Source of the DNA: Selaginella moellendorffii
Lineage: Eukaryota; Plantae; Lycopodiophyta
Assembly: GCF_000143415.4 (NCBI RefSeq)
Contig: NW_003314272.1
Coordinates: 2,257,728 to 2,321,727, forward strand
Direction of reading: 5' to 3'
Length of the DNA stretch: 64,000 bases
Made by a program: the position numbers and the translations under genes. Below, in pieces: positions 1-64,000 of this stretch; position 1 is the first letter of the stretch; every line of letters begins with the position of its first letter. A model generated the notes under the pieces. It was not told the origin of the DNA and made no database searches. It saw nothing but the letters and a program-made list of their open reading frames with translations.

Positions 1-329
1 ACTTTGAGGCTATGTTGGTGGGTTCATGAGAACCCCTTGCCAAAGGAATCCCAATGGAAATGGGAATGGCATAGCCTAAGTTGCAGAGCATACAGTTGGA
101 GTGTGGTGACCCAGATAATGATGGAGGTGTGGAAGCACCAGCAATGAGTTGTAGGAGTTGACAACTATTGAGGCAACTAAGCAAGAGGTGCAAAATAATT
201 GGTTAAACGGGTAGAAGGTAGCTACCCAAACCTTCTTAATAGCATAAGGAAGTTGGATATACCCTTACGGGGGATAAGTTGCTTATGTTGCGATATAGTA
301 AGTCAATGTCATGAAAGGAAATACTCATT

Positions 330-3300
330 GTCAAGGAAGCCGTCATTGGGACACACGAACACTCTAGAACACCAGGAAGTGGTGTTTGATGTCGCGAGGG
401 CAATAGATAATGCCCAAGGGACTAAGTCTCTAGCTAATGATGGATAGAAGGTGCTATTCAAATGTCCAAGGTGGCGGAGACAGGAGAAGACTGTCTACTC
501 GAATTGGACAAAGCCAAAAATGGAATTTTGGCAAGGCTAGCGATGGGCATGTAAAGGCCCATAAGCAACAACGTAATCTCGGTGTGTGGGATTATAGGGT
601 GAGCATACCTGGATTGAGGAACCACTCCCTAGGCTATCGGGTAGGTTCATCCCTAAGAATACTTGCTAAAGCATGATAGAAAGTGCAAAGCTATCCTCCT
701 GGTCTGGAGGAGAATGACCAAGGAAAGGTGCGAAGCCAAAAGCAAGAAGTAAGGGGGTAGAACCGAACCATAGGAATCGAAGGGCATAACCAAGGTTGGT
801 TATGCCAGCTGGGAGTGGAGAATCAAGTGGGGGCTCAAGGGTGTTGCCGCTAGCAACCATGATGCCATGGAGAGTCTAAAATATGGAATTGTCCATGTTA
901 GACTATATGGTAATTGGAAAGCTTGCAAAAAGGGAGGCCTTAAAAAGCTAAAGGACAGAGTTCCTTCAAGGTTCCCAAAGATGATTCTAGGTAGCTTAGT
1001 ACCTAGAAAGGCCAAACGTAAATGGTTCAAGGAACACGCGAAATCAGAGTGGCGCAGCAGAAGCGTGGTCTTGAAGCTTGCCATGAGGCAAGGCTATCAA
1101 GGTTAGGGAAGTAGTTCCCGAGTGTTCAAAGAGAGGGCTTTGAATGAAAGTCGATGATCAAGGGCTTTCATGCTTGTGCAGGAACCATGTTACAGTGGTC
1201 GGAGGGCTTGCCAAAGCGAGATTGGCAAGTCAGGGGAACAAATACCCTAGTTGAAGGTGATAACTTCAAAAGGGGTGGGCCATGGGGCCAAGCATGGAGG
1301 AGTCCATGTATGATCACAGACTTGTCAAGTGAGAGGACTTGGCAGTGTGGAGGAACTAGGTTCCTAAGCTGTGATCTGTAGCGCGCTTTGAGTATAAGTT
1401 GGTGCACTGGCATGGGGAGTCACGCCAGGCATCCTGGGTGATGCCGTCCGTAGATGCATATACGGAGGTTGGGTTTGAGTCCCGACCCTCTAATGCTTGG
1501 GTTCGAGTCCCAAATCGCTAGGGCGTGGTGATGGTTTGGAATATGAGGACACTCATATTTCGGTGGTCATGGACTCTCAATGAGGAGATTGGCTTGGGCA
1601 CACCGCCAAGCGGGGGATGCCCCGGAGTCGTGATGCACGGTTAGATTGCTTAGAGTGAAAGCTTGGCATATCTAACTTGAACACTTTGGTGCAAAAGGCA
1701 CCAAGGACGTACTGAATGAGATAGGGACACCCAGTCTTAGTTGCTATGGATCCTTGGTCAAAAGGGCTAGCTTGGGCGCACTGCCAAGTGTGGGGGATGC
1801 CCCCGGGGTCATAGTCAACAACTTAGTAAGGTCTGGAAGACCTAATTCCTATTGGTAGACCTATTAAGGGGTCAAGATGAGATCACTAGGTGATCTTATG
1901 GCTAAACAAGGACAAGGTCTTTGTTTGGGTTAAGGAATATGATTCCTAGTTCAAAGTGTTGATTTAAACTATTGATAAAGGTGTGGCTTGGTCAAGGTGA
2001 CTAAGTGGGAAGGACACCTAAGGGAAATGAACTACTACAATACAATGGTATTATGAGTTCAAGAAAATAGTCTCCAGAGACAGGCCCATGGGTGGGTCAC
2101 AAGGTTGGGATAGGAAGAGAGCCTAGAACAATTGGGGAGACTTACTAGGGGTGAACACCCTAGTCTGGGCAAAACAGATCTTTTTCTATGGAACCAAAAG
2201 AATACCTCGAGGAGGGAGGTAATGATCCTATGTTGCTTGGTGCAACAACCCAAGGATAGGAGCAAAAGACGAGTGCCCAAGATAGGGCCGTGGAATCCAT
2301 TGGAAAGAATCCAAGTGGCAAAGTTAGCCAAGGAACACTAATGTGGTTGATGCTAACGGATTGCGGAAAAAGAAGTGGACTTCCAAGGATGGATTCTCAA
2401 GTGCTTCAATTTGGCAAAGGAAAGGCTCCAAGTGAGAGAGCAACTAAGTAGCCAAAAGATAGGGCCGTGGACAGCCCTAGCACAAATAATGATAAATGGA
2501 ACGTAATGCTAATGGGGGCACAAAAATAGAAAAGAGGATGAGGGTGCCCTCGAGTAGAGAACTTCCTAGGAGGGGAAGTGGAGTTGCACAAAATGTGCAA
2601 GGCAAGGTGTCGGAGACACCTAGGAAATTGACTTTAAGAAGTCAAAAGTAAACGTTCCAAAGTGCAAAGGTAGATCAATGGAATCTGTGACTACTCAAGA
2701 ATGAGTAGTGGAATTGAGTTAGAGAGGGTGTCTCTAATGGGTTTAGCGAGAACTAAACCAATAAACGGAAAGAACCACCACAAGTGGTCCAATCAGTCTC
2801 TAAGTTGGAGAGACTATCTTCCTTAGAGGATGGACAAGGCATGGTGAGCCTTCGGGGTCAAACCATAGACAAATATTGGCCGGGTGCCAAGGATGGGAAT
2901 GGTAATACCTGCGGGTGTTACTTTATAAAAGGGTTTACCGTTCGATGAGGACATCGAACTTCGTCTATGGGTGGTGGAGTTGTGAGACACAAAATCCCTA
3001 TGCCCCAAAGTGGAGCTGGAAAGGGTGCCACGTGGTAGCGGCTGAAGCGAAAGCCAAACGAGCGTGACCCATTTGGACTAAAAGCTCCAACTTGGAAGGT
3101 CGAGAGCGGGAGTGGAACTCCCAACAAAGTGCTTGAGGAACAAGCACAAAGCGAGCAATAAGCGAGGCTCCAAAAAGGGACCCAAAAGGACCAACACATG
3201 ACACGTGGAAGTGTCCGAGATGGACCAAGACGGAGTCCGAGATGGAGTCCGAGATGGAGTCCGAAGTGGAGTCCGAGATGGAGTCCGAGATGGACCGAGA

Positions 3301-4600
3301 CGGAGTTCGAGATGGAGTCCAAGATGGACCAAGATGGAATCCGAGATGGAGTCCGAAGTGGAGTCCGAGATGGAGTCCGAAGTGGAGTCCAAGATGGACC
3401 GAGACGGAGTCCGAGATGGACCGAGATGGAGTCCGAGATGGAGTCTGAGGTGGAGTCTGAGATGGAGTCCGAAGTGGAGTCCGAGATGGAGTCCGAGATG
3501 GACCGAGACAGAGTCCGAGATGGACCCGAGATGGAATCCGAGATGGAGTCCGAGAAGGACCCGAGATGGAGTCCGAGGTCGAGACTGAGACCGGGACCGA
3601 GACCGAGACCGAGACCGGGACTGGGACCGAGACCGAGACCGGGACTGAGACCGAGACCGAGGCGGAGGCCGAGACCGAGCCCGAGTCCGAGTCTGAGTCC
3701 GAGTCCGAGTCCGAGTCCGAGTCCGAGTCCGAGTCCGAGTCCGAGTCCGAGTCCGAGTCCGAGTCTGAGAGGGTGAAAGCCCAAAGCATTCGTCTCCCAG
3801 ACTCTGGGGGGTTTGGTGAGCTCCAAAAGTATAGTAAGGGGGAGGACTGCAGTGGAGCCAGTTTGGCCAGGAAAGGCTAGTTTGGCCCAGGAAGGCCAGA
3901 CCCAGTGTTGGGTGATGAACTGACCACTGGGAAGTCCAAGACTAGAGTGAATACGGACCGACAAGTGAGGTAGCTTGGTGAAGTGTTCAAGAGCCGGCTC
4001 TAGTTCCCCCAGGAGATCGACTAGCCGATGCTCCCAGTCCAAGTGTGGGTGGCACTACCTACTTGGATACCAGGCGTGGCTCAACGGAACCTCGCTCTAA
4101 GCCCATGGCTAGAGCACCTAAAGGCGAAAGGTGGGGAGAGTACTCAAGTGGCTCGCGTAAGGCCACGGTCTTCCGAAATGTTGTCCCAAAGGCCCAGACT
4201 GTGGAAAGGAAGAGGAGCAGTCCTCTGGGGTAGTGACCAAGGACACAGTCGTGTGGTGAGGAAGTCCCAGAGGACCGTGGGACTTAGTGGTCGGGCCTGT
4301 GGGCCTCGATCCAGTAGTAGTGTTGGTGAACACGGCCATGGACAGTAAAGGGACTTGGTGGGGACCAGAAAAGGGACATTGGGGGAAGGCTATTCCCCAT
4401 GTCTGTCGGCATCCTAAGGATGCTAAGGAGTGGATCTGGGATGATCACTCATGAACGGATGGCCCAGTCTTTGAGGGACGGGACTGTGATGGAGGTGGTG
4501 TCAGACCACCGGTGTGACCAAGGTGAATGGGCATGGCCTTAGCGTAACGGGCTGATATGTTGGTGGTACCTTGGAGTGTCGGTCATGGGATCGGTCACGT
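330..4600 (-). mobile_element. Degenerate tyrosine-recombinase (DIRS/Ngaro-like) retrotransposon remnant
   Basis: Hand translation of the minus strand gives broken motifs in DIRS order. RT-like: WILSNGF (~2310), ILLVP*KK (~2190), FPLGVLPT (~2015), LGIIFLNPNK (~1935). RNase H-like: TD(+1 frameshift)AS..G (~1445), HQLILKA...LSLDKSVII...FVP (ORF 1168-1413). YR-like: LLLAFGF (~740), TCPSLAL (~545). Many stops and frameshifts; ends not defined. Confidence 0.5.
3205..3770. repeat. Compound minisatellite: GATGGAGTCCGA 12-mers grading into GAGACC and GAGTCC 6-mers
   Basis: Directly visible. It produces low-complexity ESEM/SD/RWSP ORFs in several frames. Confidence 0.95.
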
Positions 4601-5248
4601 GGAGCACTTGGACCAAGTGCAAAGGTTGGGTGGCAGGGATGCCATTCTTGGGGCTAGCAAGCCCAAGTTTGAAATAGGACTTATGGAGGTTGTGAGTGAG
4701 ACTTCTCCAATTGGTCAGATGTGTGGTTAAGTGACTAAAGTAGAATGGAAAAATTAGTCGCTTACATTATGAGGTTCATGAACACCAAGGAGACAATGCA
4801 AACAATAAGTAATGGCAGCAAAGCTGACAGACGAGGCAAGGTTTAGGTAGCAAACACTTATTACGGGTGGCTTGGTGGAGTTCCTCATATGCTTTGGTAG
4901 CTTGCGCTGTCGATATTGAACTAGAAAAGCTAGTGGATACTGCGCTCATGGGGAGGAATTTGGGAGAGGTGTATTGAGCAAGAGCTACTAGAGCACAATC
5001 TCATGGCATCTCGTGGATGCTATTACACCTCAAAAAAGACCCAAAGCCATTGACTCCCAGTACCTCATCAATTTTGCATCGTCCAAGATCAAGTACAAGT
5101 TTGCAATTTGTGAATCTCTTTTTAAATTTGGTATGTAAACGTCTACATACTTTGAAGTTCCTGAGATCGTCGTATTTCAAGAGAATTGGGTCGTGTTGTG
5201 GCATGCTAGCAAGGATTGCCCTCATGTCATATATATATATAGCCCTAA

Positions 5249-6368
5249 ATTCAATCAAAAAAAGAAAAAGGAGTGATCAGTTTGAAGAGGGTCCCAAGGT
5301 CTCAATCCTAGGATTTGCAAAAGATGATTTTCTCTTCTTTTCACTCCCACAACTTGGATTTTGCTCTTTTTCTTGATTCGACTTCATAGCTAACATCTAG
5401 GGAGTGGCAAGAAGCACTCCTAGCAGTAGCACTTCACTCAAATCTGGGATCCAAGAGATCTAGACGACCCTAGCTTACACTTTGGAATTAGGGTTCTTGG
5501 GCAGCAGTTAGGGTTAGGGTTCACCCTGGTGGCTAAGGCTGGTGGTTCCTAGGAGGCTCTTTTAAGGCATCTCGACAGTGGATAGATAGTTGCAAAAGCT
5601 TTAGAAATGGAGTTCTTTGCCAAAATTTATATAATCTTGCTTGCCTTAACACATGATAAAGACAATAGCAGTCAAGGATTGGATGTCACATTAGGGGTGA
5701 ATTGGAGCAGTTGGGACTTGAAAAAGTTCTTAGCTTTTTGAATTTTCTTTGGAAAACCATGCATAGTGTCTCAATTTGAGGATAATTAGAAAGGGAGGAT
5801 CTTTGAATTTAGTGGTAGGGATTGCTGCCACAATTGAGGCTAGCGGCAAACAGAGTCAATTCAGTATTACACGTGTAGGGGATCCATACATTTCTTTTCC
5901 AACACATGTTCTGGAGCTTTGCTCCCTTAGGAGGAGGTTCATGCCTTTTCTTTAGTCCCTATTGCAGGGCTAGGACTCTAGCAAAGATGAGATAGCACAT
6001 TTGTCTCATGTGGGAGGCAAAATAGCACACTCCAGCCTTGAATTGGAGGATGTTCACACCTTGTATGGAGTTACAAGTTGGAGTTTTATCATGATTGGAC
6101 ACTAATTTGGCATCAAAAACACGTTCGTGGTGGAGTGCTCCGTGGTGAGTCTCGCAAGTCATGGAGCGTAGTAGTCAAGTTTTGTAGTGGAGTCACCTAG
6201 AAGGTATATGGCCTAAGTACAGCACTGGGCATTAGCGCTCATAGTTTTGCTAAGAGTGCACTCTCAATGTTGTTTTGATCCCTTTAGGACTAGGGTAATG
6301 TATATATATGTTTATTGATCCTAGGATTCGGCTCTATAAAACTACTCCACTACCCCTAGGGCTGATCA
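5249..6368 (-). mobile_element. Short tRNA-like element split by a ~1 kb insertion (halves 5249-5315 and 6318-6368)
   Basis: Both halves are reverse-complement matches to 49518-49650. ATCCTAGGATT occurs at both junctions (5305-5315 and 6318-6328). Confidence 0.65.
5860..6240 (-). pseudogene. Possible degenerate PPR E/E+ domain fragment
   Basis: Minus-strand peptide RSMTCETHHGALHHER...GVNILQFKAG weakly resembles the PPR E/E+ consensus. No intact ORF. Confidence 0.25.
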
Positions 6369-6479
6369 TGGAAACGTATTGCTTTTTATGAAATGTAAGG
6401 ATGCCACATGGCTTTATAATTTTTCTAGGATCTCTATGTCATGCTGCGCCTGGTGAGCAGCTCTTCTTCTCAGGAAGAA

Positions 6480-7100
6480 TTGTCTCCATCACCAGTCAAA
6501 GTCTCAGCACCTTGGGCAAGCTCGAAGGCCCCAATGTGTGCCACAAGGTATCCAAGGCTAGTAAGTTCCCTTTTGCTACCATAGAGGGATCTTGCATTCC
6601 ATTCAGGTTCTTTGCTTCAAAGCCATCAATGTTACAATGGATCACAATCCAGGCTATGGTACTTTGGCAAGAAGCTATTGGGTGCCTTCTAGGAGTTTGT
6701 ATTAAGCTGGCTTGTTTCTAGAAGAAATCCACCAAGATCAAGGTTCTCAAGGACATGAGTGGCCAGGTTTCATGACTCTACCTTGCTTTTTGTTGTTTTT
6801 GAGACCTGGGAAGAGCCCTCTCATCAAGGTAGCATGCTGATTGTTTGGAGATATGAAATAAAAAAGATCAGCTTGGCACTCTTGCTGATGGTATCAAGGC
6901 AATAGCAACTGAAACAGATTGCTATGGGCTCATATTCCTAGTTCAGATTTCCCCTGAATCTATCAACCGTGTTATCCTCCTCACCTGCATCAATGCATCG
7001 AGAGTTACTTCTTGAAGCTTGTTTAGAACATGGTTTTTAACACTTTGTTCCTTTTTACTTTTGTCAGAGCTTATAAAGTTTGATAAAGTATTGGACTGAG
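6480..7100 (+). pseudogene. PDR/ABCG transporter fragment, inverted copy of 50020-51135
   Basis: Encodes CLLGVCIKL..KIKVLKDMSG and PESINRVILL-like remnants. Colinear with the reverse complement of 50020-51135, with internal deletions. Confidence 0.75.
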
Positions 7101-7293
7101 AGACAATGGACCAGGAAAATTTAAGAACAGAAAAACAGAGAGGAGAGTTCATGCTAGGCTAGCAAGAGAGCCAATCCAGGAGACCAGGAAGCTTTAGTTT
7201 CTGAGGGATATTTGGTTGAGGAACAAAATGAAATAGAGCTCAAATATTCAATTAAAAATAAAAGGAGTGATCAGTGGGTCCCTCCTGGGATTC
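7097..7293 (-). repeat. Copy of the 49600-49790 segment (tail of the tRNA-like element plus flank)
   Basis: Reverse-complement match, e.g. GAGGGATATTTGGTT and AAAAGGAGTGATCAG. Confidence 0.8.
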
Positions 7294-7732
7294 AAGTTAT
7301 TCATCATTCTTATGACATTGTTTGTTGTGTTCTCTTTGTTTAAAAGGTTTATGCTTTGTTTAAAAGGTTTATGGAGTCATGCAGCAAGAAGATGTTAAGA
7401 TTCTACTTTTTAGGCACTATAGCCCTTCTCTTAGGGTTTATTAAATTTTCCATATTGAATATTTTTTCAAAATATTCTTGCCCCACTCAAAATTGAATTA
7501 AGCTCTGATACTAATGTTAAGATTTTATCCCTTACACCCTAAATTAATTGGCTAAAGTAATATCATTTGATTGTATACTTTTTTTTATCTTATTATTTTG
7601 ACTTGGGTGCCTAATAGAAGATGCCATGTAAACGGGACAAACCTCTAGGAAAATATTTTGTGCAATAATTCCATAAAAGTAAAAGTGGTGGAGAAAAGAA
7701 CAAAAGGGTAGCTAAACTGATCTCTTGTCTCA

Positions 7733-9183
7733 ATGGCTGCTCCTCCACATCGGCATGCTCTGGTCTTTCCAATCGATGGGCCTGGCCATCTCAATGCTCT
7801 GCTCCCGCTGTCGGATCGACTAGCGGATGAAGAACACGGGTTGCAGATCACTGTCGTTTTGCCCCAAGTCACTGTGGATCGAAATCGGGCTCCTCTGGAG
7901 CGAGAACATCCGCGGATGGGCTTCGTTGGCGTCCCCGACGGCCGCGCAGACGTGGGATTCAAGTCGATTGGTGAGGTTTTCAAGTCGCTTGACCGAATGC
8001 GGGAGCCGCTCGAAGATCTGCTGCAGAGTCTGGATCCTCCGGCCACTCTGATCATCGCGGATGGCTTCGTTGGGTGGATGCAGGACGTTGCGGACAAATT
8101 CGGGATCCCTAGAGTCTGCTTCTGGGCTTCCTCTGCAACCTGCGAGATCCTGTACTTCAACTTGCCGTTTCTCATCTCCAGAGGCTACGTTCCTCTAAAA
8201 GGTAGAAAAATGCCCATACTGGGCATTTGCTGTAATATGTTGTTCTTGGGAGATATCTGCTTTTACTTTGTCCTGCAGATCCAGAAAACGCACACGAGCT
8301 GATCACGATCATACCCGGGCTACATCCAGCTCGTCGCAAGGATCTCCCACACTGCTTTCTCCATGAAGCTCAGGGATTAGAGTTGATGACCAGCTTCAGC
8401 CAGCGCACAGTGGAGGCATTGTGCGTGATCGGCAACACATTTGAGGAGCTAGAAGCTGAAGCAGTCGCAGCGAACCAAGAGAAGCTGAGATACTTCCCAA
8501 TCGGCCCCCTGCTGCCTTCGTGGTTCTTTCAGGATGAGCATTTGCCTGAGCCCACGGAAGAAGGCGATGTGAGCTGCATCGACTGGCTGGACAAGCAATC
8601 TCCAGGCTCGATTCTCTACATCGCATTCGGCAGCGGGGCTCGCCTCGCCACAGAGCAAGCGGATCGACTTCTAAAGGCGCTGGAAGCTGCGAAGTTTGGG
8701 TTCTTATGGGTCTTTAAGGATCCAGACGATGACGCGCTTCTCCGGAAGGCGCAATCGCTGGAAGGTAGCAGAGTCGTCCCCTGGGCGCCGCAGCTGCGCG
8801 TCCTGCGCCATGATTCAGTGGGCGGATTTTTGTCTCACAGCGGATGGAACTCGACTATGGAAGCTATTTGTTCTGGGGTGCCACTTCTCACCTGGCCACG
8901 GTTCGCCGAGCAGAATCTCAATGCCAAGATGGTGGTGGACAAGTGGAAGATCGGATTGGAGATCAACAATGACGATCCAAATGCGCTTGTGGAACCGGAC
9001 AAGCTGGTGCAAGTGATGAATGCGGTGATGGATGGGGGTCAGGTTTCGAAAGAGCTCAAGGCGAATGCAATGAAGCTAAGCGAGGCTGCTAAAGGAGCTG
9101 CCAGTCAAGGTGGATCCTCCCACAAGAACTTGCTGGAGTTCATCGAGTACAGCAAGAATCAAGCAAAGAAACAGCAAGGCTGA
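7733..9183 (+). CDS. UDP-glycosyltransferase (GT1, UGT85-like), 2 exons, intron 8202-8278
   Basis: N-terminal GHLN motif and PSPG box WAPQLRVLRHDSVGGFLSHSGWNSTMEAICSGVPLLTWPRFAEQ. A GT-AG intron joins the two ORFs in frame. Confidence 0.95.
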
Positions 9184-9209
9184 TTCACAGTTGCATCTGA
9201 AACTCGTGA

Positions 9210-9560
9210 AATGCCCAGGATCGGCTCTTTATGAGCAGGTGTCTGATGAGCTTTCTGGACGATTAGTACATTGCAGGATCACTCTCATTCTATCTCAGGC
9301 TATGATTTGTGAGAGACCTGGTGCTTGGCAGCCAGCAAAGCCCTAGAGGCGAATGATCGAATGCTGTACCCTGTTGAAGAGATGATGAAGACCCTGGATC
9401 TTCCAGCGGATTTGATCATCTCGGTCATCATACGGACTCGGGAGGGCGTTCTTGCAAACACTGGAACAATCTCCGCATGTCGAAATCCATGTTGGCCCCT
9501 TGATCACTACTCCGCTGCTTGGACCAGCTTCCACTCTGTACCTTGCACGGAAGCGTGACT
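9210..9560 (+). pseudogene. Degenerate tandem UGT N-terminal fragment
   Basis: DRMLYPVEEMMKTLDLPADLIIS parallels DRMREPLEDLLQSLDPPATLIIA of the upstream UGT. LSGRLVHCRITL parallels LSDRLA..LQITV. Frameshifted. Confidence 0.65.
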
Positions 9561-10048
9561 GTTCTATCCACAGAGCACCCCACTTTGCGGTGGCATGACT
9601 TTTATTTGGCTGTTATCCACGGTGCGTCGGTCTTCTTTATAGTGACTAGTCGTTGACTTCCATCTTGGGCCTCGCTGTGGCCGTCTACAGGCGAGCAGTG
9701 TCATAATCGTGAAGGTCGTATTCAGTCTATCCTGCAGTAGGCTTGGTTTTGGTTCGTGCGTGATCTATACTATAAATCAGTTCGTCATCAAGAGATGCGT
9801 GGGGAAGCTTTCATCTCTGGGTAAGAGATATGTCCACATTACAAGTTTTCCATTAAACGTCTTCTAAAAGTATTTTAGATTATTCTTAGATTATATTTAT
9901 TATTTAGATCAAACCAAAATATGAGTCTGGGTAGGTCCTGGCGGCGGACGAACAATGTGCGATGAAGAAAAGCCAGCTTTTCCTATTGCCCAAGTTCAAA
10001 AGAAAGGTCTAAAAGGTTCAGTATAAATACAAGCTATTTGGTCACAGC

Positions 10049-10270
10049 ATGCAGCTTTTAATGGCAAATGTTAAGGGTTTGCTTTATGTTTTCTTACTCC
10101 TTGGTGTTGTTGCCACTGCAAGGGAATTTTACACTCCAGCAATTGAGATCTCAAATGATGAAGTTTATAATCCTTTAGCAGCTGTATGCCGATGTCGAAG
10201 ATTTACTTGTAGAGACCCGTTCACAATATGTACTTGTCGTTCCAATTGTAAAAGTTGTTTCTGTAGTTAA
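10049..10270 (+). CDS. Small secreted cysteine-rich peptide (signal peptide, acidic pro-region, 8-Cys mature domain); start may be ATG 10061
   Basis: TATAAATA at 10022, hydrophobic leader GLLYVFLLLGVVATA, mature part CRCRRFTCRDPFTICTCRSNCKSCFCS. Probable 3'UTR intron 10285-10346 (GTGAGT..TTGCAG) and AATAAA near 10414. Confidence 0.8.
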   Translation: MQLLMANVKGLLYVFLLLGVVATAREFYTPAIEISNDEVYNPLAAVCRCRRFTCRDPFTICTCRSNCKSCFCS

Positions 10271-10617
10271 GCTTGTGATCCATGGTGAGTAGATTCATGC
10301 TTATAAGCTCTAAGTGCATTTATTCTTAAATCTTGCAATCTTGCAGTGGTCCCGATGGAAGCCTGAGATTATACCTCTTCATAATAAGCATGACACTTGA
10401 TGATTAAATAATGAATAAAACTAAGTATTCATTTTCTCTGTGAAAACCTATTGATCCCGGCTTATGAATGTGGGTATATGGCCGGTTGCCATCCCCAGTG
10501 GAGGTTGGCATGATGCTTTCAAAGTGAGAGCAATGGGCTGGGATGCTTTGGCAAAAGCACGCCTGTTTCTCGCAATGATCTTAAATTAGAGCCCTTTTCC
10601 TTTAGTTTAGGGCAAAC

Positions 10618-11836
10618 ATGGCAACATCAAGCTTGGCGCTGTCCCCTGCAAAATGCGTCCCCTCCAGGTAATCTCCCATCGCATTAGCAGCCCTACTGAT
10701 CTTTGCGCCGCAGCTTCCCTCCCAGAATGTCCTTGAGGAGCTCCTCATCACCAGGTTAGCTAAATCGTTGTCCTCTCTTTCTTCTCCCTCTCTTGGCCTA
10801 GCTTTGAGATCTTTTTCTCCAGGAGGACGGCTCCTAGGAAAATTGCCAGCTCTCGGAGAACTCTCGCACAGCAAGAGAGGAGGAAAATGCCGAGCTCAAG
10901 TGGTGATGATGCCGCTTGGAGTACCCAAAGTTCCATACAGGGCGTCCAGCGAGGGAAGCTGGCAATACGTTGATATCTGGAACGTCCTGGTAACTTTGTA
11001 GTGCCATCTTCTTCTTGCTTTTCTTTTTTCTTTCTCTGAGTCATGGAAGATCTTTCCAGTATCAAGAGAGGATAGTTTTCATCGGGCAGCACATAGACGA
11101 CGACTTGGCGAATCGGGTGGTGGCCACCATGCTTTACCTTGACAGTGTCGATTCGTCCAAGCACCTCCACTTCTACATCAGTTGCCCGGGGGGGAGTGTA
11201 AGAGCTAGAGCTTGGAGTTCTTCGAGTTTATGGTTTGTTTCTCTCGCAGTTAACTCCCTCCATGGCGATCTATGACACCATGGGAAGTGTGAGGAGTGGG
11301 ATAGCAACTCTGGCTCTAGGTGCTGCCTATGATATTGCTGGTTTTCTCCTCGCAGCTGGAGAAAAGGTTCATAGCTTTACAAATGGTTCTCTCGTGCTTA
11401 AACTTTTTAAAACCAGGGAATGCGAATGGCAATGCCACTGGCGAGAATCGCATTACAGCCACCGGAGGGAGCAACTCGAGGCCAGGTTTGAGACCTCGAA
11501 AGAAATCTATCACCCAAGTTTCAAGCACGTTTGCTTCTTCACAGGCAGATGATATCCAAACCGAGGTGAACGAGCTTGGACGACTGCGAGACTGTCTCTA
11601 CGAGCAGCTCGCCATCAACACTGGCCAGCCAGTTGACAAGGTAAATCCAAAAGAGAAACATTGGAGATCACGTATTTTATTCGCTGTAGATCCACAAGGA
11701 CTTGGACAGGATGAAGATTTTCAGCGCTCAAGAGGCTCTAGACTACGGCCTTATTGACAAGATCGTGCGACCACCAAAGTACGCGTCTTCCAGCTTGAGC
11801 ATTGGCGGAGTTGGCCCTTACAACGCATCCTTCTAG
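10618..11836 (+). CDS. CLPR2: Plastid Clp protease non-catalytic subunit ClpR2 (multi-exon)
   Basis: [36 protein letters not shown], and [13 protein letters not shown] with no catalytic Ser; ends [14 protein letters not shown]. Transit-peptide-like N-terminus. Confidence 0.88.
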
Positions 11837-12056
11837 AAAAGCTTGGGACGAAAGAATGTTAAAACCGTTCGTCGTATTCATATACGTCAATAGCTAACAA
11901 ATTAGTCCCGCTCCAAAAAATTCATAGCTCCTCTCACTCGCTCACTCTTAATCTTAGGCAGTCTCCCAATCATCCACTGCCCTCCTCCACGGCTTTGCAG
12001 CTAGCGAGTGAGCTTCCACACTTCCGGACTCTGTGGAGCTGCCGCACGGAACCAGG
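11700..12056 (+). repeat. Direct duplication of the ClpR2/NFXL1 3' junction (partner 14940-15215)
   Basis: ACTTGGACAGGATGAAGATTTTCAGC...GGCAGTCTCCCAATCATCCAC...GAGCTTCCACAC present in both places. Confidence 0.9.
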
Positions 12057-14374
12057 TTTATTTTATTTAGCATGTTTAGTAAAACTTAACCAGTTTAAAA
12101 TAAAACACATTTATTTTAAATTTTTTTAAATTTAAACTAATGTAATTAAATATCAAAGTATGGAGTTTGAAATTTTTTGAGTGAGGTATAATGGTTATTC
12201 ATATCAAACAAGTGTAAATAAATGCAAAATGCATTTGATAGGTATAAAAATATGATTCATTTATTTATTAATATGCAATTAATGATCTATAGTGTCTAAA
12301 GTTTGAGAAACAAATGCATAATTATTATATAAGAAACTCTTCTGTAATTATAAATTTAAAATATAAAATAGAAGTATATAAATGTTTTGATACTAAATAA
12401 ATGTTATTTATCTCACTACATAATCCATTAGATTAATGGATTCTACAAATAAGTAACAGTTAGATTATAATATTATTTAGAGAGAGAGAGAGAATAAAGG
12501 ACAAGTGAAAGTATATTTATTAATGCATAAAAAGATAAACTTATAACAAACAATTTATTGTGGCAATTTTGGGGGGAAAGTACTAAAAGAGGAAGTGTAT
12601 TTAGGATGGGTAACTTGGCAAAAAAAATTGTGCAAGTTTGCAAAATATATTAAAAAATACATACTAAATAATATAAAGTATTGTGTTTGTATGTTTAAAT
12701 TATTGTAACACATATGTATGACTCACAAAAAAATATTTTAAACACTACTTTTTTTATACATAGTATTGGTGCTCACAAAGTTAATGCCATATATGTGATT
12801 TTTTATGCTACTCAAATTTTGACTAGCAAATTAATAAATTGGTCACTCTTTAAACTAGTAGATGGCATATTCTTTTTCTACAATATATAAAGTAATTACA
12901 TAGTTATATTCGCCAAAAATTTAAAAACTTGTTATTTTCAGTATTAAAAGTATTGAGAGTATTTTCATGTTAGAAATAATATCTAGAAAATGAATATCTC
13001 CTACCATCTCTAAGATCCTATATCTTTGCAGTGGTGGATTGTGAAGAAAATCACAAAATAATGTTTAGTGATGGTGGAGTAGAAGGAGAAATATGTATTA
13101 CATATTTATATATATGTAAATTTATTTATTTATTTTTCTACGTTGCATAAAAAAATATTATATACATATTATGTATATATATAATTATTTTATCATAGGA
13201 TATGACACAAAAATATGATATCACTATAAATGTAATGAGGGTTTTTTTTTCATTCTTTTGTTATTAAATACAAATTTATGATCTCCTGATTATTATCATC
13301 TTTTTTTTCTTATTTCATATAACTATAGCTTATTTCTTGTGGCTTGGAAGTGTATTTTAATTGTAATGCACCTTAATATAAATATGGTACTTCAATCATT
13401 GTCACAAGTGCTTCTCATTTCTCATTGCTTGTTTGCAATATAAACCCCTAATATAAAGCCATAATCTAAGTAGTGATCAATTGGCATGGGGTGAATGCAA
13501 TCAATTGGAGCACAAAGGGAATGGCAAAACATTTTTTTGAATTATCGAACACGATAGTTTTTATGCAAGTAAATGGATTTTGTTGTAGTTGTGGTAAAAT
13601 ATTAACTTCATTCATTTTCAAATTTATAATCATATGCATAAATGTTTGGCATTGTGGTGGTTTGATGTGCTGCCAATTAATAGCTTAAACTTTTCTTTCT
13701 TAGGTTTGGCTTTTTAGTTTCAACTACAGTGATTGTATTATGGTGAGTGAGAAGTATTGTAACATAACACTTGCACATAAGTAAATTTATGAACATTTGT
13801 CTCCAATACATACACTAATGTATCATTTTAAATTCTTTTTATGATTGAGAAGCCAGAAGTTTTGTATAAGTAATGAATGATGTGCACCTTTAGTGTAAGA
13901 ATCTGCTAATTTAGCCTTTTGTCCCACCAAGGCTTACTCAAAGATTTTAGAGATGTTTATTTTTAGATATTGTTTATGGTGCAAAAATACTTTATCCATA
14001 AATCCAATCTTTAGATTCTTTAGTGATATAATTATGTAATTGCCCCATACATTATAGTAAAAGTATATGCCATCCATAGATTTTAGAACTAAAATTCATC
14101 CTCTAAATTTTGTAAGGAACCTTTTCTATTTATGGTTAATATATATATATATATCAATCTTGGCTTATGTAAAGTTAAAAGAGCTTGGTGTATTTGCCAT
14201 AAATTGAGGAATTTACTAATTTATTTGTCAAAATTTATGTAGCACAAAAAATTGTATATGTGGTGCTGACATATGAATGCATGCCCATGTGTAAAAAAAA
14301 AAACATTGTGTTTAAAATATTATTTCATGAGTCACATAGATACGTTATAACAATTAAACACATACATATTTTCT

Positions 14375-14452
<78 letters not shown>

Positions 14453-14627
14453 TATATACATATATATATATATATACACATATATATATGCACACATATA
14501 TATATATGCACACACACACACATATATATGTACACACATATATATACACATATATATATATATATACACACATATATATATATATATACACACATATATA
14601 TATATATACACACATATATATATATAT

Positions 14628-14689
<62 letters not shown>

Positions 14690-14939
14690 CAGGCTTCTAG
14701 GCCACCCACTAGTGTCAAAATAAGAGATCATCAAAACAACAAAACAAAATGAAACATTAACAATCAAGTAACCACACGCTCGACCTTTTACATTATCTTC
14801 ACTGTATTGGTTGTAAATAGATAAATATACTTTTATGTTACTTCAGTTTTATCATTAGACTTTGTAAACAATATATAAATAATTGGAATGGCAACCAATT
14901 TGTGATTGTGGTTTTGGGAGGTGTATGTGGGAAGTGAGA
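12057..14939. other. Very AT-rich insert between the duplicated blocks, probable transposon remnant
   Basis: Abrupt composition shift, no credible ORF, bounded by the direct duplication. Confidence 0.5.
14380..14687. repeat. Long (TA)n microsatellite with CA interruptions
   Basis: Directly visible. The IY/YI ORFs here are artefacts. Confidence 0.98.
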
Positions 14940-15111
14940 ACTTGGACAGGATGAAGATTTTCAGCCACAAAGCATCCTTCTAAGCTTGACACAAAAGAAT
15001 GTTAAAACCTCATAGTAATCATATACTTCCACGGCTAGCAAATTATTCCCCCTCCAAAAAATTCACAGCTCCAAATGGAGCTCTCACTCCCTCTCTCTCT
15101 CTCTCTCTCTT

Positions 15112-18099
15112 CTAATCGTAGGCAGTCTCCCAATCATCCACCACGTTTTGATCATCCTCCGCAGCTTTTGCTGCTAGCGAGCGAGCTTCCACACTCCCGG
15201 ACGCTGCGGAGCCACTGCTCGAGCTCCCCTTGTCTTGCTCCAAAGCCTTCCACGGGTTGCTCACAAGAGTCACCGGGTTCCTCTTGAGCCACACACCTCT
15301 TCCCGGCTCCTCGACTTTAGCCTCGTCGCCGCGGTGGCCGTGAGCCCGAGGTGGCGACGGAGCTCTCGCGCTGGAACTGGAAGGCGCCCCCCAGCCGAGC
15401 TGCTTATGCACAACCGCGCCACTCCCGAGCAGCGGGAGGACGAACGCACCGTGATACGGCGTCGCATGGTCGACCCGCTTCAGTGCCGTCGCAGCTCGAG
15501 AAGGATCCGTGAAGATGGTGATAGCGTTCCTGTCGTTGAGCCATATCAGCTCGCACTCCCCGGCAAACCTCAGGACCACGCGGCTGATGTCCCCCTCGCC
15601 GGGAAGATCCAGAAGAGCCACCACCAGCTTCGGGTCCACGTCCAGGCCGGGGTTGAACAACGGTGCCACGACGTTGAGCTTGATCAGGCGGCCCGGCATT
15701 TTCGACTTGGAGTTTACGTGCACCACCAGGTAGCGTCTCGCCTCCCAGCCGACGCTGCTCGAGGAGAGGTTCCACCTCTGCGCCAGCTGATAGATCACTT
15801 CCCGCTTGTCCTTCGGGAGAGGCGCGAAGACGTGGACGCGCAGCCCCGTCACGCAAGCCACCGACTTGGGGCCGAGCAGCAAATACTTGAACCTGTCCTC
15901 CACCGCCGTCACAAACTGCGAGTCCCTCTTCGCCATCTCTTGGACGCAGTCCGAGCTGCCATACGCTGTCAAGGGATCGCCGTTCGTCTCTATCCCCAAG
16001 GCATCGGCAAGTGACTTGAGCCTCTGCGTCTTCACGCAGTCGTCATCACAGCTGAGCTTTCTCTGAGAAGCCGGAGCTTTGTCTCTGGTAGCAGCGCCTC
16101 CCATCTCACACGGAACAGCAGCCGTGAGCCGCTCGCAACTACAGGTGATGGTCTCCATGAACTCGCATCGAACGTCCGGACAGGGTGACCCCGGGTGGCA
16201 AGCCGCGACGCAAGTATGGGAGCACTCCCTGCGAGAAGCCCCGCAGACTTGGCCGCATGACAGGCTGCTGCTGTCATCACTGTCGCATGGATCCGAGTGA
16301 CAGGTCTTCCCGCACGGATGCACACCGCACTTGCGCAGCTTCCCGCACGGCCTGTTGCACTTGATCTCCCTGGAGCCGCACGGCACGTTCCGCATGGTGA
16401 CGTGCTGTCCCACGCATTCCTTCGCGACCAGCACGGTACACGGCGGACACTCTCCAAAGTGGCAAGTGTGAGTAGCAGGGTGGCCGCACGGCTGAGGAAC
16501 GAGGCACAAGAAGTCGCAACGCGGTCGAGGAGTGCCGCAAGGAACCGGTGGCGGAATAGATGACTTTCCACAGGCGCACGAGAGATCTGTGAAGCTGGAC
16601 TGTAGGCACGGTCGGCAGTGCCCCGAATGGCACAGCTCCTGGCAGAAGTGTTCCCCGCACCGCAGCTTCTTTCCACACTCGAGCATGCAAAAATGGTTAT
16701 CCCCTGAATCACTCGGACAGCATTTGACGTTGCACCTGTGCCTGCCGCAGTTTCGCTTCTTCTCGCACTTCTTGTCGCAGATGAAAGAATGCTCGTCGCT
16801 GGTTGAAGTAGCGACGTTGCAGGGAACAACGCGAGAGGAGGCACCACACCGGCACTTCTGCTCCACAAGCACCTCGCACGGCGGACAAGGCCCAAGGTGA
16901 CACAAGTTGATACATTCGTGCCTTCCGCAGCTCACGTACTTCCCACACTCCTGACCGCATGTTGGAACCGGATCGAGGCAGCTCCTCCTAAGAGCTCGTA
17001 GAGTCGTCTTCTTGCATGGACATGTCGATACGCTCTCTGGAGAAAGCTCGCAGTCACCACAATCGCCGGGATGGCACTCCCTCGAGCATACGTGATTGCC
17101 GCAAGGCAGAAGCTTCCCGCAAATGGATCCACAGGAGAAAATGCCGTTGCCTGCGACGTCTCCTGGTACCGGGACTTGTCCGCAAACCACACGATCCAGT
17201 TTCCTTCGGCAAAAGCACGCCACTGCGACCACCACCTTACACCCTCCACACTCATCCTTGTGGCAAACCCGGGTACAGTAATGCCGACCGCACGAGAGCA
17301 TCCCTCCACACTGATATCCACAGCTGACCACACCTTCGTCCCTCTCGATGCAGCGTCTCGTCACAACTTTCCTTCCACAGCCACAAGCTTCCGGGAGTGC
17401 AAACGCCGCACAGGGAGGACACGGACCGGGATGGCACTGGAGCGTGCAAATGTGCTGGCAAAGGCCCAGCTTGCTCTTGTCCAGAGGCTTCTTGCAAGTC
17501 CCACCGCAAGAGTGTGGAGTCAAGTAGAAATCCACCGGGGGTTCCAGCTGCTGCCCGCAAAAGCACCAGTACTGCAAGTCGTTCGCTGGAGAGAGCTGAA
17601 TCGCCTGGCACCCGGGACACCTCCAGTTGCCACTCTGATCCACCGAGGTTGGAGCTCGAGCCCACTTCCTGATGCACGTAAGGTGGAAGATGGAGTAGCA
17701 GCCCGAGCAAGACCACACGCGGGCGTTTCGACCGATCATGTCGTAGCAGATCATGCATTCCATCTCCCCCTTTTGCAGTTTTTCCAGAAGTCCCTGAGCT
17801 AGCTGAGGAAGAGCGCCGGCGGGGATGACCGTCGTGGTCGACATGCTCAATCTTGCAAACTCGGAGCTCACGAACTGATGCGCTGGTAGTGATGGCGGCT
17901 GTTCTTGAGAGGTCGGCAGCTTTCTTTCTCTCCACGCTTGCCTCGATGTTCCATTGGTGCCGCCTCTTCGATTCGAAATGTGCTGCGGCATCGCCTCACC
18001 TGGCTTGGATTCCGTGTTCCTCAAGCCACCGCCATTGCCGCCTGTAGACCTAGTTCCTCCTCGCGCGTTGATCGCTTGCTGGCGATGGCTATCCTCCAT
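15112..18099 (-). CDS. NFXL1: NF-X1-type zinc finger protein (RING/PHD-like finger, NF-X1 repeats, R3H-like region), intronless
   Basis: ECMICYDMI..WSC..CYSIFHL.CI.KWAR, repeated CGxHxCxxxCHxGxCxxC motifs, C-terminal DDWETAYD. ATG at 18099. Confidence 0.93.
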   Translation of the reverse strand: MEDSHRQQAINARGGTRSTGGNGGGLRNTESKPGEAMPQHISNRRGGTNGTSRQAWRERKLPTSQEQPPSLPAHQFVSSEFARLSMSTTTVIPAGALPQLAQGLLEKLQKGEMECMICYDMIGRNARVWSCSGCYSIFHLTCIRKWARAPTSVDQSGNWRCPGCQAIQLSPANDLQYWCFCGQQLEPPVDFYLTPHSCGGTCKKPLDKSKLGLCQHICTLQCHPGPCPPCAAFALPEACGCGRKVVTRRCIERDEGVVSCGYQCGGMLSCGRHYCTRVCHKDECGGCKVVVAVACFCRRKLDRVVCGQVPVPGDVAGNGIFSCGSICGKLLPCGNHVCSRECHPGDCGDCELSPESVSTCPCKKTTLRALRRSCLDPVPTCGQECGKYVSCGRHECINLCHLGPCPPCEVLVEQKCRCGASSRVVPCNVATSTSDEHSFICDKKCEKKRNCGRHRCNVKCCPSDSGDNHFCMLECGKKLRCGEHFCQELCHSGHCRPCLQSSFTDLSCACGKSSIPPPVPCGTPRPRCDFLCLVPQPCGHPATHTCHFGECPPCTVLVAKECVGQHVTMRNVPCGSREIKCNRPCGKLRKCGVHPCGKTCHSDPCDSDDSSSLSCGQVCGASRRECSHTCVAACHPGSPCPDVRCEFMETITCSCERLTAAVPCEMGGAATRDKAPASQRKLSCDDDCVKTQRLKSLADALGIETNGDPLTAYGSSDCVQEMAKRDSQFVTAVEDRFKYLLLGPKSVACVTGLRVHVFAPLPKDKREVIYQLAQRWNLSSSSVGWEARRYLVVHVNSKSKMPGRLIKLNVVAPLFNPGLDVDPKLVVALLDLPGEGDISRVVLRFAGECELIWLNDRNAITIFTDPSRAATALKRVDHATPYHGAFVLPLLGSGAVVHKQLGWGAPSSSSARAPSPPRAHGHRGDEAKVEEPGRGVWLKRNPVTLVSNPWKALEQDKGSSSSGSAASGSVEARSLAAKAAEDDQNVVDDWETAYD

Positions 18100-18336
18100 T
18101 CGAGAACACTGTGCACCAAAATGTAAGGATCCCGATCGCAAAGACGCGCACGGCACTGACCTCTTCGTCGCGAGAACCCTAGCGCCCAGCGCCTAGAGGA
18201 AGCTGGTGCCGCGTTCGTGCAGCCAGGAAGAACCCTAGATATACTGGTCTGAAGCATTCGCTACACGTGGCAGCCTGCTAGGTGGCCACATTGTGATCGT
18301 TGATTCTTTGCCAGGGTTTTATCCTTCTCGCGAGCG

Positions 18337-19039
18337 ATGGCGCTCTCCATGGCGGTGGCGCTGCCTTGCGCGAGCAGGCGCCAGAGAATCCCCGACGCTC
18401 CTTCGTGTTCTTCGCGTTCCAGGATTGTTGCGGTGGTCCAGGGCAGGAGTAGGATTGGCATTCCCTCGCAATGGACGCGATCCAGCAGCGGCGGCAGCAG
18501 CACTAGCTGCATTGGAGCAGCATTGACATCGTTTAGTGGAAGAACTTGCCTGGATTCCGGTGAGTGAGCCCCTCGATCTATCACCTCCTCACAATCTCTC
18601 GAAATATTTCGTAGGCATCTATGTCGATGCGTCGATCGGTTGCCGGAATTTCGGCATTGGCATTGGCAATGGCTCGCGATTCTTTGCCATGCGGCACGGC
18701 CGCAAGGTCCCCAAGCTCAACCGGCCCCCGGACCAGCGCCGCGCGCTTCTCCGCGGCCTCGCCACGCAGCTCCTCCGGCACGGCAGGATCAAGACGACGC
18801 GCGCCAGGGCCAAGGCGATGCGCCCCCACGTCGATCACATGATCACGCTGGCCAAGGGAGGATCGCTCCACCAGCGAAGACAAGCTCTGGGCTACATCTA
18901 TGACAAGCAGCTGGTTCACGCCTTGTTTGCCGAGGTCCCGGAGCGCTACTCAGAGAGAAGTGGAGGATACACCAGGGTGATCAGGACAATGCCCCGGAGA
19001 GGCGACAATGCTCCCATGGCTTACATTGAGCTCGTGTAG
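18337..19039 (+). CDS. RPL17: Plastid 50S ribosomal protein L17 (intron ~18560-18615)
   Basis: Ser/Arg-rich transit peptide, then [24 protein letters not shown]...GGYTR...[14 protein letters not shown]. Confidence 0.95.
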
Positions 19040-19339
19040 GAGACGAATCTGGGAAGGAGGTCCCGGGTTCGATTCCTCCGGCTCACTCGTATCCACCACT
19101 CGTGTATTTCATTTTTTTTTCTTCTTGATGACTGGGAGTTTTCATTTCAGTGTTGGCTATGGCGTTCTTCCTCGTTCGTCCTCGTCCGTTTGTGGCGGAG
19201 CACAACTTTGTTTTTTTCGTGTTTCAGGAATTATAATGCCGCATTCACCTACTACGACGCAACCCACGTAGATCAGGTTCCAATCGAGATCTCTTCATCG
19301 CCCCCTCTAATCATTTCCTTGGTCCTCTCAGGTTCTTTC

Positions 19340-21359
19340 ATGGATTCGCAAGCAAGCTCCAGCAGTCTCCTCGGAGATGACAATGAGGGAGCCACCGGAA
19401 TTTACCACTCGCTCAATTGGTTGCTTGTTCGGCTGACGCTGGCTGCTGGTGTCGGGGGCCTCCTCTTCGGCTATGACACAGGTTGTCACACATTGTTTTT
19501 CATGTTTCTCACAATCGCCGGCTGCGCACCGTGCAGGAGTGATATCTGGAGCATTGCTCTACATTCGCGATGACTTTGAATCCGTGAATGAGAGCACTTT
19601 CTTGCAAGTAAGCTACCTCTGCTTGTTTGCGTGTGAAAGCATTGACAACCACTGTTATTGTTCTTGTAGGAGACAATAGTTAGCATGGCTATTGCTGGAG
19701 CAATTGTTGGAGCAGCCTTTGGAGGACACATGAATGATCGCTTTGGACGCAAGTTTGCAATGTTTTCTGCAGACGCTGTCTTCGCAACTGGAGCAGTCGT
19801 CATGGCAGCTGCGCCCAATCCATATATGCTGATTGCTGGCCGCTTTCTCGTAGGATTGGGAGTTGGCGTGGCCTCAATGACGGCTCCGCTCTACATTGCA
19901 GAGGCTTCCCCGAACAGAATTCGCGGGGCTTTAGTGAGTACCAACGTGCTCATGATAACAGGTGGTCAGTTCTTGTCCTATCTCATCAACTTGGCCTTCA
20001 CCCAGGTAAAGCTTCTACCATAGTCGAGCTGACCTTTACGGCTGAATTTCTGTAGGTACCTGGCACTTGGCGGTGGATGCTAGGAGTTGCTGGAATACCT
20101 GCTATTGTACAAGCTATACTAATGTATTCTTTGCCTGAATCGCCTAGATGGTTGTTCCACCAGGTAAGAGATGTGTACTTGCCTTTCAGCGCTCTTACGT
20201 TCGAATGATCAGGGAAGATACGAAGAGGCAGTGTCAGTGTTGGAGAAGATATATCCGGCAGAGCAGGTGAAACATGAAATCAATGGTCTTCGAGCCTCTC
20301 TGGAAGAAGAGAAAGAGGCGCCACGAATGCTAACGATACGGGACATAGTGGGGTCGAAACAAATCAGGCTGGCCCTTCGAGCGGGCGTGGGACTGCAGGT
20401 ATCTCGTTTCGTGTGTCTTCCTTGTTTAATCTAAAACTGTGAAGTGTTTCAGATATTCCAGCAACTGGTTGGCATCAACACCGTTATGTACTACAGTCCT
20501 TCTATCGTGGAACTCGCGGGCTTTGCCTCGCACTACACAGCGTTGCTGCTCTCCCTTGTAATCGCGGGAATGAACGCTCTTGGGACCGTCGTAGGTATTT
20601 TTGTCATTGACCACGCCGGCCGCAGGAAGCTGGGCATCTCTAGCCTGGTTGGCGTTGTCTTTTCGCTGGCAGTACTGTCTTCGGCATTCTACCTTACTGC
20701 CAGAGATGCTCCGTTAGTAAGCACGCATGCTTCTTTTGAAACTCCAGATCTAATGTGCCCGGCGCTATCACCTTCGAGACTAACTCCATGGACTTGCATG
20801 GACTGCTTGCAATCTACATGCGGCTTTTGTGCTGTCAAGAACAACCAGGTTGGCTCAAACTTTTCCTCTGTCTTGGTTTCCGGAAGTCTGATTCTTTGTC
20901 TTACAGATGCTCCCAGGCCGCTGCCTCGTCTCCACCGCTTCCAAGTTTTGCGGAGCCGATGGAGGTGGCTGGTTCTCGCAAGGCTGCCCGAGCCGATACG
21001 GTTGGTTGGCTCTAGTCGGCTTGGCCCTCTACATAAGCTGCTTCTCTCCGGGAATGGGCCCGGTGCCCTGGACGATCAACTCGGAGATCTATCCTCTCAA
21101 GTACCGAGGAGTTTGCGGAGGAATCGCTGCTACGGCCAACTGGATTTCCAACTTGATCGTGGCTCAGACGTTCCTGTCGCTGGTGAAAGCCGTGGGGACG
21201 TCGCTCACTTTCGCGCTCTTCGGCGTCATTGCTCTGATCGCCATCGTCTTCATTGCGTGCTTCGTCCCCGAGACGAAAGGACTGTCGTTCGAGGAAGTGG
21301 AAAACCTGTGGAAGCCTCAAGACCAAGACAGTGATCAGCAGCCCCTGGTGCGAGACTGA
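19340..21359 (+). CDS. INT2: Inositol transporter (MFS sugar porter with Cys-rich PSI loop), multi-exon
   Basis: [74 protein letters not shown]. Confidence 0.92.
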
Positions 21360-21893
21360 GGAAAGGAAGCAAAATTTTCCTGGATGGATTCCACCCAACG
21401 AAGGTCTCACGGAATGATCTGGAGGATCAAGATTTGCCCGAAAAAAAATTGAGACCGCTTTGCGATCCAAGGAAATCATGCCGCCTACGATCTACACGTA
21501 ATCCTCGACAAGAATGATCGAGGTGTAAAAGAGGCCCAACAAAGCGTGCGTGAGAGCCGAGAGCTCCACTTGGCGGCGGGTTGGATTGGATCGCAGTTCC
21601 ATCGCCTTTGCGCAAAGGAGAGCTCCATTTCCCTGTTCTAAGCTCTGGAGCTCGTCTTATTGGGAAAAAGATAGCCAGGCTCTGGAAATTTCTACTTGCG
21701 AGCCAATGCTGCGAGCGGCATGGAGAAATCCTTGTGGATTGCAGCTACTGGCGAGCTAGAAGAAGAACAAGAGCGACAAAAAATTGTTCAAGGCTCTGTT
21801 CGTCCAAAAAGGTATGAATGAGTTTCACCTTTTCCTATTTCACTATATAAATGGGCTCTGCGTATTAGGTTCTCTACTAAAGGTTTTGGCGAG

Positions 21894-22862
21894 ATGAAGA
21901 CGTGGTCGAAGATTTTAGTGTTTGTGTTTGCGATCTTGGCTCTCTGCGCGTGCGTGTATGGGAGGTCGGTTCCTCAGCTTCGGACTATCTACATGGGAGA
22001 CTCAATCTTTGATGTTGGAACCAACAAGTACGTGAAAAGCTCTGTTTCGCGTTGTGATTTTGTGCCATATGGGAAGACAAGGTATAACAAGCCATCAGGA
22101 AGGTGTAGCGATGGGTTTCTAATTCCAGATCTGATAAACCAAGTGATCGGTTTGCCCTTTTCAAAACCATTCTTGGGCTTGAAAGCTGGGAGCCAACCCC
22201 CACTGAGCATCAACTTTGCGTCGGATGGTAGTGGATTACTTGATTCTACTCACTCGGACTGGGGTGTTGTGTCGTTTAACGAGCAGCTAAAACAACTCGG
22301 GCAGCTAGCCAACAAGATCTCCAAGAAGAATCTCAATGATTTTGTTGTTGTGATATCTTCGGGTGGTAACGACATTGCAGCAAATCTTCAAAACACTGCT
22401 GAGATAGACTTGGAAGCAATGCTAGTGTTATTGGAGAAAGGCTTGGAGCAGCTCTATAAATATGGATTCAGGAAGATTGTCTACTCGAGCGTTGGGCCTT
22501 TAGGGTGTGCGCCTGTTGTCACGTCGGGTGGAAATTGCGTGAGAGAAATTAACAATCTAGTAGAGCAATTCAATGGGCAAGCTCGGGAGATTGTTTTGGG
22601 GGTGGCAAGAAAATTCCCAGGGATGAGAGGCACATTTGTTGATGGCTATTCACTGATCAAATCCTTTGTGGAGAACCCAGTTAAGTTTGGATTCAAGAAT
22701 GGAGGGGGTTGTTGCCCCAATTGCCTATCACACAAAAATACCTTGAGCGGGCTGTGCAAGAATCCAAGTGATTATGTTTTCTGGGATTTAATTCACCCAA
22801 CGGAGCACACGTACACACTACTGATGAGAGAATTCATGGAACAAATCACAAAAATCCTGTAA
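21894..22862 (+). CDS. Secreted GDSL esterase/lipase, intronless
   Basis: Signal peptide, GDSIFDVG (block I), GRCSDG, GGND, FWDLIHPTE (DxxH). TATA box near 21843. Confidence 0.93.
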   Translation: MKTWSKILVFVFAILALCACVYGRSVPQLRTIYMGDSIFDVGTNKYVKSSVSRCDFVPYGKTRYNKPSGRCSDGFLIPDLINQVIGLPFSKPFLGLKAGSQPPLSINFASDGSGLLDSTHSDWGVVSFNEQLKQLGQLANKISKKNLNDFVVVISSGGNDIAANLQNTAEIDLEAMLVLLEKGLEQLYKYGFRKIVYSSVGPLGCAPVVTSGGNCVREINNLVEQFNGQAREIVLGVARKFPGMRGTFVDGYSLIKSFVENPVKFGFKNGGGCCPNCLSHKNTLSGLCKNPSDYVFWDLIHPTEHTYTLLMREFMEQITKIL

Positions 22863-23732
22863 ATTCACAAAGTATGCTTACTGGTTTTTGGTTTTCTTAA
22901 GAAAATTTTTAGAGGGACTATCTAAAATATATTTGAATATTTTAAAATATTTTACCATCTAATGGTTGTTATTCATTTAGATTAATTTTACATTTATAAT
23001 TTATAAGTTTTCCTAAACACTTTTTAGTATATTCTTATTTATTTTACCATCTAATGGTTAACGGTTGATATGAAATAATCTTTTGTTTATAAATGATAAA
23101 CAAACTTCCATTTGATCAATTAAATTAATAAATAAGAATAACACTACTATTAAGTAAATCAATCATTAGTGCATGCAATGCACACCAAATTTTTTTTGAC
23201 TTTGTAAAAGATATGAGAAAAAGAAATACAGAACCAATTCAAGCAATCTCTAAAATCACTTTCACGTCTCACAATGCGTTAAAGATCAACTGGAGCTCTT
23301 TTAAATGCAATAAAAGGCCAGGGACAAGGTAGTTGTAGATGACAGGATTAACATCGCTGCTGTCGGCAAGTCCTTCCCAATGGATAGAAGCCAAAGCTCA
23401 AGTTCCGGGACTGGGACGAGGACGAGCTCGGGGCGTACACTGGCGAGTCGGATTTGTATCAGCTGGGAGGAGAAGCTGATCGCGCCGGCAGCAAGCCATG
23501 GTGGTGGTGAACGAAAGAGGAAGATCGAAGATGGGCTCGCATTTATCAGCAAGCTCAGGATGATCGAAGACGAGCTCTCTAGGTAAATCGAAGCGAAAGT
23601 GTTGATCAAGCTAGATTATTCAAGCTAAAGTTTATCCACCAAAGATTCTAGTCCTTTAACAAACCCATGTAAAGAGAAATATTTTACCGGGAATATACTC
23701 CTTGTGATGGGCTGGGCTAGGGTTTTTTAGCT

Positions 23733-26700
23733 ATGGCGCTCGGGCAGGAGACCGTGCCCTTGTCGCTGCTCGTCAAGCGCGCGGCCGAGGCCGCCTACAC
23801 CGGGCTCAAGGAGGTCTGCGAGGCGGCGCCCGAGCAATCCGACGCCGAGAGGAAGATCAGCCTTCTCAAATTCATCCTCAAGACGCGCCAGCGCCTCCTC
23901 CGCCTTCTCGTCATCTGCAAATGGTGTCGCCAGGTACAAATATCTCTCGATTGCCGTGAGCTTCCTTGTCTCGATCGATCGATCGATCGGGCGATCGGAA
24001 TGTAGAAATGTCGATTTATTTTCGAGAATGTGTGTGATTTTTTATTCGTTTGCTTTCTTAGATTCCTCTCGTGGAGCGATGCCAGCAGCTCATGGGGACG
24101 CTCTCCAATCACGACATGAGCTTCACCCAAGCGGCCGATTCCATGTTCTACCTCCACGAGAGCTTGCAGCAGTCGCGAGCGCCCATGTACGATGTCGCCT
24201 CCGCCATGGACGTGCTCTTCACCGGCGGCTTCCCACGAATGCCCAAGTGCATCGAGGATCTCAACGTCCAGCCGGTTCTCGAGGGGTGGAAAAAGGACAA
24301 CGTTCTTCAAAAGCTCGACACCCTTTTGCGATCCAAGCTCCTGGACATCGCCGTTCCAAAGGAGTTCACGTCGGTCTCGGTGCGCGATGGCCGGCTCACG
24401 CTGCGCGTGGATGGAGAGTTTGAGGTGGAGCTCACTCTCGGCTACCGGGGGAATGCGTCGCTGTGGAGGGTGCTCCATTTGAAGCTGCTAGTCGGGGAGA
24501 GCTCCAGGCCGGCAAAGTTCTCGGACATGCAACGTTTCGCGCTCTCCGACGATCTGGAGCGGAGGATGTCGGCTCTGGAAAACCCGTTTGGGATCATCTA
24601 CACGGTTCTTCACGAGTTTTGCGCCGCGCTGGTGATGGACACGCTTTGGCGCCAAGTTCGTGCGCTGAGGCACGGAAGGTGGAAGGACGCTATACGGCTG
24701 GATCTCTCGTTTGAGACGGCCGCGTCTGGGAATCCGGCGACTCAAGCTCCCGCTGACGCAGAGGCGGATCCGTCCAAGTCGCGTGTTCATGGCGTGAAGA
24801 TAACTTACTGGCTCGACATGGCCAAGGGTGGTGAGAGCTTGCTACCGAGCTTGAGGATCGAGCCGGGTAGTGACCAGAGAATCTCCTGCCAGCACCAGCC
24901 GCCACTCACGGATCCTGGGACTGGCAACGACGCTGAGTTTGCACTAGATCAGAGCCGCCTGGACGTCGAGAAGTTGATACTCCGAGTCATTAACTGCAAC
25001 ATTCACTCCCGGCTCGTCGAGGTCCAGAAGAGTCTAAAAGCCAACACTTATATTCACAGGGTGGAAGACGATGTGTTCTTGAAATCTTCTGCGCAGGTCA
25101 GTGAGAGATAAAGCTTACATTCTTGGCGTTCCTAATGGTTTTTGTTTTTGTTTTCCTGTGCAGGATACCTCGGACATCGGTGAAGATAGCCTTCATGTGC
25201 GCGCTTATGGGGATCTATATATCTGTCTTAGTATCAGTATCAGGTGCGTTGCTCTTTGCCTTGTTGAGAACTAAATTCACTGGATCTTAATAGGAATGGA
25301 CGTTTTGTACTTCGAGCTCCCTCAACATTACTCTCATTGTCTTTAGTTCAAGAGATGGAGGAGGCGATAAATCAGGGGACCTCGGTCGTTGATGTCTTTA
25401 TCAATCTGCGGAATCAAAGTATTATCCACCACTATACATCCTTGGGCGGATCAATGAATCTGAAGGTTGGTAGTACTTGTCTTAAATTTTTTTTTTCTCA
25501 GAGAAGCTTTGTGCAGGTCTTTGAAAAAGGTGCCATAACGCTGAAATTTCCGGAGGATGGACCTAAGCTTGGCTCAGACGTACTTGTTCTGGGATTTCCC
25601 AACACCGGCGATTTGTACTTCCTAGCAGTGCATCTCGATCCAGCATTTATGCCACTCTTTGTTCTATTGGAAGCTCAAAAGTTGGCGCCGCTACCAAATC
25701 GGACAACTGTTGCAGCAAAGCATCTGGTCATACGAAGGTACATGAACATCGACATCAGCAAATTTTCTTTGGCTGGCAACGATGAAAACTTGAGCTTATT
25801 AAGTGACAACGTAAAAAGTGGAGGCAGGAGCTTAGTTCCCAAGACAGCTGAAGTGAGGAATGGGTTTGACAGGATCGACAACCAAGTAGGAAAACTGGAA
25901 AAGGCGGAGCAACAGCCGAACTTCGCAATGGGACAGCTGCAACGCTATCATGCGTCACCTTCAGTTTCATTGGGAAGTCCATCCAGCAGAGCCAGCTTTG
26001 GCAACCACAACAGAAAATCGTCATCAAGCAATAATCTGCTAGCGTTGGTGTCTCAAGCCATGGGAAGCCCAGCCAGAAACTCATTTAGCCGGATGTCTCC
26101 ATCGACAAAGTTACCGGAGCTGGAGTATGGTCGCTTAAAGTCCCCTCTACTTCACGTGGATAATCCCGCCTCTCCGGACCTTGACGACGATCATCTTTCG
26201 AAGCTGATCGAGTCGATCTCAACGGGTGGACCAGCAACGGATAACATGGCCAGTACAGGTTTAAGGCAGGTTCATTCGTCACCGTCGTCGAGAACGGTGA
26301 AGTCGGCCTCTAAGAATTCGTTGAAGTCTCTACATCTTGTACCTCGCAAGGGCCTACCGGATGGGTTGGGATCACCTCTGGCGAAGGATATGGATCGGTC
26401 GCCTTATCTTCTTCCAGCCCCTTCACGTCAACTGAGTTCCTTGAAGCGCAAGCCAGAGTCGGACATTTTCTCGTCTCTCCCGTCACTGCAGCGACTAAGC
26501 CTTGGAGCAAGGAAGAAACAGAAAGTCGAAGCGCCATCGAACGCCTTGGAAGTTTTCTCTGGACAGCCTTATGCTGCCGTTGTTGCCGCTGCAAATCAAG
26601 GGAAGGCTCCTCCGGTGACACATATGGCCGTACTTCTGCACGTCGTGAAGAGGTCCTGGCTGGTGATAAAGCACGCTCGTCTAACGAACCAGATGGATTC

Positions 26701-29087
26701 ACTCGGCATATCGTACGTCGAAGAAGGCAGGCTTTCATCATCCGCGGGACTCATATTCCGTTTGGCAACTTCACGAATGAGAGGAGACATGGGAAAGTAT
26801 TGCAATGCTTGGCAGCGGATATCTTTGAGCCTGGGACAGCACGGCAGCGATGGATGGGAAGTAAAAGTCCGTGATTCGCACTATAAAAGCCTGTGGAGCC
26901 TTCAGAAGCAAAAGGTGGCGGATTGGGGAGCTGGAGTTCAGCTCGCGGCTTTGTCGGAGGCTGATGCTCACATCAAATGTAGTCAAGAAGGCTTGATTCT
27001 TAGCTACAGCACGGTGGAAGACGACAGTATCAAGAAGCTTTTAGCAGATCTAGAGCGCTTAAGGAGTGCTAGAGCGTTTGCACACTGCATGAAGAAGCTT
27101 CTGGAGGACAGGATGGACGAGGGAGACCAAGGAGCTTCGCGGACAGATACGAAATGGGAAGCAATTACCAGGGCTTTCAAAGTCGAGGCTTTGGGCCTTA
27201 CGAGCTTATGGTTCAGCTATACAGGAAGCATGCCAGGAATACTTGCACGATTTGTGGTAGAATGGGCATCCGACCAAGAGGGTTGCATAGTTCATGTCTC
27301 GCCGGAACAACTGTGGCCCCATACGAAGGTATGTTTTTCCGAGTTCCAGCTTCTCTGATCTTCTAACAGGTTTAAACTTTCCAGTATCTGGAGGACTTGA
27401 TTAATGGAGGGGACGTGGAGCTTCTACTTGATGCCATCCGGATAACGGCTGGTCCTTTACATGCACTTGCCGGCGCAATCCGTCCAGCACGAATGACAGC
27501 ACCTGTTTCGAGCATTGTCGCTTCTGCCATTTCTCCACCAGGTCAGGTTTCTCCTCCAAATAGTTCCGCCACGCCTCAGTCCAGAGCTACAGGACTCTCG
27601 ATCCAGATTCCAACTATCACTTCCGGCCCCGGGAGAGGGCCTGGTCCAGGCATAGTTCCAAGCTCCCTGTTGCCAACGGACATTTCCGTTCTCATGCGCT
27701 CGCCATATTGGATCAGGATAGTCTACAGAAAGCAATTCTCGGTGGATATGAGGTGCTTTGAAGGTGACCAAGTGTGGCTGCAGCCAGCTCCTCCGCCTCA
27801 GGGTGCTGGTCCCGACGCAGGCGGTTCCTTACCTTGCCCGCAGTTTCGGCCGTTCGTCATGGAGAACGTTTTGAACAGTTCTGAGACTGTGGTCACCGGC
27901 GTACAGCAAAATGGTCCGGCATCTGCCAATCCTCGCTCGAATGCAAGTGCTACTCGGAATACTCCAAGCTCAGCGGCATCTGGTCGGAACCTCGTCATAG
28001 GGGGGCCCGGTTATCCAAGCTACAGGGGTGAGCTAAACTCTGCGTTTTGCGGCGTGAGTGACGATGGAGGTTACAGCGGTGCATGGGTGCCTCTTCCTGC
28101 TCTCAAAAAGGTCCTGCGCAGCACTCTTAAGTATCTCGGTGTCCTCTGGCTCTTTGCGCAGTTCCCCAATATTATTCGCGAGGTACTTGGCTCCGTTATG
28201 AATGGGAGAGATGGAACTCTTCTCCACTTGGATCCTGAGCAACCTGCTTTGCGATTCAATATCGGGTACGTCAACTTTTGGCTTATAACCTCTGTACTGA
28301 CTTACTTGTCACGCTGTGCAGGAATTGCATGTTTGCTGTGAATATGCATCGCCACCAGCTGTATTTACAAGGTTTGAACGTGAAGAAGTTTCAGCAACCG
28401 CCTCCCGAGCTACAAACAGACCCCCCAGGAGCAGACGCGGACCTGACAAATGGTGAAATGCTGGAAATAACTGAGTTCTTCGCTCAACGAGTCGCATCTG
28501 AACCGTATGATGCCTCCCGCTTGGCCTCGTTCGTGACGATCCTGACGCTACCGATAGCTGTCCTTCGGGAGTTCCTTGGATTGATATCATGGATGAAAGA
28601 GGCCCAGAAGAACCAGGCCGTGGAGGCCACCCCTCGGCCGAGGATTGAGCTGTGCCTGGAGAATCGTTTGGTGATCAACACCACCATGAAAGAGGAAGCT
28701 GGCAGCAGCACGTCCGTGAAGAGCAGCATACTGCACGATCGAGAAAGAGAAATCGTGGAGTTCGCTCTGACTGTTTTCTTGGACCTGGGTCCTCACGTCA
28801 ACGTGAACGTTGCTGGAGGTGCGGGGTGGCTGCCGCAGTGTGTATCGGTGCGGATGAGATACTACTACAACGAAGGTGGAAGGCGGGTGCTTCTGGTGGG
28901 CTTGGAAGGCAGTCATGGGGGCAGGGCTTGCTGGTCCAGGGGTGACGAGTGGGAGAGGCTGAAAGAGAGAACCAAAGTGCTGGAAGCTGCTGCCGCCGGT
29001 CAAGAGTCAAGTGGGAGATTGCGGGCAGTAGCGGAATCTGTGCAATTAACTTTGCAGTCTGCGCTCCAGCAGCTCCGTGCGGTGTGA
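23733..29087 (+). CDS. MED14: Mediator subunit 14 (STRUWWELPETER-like), multi-exon
   Basis: MALGQETV..KISLLKF..TRQRLLRL, APMYDV..A.DVLFTG, RVASEPYDASRLASF. Telo-box TAGGGTTT just upstream. Confidence 0.92.
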
Positions 29088-32056
29088 ATGAAATTCTGCG
29101 CTCTGCGGAGTAGCTCGGGAGTCGGGACGAGATCTTGCTGCGCAATTTTTGACTTGTTTAAAGGCTTCTGTAGGTACGCCTTTTCACTTTGGTACTTCGT
29201 TACTGTAACTGTTACGTGCTTGCAGGTGACGAGCTCCACAAAAGATCTGGGAGCAGATCTGCTCGGCACGAAGCTAACATATCGTGCAGTGACCAGATTT
29301 ATGGGCAGAGATATTTATTTATTTTTTCTTCATGGTACATTCTATAGACGTTTTGTCTCCTCGATTCGCTAAGTTTTCTTCCCGTGTCACTTGCAGATGA
29401 CGAACGACTTTGCACTGCCGAACGGAAGGCAGTGTTTCGCTATTCACGCCGTGCAATTTTCCAAGCCTTGCCTTCCAAGCAAGCATATGGAGACTATCAA
29501 CCTTGATCATGATATTTCAGCAGCCTTTGACTGAAAGCGAGGCAGGAAGACACAAACTCATTAATTTGGGTGGGATACTGCCGGGATACGGCGGGATGGT
29601 TAGCTCCTTTCTTACGGAATTTTCTGTCGTCCTGTAAGCTGAAAGTCTTATTTCGATGCAGGTAAAAAAGAGCTATCGAGATGTGATGCTTGGAGAGCGA
29701 AAGTACCTCCGCTGATGAGGATCTTTGTGACCAATCCATTCAACATTACGTCACGCAAGTAATGAGGCTTATGCGGATCCGGGAAGGCGTGAGGCAAGCA
29801 TGCCTGAGTCTCTTTGTTACTTATCTGTTTTTCTTCTTTTAACTCCAGTCAAACAAGACAGGCAGGCACAGGAAGGTGGTGAATTGCATTACCTCTGTGT
29901 AGGTAGATCTTTCCGCATCAGCATCAAACCGAAAGCAGCAGCAGCAGCCAGCGGCAGCATGCCAGAGCCAGAATAGCAACAGGGACAAGAACAGGATGCA
30001 AAGCGAAGGGAGCAAAAAAAAAAAAAGCCGAACCAAAAAACAAAAACGAGAAAAAGGAGCTGCAAAGCAAGTAATGGCACACGTGAGGTAGTAGTAGTCG
30101 TTGAGCTCTTTGGTTTTTTTTTTTTTTTTCTTCCTTTTCATCTTTTCATGCTCGTCTCTGTGTTGTTTGCAGGTCTGCGCCTGGTCCTCGTTCTCGGCTA
30201 AAGCTTTTTGCGCTGGTAAAATATAGCGAACTGTGGTCGTCTGCCGGGAAAAGAAACCTCTCCGGTTATAGTGCGTTGCTCGGGTCGGGGACTCCTTCCA
30301 CGGTCTCTTGTCTCGGACCACCAACTCGGGCTGGCCTGGCGCTGTCCCTTTCTCCCGTGTGCTGCGACTCTGGCGCTGCTAAAAGCAACAAGTTACAGGT
30401 ATGTGTGTGGATTTATTATGCCAAAAACCTGAGCGCAGTGCGGGGCACTTACTTTGATTGCCTGGCTTTGTGTTTTTGCTTGCAGGCACATTGATAACTC
30501 TTGCAACTTCTAGCTAAACTGGATGAACCAGCTTGTATATATGTGTATATATATTCCAGGGCCAGCTAGCGCATATGTTATGTTCATCGTACAAAGGTCC
30601 GATTGAATCAAAATTGTATTTTTAAACTCTCGCTCGTTTTTTTTTTTTTTTTTTTCTAGAAGACGATATCTTTGTTTTGAGTTTTATAGCGAGTAACAAT
30701 CATAGTGGGTGTTTTTGTCAAGGGAGACAAGCTAGCAGGGGATTAAAATTGACGCTACCACAATAACGAACCCACATGGTTTGGCATTGATCTGGGAACG
30801 CATTGAAAATCCTGGAGAGGGGAAGATTCGAGATGCCGCGAGCGGATTCCCTGGTTCAGGTGAAAGACAGAAAGAAAGGTGACCTTTGTTCTTCTCACCC
30901 TCGTCGGTCAGAGAGGTTATCTTTTTTTTTCTCTCTTTGGCGAAAGTTCTTCGAGGAATTGGCTGTAAACAACACATTACAAGGAGAAAAGAATGGTTTT
31001 CTAGTCGCCAACTTTTGTGCAAGGATTGATTGCGGGGGCATTTGTTTAATCGGCATTTGTTTAGCTCGTGCTTGTAACGTTTTCCTTGGATTGCTAGATT
31101 GTGTCGATGATGGGCGATTGAATCGGGGGCAAAAACGTTACAAACTCTTTCACTCTCTCTTTCTCGTCGCTATAGAGCCTGTAATGTAATGTAGCAATGG
31201 GGACAGCACGCAAAAGAGCGAACACGCATTATCCTTGACAAAATAAGCTTTGACCGTGGCTCATGACGAGATTTGGCCACCATGAATGGATGAAATTGGG
31301 CCCCAAGAATTGTACGTTGGTGTTTAATTTTGATCTTTTTTTCCCCGTGGTCGTTGCCGTGGAAGACCGAAATGTATCAAAAATTTCTTCTCCCCCCAAG
31401 GAGGGGACGATCGATTGTGATGAAAAGATTTGATAGGGGCATCTGGTCTTTTGACTTCGAAACACTGCACAAAAGAGGGGGAAAAAAGAATATGAGAGCA
31501 CTTCTCGCAAGATCAAAGGTTTGGGATTGGTTGGCTGTGCGAGAAAACTTCGGGCCTCTTCGAGAAAGAGAGGAGAGATCTCATCAAGACTTAGACTTGT
31601 GTCCTGTCCTCGCCTTTTTTTTTTTCCTGCGTTTTTTCATTTTTCTTTTGCGCCTTTAGCCACCAAACTCAATCCATTTCTACGTAACATCCGACATGCA
31701 CGCATTGGACAGCGACCACCGCCACGAACTCTCGTCTGGAAGAAAAAAGAAAAACAAAAATCTCCCTGCACAAACAAAACAAGCGCTTGATTCCAGAAGA
31801 CCAAAGCTTTGGACGCACACCACACCATCTCTGGCTGGTTGTTTGGTGTTTGGTCACCTTACCACCACCCGTAAAATTCGACAAGCAAAGTAAAAATAAA
31901 AAATCGCAAATCTCTTACCACCCGCATGCCCTCCACATTAATTGGAGAGATTACAACACACTAATTGTAAGGACAGCCGCTCAGTTACATTGAGTGCGCA
32001 AAACCAATCAAAAGAAAGCGATTAGATTAAATAAAGGCCAACGGGACGGCGGCCCT

Positions 32057-32094
32057 CTTGACTGACGGTGACGGAGCCGTCAGTCAAGGTCAAA
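32057..32094. promoter_or_regulatory. Palindromic W-box/TGACG cluster upstream of the U-box gene
   Basis: Perfect 12-bp inverted repeat CTTGACTGACGG/CCGTCAGTCAAG with a TGACG in the spacer, followed by GGTCAAA. Confidence 0.6.
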
Positions 32095-32654
32095 CCAACA
32101 CGTCTAGGGCAAAGGTAAAAAAGGTGGTACACCCGTGTTAAAAAAGTAGTGTAAGTTTCCCGTCAAAGTGAGGAAAACATCACGGTCGGTCGGTGGCAGC
32201 GGCGAGACCAATGGGGACCCGCGCGGGCAGGCCGGGCAGCGCTCCCGGGCAGCTAGGGCTACTTATAACAAACAGGGCCATGTGTGTATCGAGAAGGAGA
32301 AGAAAAACGAGAAAAGAAATTAGCAAGGGTTTAAAGCAGAGAAGGAAGGAGGAAGGAGAAGAATGCCGGCCGCGATGAAGCTCTGGAGATGGCGATTTTA
32401 GGGTTCTTGGCGGGGTTGGGCGGGGAAGGCAAGAGATCTTGGCTTTTGGGTCTGATTGATCGATCGAGATCGGGGATCGATCGATTGTCGCGAGCAAGAT
32501 GGGCTCTTCTTGGGCGTGATTGATCAGCCAGGAGAAATACGAGCCCCTTGTGATTGATCGCATCGAATTGAGAGGGAGAGGGGAGGGAATCGAGCGAGAG
32601 AGATTGAGAGAGAGAGATAGATCGATCCGGCGAGCGATCAAGCTGGCGAGCAAG

Positions 32655-34028
32655 ATGCCGGGGCTCAAGAAGATGCAGGTCCAAAATCTGCAAGTGCCCC
32701 ACTACTTCCGGTGCCCGATATCGCTGGAGCTGATGCGCGACCCGGTGACGGTGGCCACGGGCCAGACGTATGACCGCTCCAGCATCGAGAAATGGGTGAG
32801 CGACGGCAACGCGACGTGCCCGGCCACGATGCAGCGCCTCACCGATCTCACGCTCATCCCAAACCACACGCTGCGCCGCCTCATCCAGGAGTGGTGCGTC
32901 GCCAATCGCTCGCGTGGCATCGAGCGCATCCCCACGCCCAAGCAGCCCGCGGACCCGCAGCGCGTCGCGGCGCTCGTCCGGGACGTGACGCGCGGTACCG
33001 CCGGCGGTACCGCGTTGCAGCTCTTACTGCCGGCACTGCGCAGCCTCCGCGCGCTGGCCAAGGAGAACGATAAGAACCGAGGTCTGATGGTGGAGGCCAA
33101 TGCGGTTTCGGCTCTTATCCGTGCCATGTTTAGGATCCCTTCCTCCTCCAGCGACGACGACGACGATGACAATCTCTCCTCGTCGTGCTCTTGCTCCTTC
33201 GATCCCGATTCCTTGTCGTGCTGCGCGCCGCTAGATCACGACCAACATCTTGGCGATTCCCTGGACGTGGAGGAGTCGTCGCTGGCGGTGCTGGTGCTCC
33301 TCCCGCTCAAGGACAGCGAGCGGCGATCCATCGCGCAGTGCCGGCGGCGGCTGGGCGCCGTGTCGCGGATCGTGCGACGCGGGCGGAGCATGGACGCGCG
33401 CATCAACGCGGCGGTACTGGTGGAGAAGATCGCGTCGGACGCGCCCGAGGCGGCGAAGCTGGCCATGGGCCAGATCCCCGGCCTGCTCGAGGGCCTCGTG
33501 GATCTCCTCCGGGGCGACCACTCGGCTGTGTCGCCGCGCGCGCCCAAGTCGGGCGTCAAGGCGCTCTTCTCGCTGTGCCTGTGCAGCGCGGCATCCAACA
33601 GCGAGCGGGCGGTATCGGCCGGCGCCGCGGCGGCGCTGGTGGAGCACCTCCCGGCGGCACAGCACGGCGACGCGGACCGGACCTTGGGTGCGCTGGAGCT
33701 GCTGTGCCGGACGCGGGCGGGGCGGGAGGTGGTGGCGCAGCACGCGCTGGCGGTGCCGGCGCTGGTGGCGGCCATCCAGTGCCGGAGCTCGTTCCAGGCG
33801 GCCGAGTGCGCCGCCGGGACGCTACTGGCGGTATGCAGCGGGAGCGAGGAGGTACAGCTGGCGGCGGCCGAGGCCGGGGTGCTCACGCAGCTACTGCTGC
33901 TCATCCAGAGCGACTGCACGGATCGGGCAAAGAGGAAGGCCGTGGAGCTGCTCAAGCTGCTCCGGCGGTGGTGGGCGGAGGACCCGTGCCTGGCGGAGCT
34001 GGACAGGACGGACGTGGTGGCGTTCTAA
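32655..34028 (+). CDS. PUB26: U-box/ARM E3 ligase, PUB25/PUB26-like, intronless
   Basis: PHYFRCPISLELMRDPV..TGQTYDRSSIE.W, LIPNHTLRRLIQEWCVANRSRGIERIPTPKQPADP, C-terminal RAKRKA..LLKLLR. Confidence 0.93.
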   Translation: MPGLKKMQVQNLQVPHYFRCPISLELMRDPVTVATGQTYDRSSIEKWVSDGNATCPATMQRLTDLTLIPNHTLRRLIQEWCVANRSRGIERIPTPKQPADPQRVAALVRDVTRGTAGGTALQLLLPALRSLRALAKENDKNRGLMVEANAVSALIRAMFRIPSSSSDDDDDDNLSSSCSCSFDPDSLSCCAPLDHDQHLGDSLDVEESSLAVLVLLPLKDSERRSIAQCRRRLGAVSRIVRRGRSMDARINAAVLVEKIASDAPEAAKLAMGQIPGLLEGLVDLLRGDHSAVSPRAPKSGVKALFSLCLCSAASNSERAVSAGAAAALVEHLPAAQHGDADRTLGALELLCRTRAGREVVAQHALAVPALVAAIQCRSSFQAAECAAGTLLAVCSGSEEVQLAAAEAGVLTQLLLLIQSDCTDRAKRKAVELLKLLRRWWAEDPCLAELDRTDVVAF

Positions 34029-35938
34029 GCGATGGCGGTACGGCGCCCAGCTCTAGCTAACGGCCAGCGGCACACCGCGCGGTATGCCGCCAGTGCTCAA
34101 GAGACCGACCGAGAACCGCAATGCAATGCCGGTACTTTTACTATCTACGTGCCCACACCGTACATTTTAAGCGATTATAGGGAGGGAGGAGGGTTGTTTT
34201 TTCCGTGCTGTTTTTGTGATTTGGGGGGTTTTACGCAAACTACACTACGTACTAGTTGGCCAGCTTTTAGTCTTGGGTGAGGTTCTTGAGATTTTCTTCT
34301 TTATCCATGTTCCAACACCATGGTGTATATATTGTGTCAATATATTTTTGACAGCAGAGAGAGCACACAGCACACAGCCCAGCAGCACCAGCGCAGCAGC
34401 TGCAGAAACAGTAGCAAGAGATCTTTTTGGAAGCTGCAAATACAGCATTGTCTTTGTCGCTTGTAATGCAATTAGCTGAAATCCAAGGACAAAACAAGCT
34501 TAGGCCTACCTGGTGATGGATGCATGGCTGAATAATAATCAGAGAGAGATTCTTCTTGGTGTGAGATTATTTGTGGGAAGGAAACAGAAAGTGTGTGTCA
34601 TACCTAATTTTTTTGTCATGCCACCTGTAATGTTATTTTTTTCTTCTCTTCTTTCTGGGTGGGAGTAGTGGCATCAGCAAATTTGTGTGTTTGTGGGCTC
34701 AAGACTTGTGTGTGTGTGTGTGTGTGTGTGCTTCTCACTCTGGCAATGTATTTTTTTGTGGTGATTTTGCCAGAGGATGGTCTCAGTCCAAGCTCAGTGA
34801 AAGGTCAAAGCCCTCTGGAATGCTGCTGCTTGCTTCTTTCTTGCTTGGTAACAAGTGTGAAGGGGATGGCTGTCCAGCCAACAGGGAAAAAATTGATAGC
34901 TAGGCAAAGTTAGTAGATTTTTGAGGTTACACTCTGTAAAACAATTGTTTTGCTTTCCTCTCTTTTTTACTTCCTTGCTTCTTGAGCTGTGTGGCCACTA
35001 CAAATGCCAACAAGGGGACCCTCCCTCTCCTTGTTGTTGGGGTCACAAGTCACAAAAAAAGGAGGGAGAGGGGTTTGGCTCAAAAACAAAGCCAAAAAAT
35101 GGGGGACATGTTGTTGTGACTGTCATTTTGGTCCCTGGAAATGATGGTGGTGGTGGACCAGAACCAGAAGAACAAAGGCAAGCAACCAAGAAAAAAAACA
35201 ATACTCCTATAAAAACAAAAAGAAATGGAAAAAAAAAACCAACCAATGGAAGAGAAGTTTGACCGTTGCCGTGTTCTGTGCGTGGGATGGAGATTTTGTT
35301 CCGCGTTTGACCGTTGAATATTCGGATCGCTTGCACGTGTAGCTGGCCTATGTAAAGGAAAAGATCTGGCAAGCCTGAATATGCGAGGGAATCAATCCAG
35401 GACGAAAGAAATTATTATAACGGCGAAAGTGCGCATATTACCTGTGGCGTTTTAAGTCTGCCATGGATGGATGATGGATGGATCTCTCTCCTCTCTTTTT
35501 TTTTCTTTTTCTCCCGGCGAGAGTGGAGTGGAATCACTCAGGTGTTTGATGATTGGTGTCACGGTGCGAAGAAAATTCTGGACTGGTTGATGCTTTGTTC
35601 GTGTGCTTATTGCAGGAGAGTACTGCGATGGAAGAACTGCAAAACTGAAGTGGAGGAAGTGATTGACTAGAACAAGAGAGAAGGAAGTCCTGCGCTGTTT
35701 TCATACTTGCAACGTGTCCAGAATCTCGTCTGTGGTCAATCGATCCAGTTATCAAATCCGGAAGGACACGGAACAAAGACGCCAAGGTTAGTGGATTGGC
35801 CTTTTGCTTCTTTCTCCATAGAAAAATAGAAGCTAGCACACTTACGCAGGCTAATGTAGAGGCGCTCGTTTGAAGGGAATCACGGAGCTCCTGCAGTGAA
35901 AACAAGCTGAGCAGTGGCCTAGAAAAAAGACACAAGAA

Positions 35939-36162
35939 AAAAACTATGCCTTGCCTGGAAGACGAGCTTTTCTCTCGTTGGAGGAACGAAACACCAGAGA
36001 CTTTCGATCGAGCGTCCTGTGTAGAGCATGCACTGTTCGAGAAAAAAGAGAGAAAGAAAGAAAGAAAGATAAAAACTGTGACTTGCCTGGAAGGCGAGCT
36101 TTTCTCTCATTGTAGAAACGAAAATCCAGAGACTTTCGATCGAACATCCTGTAAAGCATGCA
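35939..36162 (-). repeat. Tandem duplicated ~90 bp unit (period ~130 bp) resembling an exon with a GC donor
   Basis: Two diverged copies (35939-36032 and 36071-36162). On the minus strand each reads ..ACAG|GA....TTCCAG|GCAAG. Confidence 0.8.
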
Positions 36163-36262
36163 AGCGCCAAGGAAACAAAAGATCAAGCGAAAGAAGCGAC
36201 TGCATTGATCACAGGCAAGGAAAGAACACACTGAAGATCAAAACCAGACTTTTCCACTCGTT

Positions 36263-36514
36263 TCAAGCTTTCCTGGCTTTGCCTATCTCCATCACGTTCT
36301 TGAGGCGAGGAGCATAGAGCGAGTACACCACCGTCTGGCGCTTCACTACCTCGAGCTGCTCCTTACCGCTCGCAAATGCCTCTGCCGCATTGCCGGATTG
36401 GCGAAATCCTTGCCTGGATCGGCGCTTGATGTACTCACGCACATTGTAGTCGGTGAACTTGCGCGCCTCGCGCAGGAAACCCCGGTAGAGCGCGCGCACC
36501 TGCGCGGGATCCAT
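36263..36514 (-). CDS. ISD11: LYR-motif protein 4 (Fe-S cluster assembly, NFS1 partner)
   Basis: ALYRGFLREARKFTDYNVREY..RR..GFR, LEVVKRQTVVYSLY. Confidence 0.93.
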   Translation of the reverse strand: MDPAQVRALYRGFLREARKFTDYNVREYIKRRSRQGFRQSGNAAEAFASGKEQLEVVKRQTVVYSLYAPRLKNVMEIGKARKA

Positions 36515-36589
36515 CGCCTCGCGTCCTGTAGCATAAACCCTAGAATTTAGGGTTCTTGGGTTTTACTTGTTTTAACTGGCTGGGAGGGA

Positions 36590-38427
36590 ATGCTGTGGAT
36601 TCGTCGCTCCTCCCGGCGGATCTGTGCGCAGCTGCTGCCATTCCCTTTGGCGCCACCCGCCGCAAGCACCACATTCAATAGCATCGCGAAACGATGTCGA
36701 TTTGAGGTAAGGTGATCGCTTTTGGTTGCTTGAGTTCTGGATAATTTTTTTTATCTTAGATGATCCATAGTACGAGCAGGGATGATCTGTGAGTAACGCA
36801 ATCCCATGAGCCACTGATTTGAGTCGCTTTCAGGCAAAATTCTGGGATTTCTAGCTCTGAGCCTTCTCTGCTACCATCACCAGGAAGCTCCAGGGTCCAT
36901 CCGACAGCCATTGTTCACTCTCAAGCTACCATCGGTGAGGTAAGTTCCATCTTTTTGTCTGTCTTTCTCGTGGTTTCTAAGTTCCAAGTGGTTTGTGGTG
37001 TTCTTCGTGAGTTTCCTTCGTGGTTTTTCCAGCTTCTCGTGCAATTCTTTCTTGGTGATGTGAATTTGTGGTTCTACGTATCTTAAGTTTCTGGCCGTGT
37101 GCAGCGCGTGAGTATTGGTCCATTTTGCAGCGTTGGTCCCGGTGCAAAGCTTGGCAGTGGCTGCACACTCCACCCAAACAGCCACATCTTTGGAAACACC
37201 CACATTGGCGACAACTCCACGCTCTTCCCGTGAGTTGCAACGAAACGCTCTTTTCATGAACGTCATTTCTCTTTTTCTCTGTCTTCCATTGATCACAGGG
37301 GAGCAATAGTTGGAGCTGACATTCCTGGTGAGACGGTCATCGGCAAGAATAACAGCATCGGCTGTTATGCGGTAGTCGGAGTGAAGTGCCAAGATCTCAA
37401 GTACAAAGTAAACATCCAAGTTCTTGTTCTTCTCCATTAAGACTTTTATTCCAGGATGGAGACGAATGCTTTCTTCGAATAGGTGATAATAACGATATAA
37501 GGGAGCACGCCAGCGTTCACAGATCGTCCAAAAGCACCGATAGCACGGTACGTTGTATCCTCAAACTTCAAGTTTGATTCGAAAAAGTTATTTTCTCTTG
37601 TCCCAAGAACTCAAGTTTGATTCGAAGTTCTTTTATCTTTCAGATAATTGGCGACAGCAATCTTATAATGGGAGCCTGTCACATTGCACACGACGTCAAG
37701 CTCGGTAACAGCAACATTCTGGCAAATGGTACTCTTCTAGGCGGTCACGTCGTGGTGGAGGTAGCGATCTAGTTTTTCGCGACACTTAAAAAAGTTTTGG
37801 TTTAGAATTGTATCCACACAGGAGGAGGAGCGGCAGTGCATCAGTTTTGTCACATCGGCTCTTACTCCTTCTTGGCAGGCGGTTCCATGGTAAATGATCC
37901 GCATTGTTTTTTTAATCACCTATCAAGATCTTCACCAAAACTGTATGTTTTTGCTGCATCAGGTGGACAGAGATGTTCCAACGTATATGATGGTTGCTGG
38001 GAATCGTGCAGAGCTTCGGGGACTTAATCTGGAAGGACTGAGACGGCGTGGATTCTCCGAGATCGAGGTACTCTCTTAAAAACTTCTTTTCTGCATTGGT
38101 TTTGTAATTCCTTTCTTTTGTTCTCAGGTGAACAGCCTGAGGCGAGCTTATCAAAGGCTTTTCGTGAACAGTGATGAAAATGCTGGAGGGATCGACGACC
38201 GACTTGCCATTCTCGTGAGCCGTTTATTTTTCTCAGTTGGAATAGTGGTTTGTTGTTGATTTCATGAACTTTGGCTTTGGCAGGACTTGGATGCAAAGCT
38301 TTCCAAGGTTGAGGTAGTTCTTCAGATGATCCAGTCTGTCCGGGATTGTTTCGGAGAGAATCGAAGAGGCCTGTGTAAGTTTCGGCAAGTAACTGGAATC
38401 ATAGACAATGCGATTGATATTCCTTGA
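36590..38427 (+). CDS. LPXA: Mitochondrial acyl-ACP:UDP-GlcNAc O-acyltransferase (many short exons)
   Basis: Hexapeptide repeats, [67 protein letters not shown]. Arg-rich presequence. Confidence 0.92.
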
Positions 38428-40771
38428 TCAAGCTCTACACATACAGTGGCTTAGCGGGTTCTCGTAGATATCAAATCCTGGAAACGTCGGCTCGGGTAAA
38501 CCCGTCCGGAACTCGTGAGTGGAGGCAACCTGGTCCACGAAGGCCGGCCATCCCAGCGTGGGATCGCCCAGCGCCTTGGCCATGAGGCTCTTGTCCGGTT
38601 TGATGGACTTGAGCTCGTGTCCCATGTATCTCCTGGTACCAATGACGAGCTTGGCAAAGTTTCCACCGTGCGTCATCACGAAGACATCGGACTTGACGCA
38701 CACCAGGAAGTCGAGAGCAGCGAGGCTGGTGACGTGCTGTCTGAATGGCTTGAGTTCCTCTTTCGTTGCTAGATCGTCTTTTCTCACCTGTGAAAAGGAA
38801 AACCATTTTAAATTTACAAACTCTGGAAAAACTTACCAAGTTTGGGAACATGTTTCGTAGCGGGGACATGCGATTCTCACCGCCATAAACTTGGCCCGAC
38901 GCGACGTAAATCTGCGTCTCCTTTGGATACCCCTTGGCCATGAGAACCACGCCAACTTCTGCCGGCTCGAGTGGACACCTTCCCTCTTTTCTTTTCAGTA
39001 GAGCTTGACGCCACAAATGTGACCCGTTCTGAAACGAGGAAGGATTGGATGAGCTAAACACAAAAGCAAAGACGGCTTACCTTGAACCTGCGAGGCCATT
39101 CTTTCTTCCTGTAAGCAGCCATCATTGCTTTTTCTTCGCGGTTACCAACAAAATCACAAAATGAAAGTCCGACCATTCCCTTCTCGAATCGCAAGTGTAA
39201 GGCCCTGAAATGCTGCGTTACAGGAAGTCAAGTAGTGGGATGACGCGACTTACATATACGGCTTCAATAAGCCCGTTCTGTTTCTCATCCTGGAAACTAG
39301 GACATCCGCCATTTCTTCTATATGAGGCAAAAACTTCAAAGCGTGGTAGTTGACCCTGCATCTCAGCTTGTTAATTTCAGCTGGCACATTATCATACCTG
39401 ATCAAAGACAGCATGAAACACAGATGGTAGAAACATACACAACATAGTACAAAAGACGCTTACCCAAGCCTGTCGACAAAAGGCTTTAGAGCCATCACTC
39501 TTTTCTCTTTGATACGAGGCAAAACGTTGTCCAAATACCACTGTGCCGATGCATATTTGGGGATGTTCTTAACAGTCCTCCTGAAAGTCAAATTCGCAAA
39601 TTCGCTATAAAAACAAGAAAGGTGAAACCGGGCTTACTTGAGACTAGTATACAAATCGCCTTTATCCGGCAACCACGACGGTATGTCTTTCACAATCCGC
39701 ACGTCATCTTTGAGGGACTCTATAAAATGATCCACGTCAAAGACGTCCTCAAACCGCCTGCATGCAGAAGCTTTAACTTAGGAGTTCCTGGAATTCGTGT
39801 GCAATCAGACGGACTTTGATAATAGTAGGAGCGCACAACTTACGTTTTGTCTTTCCATATCTGGTCCTGCTTCATCAACGGGATGATGAGCGTCACGTTC
39901 ATGATCCTTGCAACAGCAACAGCATTGCAAATCTGCAAATTTTATGGAGCTCTTGAAACACATACTATAACTGCTGTTAAACAACTAACCGCAATGCGCT
40001 GTTGATTTAGTCCTCCTTCAGCATGGATGCCGAGGTAACCATTTGTTTCATCCTCCGCTAGAGGCACTATACAAAAGAAAGAGCGCTTGAATCAGACACA
40101 GGGAAGCGAAAGAACTAACAAAGAAAAGAAGCGAACGAACCAATGTGTTTAGAAGCTCGCTCCTCGGCGCAAGGCCGCCACGACTTAGTTGCAGATTTTG
40201 GATTGTGCCACAAAGAAGGCGTGTCCGAAACCTTCACAAAAAATTCCAATTTTTTGGTTCTTAAGCTGGAAAGAAGGAGATCAAAGATGAAAGCTTACCG
40301 GTGGACAATGCAGCATCACACCATCCTTCCGACAGAGATATGGACGATTCTAAACCAAAGAAGAAGAGAAATAAACAATCTATAAGACTACGTAGCGAGC
40401 ATGGATATTGTTTATCTTACCAAATGTCCCCACGCAAGAGGCAAGCAAAAGAACAAGAGCCCGAGAAGAGCCAAGGACACGGCCACGGCGATCCAGCCCC
40501 GCCGTGCCAAAACCCTGGCACCTAGCGATCCCTCCGACTCCGAGGAAGAGCTCTCGCCCTCCCTGGACACGATCCTCGACACAAACCCTGGCAGCGACTG
40601 GAACGCGTGAAGAACGCGAGCAATGTAGCCCTGGGGGTTGTGCTGCGGCGCCTGCTGCTTCTTCATCGACGGCGGATCGGCCGCCAGCAGCGACTGCCTC
40701 GCGGCGGCACCAGATCTCGCGATCGCCGCCGCCGCCACGGCGCTGCCTCCACTCCGCCACGCCTCCGCCAT
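38428..40771 (-). CDS. PAGR: O-fucosyltransferase family (GT106/DUF246), PAGR-like, multi-exon
   Basis: IHAEGGLNQQRIA, KQDQIWKD, KNIPKYA..LPRIKEKRVMALKPFVDRLG, ALHLRFEKGMV, GRCPLEP, MTHGGNFAK. N-terminal transmembrane helix. Confidence 0.9.
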
Positions 40772-40811
40772 AGCTACATTCAAATGAAGCTTACTTGTTA
40801 GGGTTTATGCG

Positions 40812-41766
40812 ATGAGCCGATGGAAGGGGAGAGGGGCGAAAGCGGTGGCCGAGGCGGCGCCGCTGTCTGGATTGTATGACGAGATCAGGCGATGGTCGGC
40901 GCGTCTAGAGTGCGCATTGAGCGCCTCCGGGGGGACGCTCGTGGCGAATCGTCAGCAAGCTCGCCTTCTCTGCGCTACAGGCTTTGGATCCGATGTGCTC
41001 TCGAGTGAGTGTGTGATTTCCAGAGATTTAGTGCCAGTGTTGTGATCGCCAGCTCCGGATCGTCGTGGAGATGGCGAGGATTTGGCGACTACACACGTCT
41101 TTCAGCTGATGCTTGAGGAAGTTTTCTACTTGAGCTACGAGCTAGATTGCCTTCGCGTCCATCGCCAAAGCTCACAGGTTTAGCTCTCTTTGCTTGCTCT
41201 CATCTCTTTGTTCCTTTGTGTGTGTCCTCTGCTTTGCAGGGCCGTGTGGATCTTACACTCGAGGAATTGTGGTGCTTGATGCAAGAATTCAACAGGGAGT
41301 TTGTGAAGATCTACAAGGCTTACTCTCACCTAAGGAACAAGCGATGGGTTGTTCGTCCTGGTCCACAGTATGGAGCCGATTTCATGGCATACAGGCACCA
41401 CCCGACTTTGGTGCATTCAGAGTACGCAGTTATTGGAAGCTTTTGCTCTCTCGTTTGTGACAAAAGATGGTCTTGCAGCTATGCAGTTCTTGTTATCTCG
41501 GTAGATGATCCCCAGAGCAGGCTGGCTTCATGGACGGATGTTCAAGGTATGACCCGGTTGTGCGGCAGTGTAGCAAAGGTGAGACGATCATTCAAGCAAG
41601 ATCCTCTCTCACATGTCAATCGAGCTTGCAGACACTGTTGGTGCTGTACATCATAGTTGACATGGGCCATGATCTGTCTTCTCCAACGTATTTGGAGCGA
41701 ATAAAAGTGGAGGAAGTAGAAGTGCGTCGATGGCTACCACAGAAACACCGAGAAGACTCACAATAA
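40812..41766 (+). CDS. SEN2: tRNA-splicing endonuclease subunit Sen2, multi-exon
   Basis: MSRWKGRGAKA, LMLEEVFYL, YKAYSHLRNKRWVVRPGPQYGADFMAYRHHPTLVHSEYAV, RLCGSVAK (catalytic Y/H/K). Confidence 0.92.
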
Positions 41767-41876
41767 CGTAAAATGGTTTTTGAGGAAGGTTAGTTTACAT
41801 TCAAAACTTTGCTTAATAATTCATGTTTAGTTATATTTATTAATACAATTGATCAATCAGAAGTTTATAACTATAA

Positions 41877-44115
41877 CTAGTACTTGCCCATCAAAAGTTA
41901 GCGAGGGTAAATTTAGTGCTAAAATTAATACAATGCACTATACTAATCATTGTGTTATGTGATGTTTAGTTTGCATTTGTTCTTCTTTTCCCATTGGATA
42001 ACAAAAGAAAAAGTTTTGGTGAGATTTTTTTTTTTCCACAAAATGGAAGCATGATACCTATTCCTAATTGAAGCGAATTATCTCAACCTAGAAGCTGCCT
42101 AAACCTTGGAAAGAAGAGATGAACATCACTTTGACAGAATTTAGATGGTATTTTTCCATATTTTTACATATTGTACAATGTTATGAGCTTGGCAGTGGTG
42201 GAAGCCATAGTTATCTCCACTACAATGGCAGCCTTTTCTCGATTGCTTCCTTTTGCAACACTAGTAGCAGAAGTGCTGAGGTGATGGAGCTTGAATCCTT
42301 TATGTGGCTCATGAGGTATAGCTCTAGCATGAGCTTGAGCTCTAGCATCCTAGGTGTTGATGGTGAACACTACTAAGTTTTTGGTGTTGTCCTTGTTCTC
42401 GTTACCACTGTTGTAGTTTTGGCTGTCCTTGGAGTTTGTGTCCTATGCACTATTCTTGTGGGAGATGGCAGTGTCACTGAGACAAAAGTGTGCTTGTTTC
42501 TTGATCACTTCCTTAGACTTGTGTGGGGCAGCATGAACTGCCAACTTCTTCTCTTCATCTTTGATCTCCAAGATGTCTTTGAAGAGGAGGAATACTTCAT
42601 TTGATCTTTGTAGACTGTGATGGTTGCATGGAACTCTATGCCTTGTAGTTGCAGTGAACCCATCAACCTATGAAGAAAGCAGAGTTCAGAACCAAGTGGT
42701 AAAAATAGAGGGCTACTTTGGAAGACTTGGATGGTACTAGGTCATTCAACTTGCAAAGTCCAAGGTTTCTTTGAGTAAGCATTAAGAAAGAACTTTGCAT
42801 TACCTCAGTATGGAGAATTTCCTTGAGCTCAATTATAGGGCATTTTTCACTCCAATAGCTGGAAACAATGGAAAAAAGTCACCAATGAAAGTTGGCTATC
42901 AAGAACGAAGAACATATACTAGACATGGAATAGAGTTTTGCATGAAGTGCCATAGATGTTGTAGAACTTAAAATCTTTTGGAAGTTTTGCAGAGAACCAT
43001 AGGCGGCAAGACTCATTTGCCCACTCAAGAATGCATCTATTGAAAGGAATGGGTATTGTCTTGTCATCATAGCTCAATTGCATAGAAAATATTTAGTTTA
43101 TCAGCATAACCAAAGAAAAGAAAAGAGAACTTGATATACCATTAATTATGTTCTCTTTAAGTGCAACTTCCATCTCAAACACTCAAGGGGTCCATATAAG
43201 TGTAACTTGATATACTTGGGATTGTTATCATGCTTTCTATGCCGCCTCCAAACTTGCAATTGTGGAGGGGCACTCCCATTCATATGTGAGGGATGCCATC
43301 ATTGTTTGACAAATGTAATCATGGTCAACACATTGCATGCAATATATGTTTTTCTCTCACCCCATGCAATTGGCCACCTGTAAGCGGTTGAATTTAGACT
43401 TCTCGGGAGGTCACCCAACCCAATACTATTCAAACCCAAGGACACTTAACTCCAACTATCCCATGACCTTTGGCCAATTGGAAAAGGGGGGTGCACTCTT
43501 ATTCATGGGCCCTTTCCCTCTATATTTGAACCCGATGGATTGTTTCTCAAGTCATTCTCTTTAGTTGCTTACAATCCACCATGCTTCCCTGCAAGTTCAC
43601 GCCCTCATGAACGGAAGCTGAGAGTCATAACTCTCCTGAGAGCCCCGCTCTCTTGACACCCTACCCCTTGAGTCGAGCCCAGCGGGAGCAAACTGGACCA
43701 GTCAGATGTCAATCAACATGTGGTGTGATTCCTCTAGCCAACCAACAAAGTCGGACCTGAAACCGCTTTGATACCAAATGTAAGCTCCTGAATTTAGACT
43801 TCCCGAGAGGTCACCCAACCCAATATTATTCAAACCCAACGACACTTAACTCCAACTATCCCAAAACCTTTTACCAGTTGAAAAAGGGGGTGCACTTTTA
43901 TTCATAGGCCCTTTCCCTCTATATTTGAACCCGATGGATCGTTTCTCGAGTCGTTCTCTTTAATTGCTTACACCACCTCCCATTGGCTAAGAGCAAACAT
44001 TAGTGATTATTTGCTAAAACATGGTTAAAGATATAACCCTTTGATAGTTACCCCCATCGAATGGTTGCCATTGGCTAGATTTGGTGGCTCAGAAACTCCT
44101 CCTTATTATTATAGA
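41877..44115 (-). mobile_element. Probable non-autonomous Helitron
   Basis: Minus strand begins A|TCTATAATAATA (44115) and ends in an imperfect CCC...GGG hairpin, then CAAGTA-CTAG|T (41877). No TSD, AT target site. The hairpin is degenerate. Confidence 0.45.
43379..43972 (-). mobile_element. Complete Cassandra-type TRIM (5S rRNA-derived LTRs)
   Basis: LTRs 43379-43573 and 43779-43972 (TGTAAGC...GCTTACA). TSD CCACC at 43374-43378 and 43973-43977. PBS TGGTATCAAAGC (43765-43776, minus). PPT-like GGGAAGCATGGTGGAT. Each LTR carries a 5S-like core. Confidence 0.93.
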
Positions 44116-46549
44116 TTATAAACATATTTATAATTTATAAACACAAGATTAATTTTATTGCATATCACCATAGTAACTAAGCAGCCTATAACATTTCGGC
44201 TACACACAAGTGAAACTACAAGATCTAGCTCTCAACATCAACACTAACAACATGCTGCATCACTGTCAACACCATAGCCGAGAGCGCCCCAAGCAAAAGC
44301 AATGCTATGAGCTCAAGCTTCCACATAGGATCTTGAACTTAACATCTCTCTAGTTTATAGATGAAATGCAATGCCTCCAGCCAACTCCACAAAATGGCAA
44401 TATTAGCAAATTTTGCAAAGTTTTTCCACGATGAGTGGAGTCCAAGTGATGATCAATGCCATCATCTACCAGCTCATTGATGCAAAGCTCATAAATATCT
44501 AAAGTGACATTCTTCAGCTCAAGAGAAGCATTTGAGGTATGGGTTTCTAGAGATTCATTTGCGCAAAGACTAAGTGTATAAATGAAAAACTCTCTAAGGA
44601 GAATATCAAACTTTGCAATGAGATCTAATAGTTCAAGGTAAAGTAACCATTAATTATCATAGAAGATACCCATTATGTAAGATTAGATAAAGAAGGCCAA
44701 GTTAACACTCAAACTCTATTTTTATCTCTTTTGTATTCTAGCCTTCTATCATCAATGCACATCCACATGCTCAAGATCCAAAGTATTTAAGTGATGCTAA
44801 GTTTATCCTTGCTCGTGACCTAGAACTTTTTGGAGATTAAAGGACTTAAGTCACTTTTCTTTCTCATTCTTTGCATATTTATTTCTGTTTATCTAAAGAA
44901 TTGCTACAATAGAGAGCAAGATTTAGAAAGCAAGCTTAATAGCAAATAATTGCTTTTCTCTCTCTTTTGTTTCTTTTGTATTTCTCCCAATTAGATCACA
45001 ACATTTTCAATACTCATTAAGACTAATCCTTTGTTATCAAATGTAGTGCATATAGTTTTGACCTTATATCCTATAATGAATTACCATAAACTAACCATAA
45101 AGTGAAACCAAATCCTTGGATATGTGTGCCAAGAGCAATGGAGTAGGACTTGAGTTTTAGAACTTTAAACCACCAAATAAAAAGATGGAATTAAAATTTT
45201 AAGTATATAGCAATAATAAGTACAAAACAACTCCTAAACATATAATTAGAGAGAAAAGGAAAAAAAGTATGGAGTGACATTAAAATATTCCTTTAGTATT
45301 CAACATTCTATGCTAAAACTAGCATGCAAAATGGAGCTAAATAGAATTAATGTTACTTCAATATATTAGTGGTATAATATAACAATATGGGTACTCCACT
45401 AGCTAACATAGTATAGAATTTAAGCTTAAACCCAAAATAAACACAAAAGAAGGATAAATATAGCTAAATAATGTTTTAAATTGGTTAGCCATACTTGATC
45501 TACAAGTAATGCTATGAAACACCAACCAGCCACTAAAAACCTTTGCTTCCACTTCTAAGTTCATAAAATTATTGCTATAAGTTGGAGATGATTACATCTT
45601 TCCTACCAGAACTCTATTAAATGATGGAGGACATGTATATAAACATTTTGTGTCTATAAACCACTAAAGAATGCCAAAGTAAACTATGGTACCAAGGGGA
45701 AAGATAAAAGAGGTAATATGGAAAGAATAAGCAATGGTGTAAGGAATGAATGGAATGCAAAAAGTGATTATGAAAAGTGCAAAAGAATGGGAGGGAAAAT
45801 ATAATGAAAGTGATGTAAAGGCCATGTATAATAGTTGTGGCAAAACATAAAAAAATTTGAATGCTATTTGGGGAGTCTTTATCTCTCTAAAAGGCTTTGA
45901 GTAATTATAAACTTCCAGTTTAGGCAATTTCTTATTGTAAAGAAGCTCTGGGAAAACCACTGGAAGATTATTATATTTTGATGGCTATGTCTCAAAGGTG
46001 TTTATAGCCTTAGATTTCTTAAATTGAAGATGCCAACCATGTTTGTTGAGAAAAGTTGCATAATGCCACAATCAGAAATTATCATAATACCTAAATGCCA
46101 TTTTGTCTCACAATCCACTACTTAGTGTTAGAAGATATGATTTACAAAGGTCTTTAACATAATTGCTATCATGAAAGAGATCTCCAAGCCAAGCTAATGA
46201 AGGGAGATGACGCTGCTCCCAAAGCTAAAGTCAAGTAATGCACCCTCTACCACCTTTCTAGCTATTGTGATCCTTATGCTTGGTATAAGTGAATAGTTTG
46301 AAACATGTACTCTAAAGAGCTACTCCTCAGTCACACAACAAGAACCACAGATGCCTAAAAATGGCAAATACCAAATCATGCCACAAACTAAAGAAAATTG
46401 TATACCTTTGCCTTAACCAACACATCTAGAACAAGAGTGAGTGTGAAAATTGAAAAACCAGAGCTAAAAACAATGAAAATGGGTGAAATAGAACTTGTTA
46501 GAAAGCTCTTGACTTACCCTATCTTTTAGATAAGAAAAATCTCAAAAAA

Positions 46550-46810
46550 CTCTAAGCAGAACAAAGGTGAAAAAGCTCTAAACTCCTCATAGACAACACA
46601 AGAAGAGAAATGTTGTTAGATGTCTCGACACACAACATGAAAAATCATGAGATATAACTCTTTGATGAGCTATTTGCTTTAACTCTCAAACAAAATAAAT
46701 CTTAGAAAATCCAAGCAGGAAAGAGGAGAAAAAGCTCCAAACTCCTCAAGGACAACACAAAAAGAGAAATGATGCTAGATTTTTCTCAACACACCACACC
46801 AAAATTCACA
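46550..46810. repeat. Diverged tandem repeat, period ~159 bp, in an AT-rich TE-like region
   Basis: AAAAGCTCYAAACTCCTCA.RGACAACACAARAAGAGAAATG occurs at ~46571 and ~46730. Confidence 0.75.
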
Positions 46811-48417
46811 AAACAAGACTTAAAAGAAAGCTTTCTTTAGATTATAAAGAAAAAAATCCAAGGAAAACACTCCTAGAAACCACGAGATAAAGAGAAAGAA
46901 CCCCTCAATAATTTAAAAAAATGACTAAATCTTTCTAAGGGAATGAATTGAATCAAGAAAGAAAGAGCTCTTTGGAAATTTTAAGAGCAGATTTACCTGA
47001 GAACATAATGGCTTGTAAAGAGTGTCTAATATGGTCCTATCTGTGAGCTTTTCAAATCTCCTTGCATGTCCCAATTCTTACACTAAATTTGTGGATTTGT
47101 GATGCTAAATAATAGAGAAAGATGAAATATACAAGACCATCTACTCAATTTGCCAAAAAATAAAAATTTGAAAAAATAAATAAATAAACCACTAGAACAA
47201 AATTTTTAGTCGTGAATCCCAAAACCCAAAGAAAATTAAGAAAAGCTAATAAATCTGCAAGAATGCCATGCTTAGAAAAACCCATCTCAGGGCACCCCTA
47301 GATGTGAATTATACCACTGAGAATGAGAGTTGTGCTCTAATTCCTCACAACTCTTAAGAAATAAGAAAGAAAATGAATGGAAATGGGATGGGCTAACTAA
47401 GAATCAACTCATCCCATTGTGGTCACCATTTTGATGTGCAAGTAGCACATCTCTCACTCTCAAACATACTCAAAACAAAGCAAAAAACTCCATAGCTACC
47501 AGCTCAAAGATACATCATCAATCACTCCTTATCATGCTCCCTTATCTACAATTCATCCAAGAAAATGGAAAGAGGCCATTCACAACATTTCAGGGAAATT
47601 AAACATTGCTTAGGCCTGTTCTGCTGCTCGCAACACAAATAAGAGGGGTTTAAAGTTCTAAACAAGTTGACCTCCTTTCTAGAGTAAACTCTCCCAAGGA
47701 TCCCAAGGATTGCAAGATGCAATCAGCAAGGCATACAAGGTCTATTCATTTCTGATCAGTGCTTTTGTCCGAAACTTGCCATGGCATTCTCTCCTGTAAG
47801 TAGTTTTTCTACATGACCAGATTTGTCATGCGTTCTGCAAGACAAGGTACTGCTTTCAGATCTGCAACAATCTTCCCGGGCTTGGCTTGAATCTTAACTA
47901 CCTTCTGGCTTTGCTCAAAACCTTCTGGGACCAGGAGATTGTGTCTGGTCGCTAAATCGAGTGGAGGCTCCACCAGGTGGACAAGAACATGGCATCCTCC
48001 TTCCTTGGTATCATATTATAGCAGGCCAGAGTGGTGGTGACCCCAACTCTGCTGTCCAGTGGTCTACCAAGAGTGGTCACAGATGGATGCAACTAAGGAC
48101 AACGCAGTAGTTGTTCCAGTGGGTTGACAGCAGCTCTTTTTTGGCTCTTCTCCATCCATATGACGTGGCTGCATACATGGTTTGTGATTATCAAAACAAT
48201 GCTCTTAGCTTTAAAGAGTTTTCTTGCTGATCTTCCCAGGGGCCATTGCTGGACATTAGACACACATCGCTACTCTTTTCCTGTGCTTGGATGTACCAGC
48301 AAGGACTCCTCAGCTTATGGAACCACAGAAGGTAACTTGAGTTTTTTATTTTATTTCCCAAAGGAAGCTAACAAAGCTTTTTCTTGCAGGAGCCCGAGCA
48401 TAGATGGTGATAACTGG

Positions 48418-49057
48418 ACCTGATAGAGTGATCCTCCACATGCAACGTTGAGTACCTGGGAACCGTGGCAAATCCCAAGATATGGAATGTTTCTCTCGAG
48501 GCACCGGCGAGCAAGCTGGAGCTAGATCAAATCCTTGTTCCGGTCGATGAGAATGTCACTGGTGTGCGTTCGCTTGATCTCATCCAGGGATCGATATCCT
48601 CACCCTCGCACAGTAGCACGCCGTGGATTGGCTCGAAGCTGTCGAGGAGCGAGTTTAACCCGGAAACTCGTGGAACAATGACTGGAACCGCCCCATAGCT
48701 GACGATCAAACCTAGATGGTATTCTCCTGACAGAAAAAGAGAAAGAACTGTTAGCTAGCTAGCCATGCTTTCTGTGAAGGAGTCACAAGAAAGCCCGAAA
48801 AACTTTTCAGGGGTTTTTTTGATCGATCAGGAAACAGGAAAACAAAGAAAACAGGAGATTTAGAGAATGGAATCGGGAGTGACATTTCAATGACAATGAT
48901 TGAAAAGGAAATCAAGAATCGGCTGGGAGAGGAAGAGATTTCAATCCATTCTCAATCAGTTACCAACGAAATCCGCGAATTTGTTCTCGGTGCGCCTGGA
49001 GACGATGAGGACGCGCGGCAGCACGGAGGCAAGGTCCGCGGCAACAGCGCCGTCCAT
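48418..49057 (-). pseudogene. Class I glutamine amidotransferase (GAT1_2.1/peptidase C26-like) pseudogene
   Basis: Exon 1 MDGAVAADLASVLPRVLIVSRRTENKFADFV. Exon 2 [27 protein letters not shown], then a frameshifting deletion, an in-frame TAG and [22 protein letters not shown]. Truncated. Confidence 0.85.
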
Positions 49058-49517
49058 CTCAGCGCTCTTCCTTCATCGCTTCAAACACACACGCAGCGAG
49101 TAAAACTCCACACCGAGTACTCGCTCTTGCCATGCCCATCGTTGATACCCATTCTGGAGAAATGCTGCGTTCCTGCAAGACCTCAGCGAATCCACATCCA
49201 GATCCGCGGCCCCGCCCAGGAATTGCGATGGATCGAGAGCTTTGCCGATGATCTCGCTGCCCACGACAAGGATCGATTGAAACAGCCGCTTTCACGAAAA
49301 AATCCGGGCATCTGGTCGCCAGTCGCGCGTGCCTGTCTGGGAGACTCACTCATGCCTGGCGATCCATGGGGAGTTAGCTTGCGATTGCTGCTAGCTCGCA
49401 GCGAGCCCTCGGGGAGGGTTTTGGGCGGTTGAAGATGTCACGGCCGCGGGACATTGGCATCGTCAACCGCCCAATATTCCAACGGTGGAAATGCATTAAC
49501 ACTTCATAATAAATTAA

Positions 49518-49650
49518 AGTGATCAGCCCTAGGGGTAGTGGTTAAGCCCAGGGAGATGGGATAGTCCTATAGAGCCGAATCCCAGGATCGAGACCCTGGA
49601 AGAGGAGGGACCCTCTTCAAACTGATCACTCCTTTTCATTTTTTGATTGA
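49518..49650 (+). mobile_element. Short tRNA-derived Pol III element (SINE-like)
   Basis: A-box-like TAGGGGTAGTGG (49530). B-box-like GATCGAGAC inside a CCAGG/CCTGG stem (49582-49599). 9-bp terminal inverted repeat AGTGATCAG/CTGATCACT and a T-rich tail. Further copies at 5249-6368 and ~7250-7293. Confidence 0.65.
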
Positions 49651-50019
49651 ATATTCGAACTCTGTTTCTTTTTGTTAATGAACCAAATATCCCTCAGCGA
49701 CTAAAGCTTCCTAGTTTCCTTTGGCTCTCTGGCTAGACTAGCATGGGCTCTTCCTGTTCTTAAATTTTCTTGGTTCATTGTCTCTCGCTTTGATTCTATC
49801 CATAGGTGAAAATGTGAGCCACTCTTTATCTCAAAGTTCATCTGCATCTGCGAATAACATATTAAAAACCAGGACAGCGATTTCAAAAGTGAAAAAGCTT
49901 GCGAGTAGCGTAACAACTTACTGAATGGTGGTTCTTTAGACAAAATATAATATGCCAGTATGGACAAGGTACAATGGGCTGCACAAACAAAAACAAAGAA
50001 ATTTCATGGTGCTTTATAA

Positions 50020-51135
50020 AACTTATTAAGCTCTACGATACTGTCCACCCTCGCCAGCTGCAATAACCTGTAAAACGTTCCGGCGTCTACCTTGCCAGAC
50101 AAAAGTAAAAAAGGAACGAAGTGTTAAAAACCATGTTCCAAGCTTCAAGAAGTAGCTCTCGACGCATTGATGTGGGCCTTGACCGCTCTCTGAGAAGGAT
50201 AACACGGTCGAAAAGATCAAAGAATTCAGGTGAAATCTGAACCAGCGATATGAACCCATAGCAATCTCGCTGCCAGTCTGTTTCGGTCGCCATCCTTGAT
50301 GCCATCAGCAAGAGTGCCAACCCGATCTTTATGAGACCAAACATGTATAGGATGTAGTCCTCGTAAGAGTCGCGGCATCGGACTGTGGCATATAACGCTG
50401 CCATAGGGAACAAACTCGATAGTTTCTCGGACTGTGAAAAACAACAAATGCCTGCAAGTGTAGGCCAGCTGAGAAACATCAACACGTACTTACACGTTGT
50501 TCGTGTTGAGTCACATAAGTGATCGGCCACTTTATAGCAAGTCTGGACGACAATCCAGCCTGAGTCGTCTGTTGGGACGTAGCTTTCCTCACATCACCTG
50601 TTATCACCACTGTCTGTAGAATTAACAGCCAATGTAGCATACGAAACAAAGCATCATATCTCCAAACAATCACCATGCTACCTTGAGGAGAGTGCTCTTC
50701 CCACTGCCTGTTTAGAAGGAAAAGGTCACAAACAATGAAAATCAAGGTCACGAACCTGGCGAACTGAGAACGAGAGTCATGGAACCCGGCATCACATAGC
50801 CACTCACGTCCTTGAGAACCTTGATCTTGCTGCGAGCCAGCTTAATGCAAACTCCTAGAAGGCATCCAAGTAGCTTCTTGCCAATGGCATCATAGCCAGG
50901 AGCAACTTCGGTGTGATCCATCGTGACACTGATGGCTTTGAAGCGAAGAACCTGAATGGAACGTAAGATTCCTCCATGGTAGCAAACGGGAACTTACTAG
51001 AGTCCAGGGAGGGGATTTCTCCTTGGAAGTGGATGGAGATTCATGGCTGACACACATTGGACAAAATGGGCCAGCATTTTCCTCCGAGCTCCTTGCCCGT
51101 GGCGCCGAGACTGGGGCCCGATTGACCGGCAATGG
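50020..51135 (-). pseudogene. PDR/ABCG transporter N-terminal fragment
   Basis: KIKVLKDVSGYVMPGSMTLVLSSPG (pre-Walker A) and FISLVQISPEFFDLFDRVILL. Introns retained; deletions and frameshifts. Confidence 0.8.
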
Positions 51136-51139
51136 GCTT

Positions 51140-52620
51140 CACCGGGCGTAGACCAAGCCCTAGTAAAACTAAGGAGGTGACGATGTCGAAGAAGGAGCTG
51201 GGGAGCAGAGAGACGTCACATGACTTGGGGCTCAAGGTGCAGACGTGCTGTGGTCGAGGGTGATGGTCCCAGTTGGCGTTGTAGGCGGTGAGGGCATCGT
51301 CGTATGCCCTAAACTCGACAGATTTGACGATGCGTCCACAGTGAGTCCCGTAAGATGCGTACCAGTAATTCATACCCATCTAGTAAAAAAGAAAACCGCC
51401 AGTTTTATGAGTAAGTTGAACGAGAAGCACCGGATGGAAGCCAGGAGCGTGGCGTATGACTGTTGATGCTTCCTGGAATGTATCTAGACGGGCATGCCAC
51501 CCAAAGCCTTTGAGGACTACAGCCTCCAGCAGCTATGGGCTTTGCAACACAAATTTAACAAGCAGCTGCACCGACGCATTACGTCCATTTACACTCCGCC
51601 GGAAGTACGCATGCGGCTCTCAAGGTAGCTTGGTGATAAATGTGGTTAGCCAGCTGAGCTCCGCCTGGCCGTGGAGGTGCGCTTGCAAAGTTCTAGATAG
51701 ATGCGCACACTACTCGTGGCTTCCAGGGAGGAGGCAGATTCTCTAGAAAGGGCTTCTTCCATTGCTCTACTTCCTGGACAACGAGGGAGTGGATCTCAAC
51801 GAACCCGGCACGGTATTCAACTGGACTCTAGACATGATACTGGTGAAAGTTCCTTTTCACATCGTATCTTGGTCGCCGGCAGCCTCTCAAGAACAGCCTC
51901 GACAAAAGGATCCTGGGCGTGAATGAGCAAGGCTATGACTCGTTTCATGAGGGAGACGTGCAAGAAACTGCTGCTTACGAAGAGCGTCACTTCAACGATA
52001 AGATCGTTACTTGTGACTTTATAGGAGACGCCTTCAAGAGGGACCGGGATGGTGGAAGCGCTAAAATGGCAAAACGTCACCTTTACACTGGCTCATCTCC
52101 GGCACGTAAGGACTCCATCTCAATACTCGGGCCCCGTACGTGAAACTCTTTGTGTCAATCATGCTCACACAGCCATCATCTTGTAAGTAGCCGCTGAGGT
52201 TGTCGAGCACTTAGTTTCATCGCAATGGATCACGGAACAGCGCAAGCGTCTTCAGGTGTCCACAGCCGGGGCAGAACCTTCCAGTGTGAGACAAAGCTAT
52301 AGCCACTTTCCATTCGGTCATCAATTCCCACGCGTTCCCGACTCGCCAGACGCTGGCCAGATGCTCGATCCAAACCGTTTAGCAGCGCCTCGCCAGAACA
52401 ACTTGGTCCACAGGAATGTTGTTCATCAAGTTCTCTCTTTTGTCTATGATCATATAGATGTTCTTGGTTTTTTGTCAAGGTTATGGCTCCATAATCAAGG
52501 GCCGACGCCACTTGATCGGGCATCACGCGGCAGCCCATGAAGGACTCGCACGCGCAGCGGCGTCCATCGATTCCTCCCCACAAGAATTAGACTATCGCTG
52601 ATGTGGCAATATCTGCCACG
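51140..52620 (-). pseudogene. Fragmented, intron-containing gene remnant of unknown family
   Basis: Coding-like composition, short ORFs separated by splice-like signals, telo-box near 52640. No motif recognised. Confidence 0.3.
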
Positions 52621-53586
52621 TGTACCGTGTTGGCCCCGCATTAGGGTTTTTTAGGTTTCACTTTACGGAACTCCGTGTTGGCGAGGACGATCAACAGAAT
52701 GAGAAATTTCATGAGAGCAAACTCGCCGAAATACAGGGCATACAGCACCTCCAAACGTTCCACACACATCTATACAGCAACGCAAGTAACTCAATCTATA
52801 CAGCAATGCATAGAAGTCTGACAAGCAACTATCTGAGTTGACAGATATGTACCATTGTTTCTTGAGGGGCTTTGTACCTGTTGTGAGCAGTTGTCACAGG
52901 AAGTAGAAAAGGAGGCTTTTATGCGCTCCCCCTTTAAACTTTCACGAGATTCTTGCGAGGGACAATAGCTGGGATGAAGTGGATAGGAAGTTTGCCCAGT
53001 ATGATGAGATGGCTGGATAGCTCAACGGGGAATGCAAGACTGACGAAGTTGGACACGGCTTTCCTAGATGCTGAAGAAGGTATAAGATATTGCTCAAGCT
53101 TTGTCAAGAGAATTTATACAGCCGAAGTGTAGTAGGATTGAAAAAGTTGAGCGGATGGGGCATAGCTAGAGTACCTGGACTTGAGAAAAATGTGCTGGCA
53201 AGCGTCATCCAGAACAATAAAGGCTTCCTTCCAACTTACTTTCAACCTTGGAAACATAAACTTTTCAGATGCTGATGGAGTGATGACGAAATTGGGAAGC
53301 TGATCATCATAGCTGTTCAATTCATAGTGAGCATTGATCTCACATCAGATCGGTAAACCAGTTTATGAGCTTCCTCTCTCTACGGAAGTGGGAACCAACA
53401 CTAGGGTAATCCACTATGCATTTGTGGGGTGTTCTACTATACAATCCAGGGAGGTGGTTTGAGACACTCCAAGACAGGGTTGGTCAATTTTCAAGCATCC
53501 TTGCTATACTAACGTATTTATCATTTAATGTAAATCTGTAAACCCTAGGCGTGGATAGGGCACAGGGCAAGGTGGGCGGGCGGGCA

Positions 53587-55540
53587 ATGGCGGCTGGGTA
53601 CGAGCGCGATGGCTATGGCGGCTACGAGGACTCTTACGACGAGCGGCCAGACGACGCGCACCCGCCCGATTACGTCCCCGACTATGTCAAGTCTTTCGTC
53701 GGCTACCTCTACCGCAGCATCCGCGAGAAGAATGTCTACGAGGTACACCAAATGTACGAGAGCAGCTTTAGCAAGCTGAGCGAGCGCTTCTTCTCCAAGT
53801 CGCACTGGCCCTCGGCGGAGCTCGTGGCGCCCTACGTCGACAACGATCACGTCTTTTGCCTCCTCTACAAGGAGATGTACTACAGGCACGTCTACGCCAA
53901 GCTCAATGTCACCTTCCAGGAGAGGCTGGAATCCTGGGACAATTACTGCAACCTCTTCACGGTCATCCTCCATGGAAACGTGAATATGCAGCTGCCCAAC
54001 CAGTGGCTCTGGGACATGGTGGACGAGTTCATCTATCAGTTCCAGGCGTTTTGCCAGTACCGGACCAAGCTCAAGAACAAGACCGAGCAGGAGCTAAGCT
54101 GGCTCAAGCAGTACGACGAACAGGTCTGGAAGCAAAGAAGCTTTCCTCAGTGTGTCACTGATTTCTTCCTTCTCGGTTTTGTTCTCGCAGGTGTGGAATG
54201 TCTATGGTGTGGCGAATTTCCTCCAGGCTCTGATTGACAAGTCGGAGATTCTGCAAGTCCTGGAGGAGGAGAAGGACGGGGCGGTGACGGCCTTCAGTGC
54301 CAACGATGGATATGACTACGAGGGTGGCAGCAACGTCCTCAAGGTCTTGGGATACTTTAGCATCATTGGGCTTGCGCGGGTGCACTGCTTGCTTGGGGAT
54401 TACCACACGGCTCTCAAGCGCCTCGCTCATATTGATCTCACGCAGCACGGAGTATACAGCTCTGTGATCGGCTGCCACATTACCGCGGCGTACTACTACG
54501 GGTTTTCGAACATGATGATGCTGAGGTGAGTTTTTCGAGCGTGAGCTCTCCTCGCTGATAAAACCTTCCTTTTGCTACCAAGGTACATCGATGCTATCAA
54601 GACTTTTAACCAGGTGCTTGTGTACATCTCCAAGACGAGGCAGTACCACCAGAAGTCGTCGCAGTTTGAATGGATCCTCAAGAAGAACGAGCAGATGTAC
54701 GCGTTGCTTGCGATCTGCCTGTGGTTCTGCCCCCAGTGGCACCTCGTAGAGTCCGAGAATGCGAGGAGCGATTCTCAGAGGAATGAGACCGTGACTCACC
54801 AGCTCAAGGAGAAGCGTGGGGAGAAGTTATCCAAGATGCACAAGAATGACGAGGCCGCTTTTGACGAGTGTTTCTCGTACGCTTGCCCGAAGTTTATCTC
54901 TCCATCGCTACCTGACTTGAGTGACACCTCTGGAAACTACAGCCAGGTAAGTGTGTCCTTTTTTCGTATCTTTTCAGTTCTAAGCGGGCACCTGGAATCC
55001 ACAGGAAGCATACAGGCTGCAGTTGAAGCTCTTTCTATCTGAAGTCCGACAGCAGCAGCTCCTGAACAAGATCAGAAACTACGTGAAGCTTTACACCACG
55101 ATATCTATTGCAAAGCTAGCCTCGCTTGTGGAGGTAGACGAAGCCACGCTGAGGTAGCTTGTATTTCGTTTGTCTTCTTGCGTTCTCAGCACTTAAGACT
55201 TGGCAGGATGGCTTTGATGACTTACAAGCACAAGACTCACTACATTGACGACGATGGCAGCGTAGCATCTACCGCGGACGTCGAGTTCTACATTGACGAG
55301 GTTGGGATTTGCTTGCTCGCTTGATTCTCACTCATCAGAGAGCTCAAATCTCTTCTTTATCTTTCGTCCAGGATGTTGTACACATAGCAGAGCCGAAAGT
55401 TACCAAGCGTTTTAGCGAGATCTTTGTCCGCCACATTCTCAAGGTAATGCTCTCAAGAATTTAGCTCTTTCTCTTTTAACACCATGGTTTCGCAGTTCGA
55501 CGAATTGGTTGGGGACCTGGAGCGTGTCGCACTAGAGTGA
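53587..55540 (+). CDS. eIF3L: Eukaryotic translation initiation factor 3 subunit L, multi-exon
   Basis: LYKEMYYRHVY, ESWDNYCNLF, LPNQWLWDMVDEFIYQFQ, LGYFSIIGL.RVHCLLGDY, FSYACPKFI. Telo-box AAACCCTA at ~53540. Confidence 0.95.
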
Positions 55541-55674
55541 AAGATTGTTGTGACGCGTAAAAGACTTTTTTGTTGTTAAGAGAAGAGATGAAATGTTCTG
55601 GCAGTGCCATTTGTATTAGCGTGACTCGTTCAAGAGAAGGAGAAAAACCCTCTTTGGGAACAAACGAAGGAAGA

Positions 55675-56724
55675 ATGGAGGTGATACCGGTGCCTTGTTT
55701 GGACGACAATTACGCCTATCTGTAAGCTCTCGAGAGTGAGTGCTTTGACGAAAGTTCCCTGGATTGATTGATCAGGATAATCGATGGAGCGAGCAAGCAG
55801 GCAGCGGCGGTTGATCCCGTGAAACCCGAGAGCGTTTTATCGGCAGCCAAGAAGCATGGAGCCCAAGTGACCATGGTTCTCACCACCCACAAGCACTGGT
55901 AGAGCTAGCTTTCCATTCTTTCCTCCGCAAGAAAGCTTTTCTACCAGGGACCACGCTGGAGGTAACAACGAGATCAAGAAGCTCGTCCCAGGGATCAAAG
56001 TCTTCGGTGGTGCCAAGGATAATGTGGAAGGCTGCACGGATCCTCTGGAGCACGGAGCGGAGCTTGAGCTGTCCAAGGATGTGAAGATCAAGGCCCTCCA
56101 CACTCCATGGTAAAATGTCCTCTCTTTTCTTCTCGTCTGTGATGCTGAGAGAGCTGCTCTTGGCATTCGTAGCCATACCAAGGGCCATATCAGCTACTTT
56201 GTCACCCACAAGTCTGGAGATCCTGCCGTCTTTACTGGCGACACTCTGGTACTTCCTGTCTTTTCTTTCTTGGTAGTCTTAGAATTTGCGCTGCGCAGTT
56301 CGTCGCCGGCTGTGGCAAGTTCTTCGAAGGCAAAGCTCAGGATATGTACCACTCTCTGTCCGAAGTTCTAGCCGAGTTGCCTCCGGCTACTCGAGTCTTC
56401 TGCGGACACGAGGTCTGTCTTCCACTTCTTGTATACTTTCCGTCTCTCAGCGTTTCGAATCCACCCTTGCAGTATACCGCCAAGAACTTGAAGTTCGCCA
56501 TGTCTGTCGATCCCCACAATGATGCTCTTAAGCAGAAGGTTGCCTGGACGGAAGAGCAGCGTCGGAATCACAAGCCTACGGTCCCGTCAACCATCCGAGA
56601 GGAGCTCCAGACCAATCCCTTCATGCGTGTTAACGTGAAGGAGTTCCAAGTCCATATGGGAGAGAGCGATCCGGTTGAGCTGCTGGCGTCGTTGAGAGCC
56701 GCCAAGGATCAGTTTAAAGGCTAG
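55675..56724 (+). CDS. GLX2-2: Cytosolic glyoxalase II (hydroxyacylglutathione hydrolase), multi-exon
   Basis: VPCLDDNYAYL, TTHKHWDHAGGN, TP.HTKGH, FTGDTLF.AGCGKFFEG, CGHEY, E..TNPFMR. Confidence 0.95.
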
Positions 56725-56778
56725 CTCCCTCTGTCTGGATCCTTGAGATGATAAATGATAAGTTGGCTTCCTCGAAAC

Positions 56779-59700
56779 TTATTCTTCCGGAACGTCGATG
56801 TGGATTTCTTGCTTGCCAGTGGCAACCATCTCGATGGCAGCTAAAAGCTTGCGAATCTCAAAAGGCTTCCCCATGTAACTGTCCATTCCCGCTGAAAAAC
56901 ATGTATCCTCGTATCCACGCATGGCATGCGCTGTTAACCCGATTATGGGCATTTTTCTCAGACCATCCCTGGCTTCCTGTTCCCGTATTCTACGAGTTGC
57001 TTCCAATCCATCCATGATCGGCATCTGGAAAGAAGACTTGAAACTGGAAACTTGGAAAAGAACAAGCTACCTGGATGTCCATGAGGATCAAATCAATGTT
57101 GTCCCGGTTTGCGTCCACGGCCGCTATCGCTTGGACTCCATCCCCCACAACGGTCACAATGTGGCCATGCTTTTGGAGGAGTCTAGACGCAACCTTCTGA
57201 TTCACAAGGTTGTCCTCCACCAAGAGTATGCGCTTGGTTACGTCAACCGATATTTCTGCCTCTTGTACAATGCTCGGGTCCTTGACGCTTAGAGTGACTT
57301 CTTCTTTCGGAGTCACAGGGCTGGGAGCTTGCTGAGTGCCATCCTTGGCGACCATGACGCGGGAAGTCGTATCGTCCGTAGATTCCCGAGGTGCCGGGGC
57401 TTCGTGACCATCTGCATCTGAGCTTACGACTTCAGTACTAACAGGTTTTCCCTGCGTAGTCTCGGCTCCTACACAAACCAGAATACTTATAAGTTGCCTA
57501 TACAAAAAATACGTACTTTGAGAAGTCACGGAGGCAGCTGTTGCGAAGAAACCAGATGCTTCCTGGGCAGCGCCCTCCTTGTTCAAGAGGTAAGGCAAAA
57601 CGATGTAAAAACTACTGCCTTTTCCATATTCGCTTTCCACCAGTATGTGACCTCCCATCAGCTCTACAAATCTGCAAAATCGCCGCAGCTGTTAACGAGT
57701 TTGAAGTCAGCTGCAGTTTCCTTATTAGCCAGATTGTTCTTAGAAAAACCAAAACTTACCTCTGTACCACGCAGAGACCGAGTCCTGTTCCACCATATAA
57801 GCGAGAAATCGAAGCATCCGCTTGAGTGAAGGGCTTGAAGACATCCTTGAGCTTGTTTTTGCTGATGCCAATCCCACTATCCGATATCTTGTAAAGAATG
57901 GTCACTTCGTCGGCTGACCCCCGGTTGGTAAACTTGGTGTGAGCTTGCGTGTGTTGAGGCATGAAAAGGTTTCTCGTCTCTGTAACTTCCAGCATCATTT
58001 CTAACATGTCTGACCACTGAGAGGCGTTAAGTCTCGATAGAACCGAATCGTCTTGCATTCCGAACCTGTGAACCGAAACCTCAACTCGGACCTCGCCATC
58101 GGGTGTGAATTTCAGAGCATTTCCAACTGCACGGAGGATCAGAGTTAGTTGCTCACTGTGTATACCACCGCCTCACCTAAGTTCAACAGGCACTGCCTCA
58201 ACTTTCCCGAGTCCCCGACCAGAAACTCGGGCACAGCGCTGTCGATTTCATAGCTCAGCCGAAGGTTGTGTGCCTGCGCACGCGGCTGTAGAATGTGCAC
58301 AGTGCTCTTCAGGACGTGATGAAGATTAAAAGATATCAACTCCACTTCAAAACGGCCAGCCTCGATTTTCCCCAGGTCCAAAATGCTGTTGATGATATGC
58401 AGGAGCAACTCGGCACACTCGCTGACGGTGGTCATGTTCTCCTTCTGCTCATCTGTGAGAGAAGTTCCAAGCACCAACGCTGACATTCCAAGTATTCCGT
58501 GAATAGGAGTTCTGTACAGGAAAAACAAAGTATGTTAAGGCACTGCGAAAAAAGAACGAGACGAATAATCAAACCTGATCTCATGACTCATGTTGGCAAG
58601 GAAATCGGACTTGGCTTGGCTCGCCAGTTCTGCTGCTTGCTTCGACGTCTGTAACTCTTCATTTGCCTTGACGAGCTGATGCGTTCTCTGGAGCACTAAA
58701 CTTTCAAGCTCCTCATTGAGCTTCTCAAGCTTTTTAGCTAATTGATGCTTCTCCCTGACAGCAGCCGCAAGTGACACAGCTACAGCTGAGCTAACAGATA
58801 CAAAAAGCTCTACCTGCATGACAATCCGCGGTTCCACGGTTGGGCCACCTCCAGAGATATTGTAGAGAGCACCCTTCTTTTTCACGGTCGACCAAGTGCA
58901 AAACAGGGAGATCCCGCACAAGATGAAGGCCCATCCCATCCGGTTGAAGCGGAAAGCACTGTAGACGATGACTGGAAAGAGAAGATAAGGCAGCGGCTTC
59001 ACGTACGTAGGAATGACGAGCGTGTAGACTGTTATCAGCAGCAGCACGGTGATGAACCCGACCAAAAAAATCTCCACAATCTTCCCCGGCCTAAACATCC
59101 CCGGCTTGGGCTGCCACACGAAGCTGTGGAGAACGAAAGGTGACACCGTGATGGAGGCAGCTACCACACCCAGCCACCATGTTGCCCAGCAGATTGTAAA
59201 CTCCTTCCACGGCACCATGCGCCCGACACACTCGATCAAAGCTATGGTTGCCTCGAAAGGTGCCGAGAGAAAGCAGGTGACGAGGAAGTACCACAGAGCA
59301 TCCCCAAGTGATTCGATCGTCGGTATCAGCCTGGTCTCGGAGCACAAAAATCTACGCACCATCCAGCTGCAAAAGTGGACCTCGAGCGTCCTGAGAGTAG
59401 CAGCCCCCAAAAGAACCACCGACTTCAAGAAATTCAGGCCTTCCGCGCCCCTGTCCGTGAAGTAGAGCCTGACGCCGAAGAGCCCAGCAAAGTTTCCCAG
59501 GAGAACGAAGCATCCTTTCTTGCAAGCCACTGCGAAGCCCACCGCATGAGGGAGATAGAGTGGGAAGACGATCACCTTGACGATTTGCTTCTGGAGCGGT
59601 GGTGCCGACATCTCAAACGTTGCTGCCCCGAGCGCGATCTCCAGCGCCGTCAATCCCAGGTTCCAGGCCAGGAAAGACGCCAGGCATCGCGGGCGCTTGA

Positions 59701-59806
59701 CATGAGCCACGATGCATTTGAAGGAACTGGCAGCAAATCCCTGAGCGCGAGAAGCTGCACTGGAGCACAGATCCTGGATATCAATCAGCCCCCGACCATT
59801 GGCCAT
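56779..59806 (-). CDS. Hybrid histidine kinase with N-terminal MASE1-like multi-TM sensor, HisKA, HATPase and receiver domains
   Basis: MASE1-like YLPHAVGFA, WWLGVVA..TVSPFVL, LLFPVIVYSAFRF. H-box FLANMSHEIR|TPIHGILG, N-box LRQCLLNL, G boxes DSGIGI and GGTGLGL. Receiver LLVEDNLVNQ..LILMDIQMP. Confidence 0.9.
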
Positions 59807-60126
59807 AATCTTCACCCTGGCATCCTTCTCTGGCACTGCCTCAATCCAAGGAGAGCTAATCCCCCACCCGCATTCTCTGCCTTGCGAGACAATCGCGGCC
59901 GCTCTAGCGCGCGATCCGCCAATCGCACCAGCGGTGGAATCCAGCGAGCGATGGAGGGATCATCGCGATCATACCTGGGCGGAGAATCGAGAAACCCTAG
60001 CACACGTCCTTAGGGCTTCGCGAGAAGACGATGCGACCAAGATTTTTCGGTTCGAATGGTTTAACGGATACATAGCTTCGCGGTTTTCTTTCTTCTAAAA
60101 GAATGGAGGGCTAGAATCTCGCCTAT

Positions 60127-62100
60127 CTAGCGGCGCATACGCTCGGCAATAATCCTCAATCCCATATACCTGGAAGACCAATCACATCAAAGAAAAAACG
60201 AATATCTCACTTACCTTCCCAGCATCATGACCGTCGCTTGCGGGTTCGTACCGGGCGAGAAGTTAAACGTGGAGCCGTCGATGACGCGCAGCGCATCAAC
60301 GCCTAACACGTGGTAGTCGCTGTCCACGACTCTGCCCACCTGGCAGCCACCGTGGTAGTGCCAGATTGTCTGTACGGTCGACCTGCAGAAGCTGGCCAGC
60401 GTGACATTGACCGACGACCGGAGCGTTGAATCCGCGCGGACCGGCGATGCCACCGTCCCGCCCGAGGGAAGAGCTTGGGCGTCGTAGCGAAAGCGGCGCA
60501 TGGAGCTGGAGAGGATGATCTCCTCGATCTGGTTGATCCCTTCCACGCAGCTCTGGAGATCTTCCGGGTCCTGGAAGTAATTGAAGGTGACCTGGGGATT
60601 GTCCGCGGCGTCGAGCGAGGTGAGCGTCATCTGGCCGCTCGATCTGGGGCCGATCACCTTCTCGAGCAGCACGCCCGCGCTCAATCCATCGAGCTCGCCG
60701 CTGCCCGCCTCGATGAAGCTGCCGTAGTGCGTGATCCCGACCACCTGGATGAGGCTCGTCTCCACGGGCGCGGGCGAGAGGAGGTAGACGGTGTTCATGG
60801 GGTTGTCCGCCATGCCCTGGCCGACGCCTGGGAGATTGACGAGCACGCGGATGCCCATGCTCTCGAGGTGCGCGCGCGGCCCGATGCCATTGAGCATCAG
60901 CAGCTGGGGGCTGCCCATGGCGCCCGCGGACAGGATCACCTGGCTCTGGCGATTGGAATTGAGGCGCGCGATGTGCATCCGGCTGTTGGCATCGCGGTAT
61001 TGGACCCCGATCGCGCGCGGCTGGTAACCTACACACACGACGATCCGGCCGAGAAGAGAAAGATAGTAAAATAAGAAAACAGGGGATCCCAACTGGAGCG
61101 CAAGAAATTCGAGAAAATCTGAGAGATCGGGCTTCGGTGGCTCACGCCAATCGCAGAGAATCGAGGAGGAGTTATCGAATCAATCGAATCGATCGGACAG
61201 AGAGAAAGAAGTCGATGACAACAAGTGGAGAAATTTACCTGAGGTGTCGAAGAGGATCCTCTGGACGCTGGCGCGGAGGAGCACGAGTATATTCCTGGCG
61301 GTGGCGTAGCGGAGGAGGTCGGCGGCGGTGTGGCGGTTGCCCTGATGGTCGAAGATCGACCCCCCAGTCTTGGTCCCATAGATGTGATCGAAAGTGGCGC
61401 CATTGTCCGGCGTCACCCCGGTCTCCAGCAGCCCCGCCCTAAATGCGCTCTGGAACGCTCCCAGCTGCGGCACGAACGCCACCACTCTCTCCACCCACGG
61501 ATACGACTGGTTAACCAGGCGCGCATCCCAGCCAACCCTGCGCACGTAGTCGGGGCTGGCGCGCGTGTAGAAGCCAGCGTTGAGGCAGCTACCACCGCCC
61601 AGGACGCGCGGGCGAGTGTTGCGAACGCCGTCGGTGGACGTGAAGGCCTGCGCGGGCGTGAATTGCCCCTCGGTGTCGTTGAGGCTGCGCCCAAAGTTCT
61701 CGATGCGCGTGATGTTGGCGTTGCCATAGGGCGAGGGGCCGCGCTCCAGGACGAGGACGCGGAAGTAGCGGGAGAGCGTCGCCGCCAGAGGGCAGCCGGC
61801 GGTGCCGCCGCCCACGATGATGTAGTCGTACTGCTCGTACACCGGGGAGTCGGCGGCGTCGCGGAGGAACGAGTAGGGATAGGTCTCGTCGGCGCCCATC
61901 CCTGCGCGCGCGCGAGGAAGAAGAAGAAGAAGATTCAAGAGAAAACATTTTAAAAATTGCGCGAAAGATTGGGGCGATCGATCGATCGATCATCCAATCT
62001 CGCTTCTTTTTTTCTTACCTGGCGCGATCATCAGCGCCAGCAGCAGCACCAGCGCGGAGCTTTGCATCGTGGATTTCTGCCGGGATTGGAGGATTCTCAT
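60127..62100 (-). CDS. HTH: HOTHEAD-like GMC oxidoreductase (signal peptide, 4 exons)
   Basis: YDYIIVGGGTAGCPLAATLS, RVLGGGSCLNAGFY, TIWHYHGGCQVG, SPGTNPQATVMMLGRY. Confidence 0.93.
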
Positions 62101-62279
62101 CGCAATGGCGCGCCAATTTTCTCTCTATTTCAAGAGCTAGGGGAGTGGGCGAGGACGACAATGCGAATGACCTGCCCAAAGGGCGTGGCGCCCAATCTTG
62201 GCATGCTTTCGAGGGGCGTACCCACAAATCTTGTGTGTGTTGTTCTCGTCAAGGATATGTTATTCATGGATCGATCTTT

Positions 62280-64000
62280 CTAGCGCTGGAGCTTCTCTAA
62301 ACTATTCGTTTTTAAATTTCCGGATATTCTAATGTGCTCAAATCGCCGCCGTCCGCCCGGGTCTCGTGGATCATCCCTCGAGCGCCTCGATTCGCGTAGC
62401 TCGCTCGCTCGATGCAAGTTATGATCCTGTTGGCGAGTCTCCTCACAGCGCAAGCTCGATGCCAAGGTGCCATTTCCAAAACCTTTGGATCTCAAACAAA
62501 ACAAGGTGTGAGCTATGGTGAGCTTCAGATGATTTCTCCAGGTTACCTCGTCCGAGTTGAAGCTCTCGAGGATTATCCCGCCGCGACAGGGCACCGCAAG
62601 ATCCGACCAGTCCATGTCAAAAATTCCAAAGTCCTTGGAAAGTTCCTGGAGCAAAACAAGGAGTTTATACTGTCTAGAAGCAGGAGGGAAGTAATATACC
62701 CGACCCAAAGGTGTTTCCGGGTCGCCAATTACTCCAAGCACATAGCCTCTATAATCAGCGTTCGATCCCTGCAGTACGAAAAATACATGAGAAATCGTAT
62801 CATCAAAACCAGAACACGAACCTGTCCGTGAATCTCTAGAACTGGCGTTCCCTTCAAACTCTACACGAACGGTAAACACGATTGATCTTAGAACAATTGA
62901 TGCTACCTGTCTAGACGCCCAATTCAAATACTCCTCCCAGGAGAGGTTTGGAGCGTCGCGATCAGGACGTAAAACTTGCCAGCCATAACGACGAAGTTGT
63001 CGCTCCAAGACATTGACGACCTTGGAGAACAAAGAAAAAACATTAGAAGTTCACTACAACCAGCGTAACTTACATCAAGGTTGAATTCCCGCTCGCCAGG
63101 AGCACCAGGTTCATATCCAGGATCTATCCAATGACCTGGAACGACTGTGATTCGGTCACTCTTACCAATTTCACGCGAGGATTTGAGGTATGTAGACGTA
63201 GGTAGTACTTTGTGCCTTTTTGTCTGCCAAAACAGAGACAATCACTAGACAAACTTTTAAGATAAAGTCGAAGTACCCGCTTGCTTAAGATTTGCGACAG
63301 TTTGATAGAAGCGATTTTTAGTCGAGCCGGCAAGCTGGTTGCGAAATTTCCACAAAACGCATTTGATGGAACATCTAATTCTCCAGTAGCAACCTGGAAA
63401 CCAAGTCTTATGACCAGTGAAAATCGCCACTGCCGAGAGTTTCCAACTCACCGCTTGACATGTCTTTGTGATTTTGATCCGCTTCGAGTACTGGATTGAT
63501 AAAACATCCTCTCCTTGTTGAACTAATACTCTAAACTGCAGAAAAGTTGGCAATGGTTTCCCCAAATATAAATATCTGCTTACCAGATTTGCAGCTTGCC
63601 AGTCGAGCTTTAATCTCCATTGAGGTCCAAGTGAGCCATTAACCTGTCAGAGAACTAGAACACCTTACTTAGCACACCACAAAACAATCATGCCCAAAAC
63701 CTCTACGCTTGCACATAGTTTCGCTTCGCCACCACCAGCATCAAACGTTCTCGTTATGCTCAGCGCAGGCACGGGAAAAAGCTCGACGACAGGACGCAGG
63801 GCTGCACAGCCCAACACCCTTCAATCACTAAACGATGGAAAAAGTGAAAGATCAAACCACTCGGAGAATAAAAGCTGCAGTACCTAGCTTCCCGCAAAAC
63901 AGTGACATTGGCTTGATCTTCGCATAAGCAAATGTGCGCGGGGAATCCATTCTCCAGTCCTCTTTTTTCCAGTCCTCTTTCGTCACTTTGATCCCCAAGA
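62280..64000 (-). CDS. Unknown multi-exon gene or pseudogene continuing beyond the window edge
   Basis: A 250-codon open frame plus upstream exon-like segments flanked by GT/AG. No family recognised. Confidence 0.45.

What the first reader, a model, noticed from the sequence alone, without database searches (positions are those of the whole stretch)
56779..59806. Intact bacterial-style MASE1-sensor hybrid histidine kinase in a land plant
Seen: a single large exon encodes many hydrophobic helices with MASE1-like signatures and a coiled coil, followed by spliced HisKA, HATPase and receiver domains with the phospho-His and phospho-Asp intact. I see no CHASE, ethylene-binding, GAF or PAS domain. 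Established: MASE1 is mainly a bacterial membrane sensor, and this architecture is not among the Arabidopsis AHK/ETR/CKI receptors. Inference: a two-component receptor for an unknown signal, retained in early-diverging plants or acquired horizontally.
Basis: partly seen in the sequence, partly recalled or inferred. Interest (0 to 1): 0.8.

Follow-up and report, generated by a model that had tools for sequence, protein, structure and literature searches.

The report
Known plant MASE1 histidine kinase gene
This is a real, expressed spikemoss gene for a membrane sensor kinase of bacterial type; the class was already described in non-flowering plants and its signal is still unknown, and here the main messenger RNAs stop before the end of the kinase.

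Summary
A minus-strand gene (CDS 59806-56779) encodes MASE1 (Pfam 44 bits, cut-off 29.8), a coiled coil, HisKA, HATPase_c and a receiver, with His408 and Asp827 intact. No CHASE, PAS, GAF or ethylene-binding domain is present.

It is not new. The window is Selaginella moellendorffii and the gene is RefSeq LOC9651264. MASE1 histidine kinases of P. patens, M. polymorpha and S. moellendorffii are in the literature (Ishida 2010, as cited by Kabbara 2019), and Marchantia has a gene named MpMASE1.

What I add:
1. Transcript contigs from four studies confirm five introns. At intron 3, however, all four use upstream acceptors that put a stop after the G2 box (652- or 645-aa products, identical to RefSeq X1 and X2). 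The acceptor needed for the receiver-bearing 910-aa protein was seen in no contig.
2. MASE1 domains of streptophytes form one clade against 49 presumed bacterial (metagenomic) sequences (100/98). It holds two land-plant subfamilies, plus Closterium and gymnosperms (Ginkgo, Cryptomeria, Taxus). This is old vertical descent, not recent transfer.
3. The first ~200 residues of MASE1 model as an ECF-transporter S-component fold (Z 14.8).

Function remains unknown.

The parts
56640..60033 (-). Transcribed region of the MASE1 histidine kinase gene (S. moellendorffii LOC9651264)
   Evidence: The contig of run X1 spans 56640-60033 with the introns removed, and an adapter follows its 5' end at 60033. 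Contigs of other runs run on into the neighbouring genes.
58575..59806 (-). Exon 1: N-terminus, MASE1 domain, signalling coiled coil and first half of the H box
   Evidence: ORF. MASE1 scores 44 bits against a cut-off of 29.8. The donor at 58574 is confirmed by the joint 58511|58575 in 4 of 4 runs.
58751..59701 (-). MASE1 membrane domain (residues 36-352), with 8-10 predicted transmembrane helices
   Evidence: AlphaFold2 model, pLDDT 92.9. TM-scores of 0.70-0.79 to bacterial MASE1 clusters. The conserved W-x-T-W-W-x-G, P223, E245, R286 and E352 are shared with the presumed bacterial MASE1 sequences.
59102..59701 (-). N-terminal half of MASE1 (residues 36-235), modelled with an ECF S-component-like fold
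   Evidence: Isolated model, pLDDT 94.1. In VIA-align the top 14 of 48,161 chains are all ECF S-components or CbiM-type. The best is 4hzu_S, Z 14.8, rmsd 3.1, 158 of 164 residues; the next unrelated chain has Z 7.8. Foldseek gives prob 0.89-0.97 and TM 0.5-0.6 for the same chains, though its E-values are poor.
58583..58585 (-). Codon of the phospho-acceptor His408 (H box SHEIRTP)
58177..58511 (-). Exon 2: rest of HisKA/DHp and start of the N box
   Evidence: HisKA 42 bits. Joints 58511|58575 and 58126|58177 are seen in 4 of 4 runs.
57760..58126 (-). Exon 3: HATPase_c N, G1, F and G2 boxes
   Evidence: HATPase_c 36.8 bits. Motif coordinates.
57672..57759 (-). Intron 3 with three tandem acceptors. 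The 49-nt form ends at 57711 and the 71-nt form at 57689; both create a stop. The 88-nt form ends at 57672 and is the only one that keeps the frame.
   Evidence: Joints 57688|57760 (X1, X9; X6 with a SNP) and 57710|57760 (X2); no contig uses 57672. The translations stop at 652 or 645 aa. They are identical to RefSeq XP_024529548.1 and XP_024529549.1.
57071..57671 (-). Exon 4a (57671-57517), a 48-nt intron (57516-57469) and exon 4b (57468-57071): end of HATPase_c, the linker and the first half of the receiver
   Evidence: The joint 57467|57516 (cut +1) is seen in 4 of 4 runs. Response_reg 29 bits. This part is in frame only with the 88-nt form of intron 3.
57077..57079 (-). Codon of the receiver phospho-acceptor Asp827 (LILMDIQ)
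56779..57024 (-). Exon 5: second half of the receiver, and the stop codon
   Evidence: Response_reg 44.7 bits. The joint 57024|57071 is seen in 4 of 4 runs.

Best explanation
This is a genuine nuclear gene of Selaginella moellendorffii (RefSeq LOC9651264). It belongs to subfamily A of the streptophyte MASE1-domain hybrid histidine kinases, a class already described but never functionally characterised.

Shown:
- The gene has five GT-AG introns of 46-88 nt.
- It is transcribed and spliced in four independent data sets.
- It encodes a MASE1 membrane domain joined by one long helix (residues 326-409 in the model) directly to the H box.
- With the 88-nt form of intron 3 it also encodes a complete HATPase_c domain and a receiver with all key residues.

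Inferred mechanism, from established two-component biochemistry:
- A signal perceived within or at the membrane by MASE1 shifts the continuous signalling helix.
- This changes autophosphorylation of His408.
- The phosphoryl group passes to Asp827 of the receiver, then to HPt proteins and response regulators.

Inferred from structure prediction: the first ~200 residues of MASE1 have the fold of ECF-transporter S-components, which bind small molecules inside the membrane. A small membrane-accessible ligand is therefore a reasonable candidate signal. Partner-protein input, as reported for E. coli DgcE, is the alternative.

Qualification: the abundant mRNAs of this copy use upstream acceptors in intron 3. 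They encode 652- or 645-aa products that end after the G2 box, without the last ~29 positions of the ATPase profile and without the receiver. The full-length kinase is therefore at best a minor isoform in the sampled material.
For: Gene model and motifs. Pfam domains above cut-off.

Spliced contigs from four studies confirm introns 1, 2, 4 and 5 exactly.

Identity with RefSeq isoforms X1 and X2 of S. moellendorffii LOC9651264.

Class in the literature: PMC6324907. 'Protein MpMASE1' in Marchantia.

Careful ML tree of 289 MASE1 columns and 79 rows: streptophytes are one clade (100/98), subfamily A 100/100 and subfamily B 100/99, and the branching follows plant phylogeny.

Plant gene neighbours (glyoxalase II, GMC oxidoreductase, eIF3L-like).

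AlphaFold2 models with pLDDT 92.9 and 94.1. Match to bacterial MASE1 models, TM 0.70-0.79.

S-component fold: Z 12.5 on the whole model and 14.8 on the isolated domain, with the top 11-14 hits all from one family. Foldseek prob 0.89-0.97.

The receiver is as conserved as the other domains against the 51%-identical paralog: 53% over 162 residues.
Against: - No assembled transcript uses the acceptor at 57672 that the full-length protein needs. All four contig sets, and RefSeq X1 and X2, carry a premature stop.
- RefSeq X3, the only model with the receiver, also contains two skips that no contig shows.
- No experiment on any plant MASE1 kinase was found in the searchable literature.
- The S-component resemblance rests on predicted models of a helical bundle. 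Sequence identity is 8-13%, no Pfam hit to S-component families appears, and Foldseek E-values are 0.5-1.5.
- In E. coli DgcE, the MASE1 domain takes input from a partner GTPase rather than a known ligand (PMC6510439).
Confidence: 0.8

Rival explanations
1. This Selaginella copy is mainly a truncated, non-catalytic product or an unproductively spliced gene. Either the 652/645-aa MASE1-DHp protein acts as a regulator, for example by pairing with the paralog's kinase, or the messages are simply degraded. In both cases the copy is drifting away from receptor function.
For: - In 4 of 4 transcript contig sets from four studies, intron 3 is spliced to acceptors at 57689 or 57711, giving stops after 652 or 645 aa.
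- RefSeq lists these as isoforms X1 and X2 on both haplotypes.
- The X1 product covers only positions 36-82 of 111 of the HATPase_c profile.
- A second subfamily-A gene (LOC9634821) with a receiver exists in the same genome.
Against: - The downstream frame is open for 258 codons. All receiver key residues are present, and it is 53% identical to the paralog, like the rest of the protein.
- Contigs drop minor isoforms, so the productive form may still exist (tool note).
- The paralog also has an AG 16 nt upstream of its productive acceptor, yet it is annotated as full-length.
Confidence: 0.3
2. MASE1 here is not a ligand sensor. It is a membrane anchor and docking platform that takes its input from a partner protein, as DgcE MASE1 does from RdcA. 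The S-component resemblance would then be only a shared helix arrangement.
For: - In DgcE, the MASE1 domain is needed for membrane location, turnover and interaction with the GTPase RdcA (PMC6510439).
- In YfgF, MASE1 function depends on a cytoplasmic-loop motif (PMC3718329).
- Foldseek E-values for S-components are not significant.
Against: - In the isolated-domain search, the top 14 of 48,161 chains all belong to one transporter-subunit family and cover 150-180 residues. The score then falls from Z 8.8 to 7.8 and below.
- The related case of LytS-type kinases with an S-component fold is reported to bind pyruvate (PMC11109136).
- Conserved polar and aromatic residues lie inside the membrane helices.
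Confidence: 0.35
3. The gene is a bacterial contaminant or a recent horizontal acquisition from bacteria.
For: MASE1 is overwhelmingly bacterial: the nearest ESM Atlas clusters are 95-100% Bacteria. The first exon is long.
Against: - Five spliceosomal introns are removed in transcripts.
- The gene is flanked by, and overlaps in transcripts with, ordinary plant genes.
- The best presumed bacterial (metagenomic) matches are only 20-26% identical in MASE1, against 34-56% for plant relatives.
- The streptophyte clade has 100/98 support and follows the species tree.
- The intron inside the H box also marks the end of truncated models in Taxus and Diphasiastrum.
Confidence: 0.02

Closest known systems
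MASE1-domain hybrid histidine kinases of non-flowering plants (Ishida et al. 2010 as cited by Kabbara et al. 2019; Marchantia 'MpMASE1')
   Same: Same architecture: MASE1, HisKA, HATPase_c, receiver. Same organism set, since S. moellendorffii is named in Kabbara 2019. Same clade in my tree.
   Different: The window gene belongs to subfamily A, which is separate from the MpMASE1 subfamily B (100/100 and 100/99). Subfamily B carries a ~200-residue insert inside MASE1. This copy's main mRNAs are truncated.
Bacterial MASE1 sensors: DgcE, PdeF/YfgF and PdeA of E. coli and Salmonella, and MASE1 histidine kinases in metagenomes
   Same: Same Pfam family and predicted fold (TM 0.70-0.79). Shared W-x-T-W-W-x-G, Pro, Glu and Arg-Phe signature.
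   Different: Only 20-26% identity in MASE1. Plant subfamily A replaces the Asp after WWLG (86% of the presumed bacterial sequences) with Val and has its own conserved residues (N49, E65, R113, H227, N288). The output is a eukaryotic phosphorelay rather than c-di-GMP enzymes.
ECF-transporter S-components (RibU, ThiT, BioY, FolT, BtuM, PanT) and the S-component-fold LytS-type (5TMR-LYT) kinases such as BtsS
   Same: The predicted fold of MASE1 residues 36-235 superposes on whole S-components (Z 9.3-14.8, rmsd 3.1-4.3, 151-182 residues). A membrane S-component fold fused to a histidine kinase is the arrangement described for 5TMR-LYT kinases (PMC11109136).
   Different: There is no detectable sequence relationship (8-13% identity, no Pfam hit). 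MASE1 has further helices after this module. No ECF module or transport role is implied. That paper never uses the word MASE1.
Arabidopsis-type receptors AHK2/3/4 (CHASE), ETR/ERS, AHK1, CKI1, AHK5
   Same: Same class I kinase core and receiver. The best solved-structure matches include plant and fungal hybrid kinase cores and the AHK4 and AHK5 receivers.
   Different: No CHASE, ethylene-binding, PAS or GAF domain. No angiosperm member was found in any search.

Membership tests
Streptophyte MASE1-domain hybrid histidine kinases | N-terminal MASE1 domain (PF05231) above Pfam's gathering score | tested here: met
   44.0 bits against 29.8 on exon 1. 42-42.6 bits on the RefSeq products.
Streptophyte MASE1-domain hybrid histidine kinases | HisKA with the conserved His, and HATPase_c with N, G1, F and G2 boxes | tested here: met
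   Caveat: the end of HATPase_c is encoded only if the acceptor at 57672 is used.
Streptophyte MASE1-domain hybrid histidine kinases | C-terminal receiver with the phospho-acceptor Asp present in the expressed protein | tested here: inconclusive
   The receiver is intact in the genome (Asp827, Thr, Lys) and in RefSeq X3 (87.7 bits). It lies downstream of a premature stop in all four assembled transcript sets.
Streptophyte MASE1-domain hybrid histidine kinases | Groups with plant MASE1 kinases rather than bacterial ones | tested here: met
   Careful ML tree: streptophyte clade 100/98, subfamily A 100/100. The nearest row is the S. moellendorffii paralog, followed by Diphasiastrum.
Pfam MASE1 (PF05231) | Multi-pass membrane domain of about 300 residues (8-10 helices) with the conserved Trp-rich motif | tested here: met
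   The model has 9 helices between residues 39 and 352. W207-x-T-W-W-x-G, P223, E245, R286 and E352 are conserved in 70 sequences.
ECF S-component fold (structural class) | Six-helix membrane fold that superposes on solved S-components | tested here: met
   Z 14.8, rmsd 3.1, 158 of 164 residues. The top 14 hits all belong to this family. Foldseek prob 0.89-0.97. Predicted model only.
ECF S-component fold (structural class) | Sequence-level homology to S-component families | tested here: not met
   No Pfam hit other than MASE1 and HisKA at E<=1. 8-13% identity in the structural alignments.
ECF S-component fold (structural class) | Binds a small substrate in the membrane-embedded pocket | not testable with these tools
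   Needs binding assays or an experimental structure.
Cytokinin (CHASE) and ethylene receptor histidine kinases | CHASE domain, or the three-helix ethylene-binding domain with GAF | tested here: not met
   No such Pfam hit at E<=1 on any exon.
LytS-type 5TMR-LYT histidine kinases | PF07694 membrane domain | tested here: not met
   No PF07694 hit. Only the general S-component-like fold is shared.

The most novel reading that the evidence does not exclude
MASE1, whose structure and signal are unknown, would be built on an ECF S-component-type ligand-binding module. Plant MASE1 kinases, kept from zygnematophyte algae to gymnosperms and lost in flowering plants, would then be receptors for a small membrane-accessible metabolite. 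In Selaginella, output would be set by choice among three tandem acceptors in intron 3, which switches between a full kinase and a truncated MASE1-DHp decoy lacking the end of the ATPase domain and the receiver.
Probability: 0.2. Interest if true: 0.65.

Novelty: already known. Interest (0 to 1): 0.3.

Why it matters
The gene itself is a catalogued member of a published class, so it adds little. The class matters for two reasons. It is an orphan two-component receptor family kept across more than 500 million years of plant evolution and apparently lost only in flowering plants. No signal is known for MASE1 in any organism.

Three results here make it easier to work on:
- A high-confidence model links the first half of MASE1 to the small-molecule-binding S-component fold, which gives a pocket to mutate and a ligand-screen rationale.
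- The family has two old subfamilies and reaches into gymnosperms and Closterium. This corrects the published 'early-diverging land plants only' range and widens the choice of model species (Marchantia, Physcomitrium).
- The Selaginella copy is mostly spliced to a truncated form. Anyone cloning it from cDNA should expect this.

Tried and rejected
- Sequence search of solved structures with exon 1 matched only the coiled coil and H box.
- Foldseek against the PDB gave no E<=0.001 hit with either the whole 410-residue model or the isolated domain. The S-component link came from VIA-align and from Foldseek's prob and TM columns.
- An H-box pattern used to cut MASE1 regions lost most of the presumed bacterial rows, which carry other output domains. 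I replaced it with an HMM built in two rounds.
- The look-up of encoding contigs found nothing for P0001. P0151 gave the paralog locus L001.
- The supplement of Kabbara 2019 is not held, so I could not get the authors' name for this gene.
- Searches for 'MpMASE1' and for functional work on plant MASE1 kinases returned nothing.
- I could not pass the spliced 910-aa model to the database tools because it has no reference. I used exon translations and the RefSeq isoforms P0191 and P0192 instead.
- Contamination and recent transfer were considered and rejected (see rivals).
- I did not try to infer the bacterial donor. Only the 150 best hits were available and most carry no taxon label.
Full report
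**What is there.** On the minus strand, a long ORF (59836-58535) is followed by four shorter ORFs that carry histidine-kinase and receiver motifs. Reading the sequence, I joined them with GT-AG introns into one frame.

Pfam on the exon translations gave:
- MASE1 PF05231 at 44.0 bits against a gathering score of 29.8, covering profile 28-298 of 299.
- HisKA, split by intron 1 inside the H box.
- HATPase_c.
- Response_reg in two pieces.

Nothing else reached E<=1, so there is no CHASE, PAS, GAF or ethylene-binding domain. His408 (58585-58583), the N, G1, F and G2 boxes, and receiver Asp827 (57079-57077), Thr and Lys are all present.

**Whose gene it is.** The introns are 46-88 nt, as in Selaginella. 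An exhaustive HMMER search with exon 1, followed by cluster look-ups, showed two exact matches:
- My translation with a 71-nt intron 3 is identical to XP_024529548.1 (LOC9651264 isoform X1, 652 aa).
- The one with a 49-nt intron 3 is identical to XP_024529549.1 (X2, 645 aa).

Both are from Selaginella moellendorffii. The second haplotype's allele, LOC9655983, differs at four residues. Neighbouring genes are ordinary plant genes: glyoxalase II (convergent), a GMC oxidoreductase upstream, and an eIF3L/Paf67-like gene.

**Is it expressed, and as what.** Contigs of four runs from four studies were laid on 56400-60300. All four remove introns 1 (58574-58512), 2 (58176-58127) and the last (57070-57025). 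All four also remove a 48-nt in-frame intron (57516-57469) that I had only suspected. The gene is therefore transcribed and spliced, and the full product would be 910 aa.

Intron 3 behaves differently. Three runs join 57760 to 57688 (a 71-nt intron) and one joins 57760 to 57710 (49 nt). Neither keeps the frame. The products end after the G2 box at 652 or 645 aa and cover only positions 36-82 of 111 of the HATPase_c profile. No contig uses the acceptor at 57672 (88-nt intron), which is needed for the end of the ATPase domain and the receiver.

RefSeq's only receiver-bearing model (X3, 798 aa) uses that acceptor, but it also contains two skips that no contig shows. Contigs drop minor isoforms, so the productive form is not excluded. 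The downstream frame is open, and it is as conserved against the paralog as the rest of the protein (53% over 162 residues). This argues that the region has been under selection. The paralog also has an AG 16 nt upstream of its productive acceptor.

**What is known.** Kabbara et al. [quoted passage not shown] 2010)'. [quoted passage not shown] GenBank has 'protein MpMASE1' for Marchantia. A 2026 paper on zygnematophytes annotates PF05231 in its histidine-kinase tree. I found no functional study of a plant member. The class, and this species' membership of it, are therefore already known.

**Family and origin.** Searches and look-ups found relatives in:
- lycophytes (Selaginella, Diphasiastrum);
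- liverworts (Marchantia, Riccia, Calypogeia);
- mosses (Physcomitrium, Ceratodon, Sphagnum);
- a hornwort (Nothoceros);
- ferns (Adiantum, Ceratopteris, Pteridium, Psilotum);
- the zygnematophyte Closterium, where the model is chimeric but holds MASE1-HisKA-HATPase;
- gymnosperms: Ginkgo Gb_14276 (all four domains), Cryptomeria SUGI_0000330 (all four domains precomputed) and a partial Taxus protein on a 995-Mb record.

No angiosperm appeared.

A careful maximum-likelihood tree of 289 MASE1 columns for 79 rows puts all streptophyte rows in one clade (100/98) against 49 metagenomic rows that I take to be bacterial. Few of these rows carry a taxon label. Inside the clade are the Closterium pair, subfamily A (100/100; the window gene, its Selaginella paralog, Diphasiastrum and bryophytes) and subfamily B (100/99; MpMASE1, a third Selaginella gene LOC9644652, mosses, ferns and gymnosperms). 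Gymnosperms are sister to ferns, as in the species tree. A quick tree of 162 rows agrees.

In the MASE1 region, the presumed bacterial sequences are 20-26% identical to the window protein, against 34-56% for plant relatives. This pattern is old vertical descent, with an A/B duplication before land plants diverged. It is not recent transfer. The published range should be widened to gymnosperms and at least one zygnematophyte. The original source (bacterial or cyanobacterial) cannot be placed with these data.

**How it may work.** AlphaFold2 on exon 1 with 70 aligned sequences gave pLDDT 92.9. The model shows nine membrane helices between residues 39 and 352. The last runs without a break into an 84-residue helix (326-409) that ends at the H box, so there is no HAMP or PAS between the membrane and the kinase. 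The model matches bacterial MASE1 models at TM 0.70-0.79.

Foldseek found no solved relative. VIA-align against 48,161 chains placed eleven ECF-transporter S-components on top, covering residues ~31-234 (Z 12.5 down to 8.4). I refolded residues 36-235 alone (pLDDT 94.1) and searched again. The top 14 chains were all S-components or CbiM-type. The best was 4hzu_S (Z 14.8, rmsd 3.1, 158 of 164 residues), and the next unrelated chain had Z 7.8. Foldseek gave those chains prob 0.89-0.97 and TM 0.5-0.6, although with poor E-values.

A 2024 paper reports the S-component fold in LytS-type kinases, which bind pyruvate, and in MreD. It never mentions MASE1 (PMC11109136). The resemblance suggests a membrane-embedded small-molecule site. 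It is a prediction on a helical bundle without sequence support, so I treat it as a lead.

Bacterial work offers the alternative. DgcE's MASE1 takes input from the GTPase RdcA and governs turnover (PMC6510439). YfgF's MASE1 acts through a cytoplasmic loop (PMC3718329).

The steps from His408 to Asp827 to HPt and response regulators are inferred from established two-component biochemistry. They were not tested here.

**Verdict.** The architecture and expression are right, and 'retained' is right. 'Acquired horizontally' is wrong for any recent time, and the finding is not novel. The added points of modest interest are the truncating splice choice, the wider taxonomic range and the S-component-like fold. 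An earlier first-reader note of this scan (s1-398899, 3028 letters on another piece of the same genome) probably describes the other haplotype's allele.

Noticed in passing
window 57672-57759: Intron 3 has three tandem AG acceptors (57711, 57689, 57672). All four transcript contig sets use one of the two upstream, frame-breaking ones. RefSeq lists the resulting 652- and 645-aa products as isoforms X1 and X2.
   Followed up: partly
P0219 (Ginkgo Gb_14276), P0226 (Cryptomeria SUGI_0000330), P0017 (Taxus KAH9327791.1, partial): Gymnosperms carry subfamily-B MASE1 hybrid histidine kinases that branch as sister to the fern genes. [quoted passage not shown] No angiosperm member was found.
   Followed up: partly
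P0031 (Closterium sp. NIES-65, 2774 aa) and P0029 (Closterium sp. Yama58-4): A zygnematophyte alga has a MASE1-HisKA-HATPase gene. The deposited model is chimeric: a Ser/Thr kinase lies in front, and retroelement Gag/Pol pieces lie between HisKA and HATPase_c.
   Followed up: partly
L001:3930-4130 (S. moellendorffii paralog LOC9634821): The paralog has the same intron position after the G2 box and also carries TTAACAG 16 nt upstream of its productive CAG acceptor. The potential for a frame-breaking upstream acceptor is therefore shared.
   Followed up: no
window 56471-56779: The 3' ends of the kinase gene (minus strand) and of the convergent glyoxalase II gene (HAGH_C; plus strand, stop at 56724) overlap. 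Contigs of three runs run from one gene into the other.
   Followed up: no
window 60167-61938: A GMC oxidoreductase gene lies on the minus strand directly upstream. One run's contig joins it to the kinase 5' UTR and shows a 45-nt intron (60167-60211).
   Followed up: no
window 59823-59972: The 227-nt 5' UTR (60033-59807) holds four upstream ATGs. They open short out-of-frame ORFs of 22/19 aa (nested, sharing one stop), 5 aa and 3 aa.
   Followed up: no
window 53551-55042: Exons of an eIF3 subunit L / Paf67-like gene lie on the plus strand.
   Followed up: no
subfamily B proteins, e.g. P0016:30-539: In subfamily B (MpMASE1 type) the MASE1 profile matches in two stretches, separated by an insert of about 200 residues between the S-component-like half and the remaining helices.
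   Followed up: no
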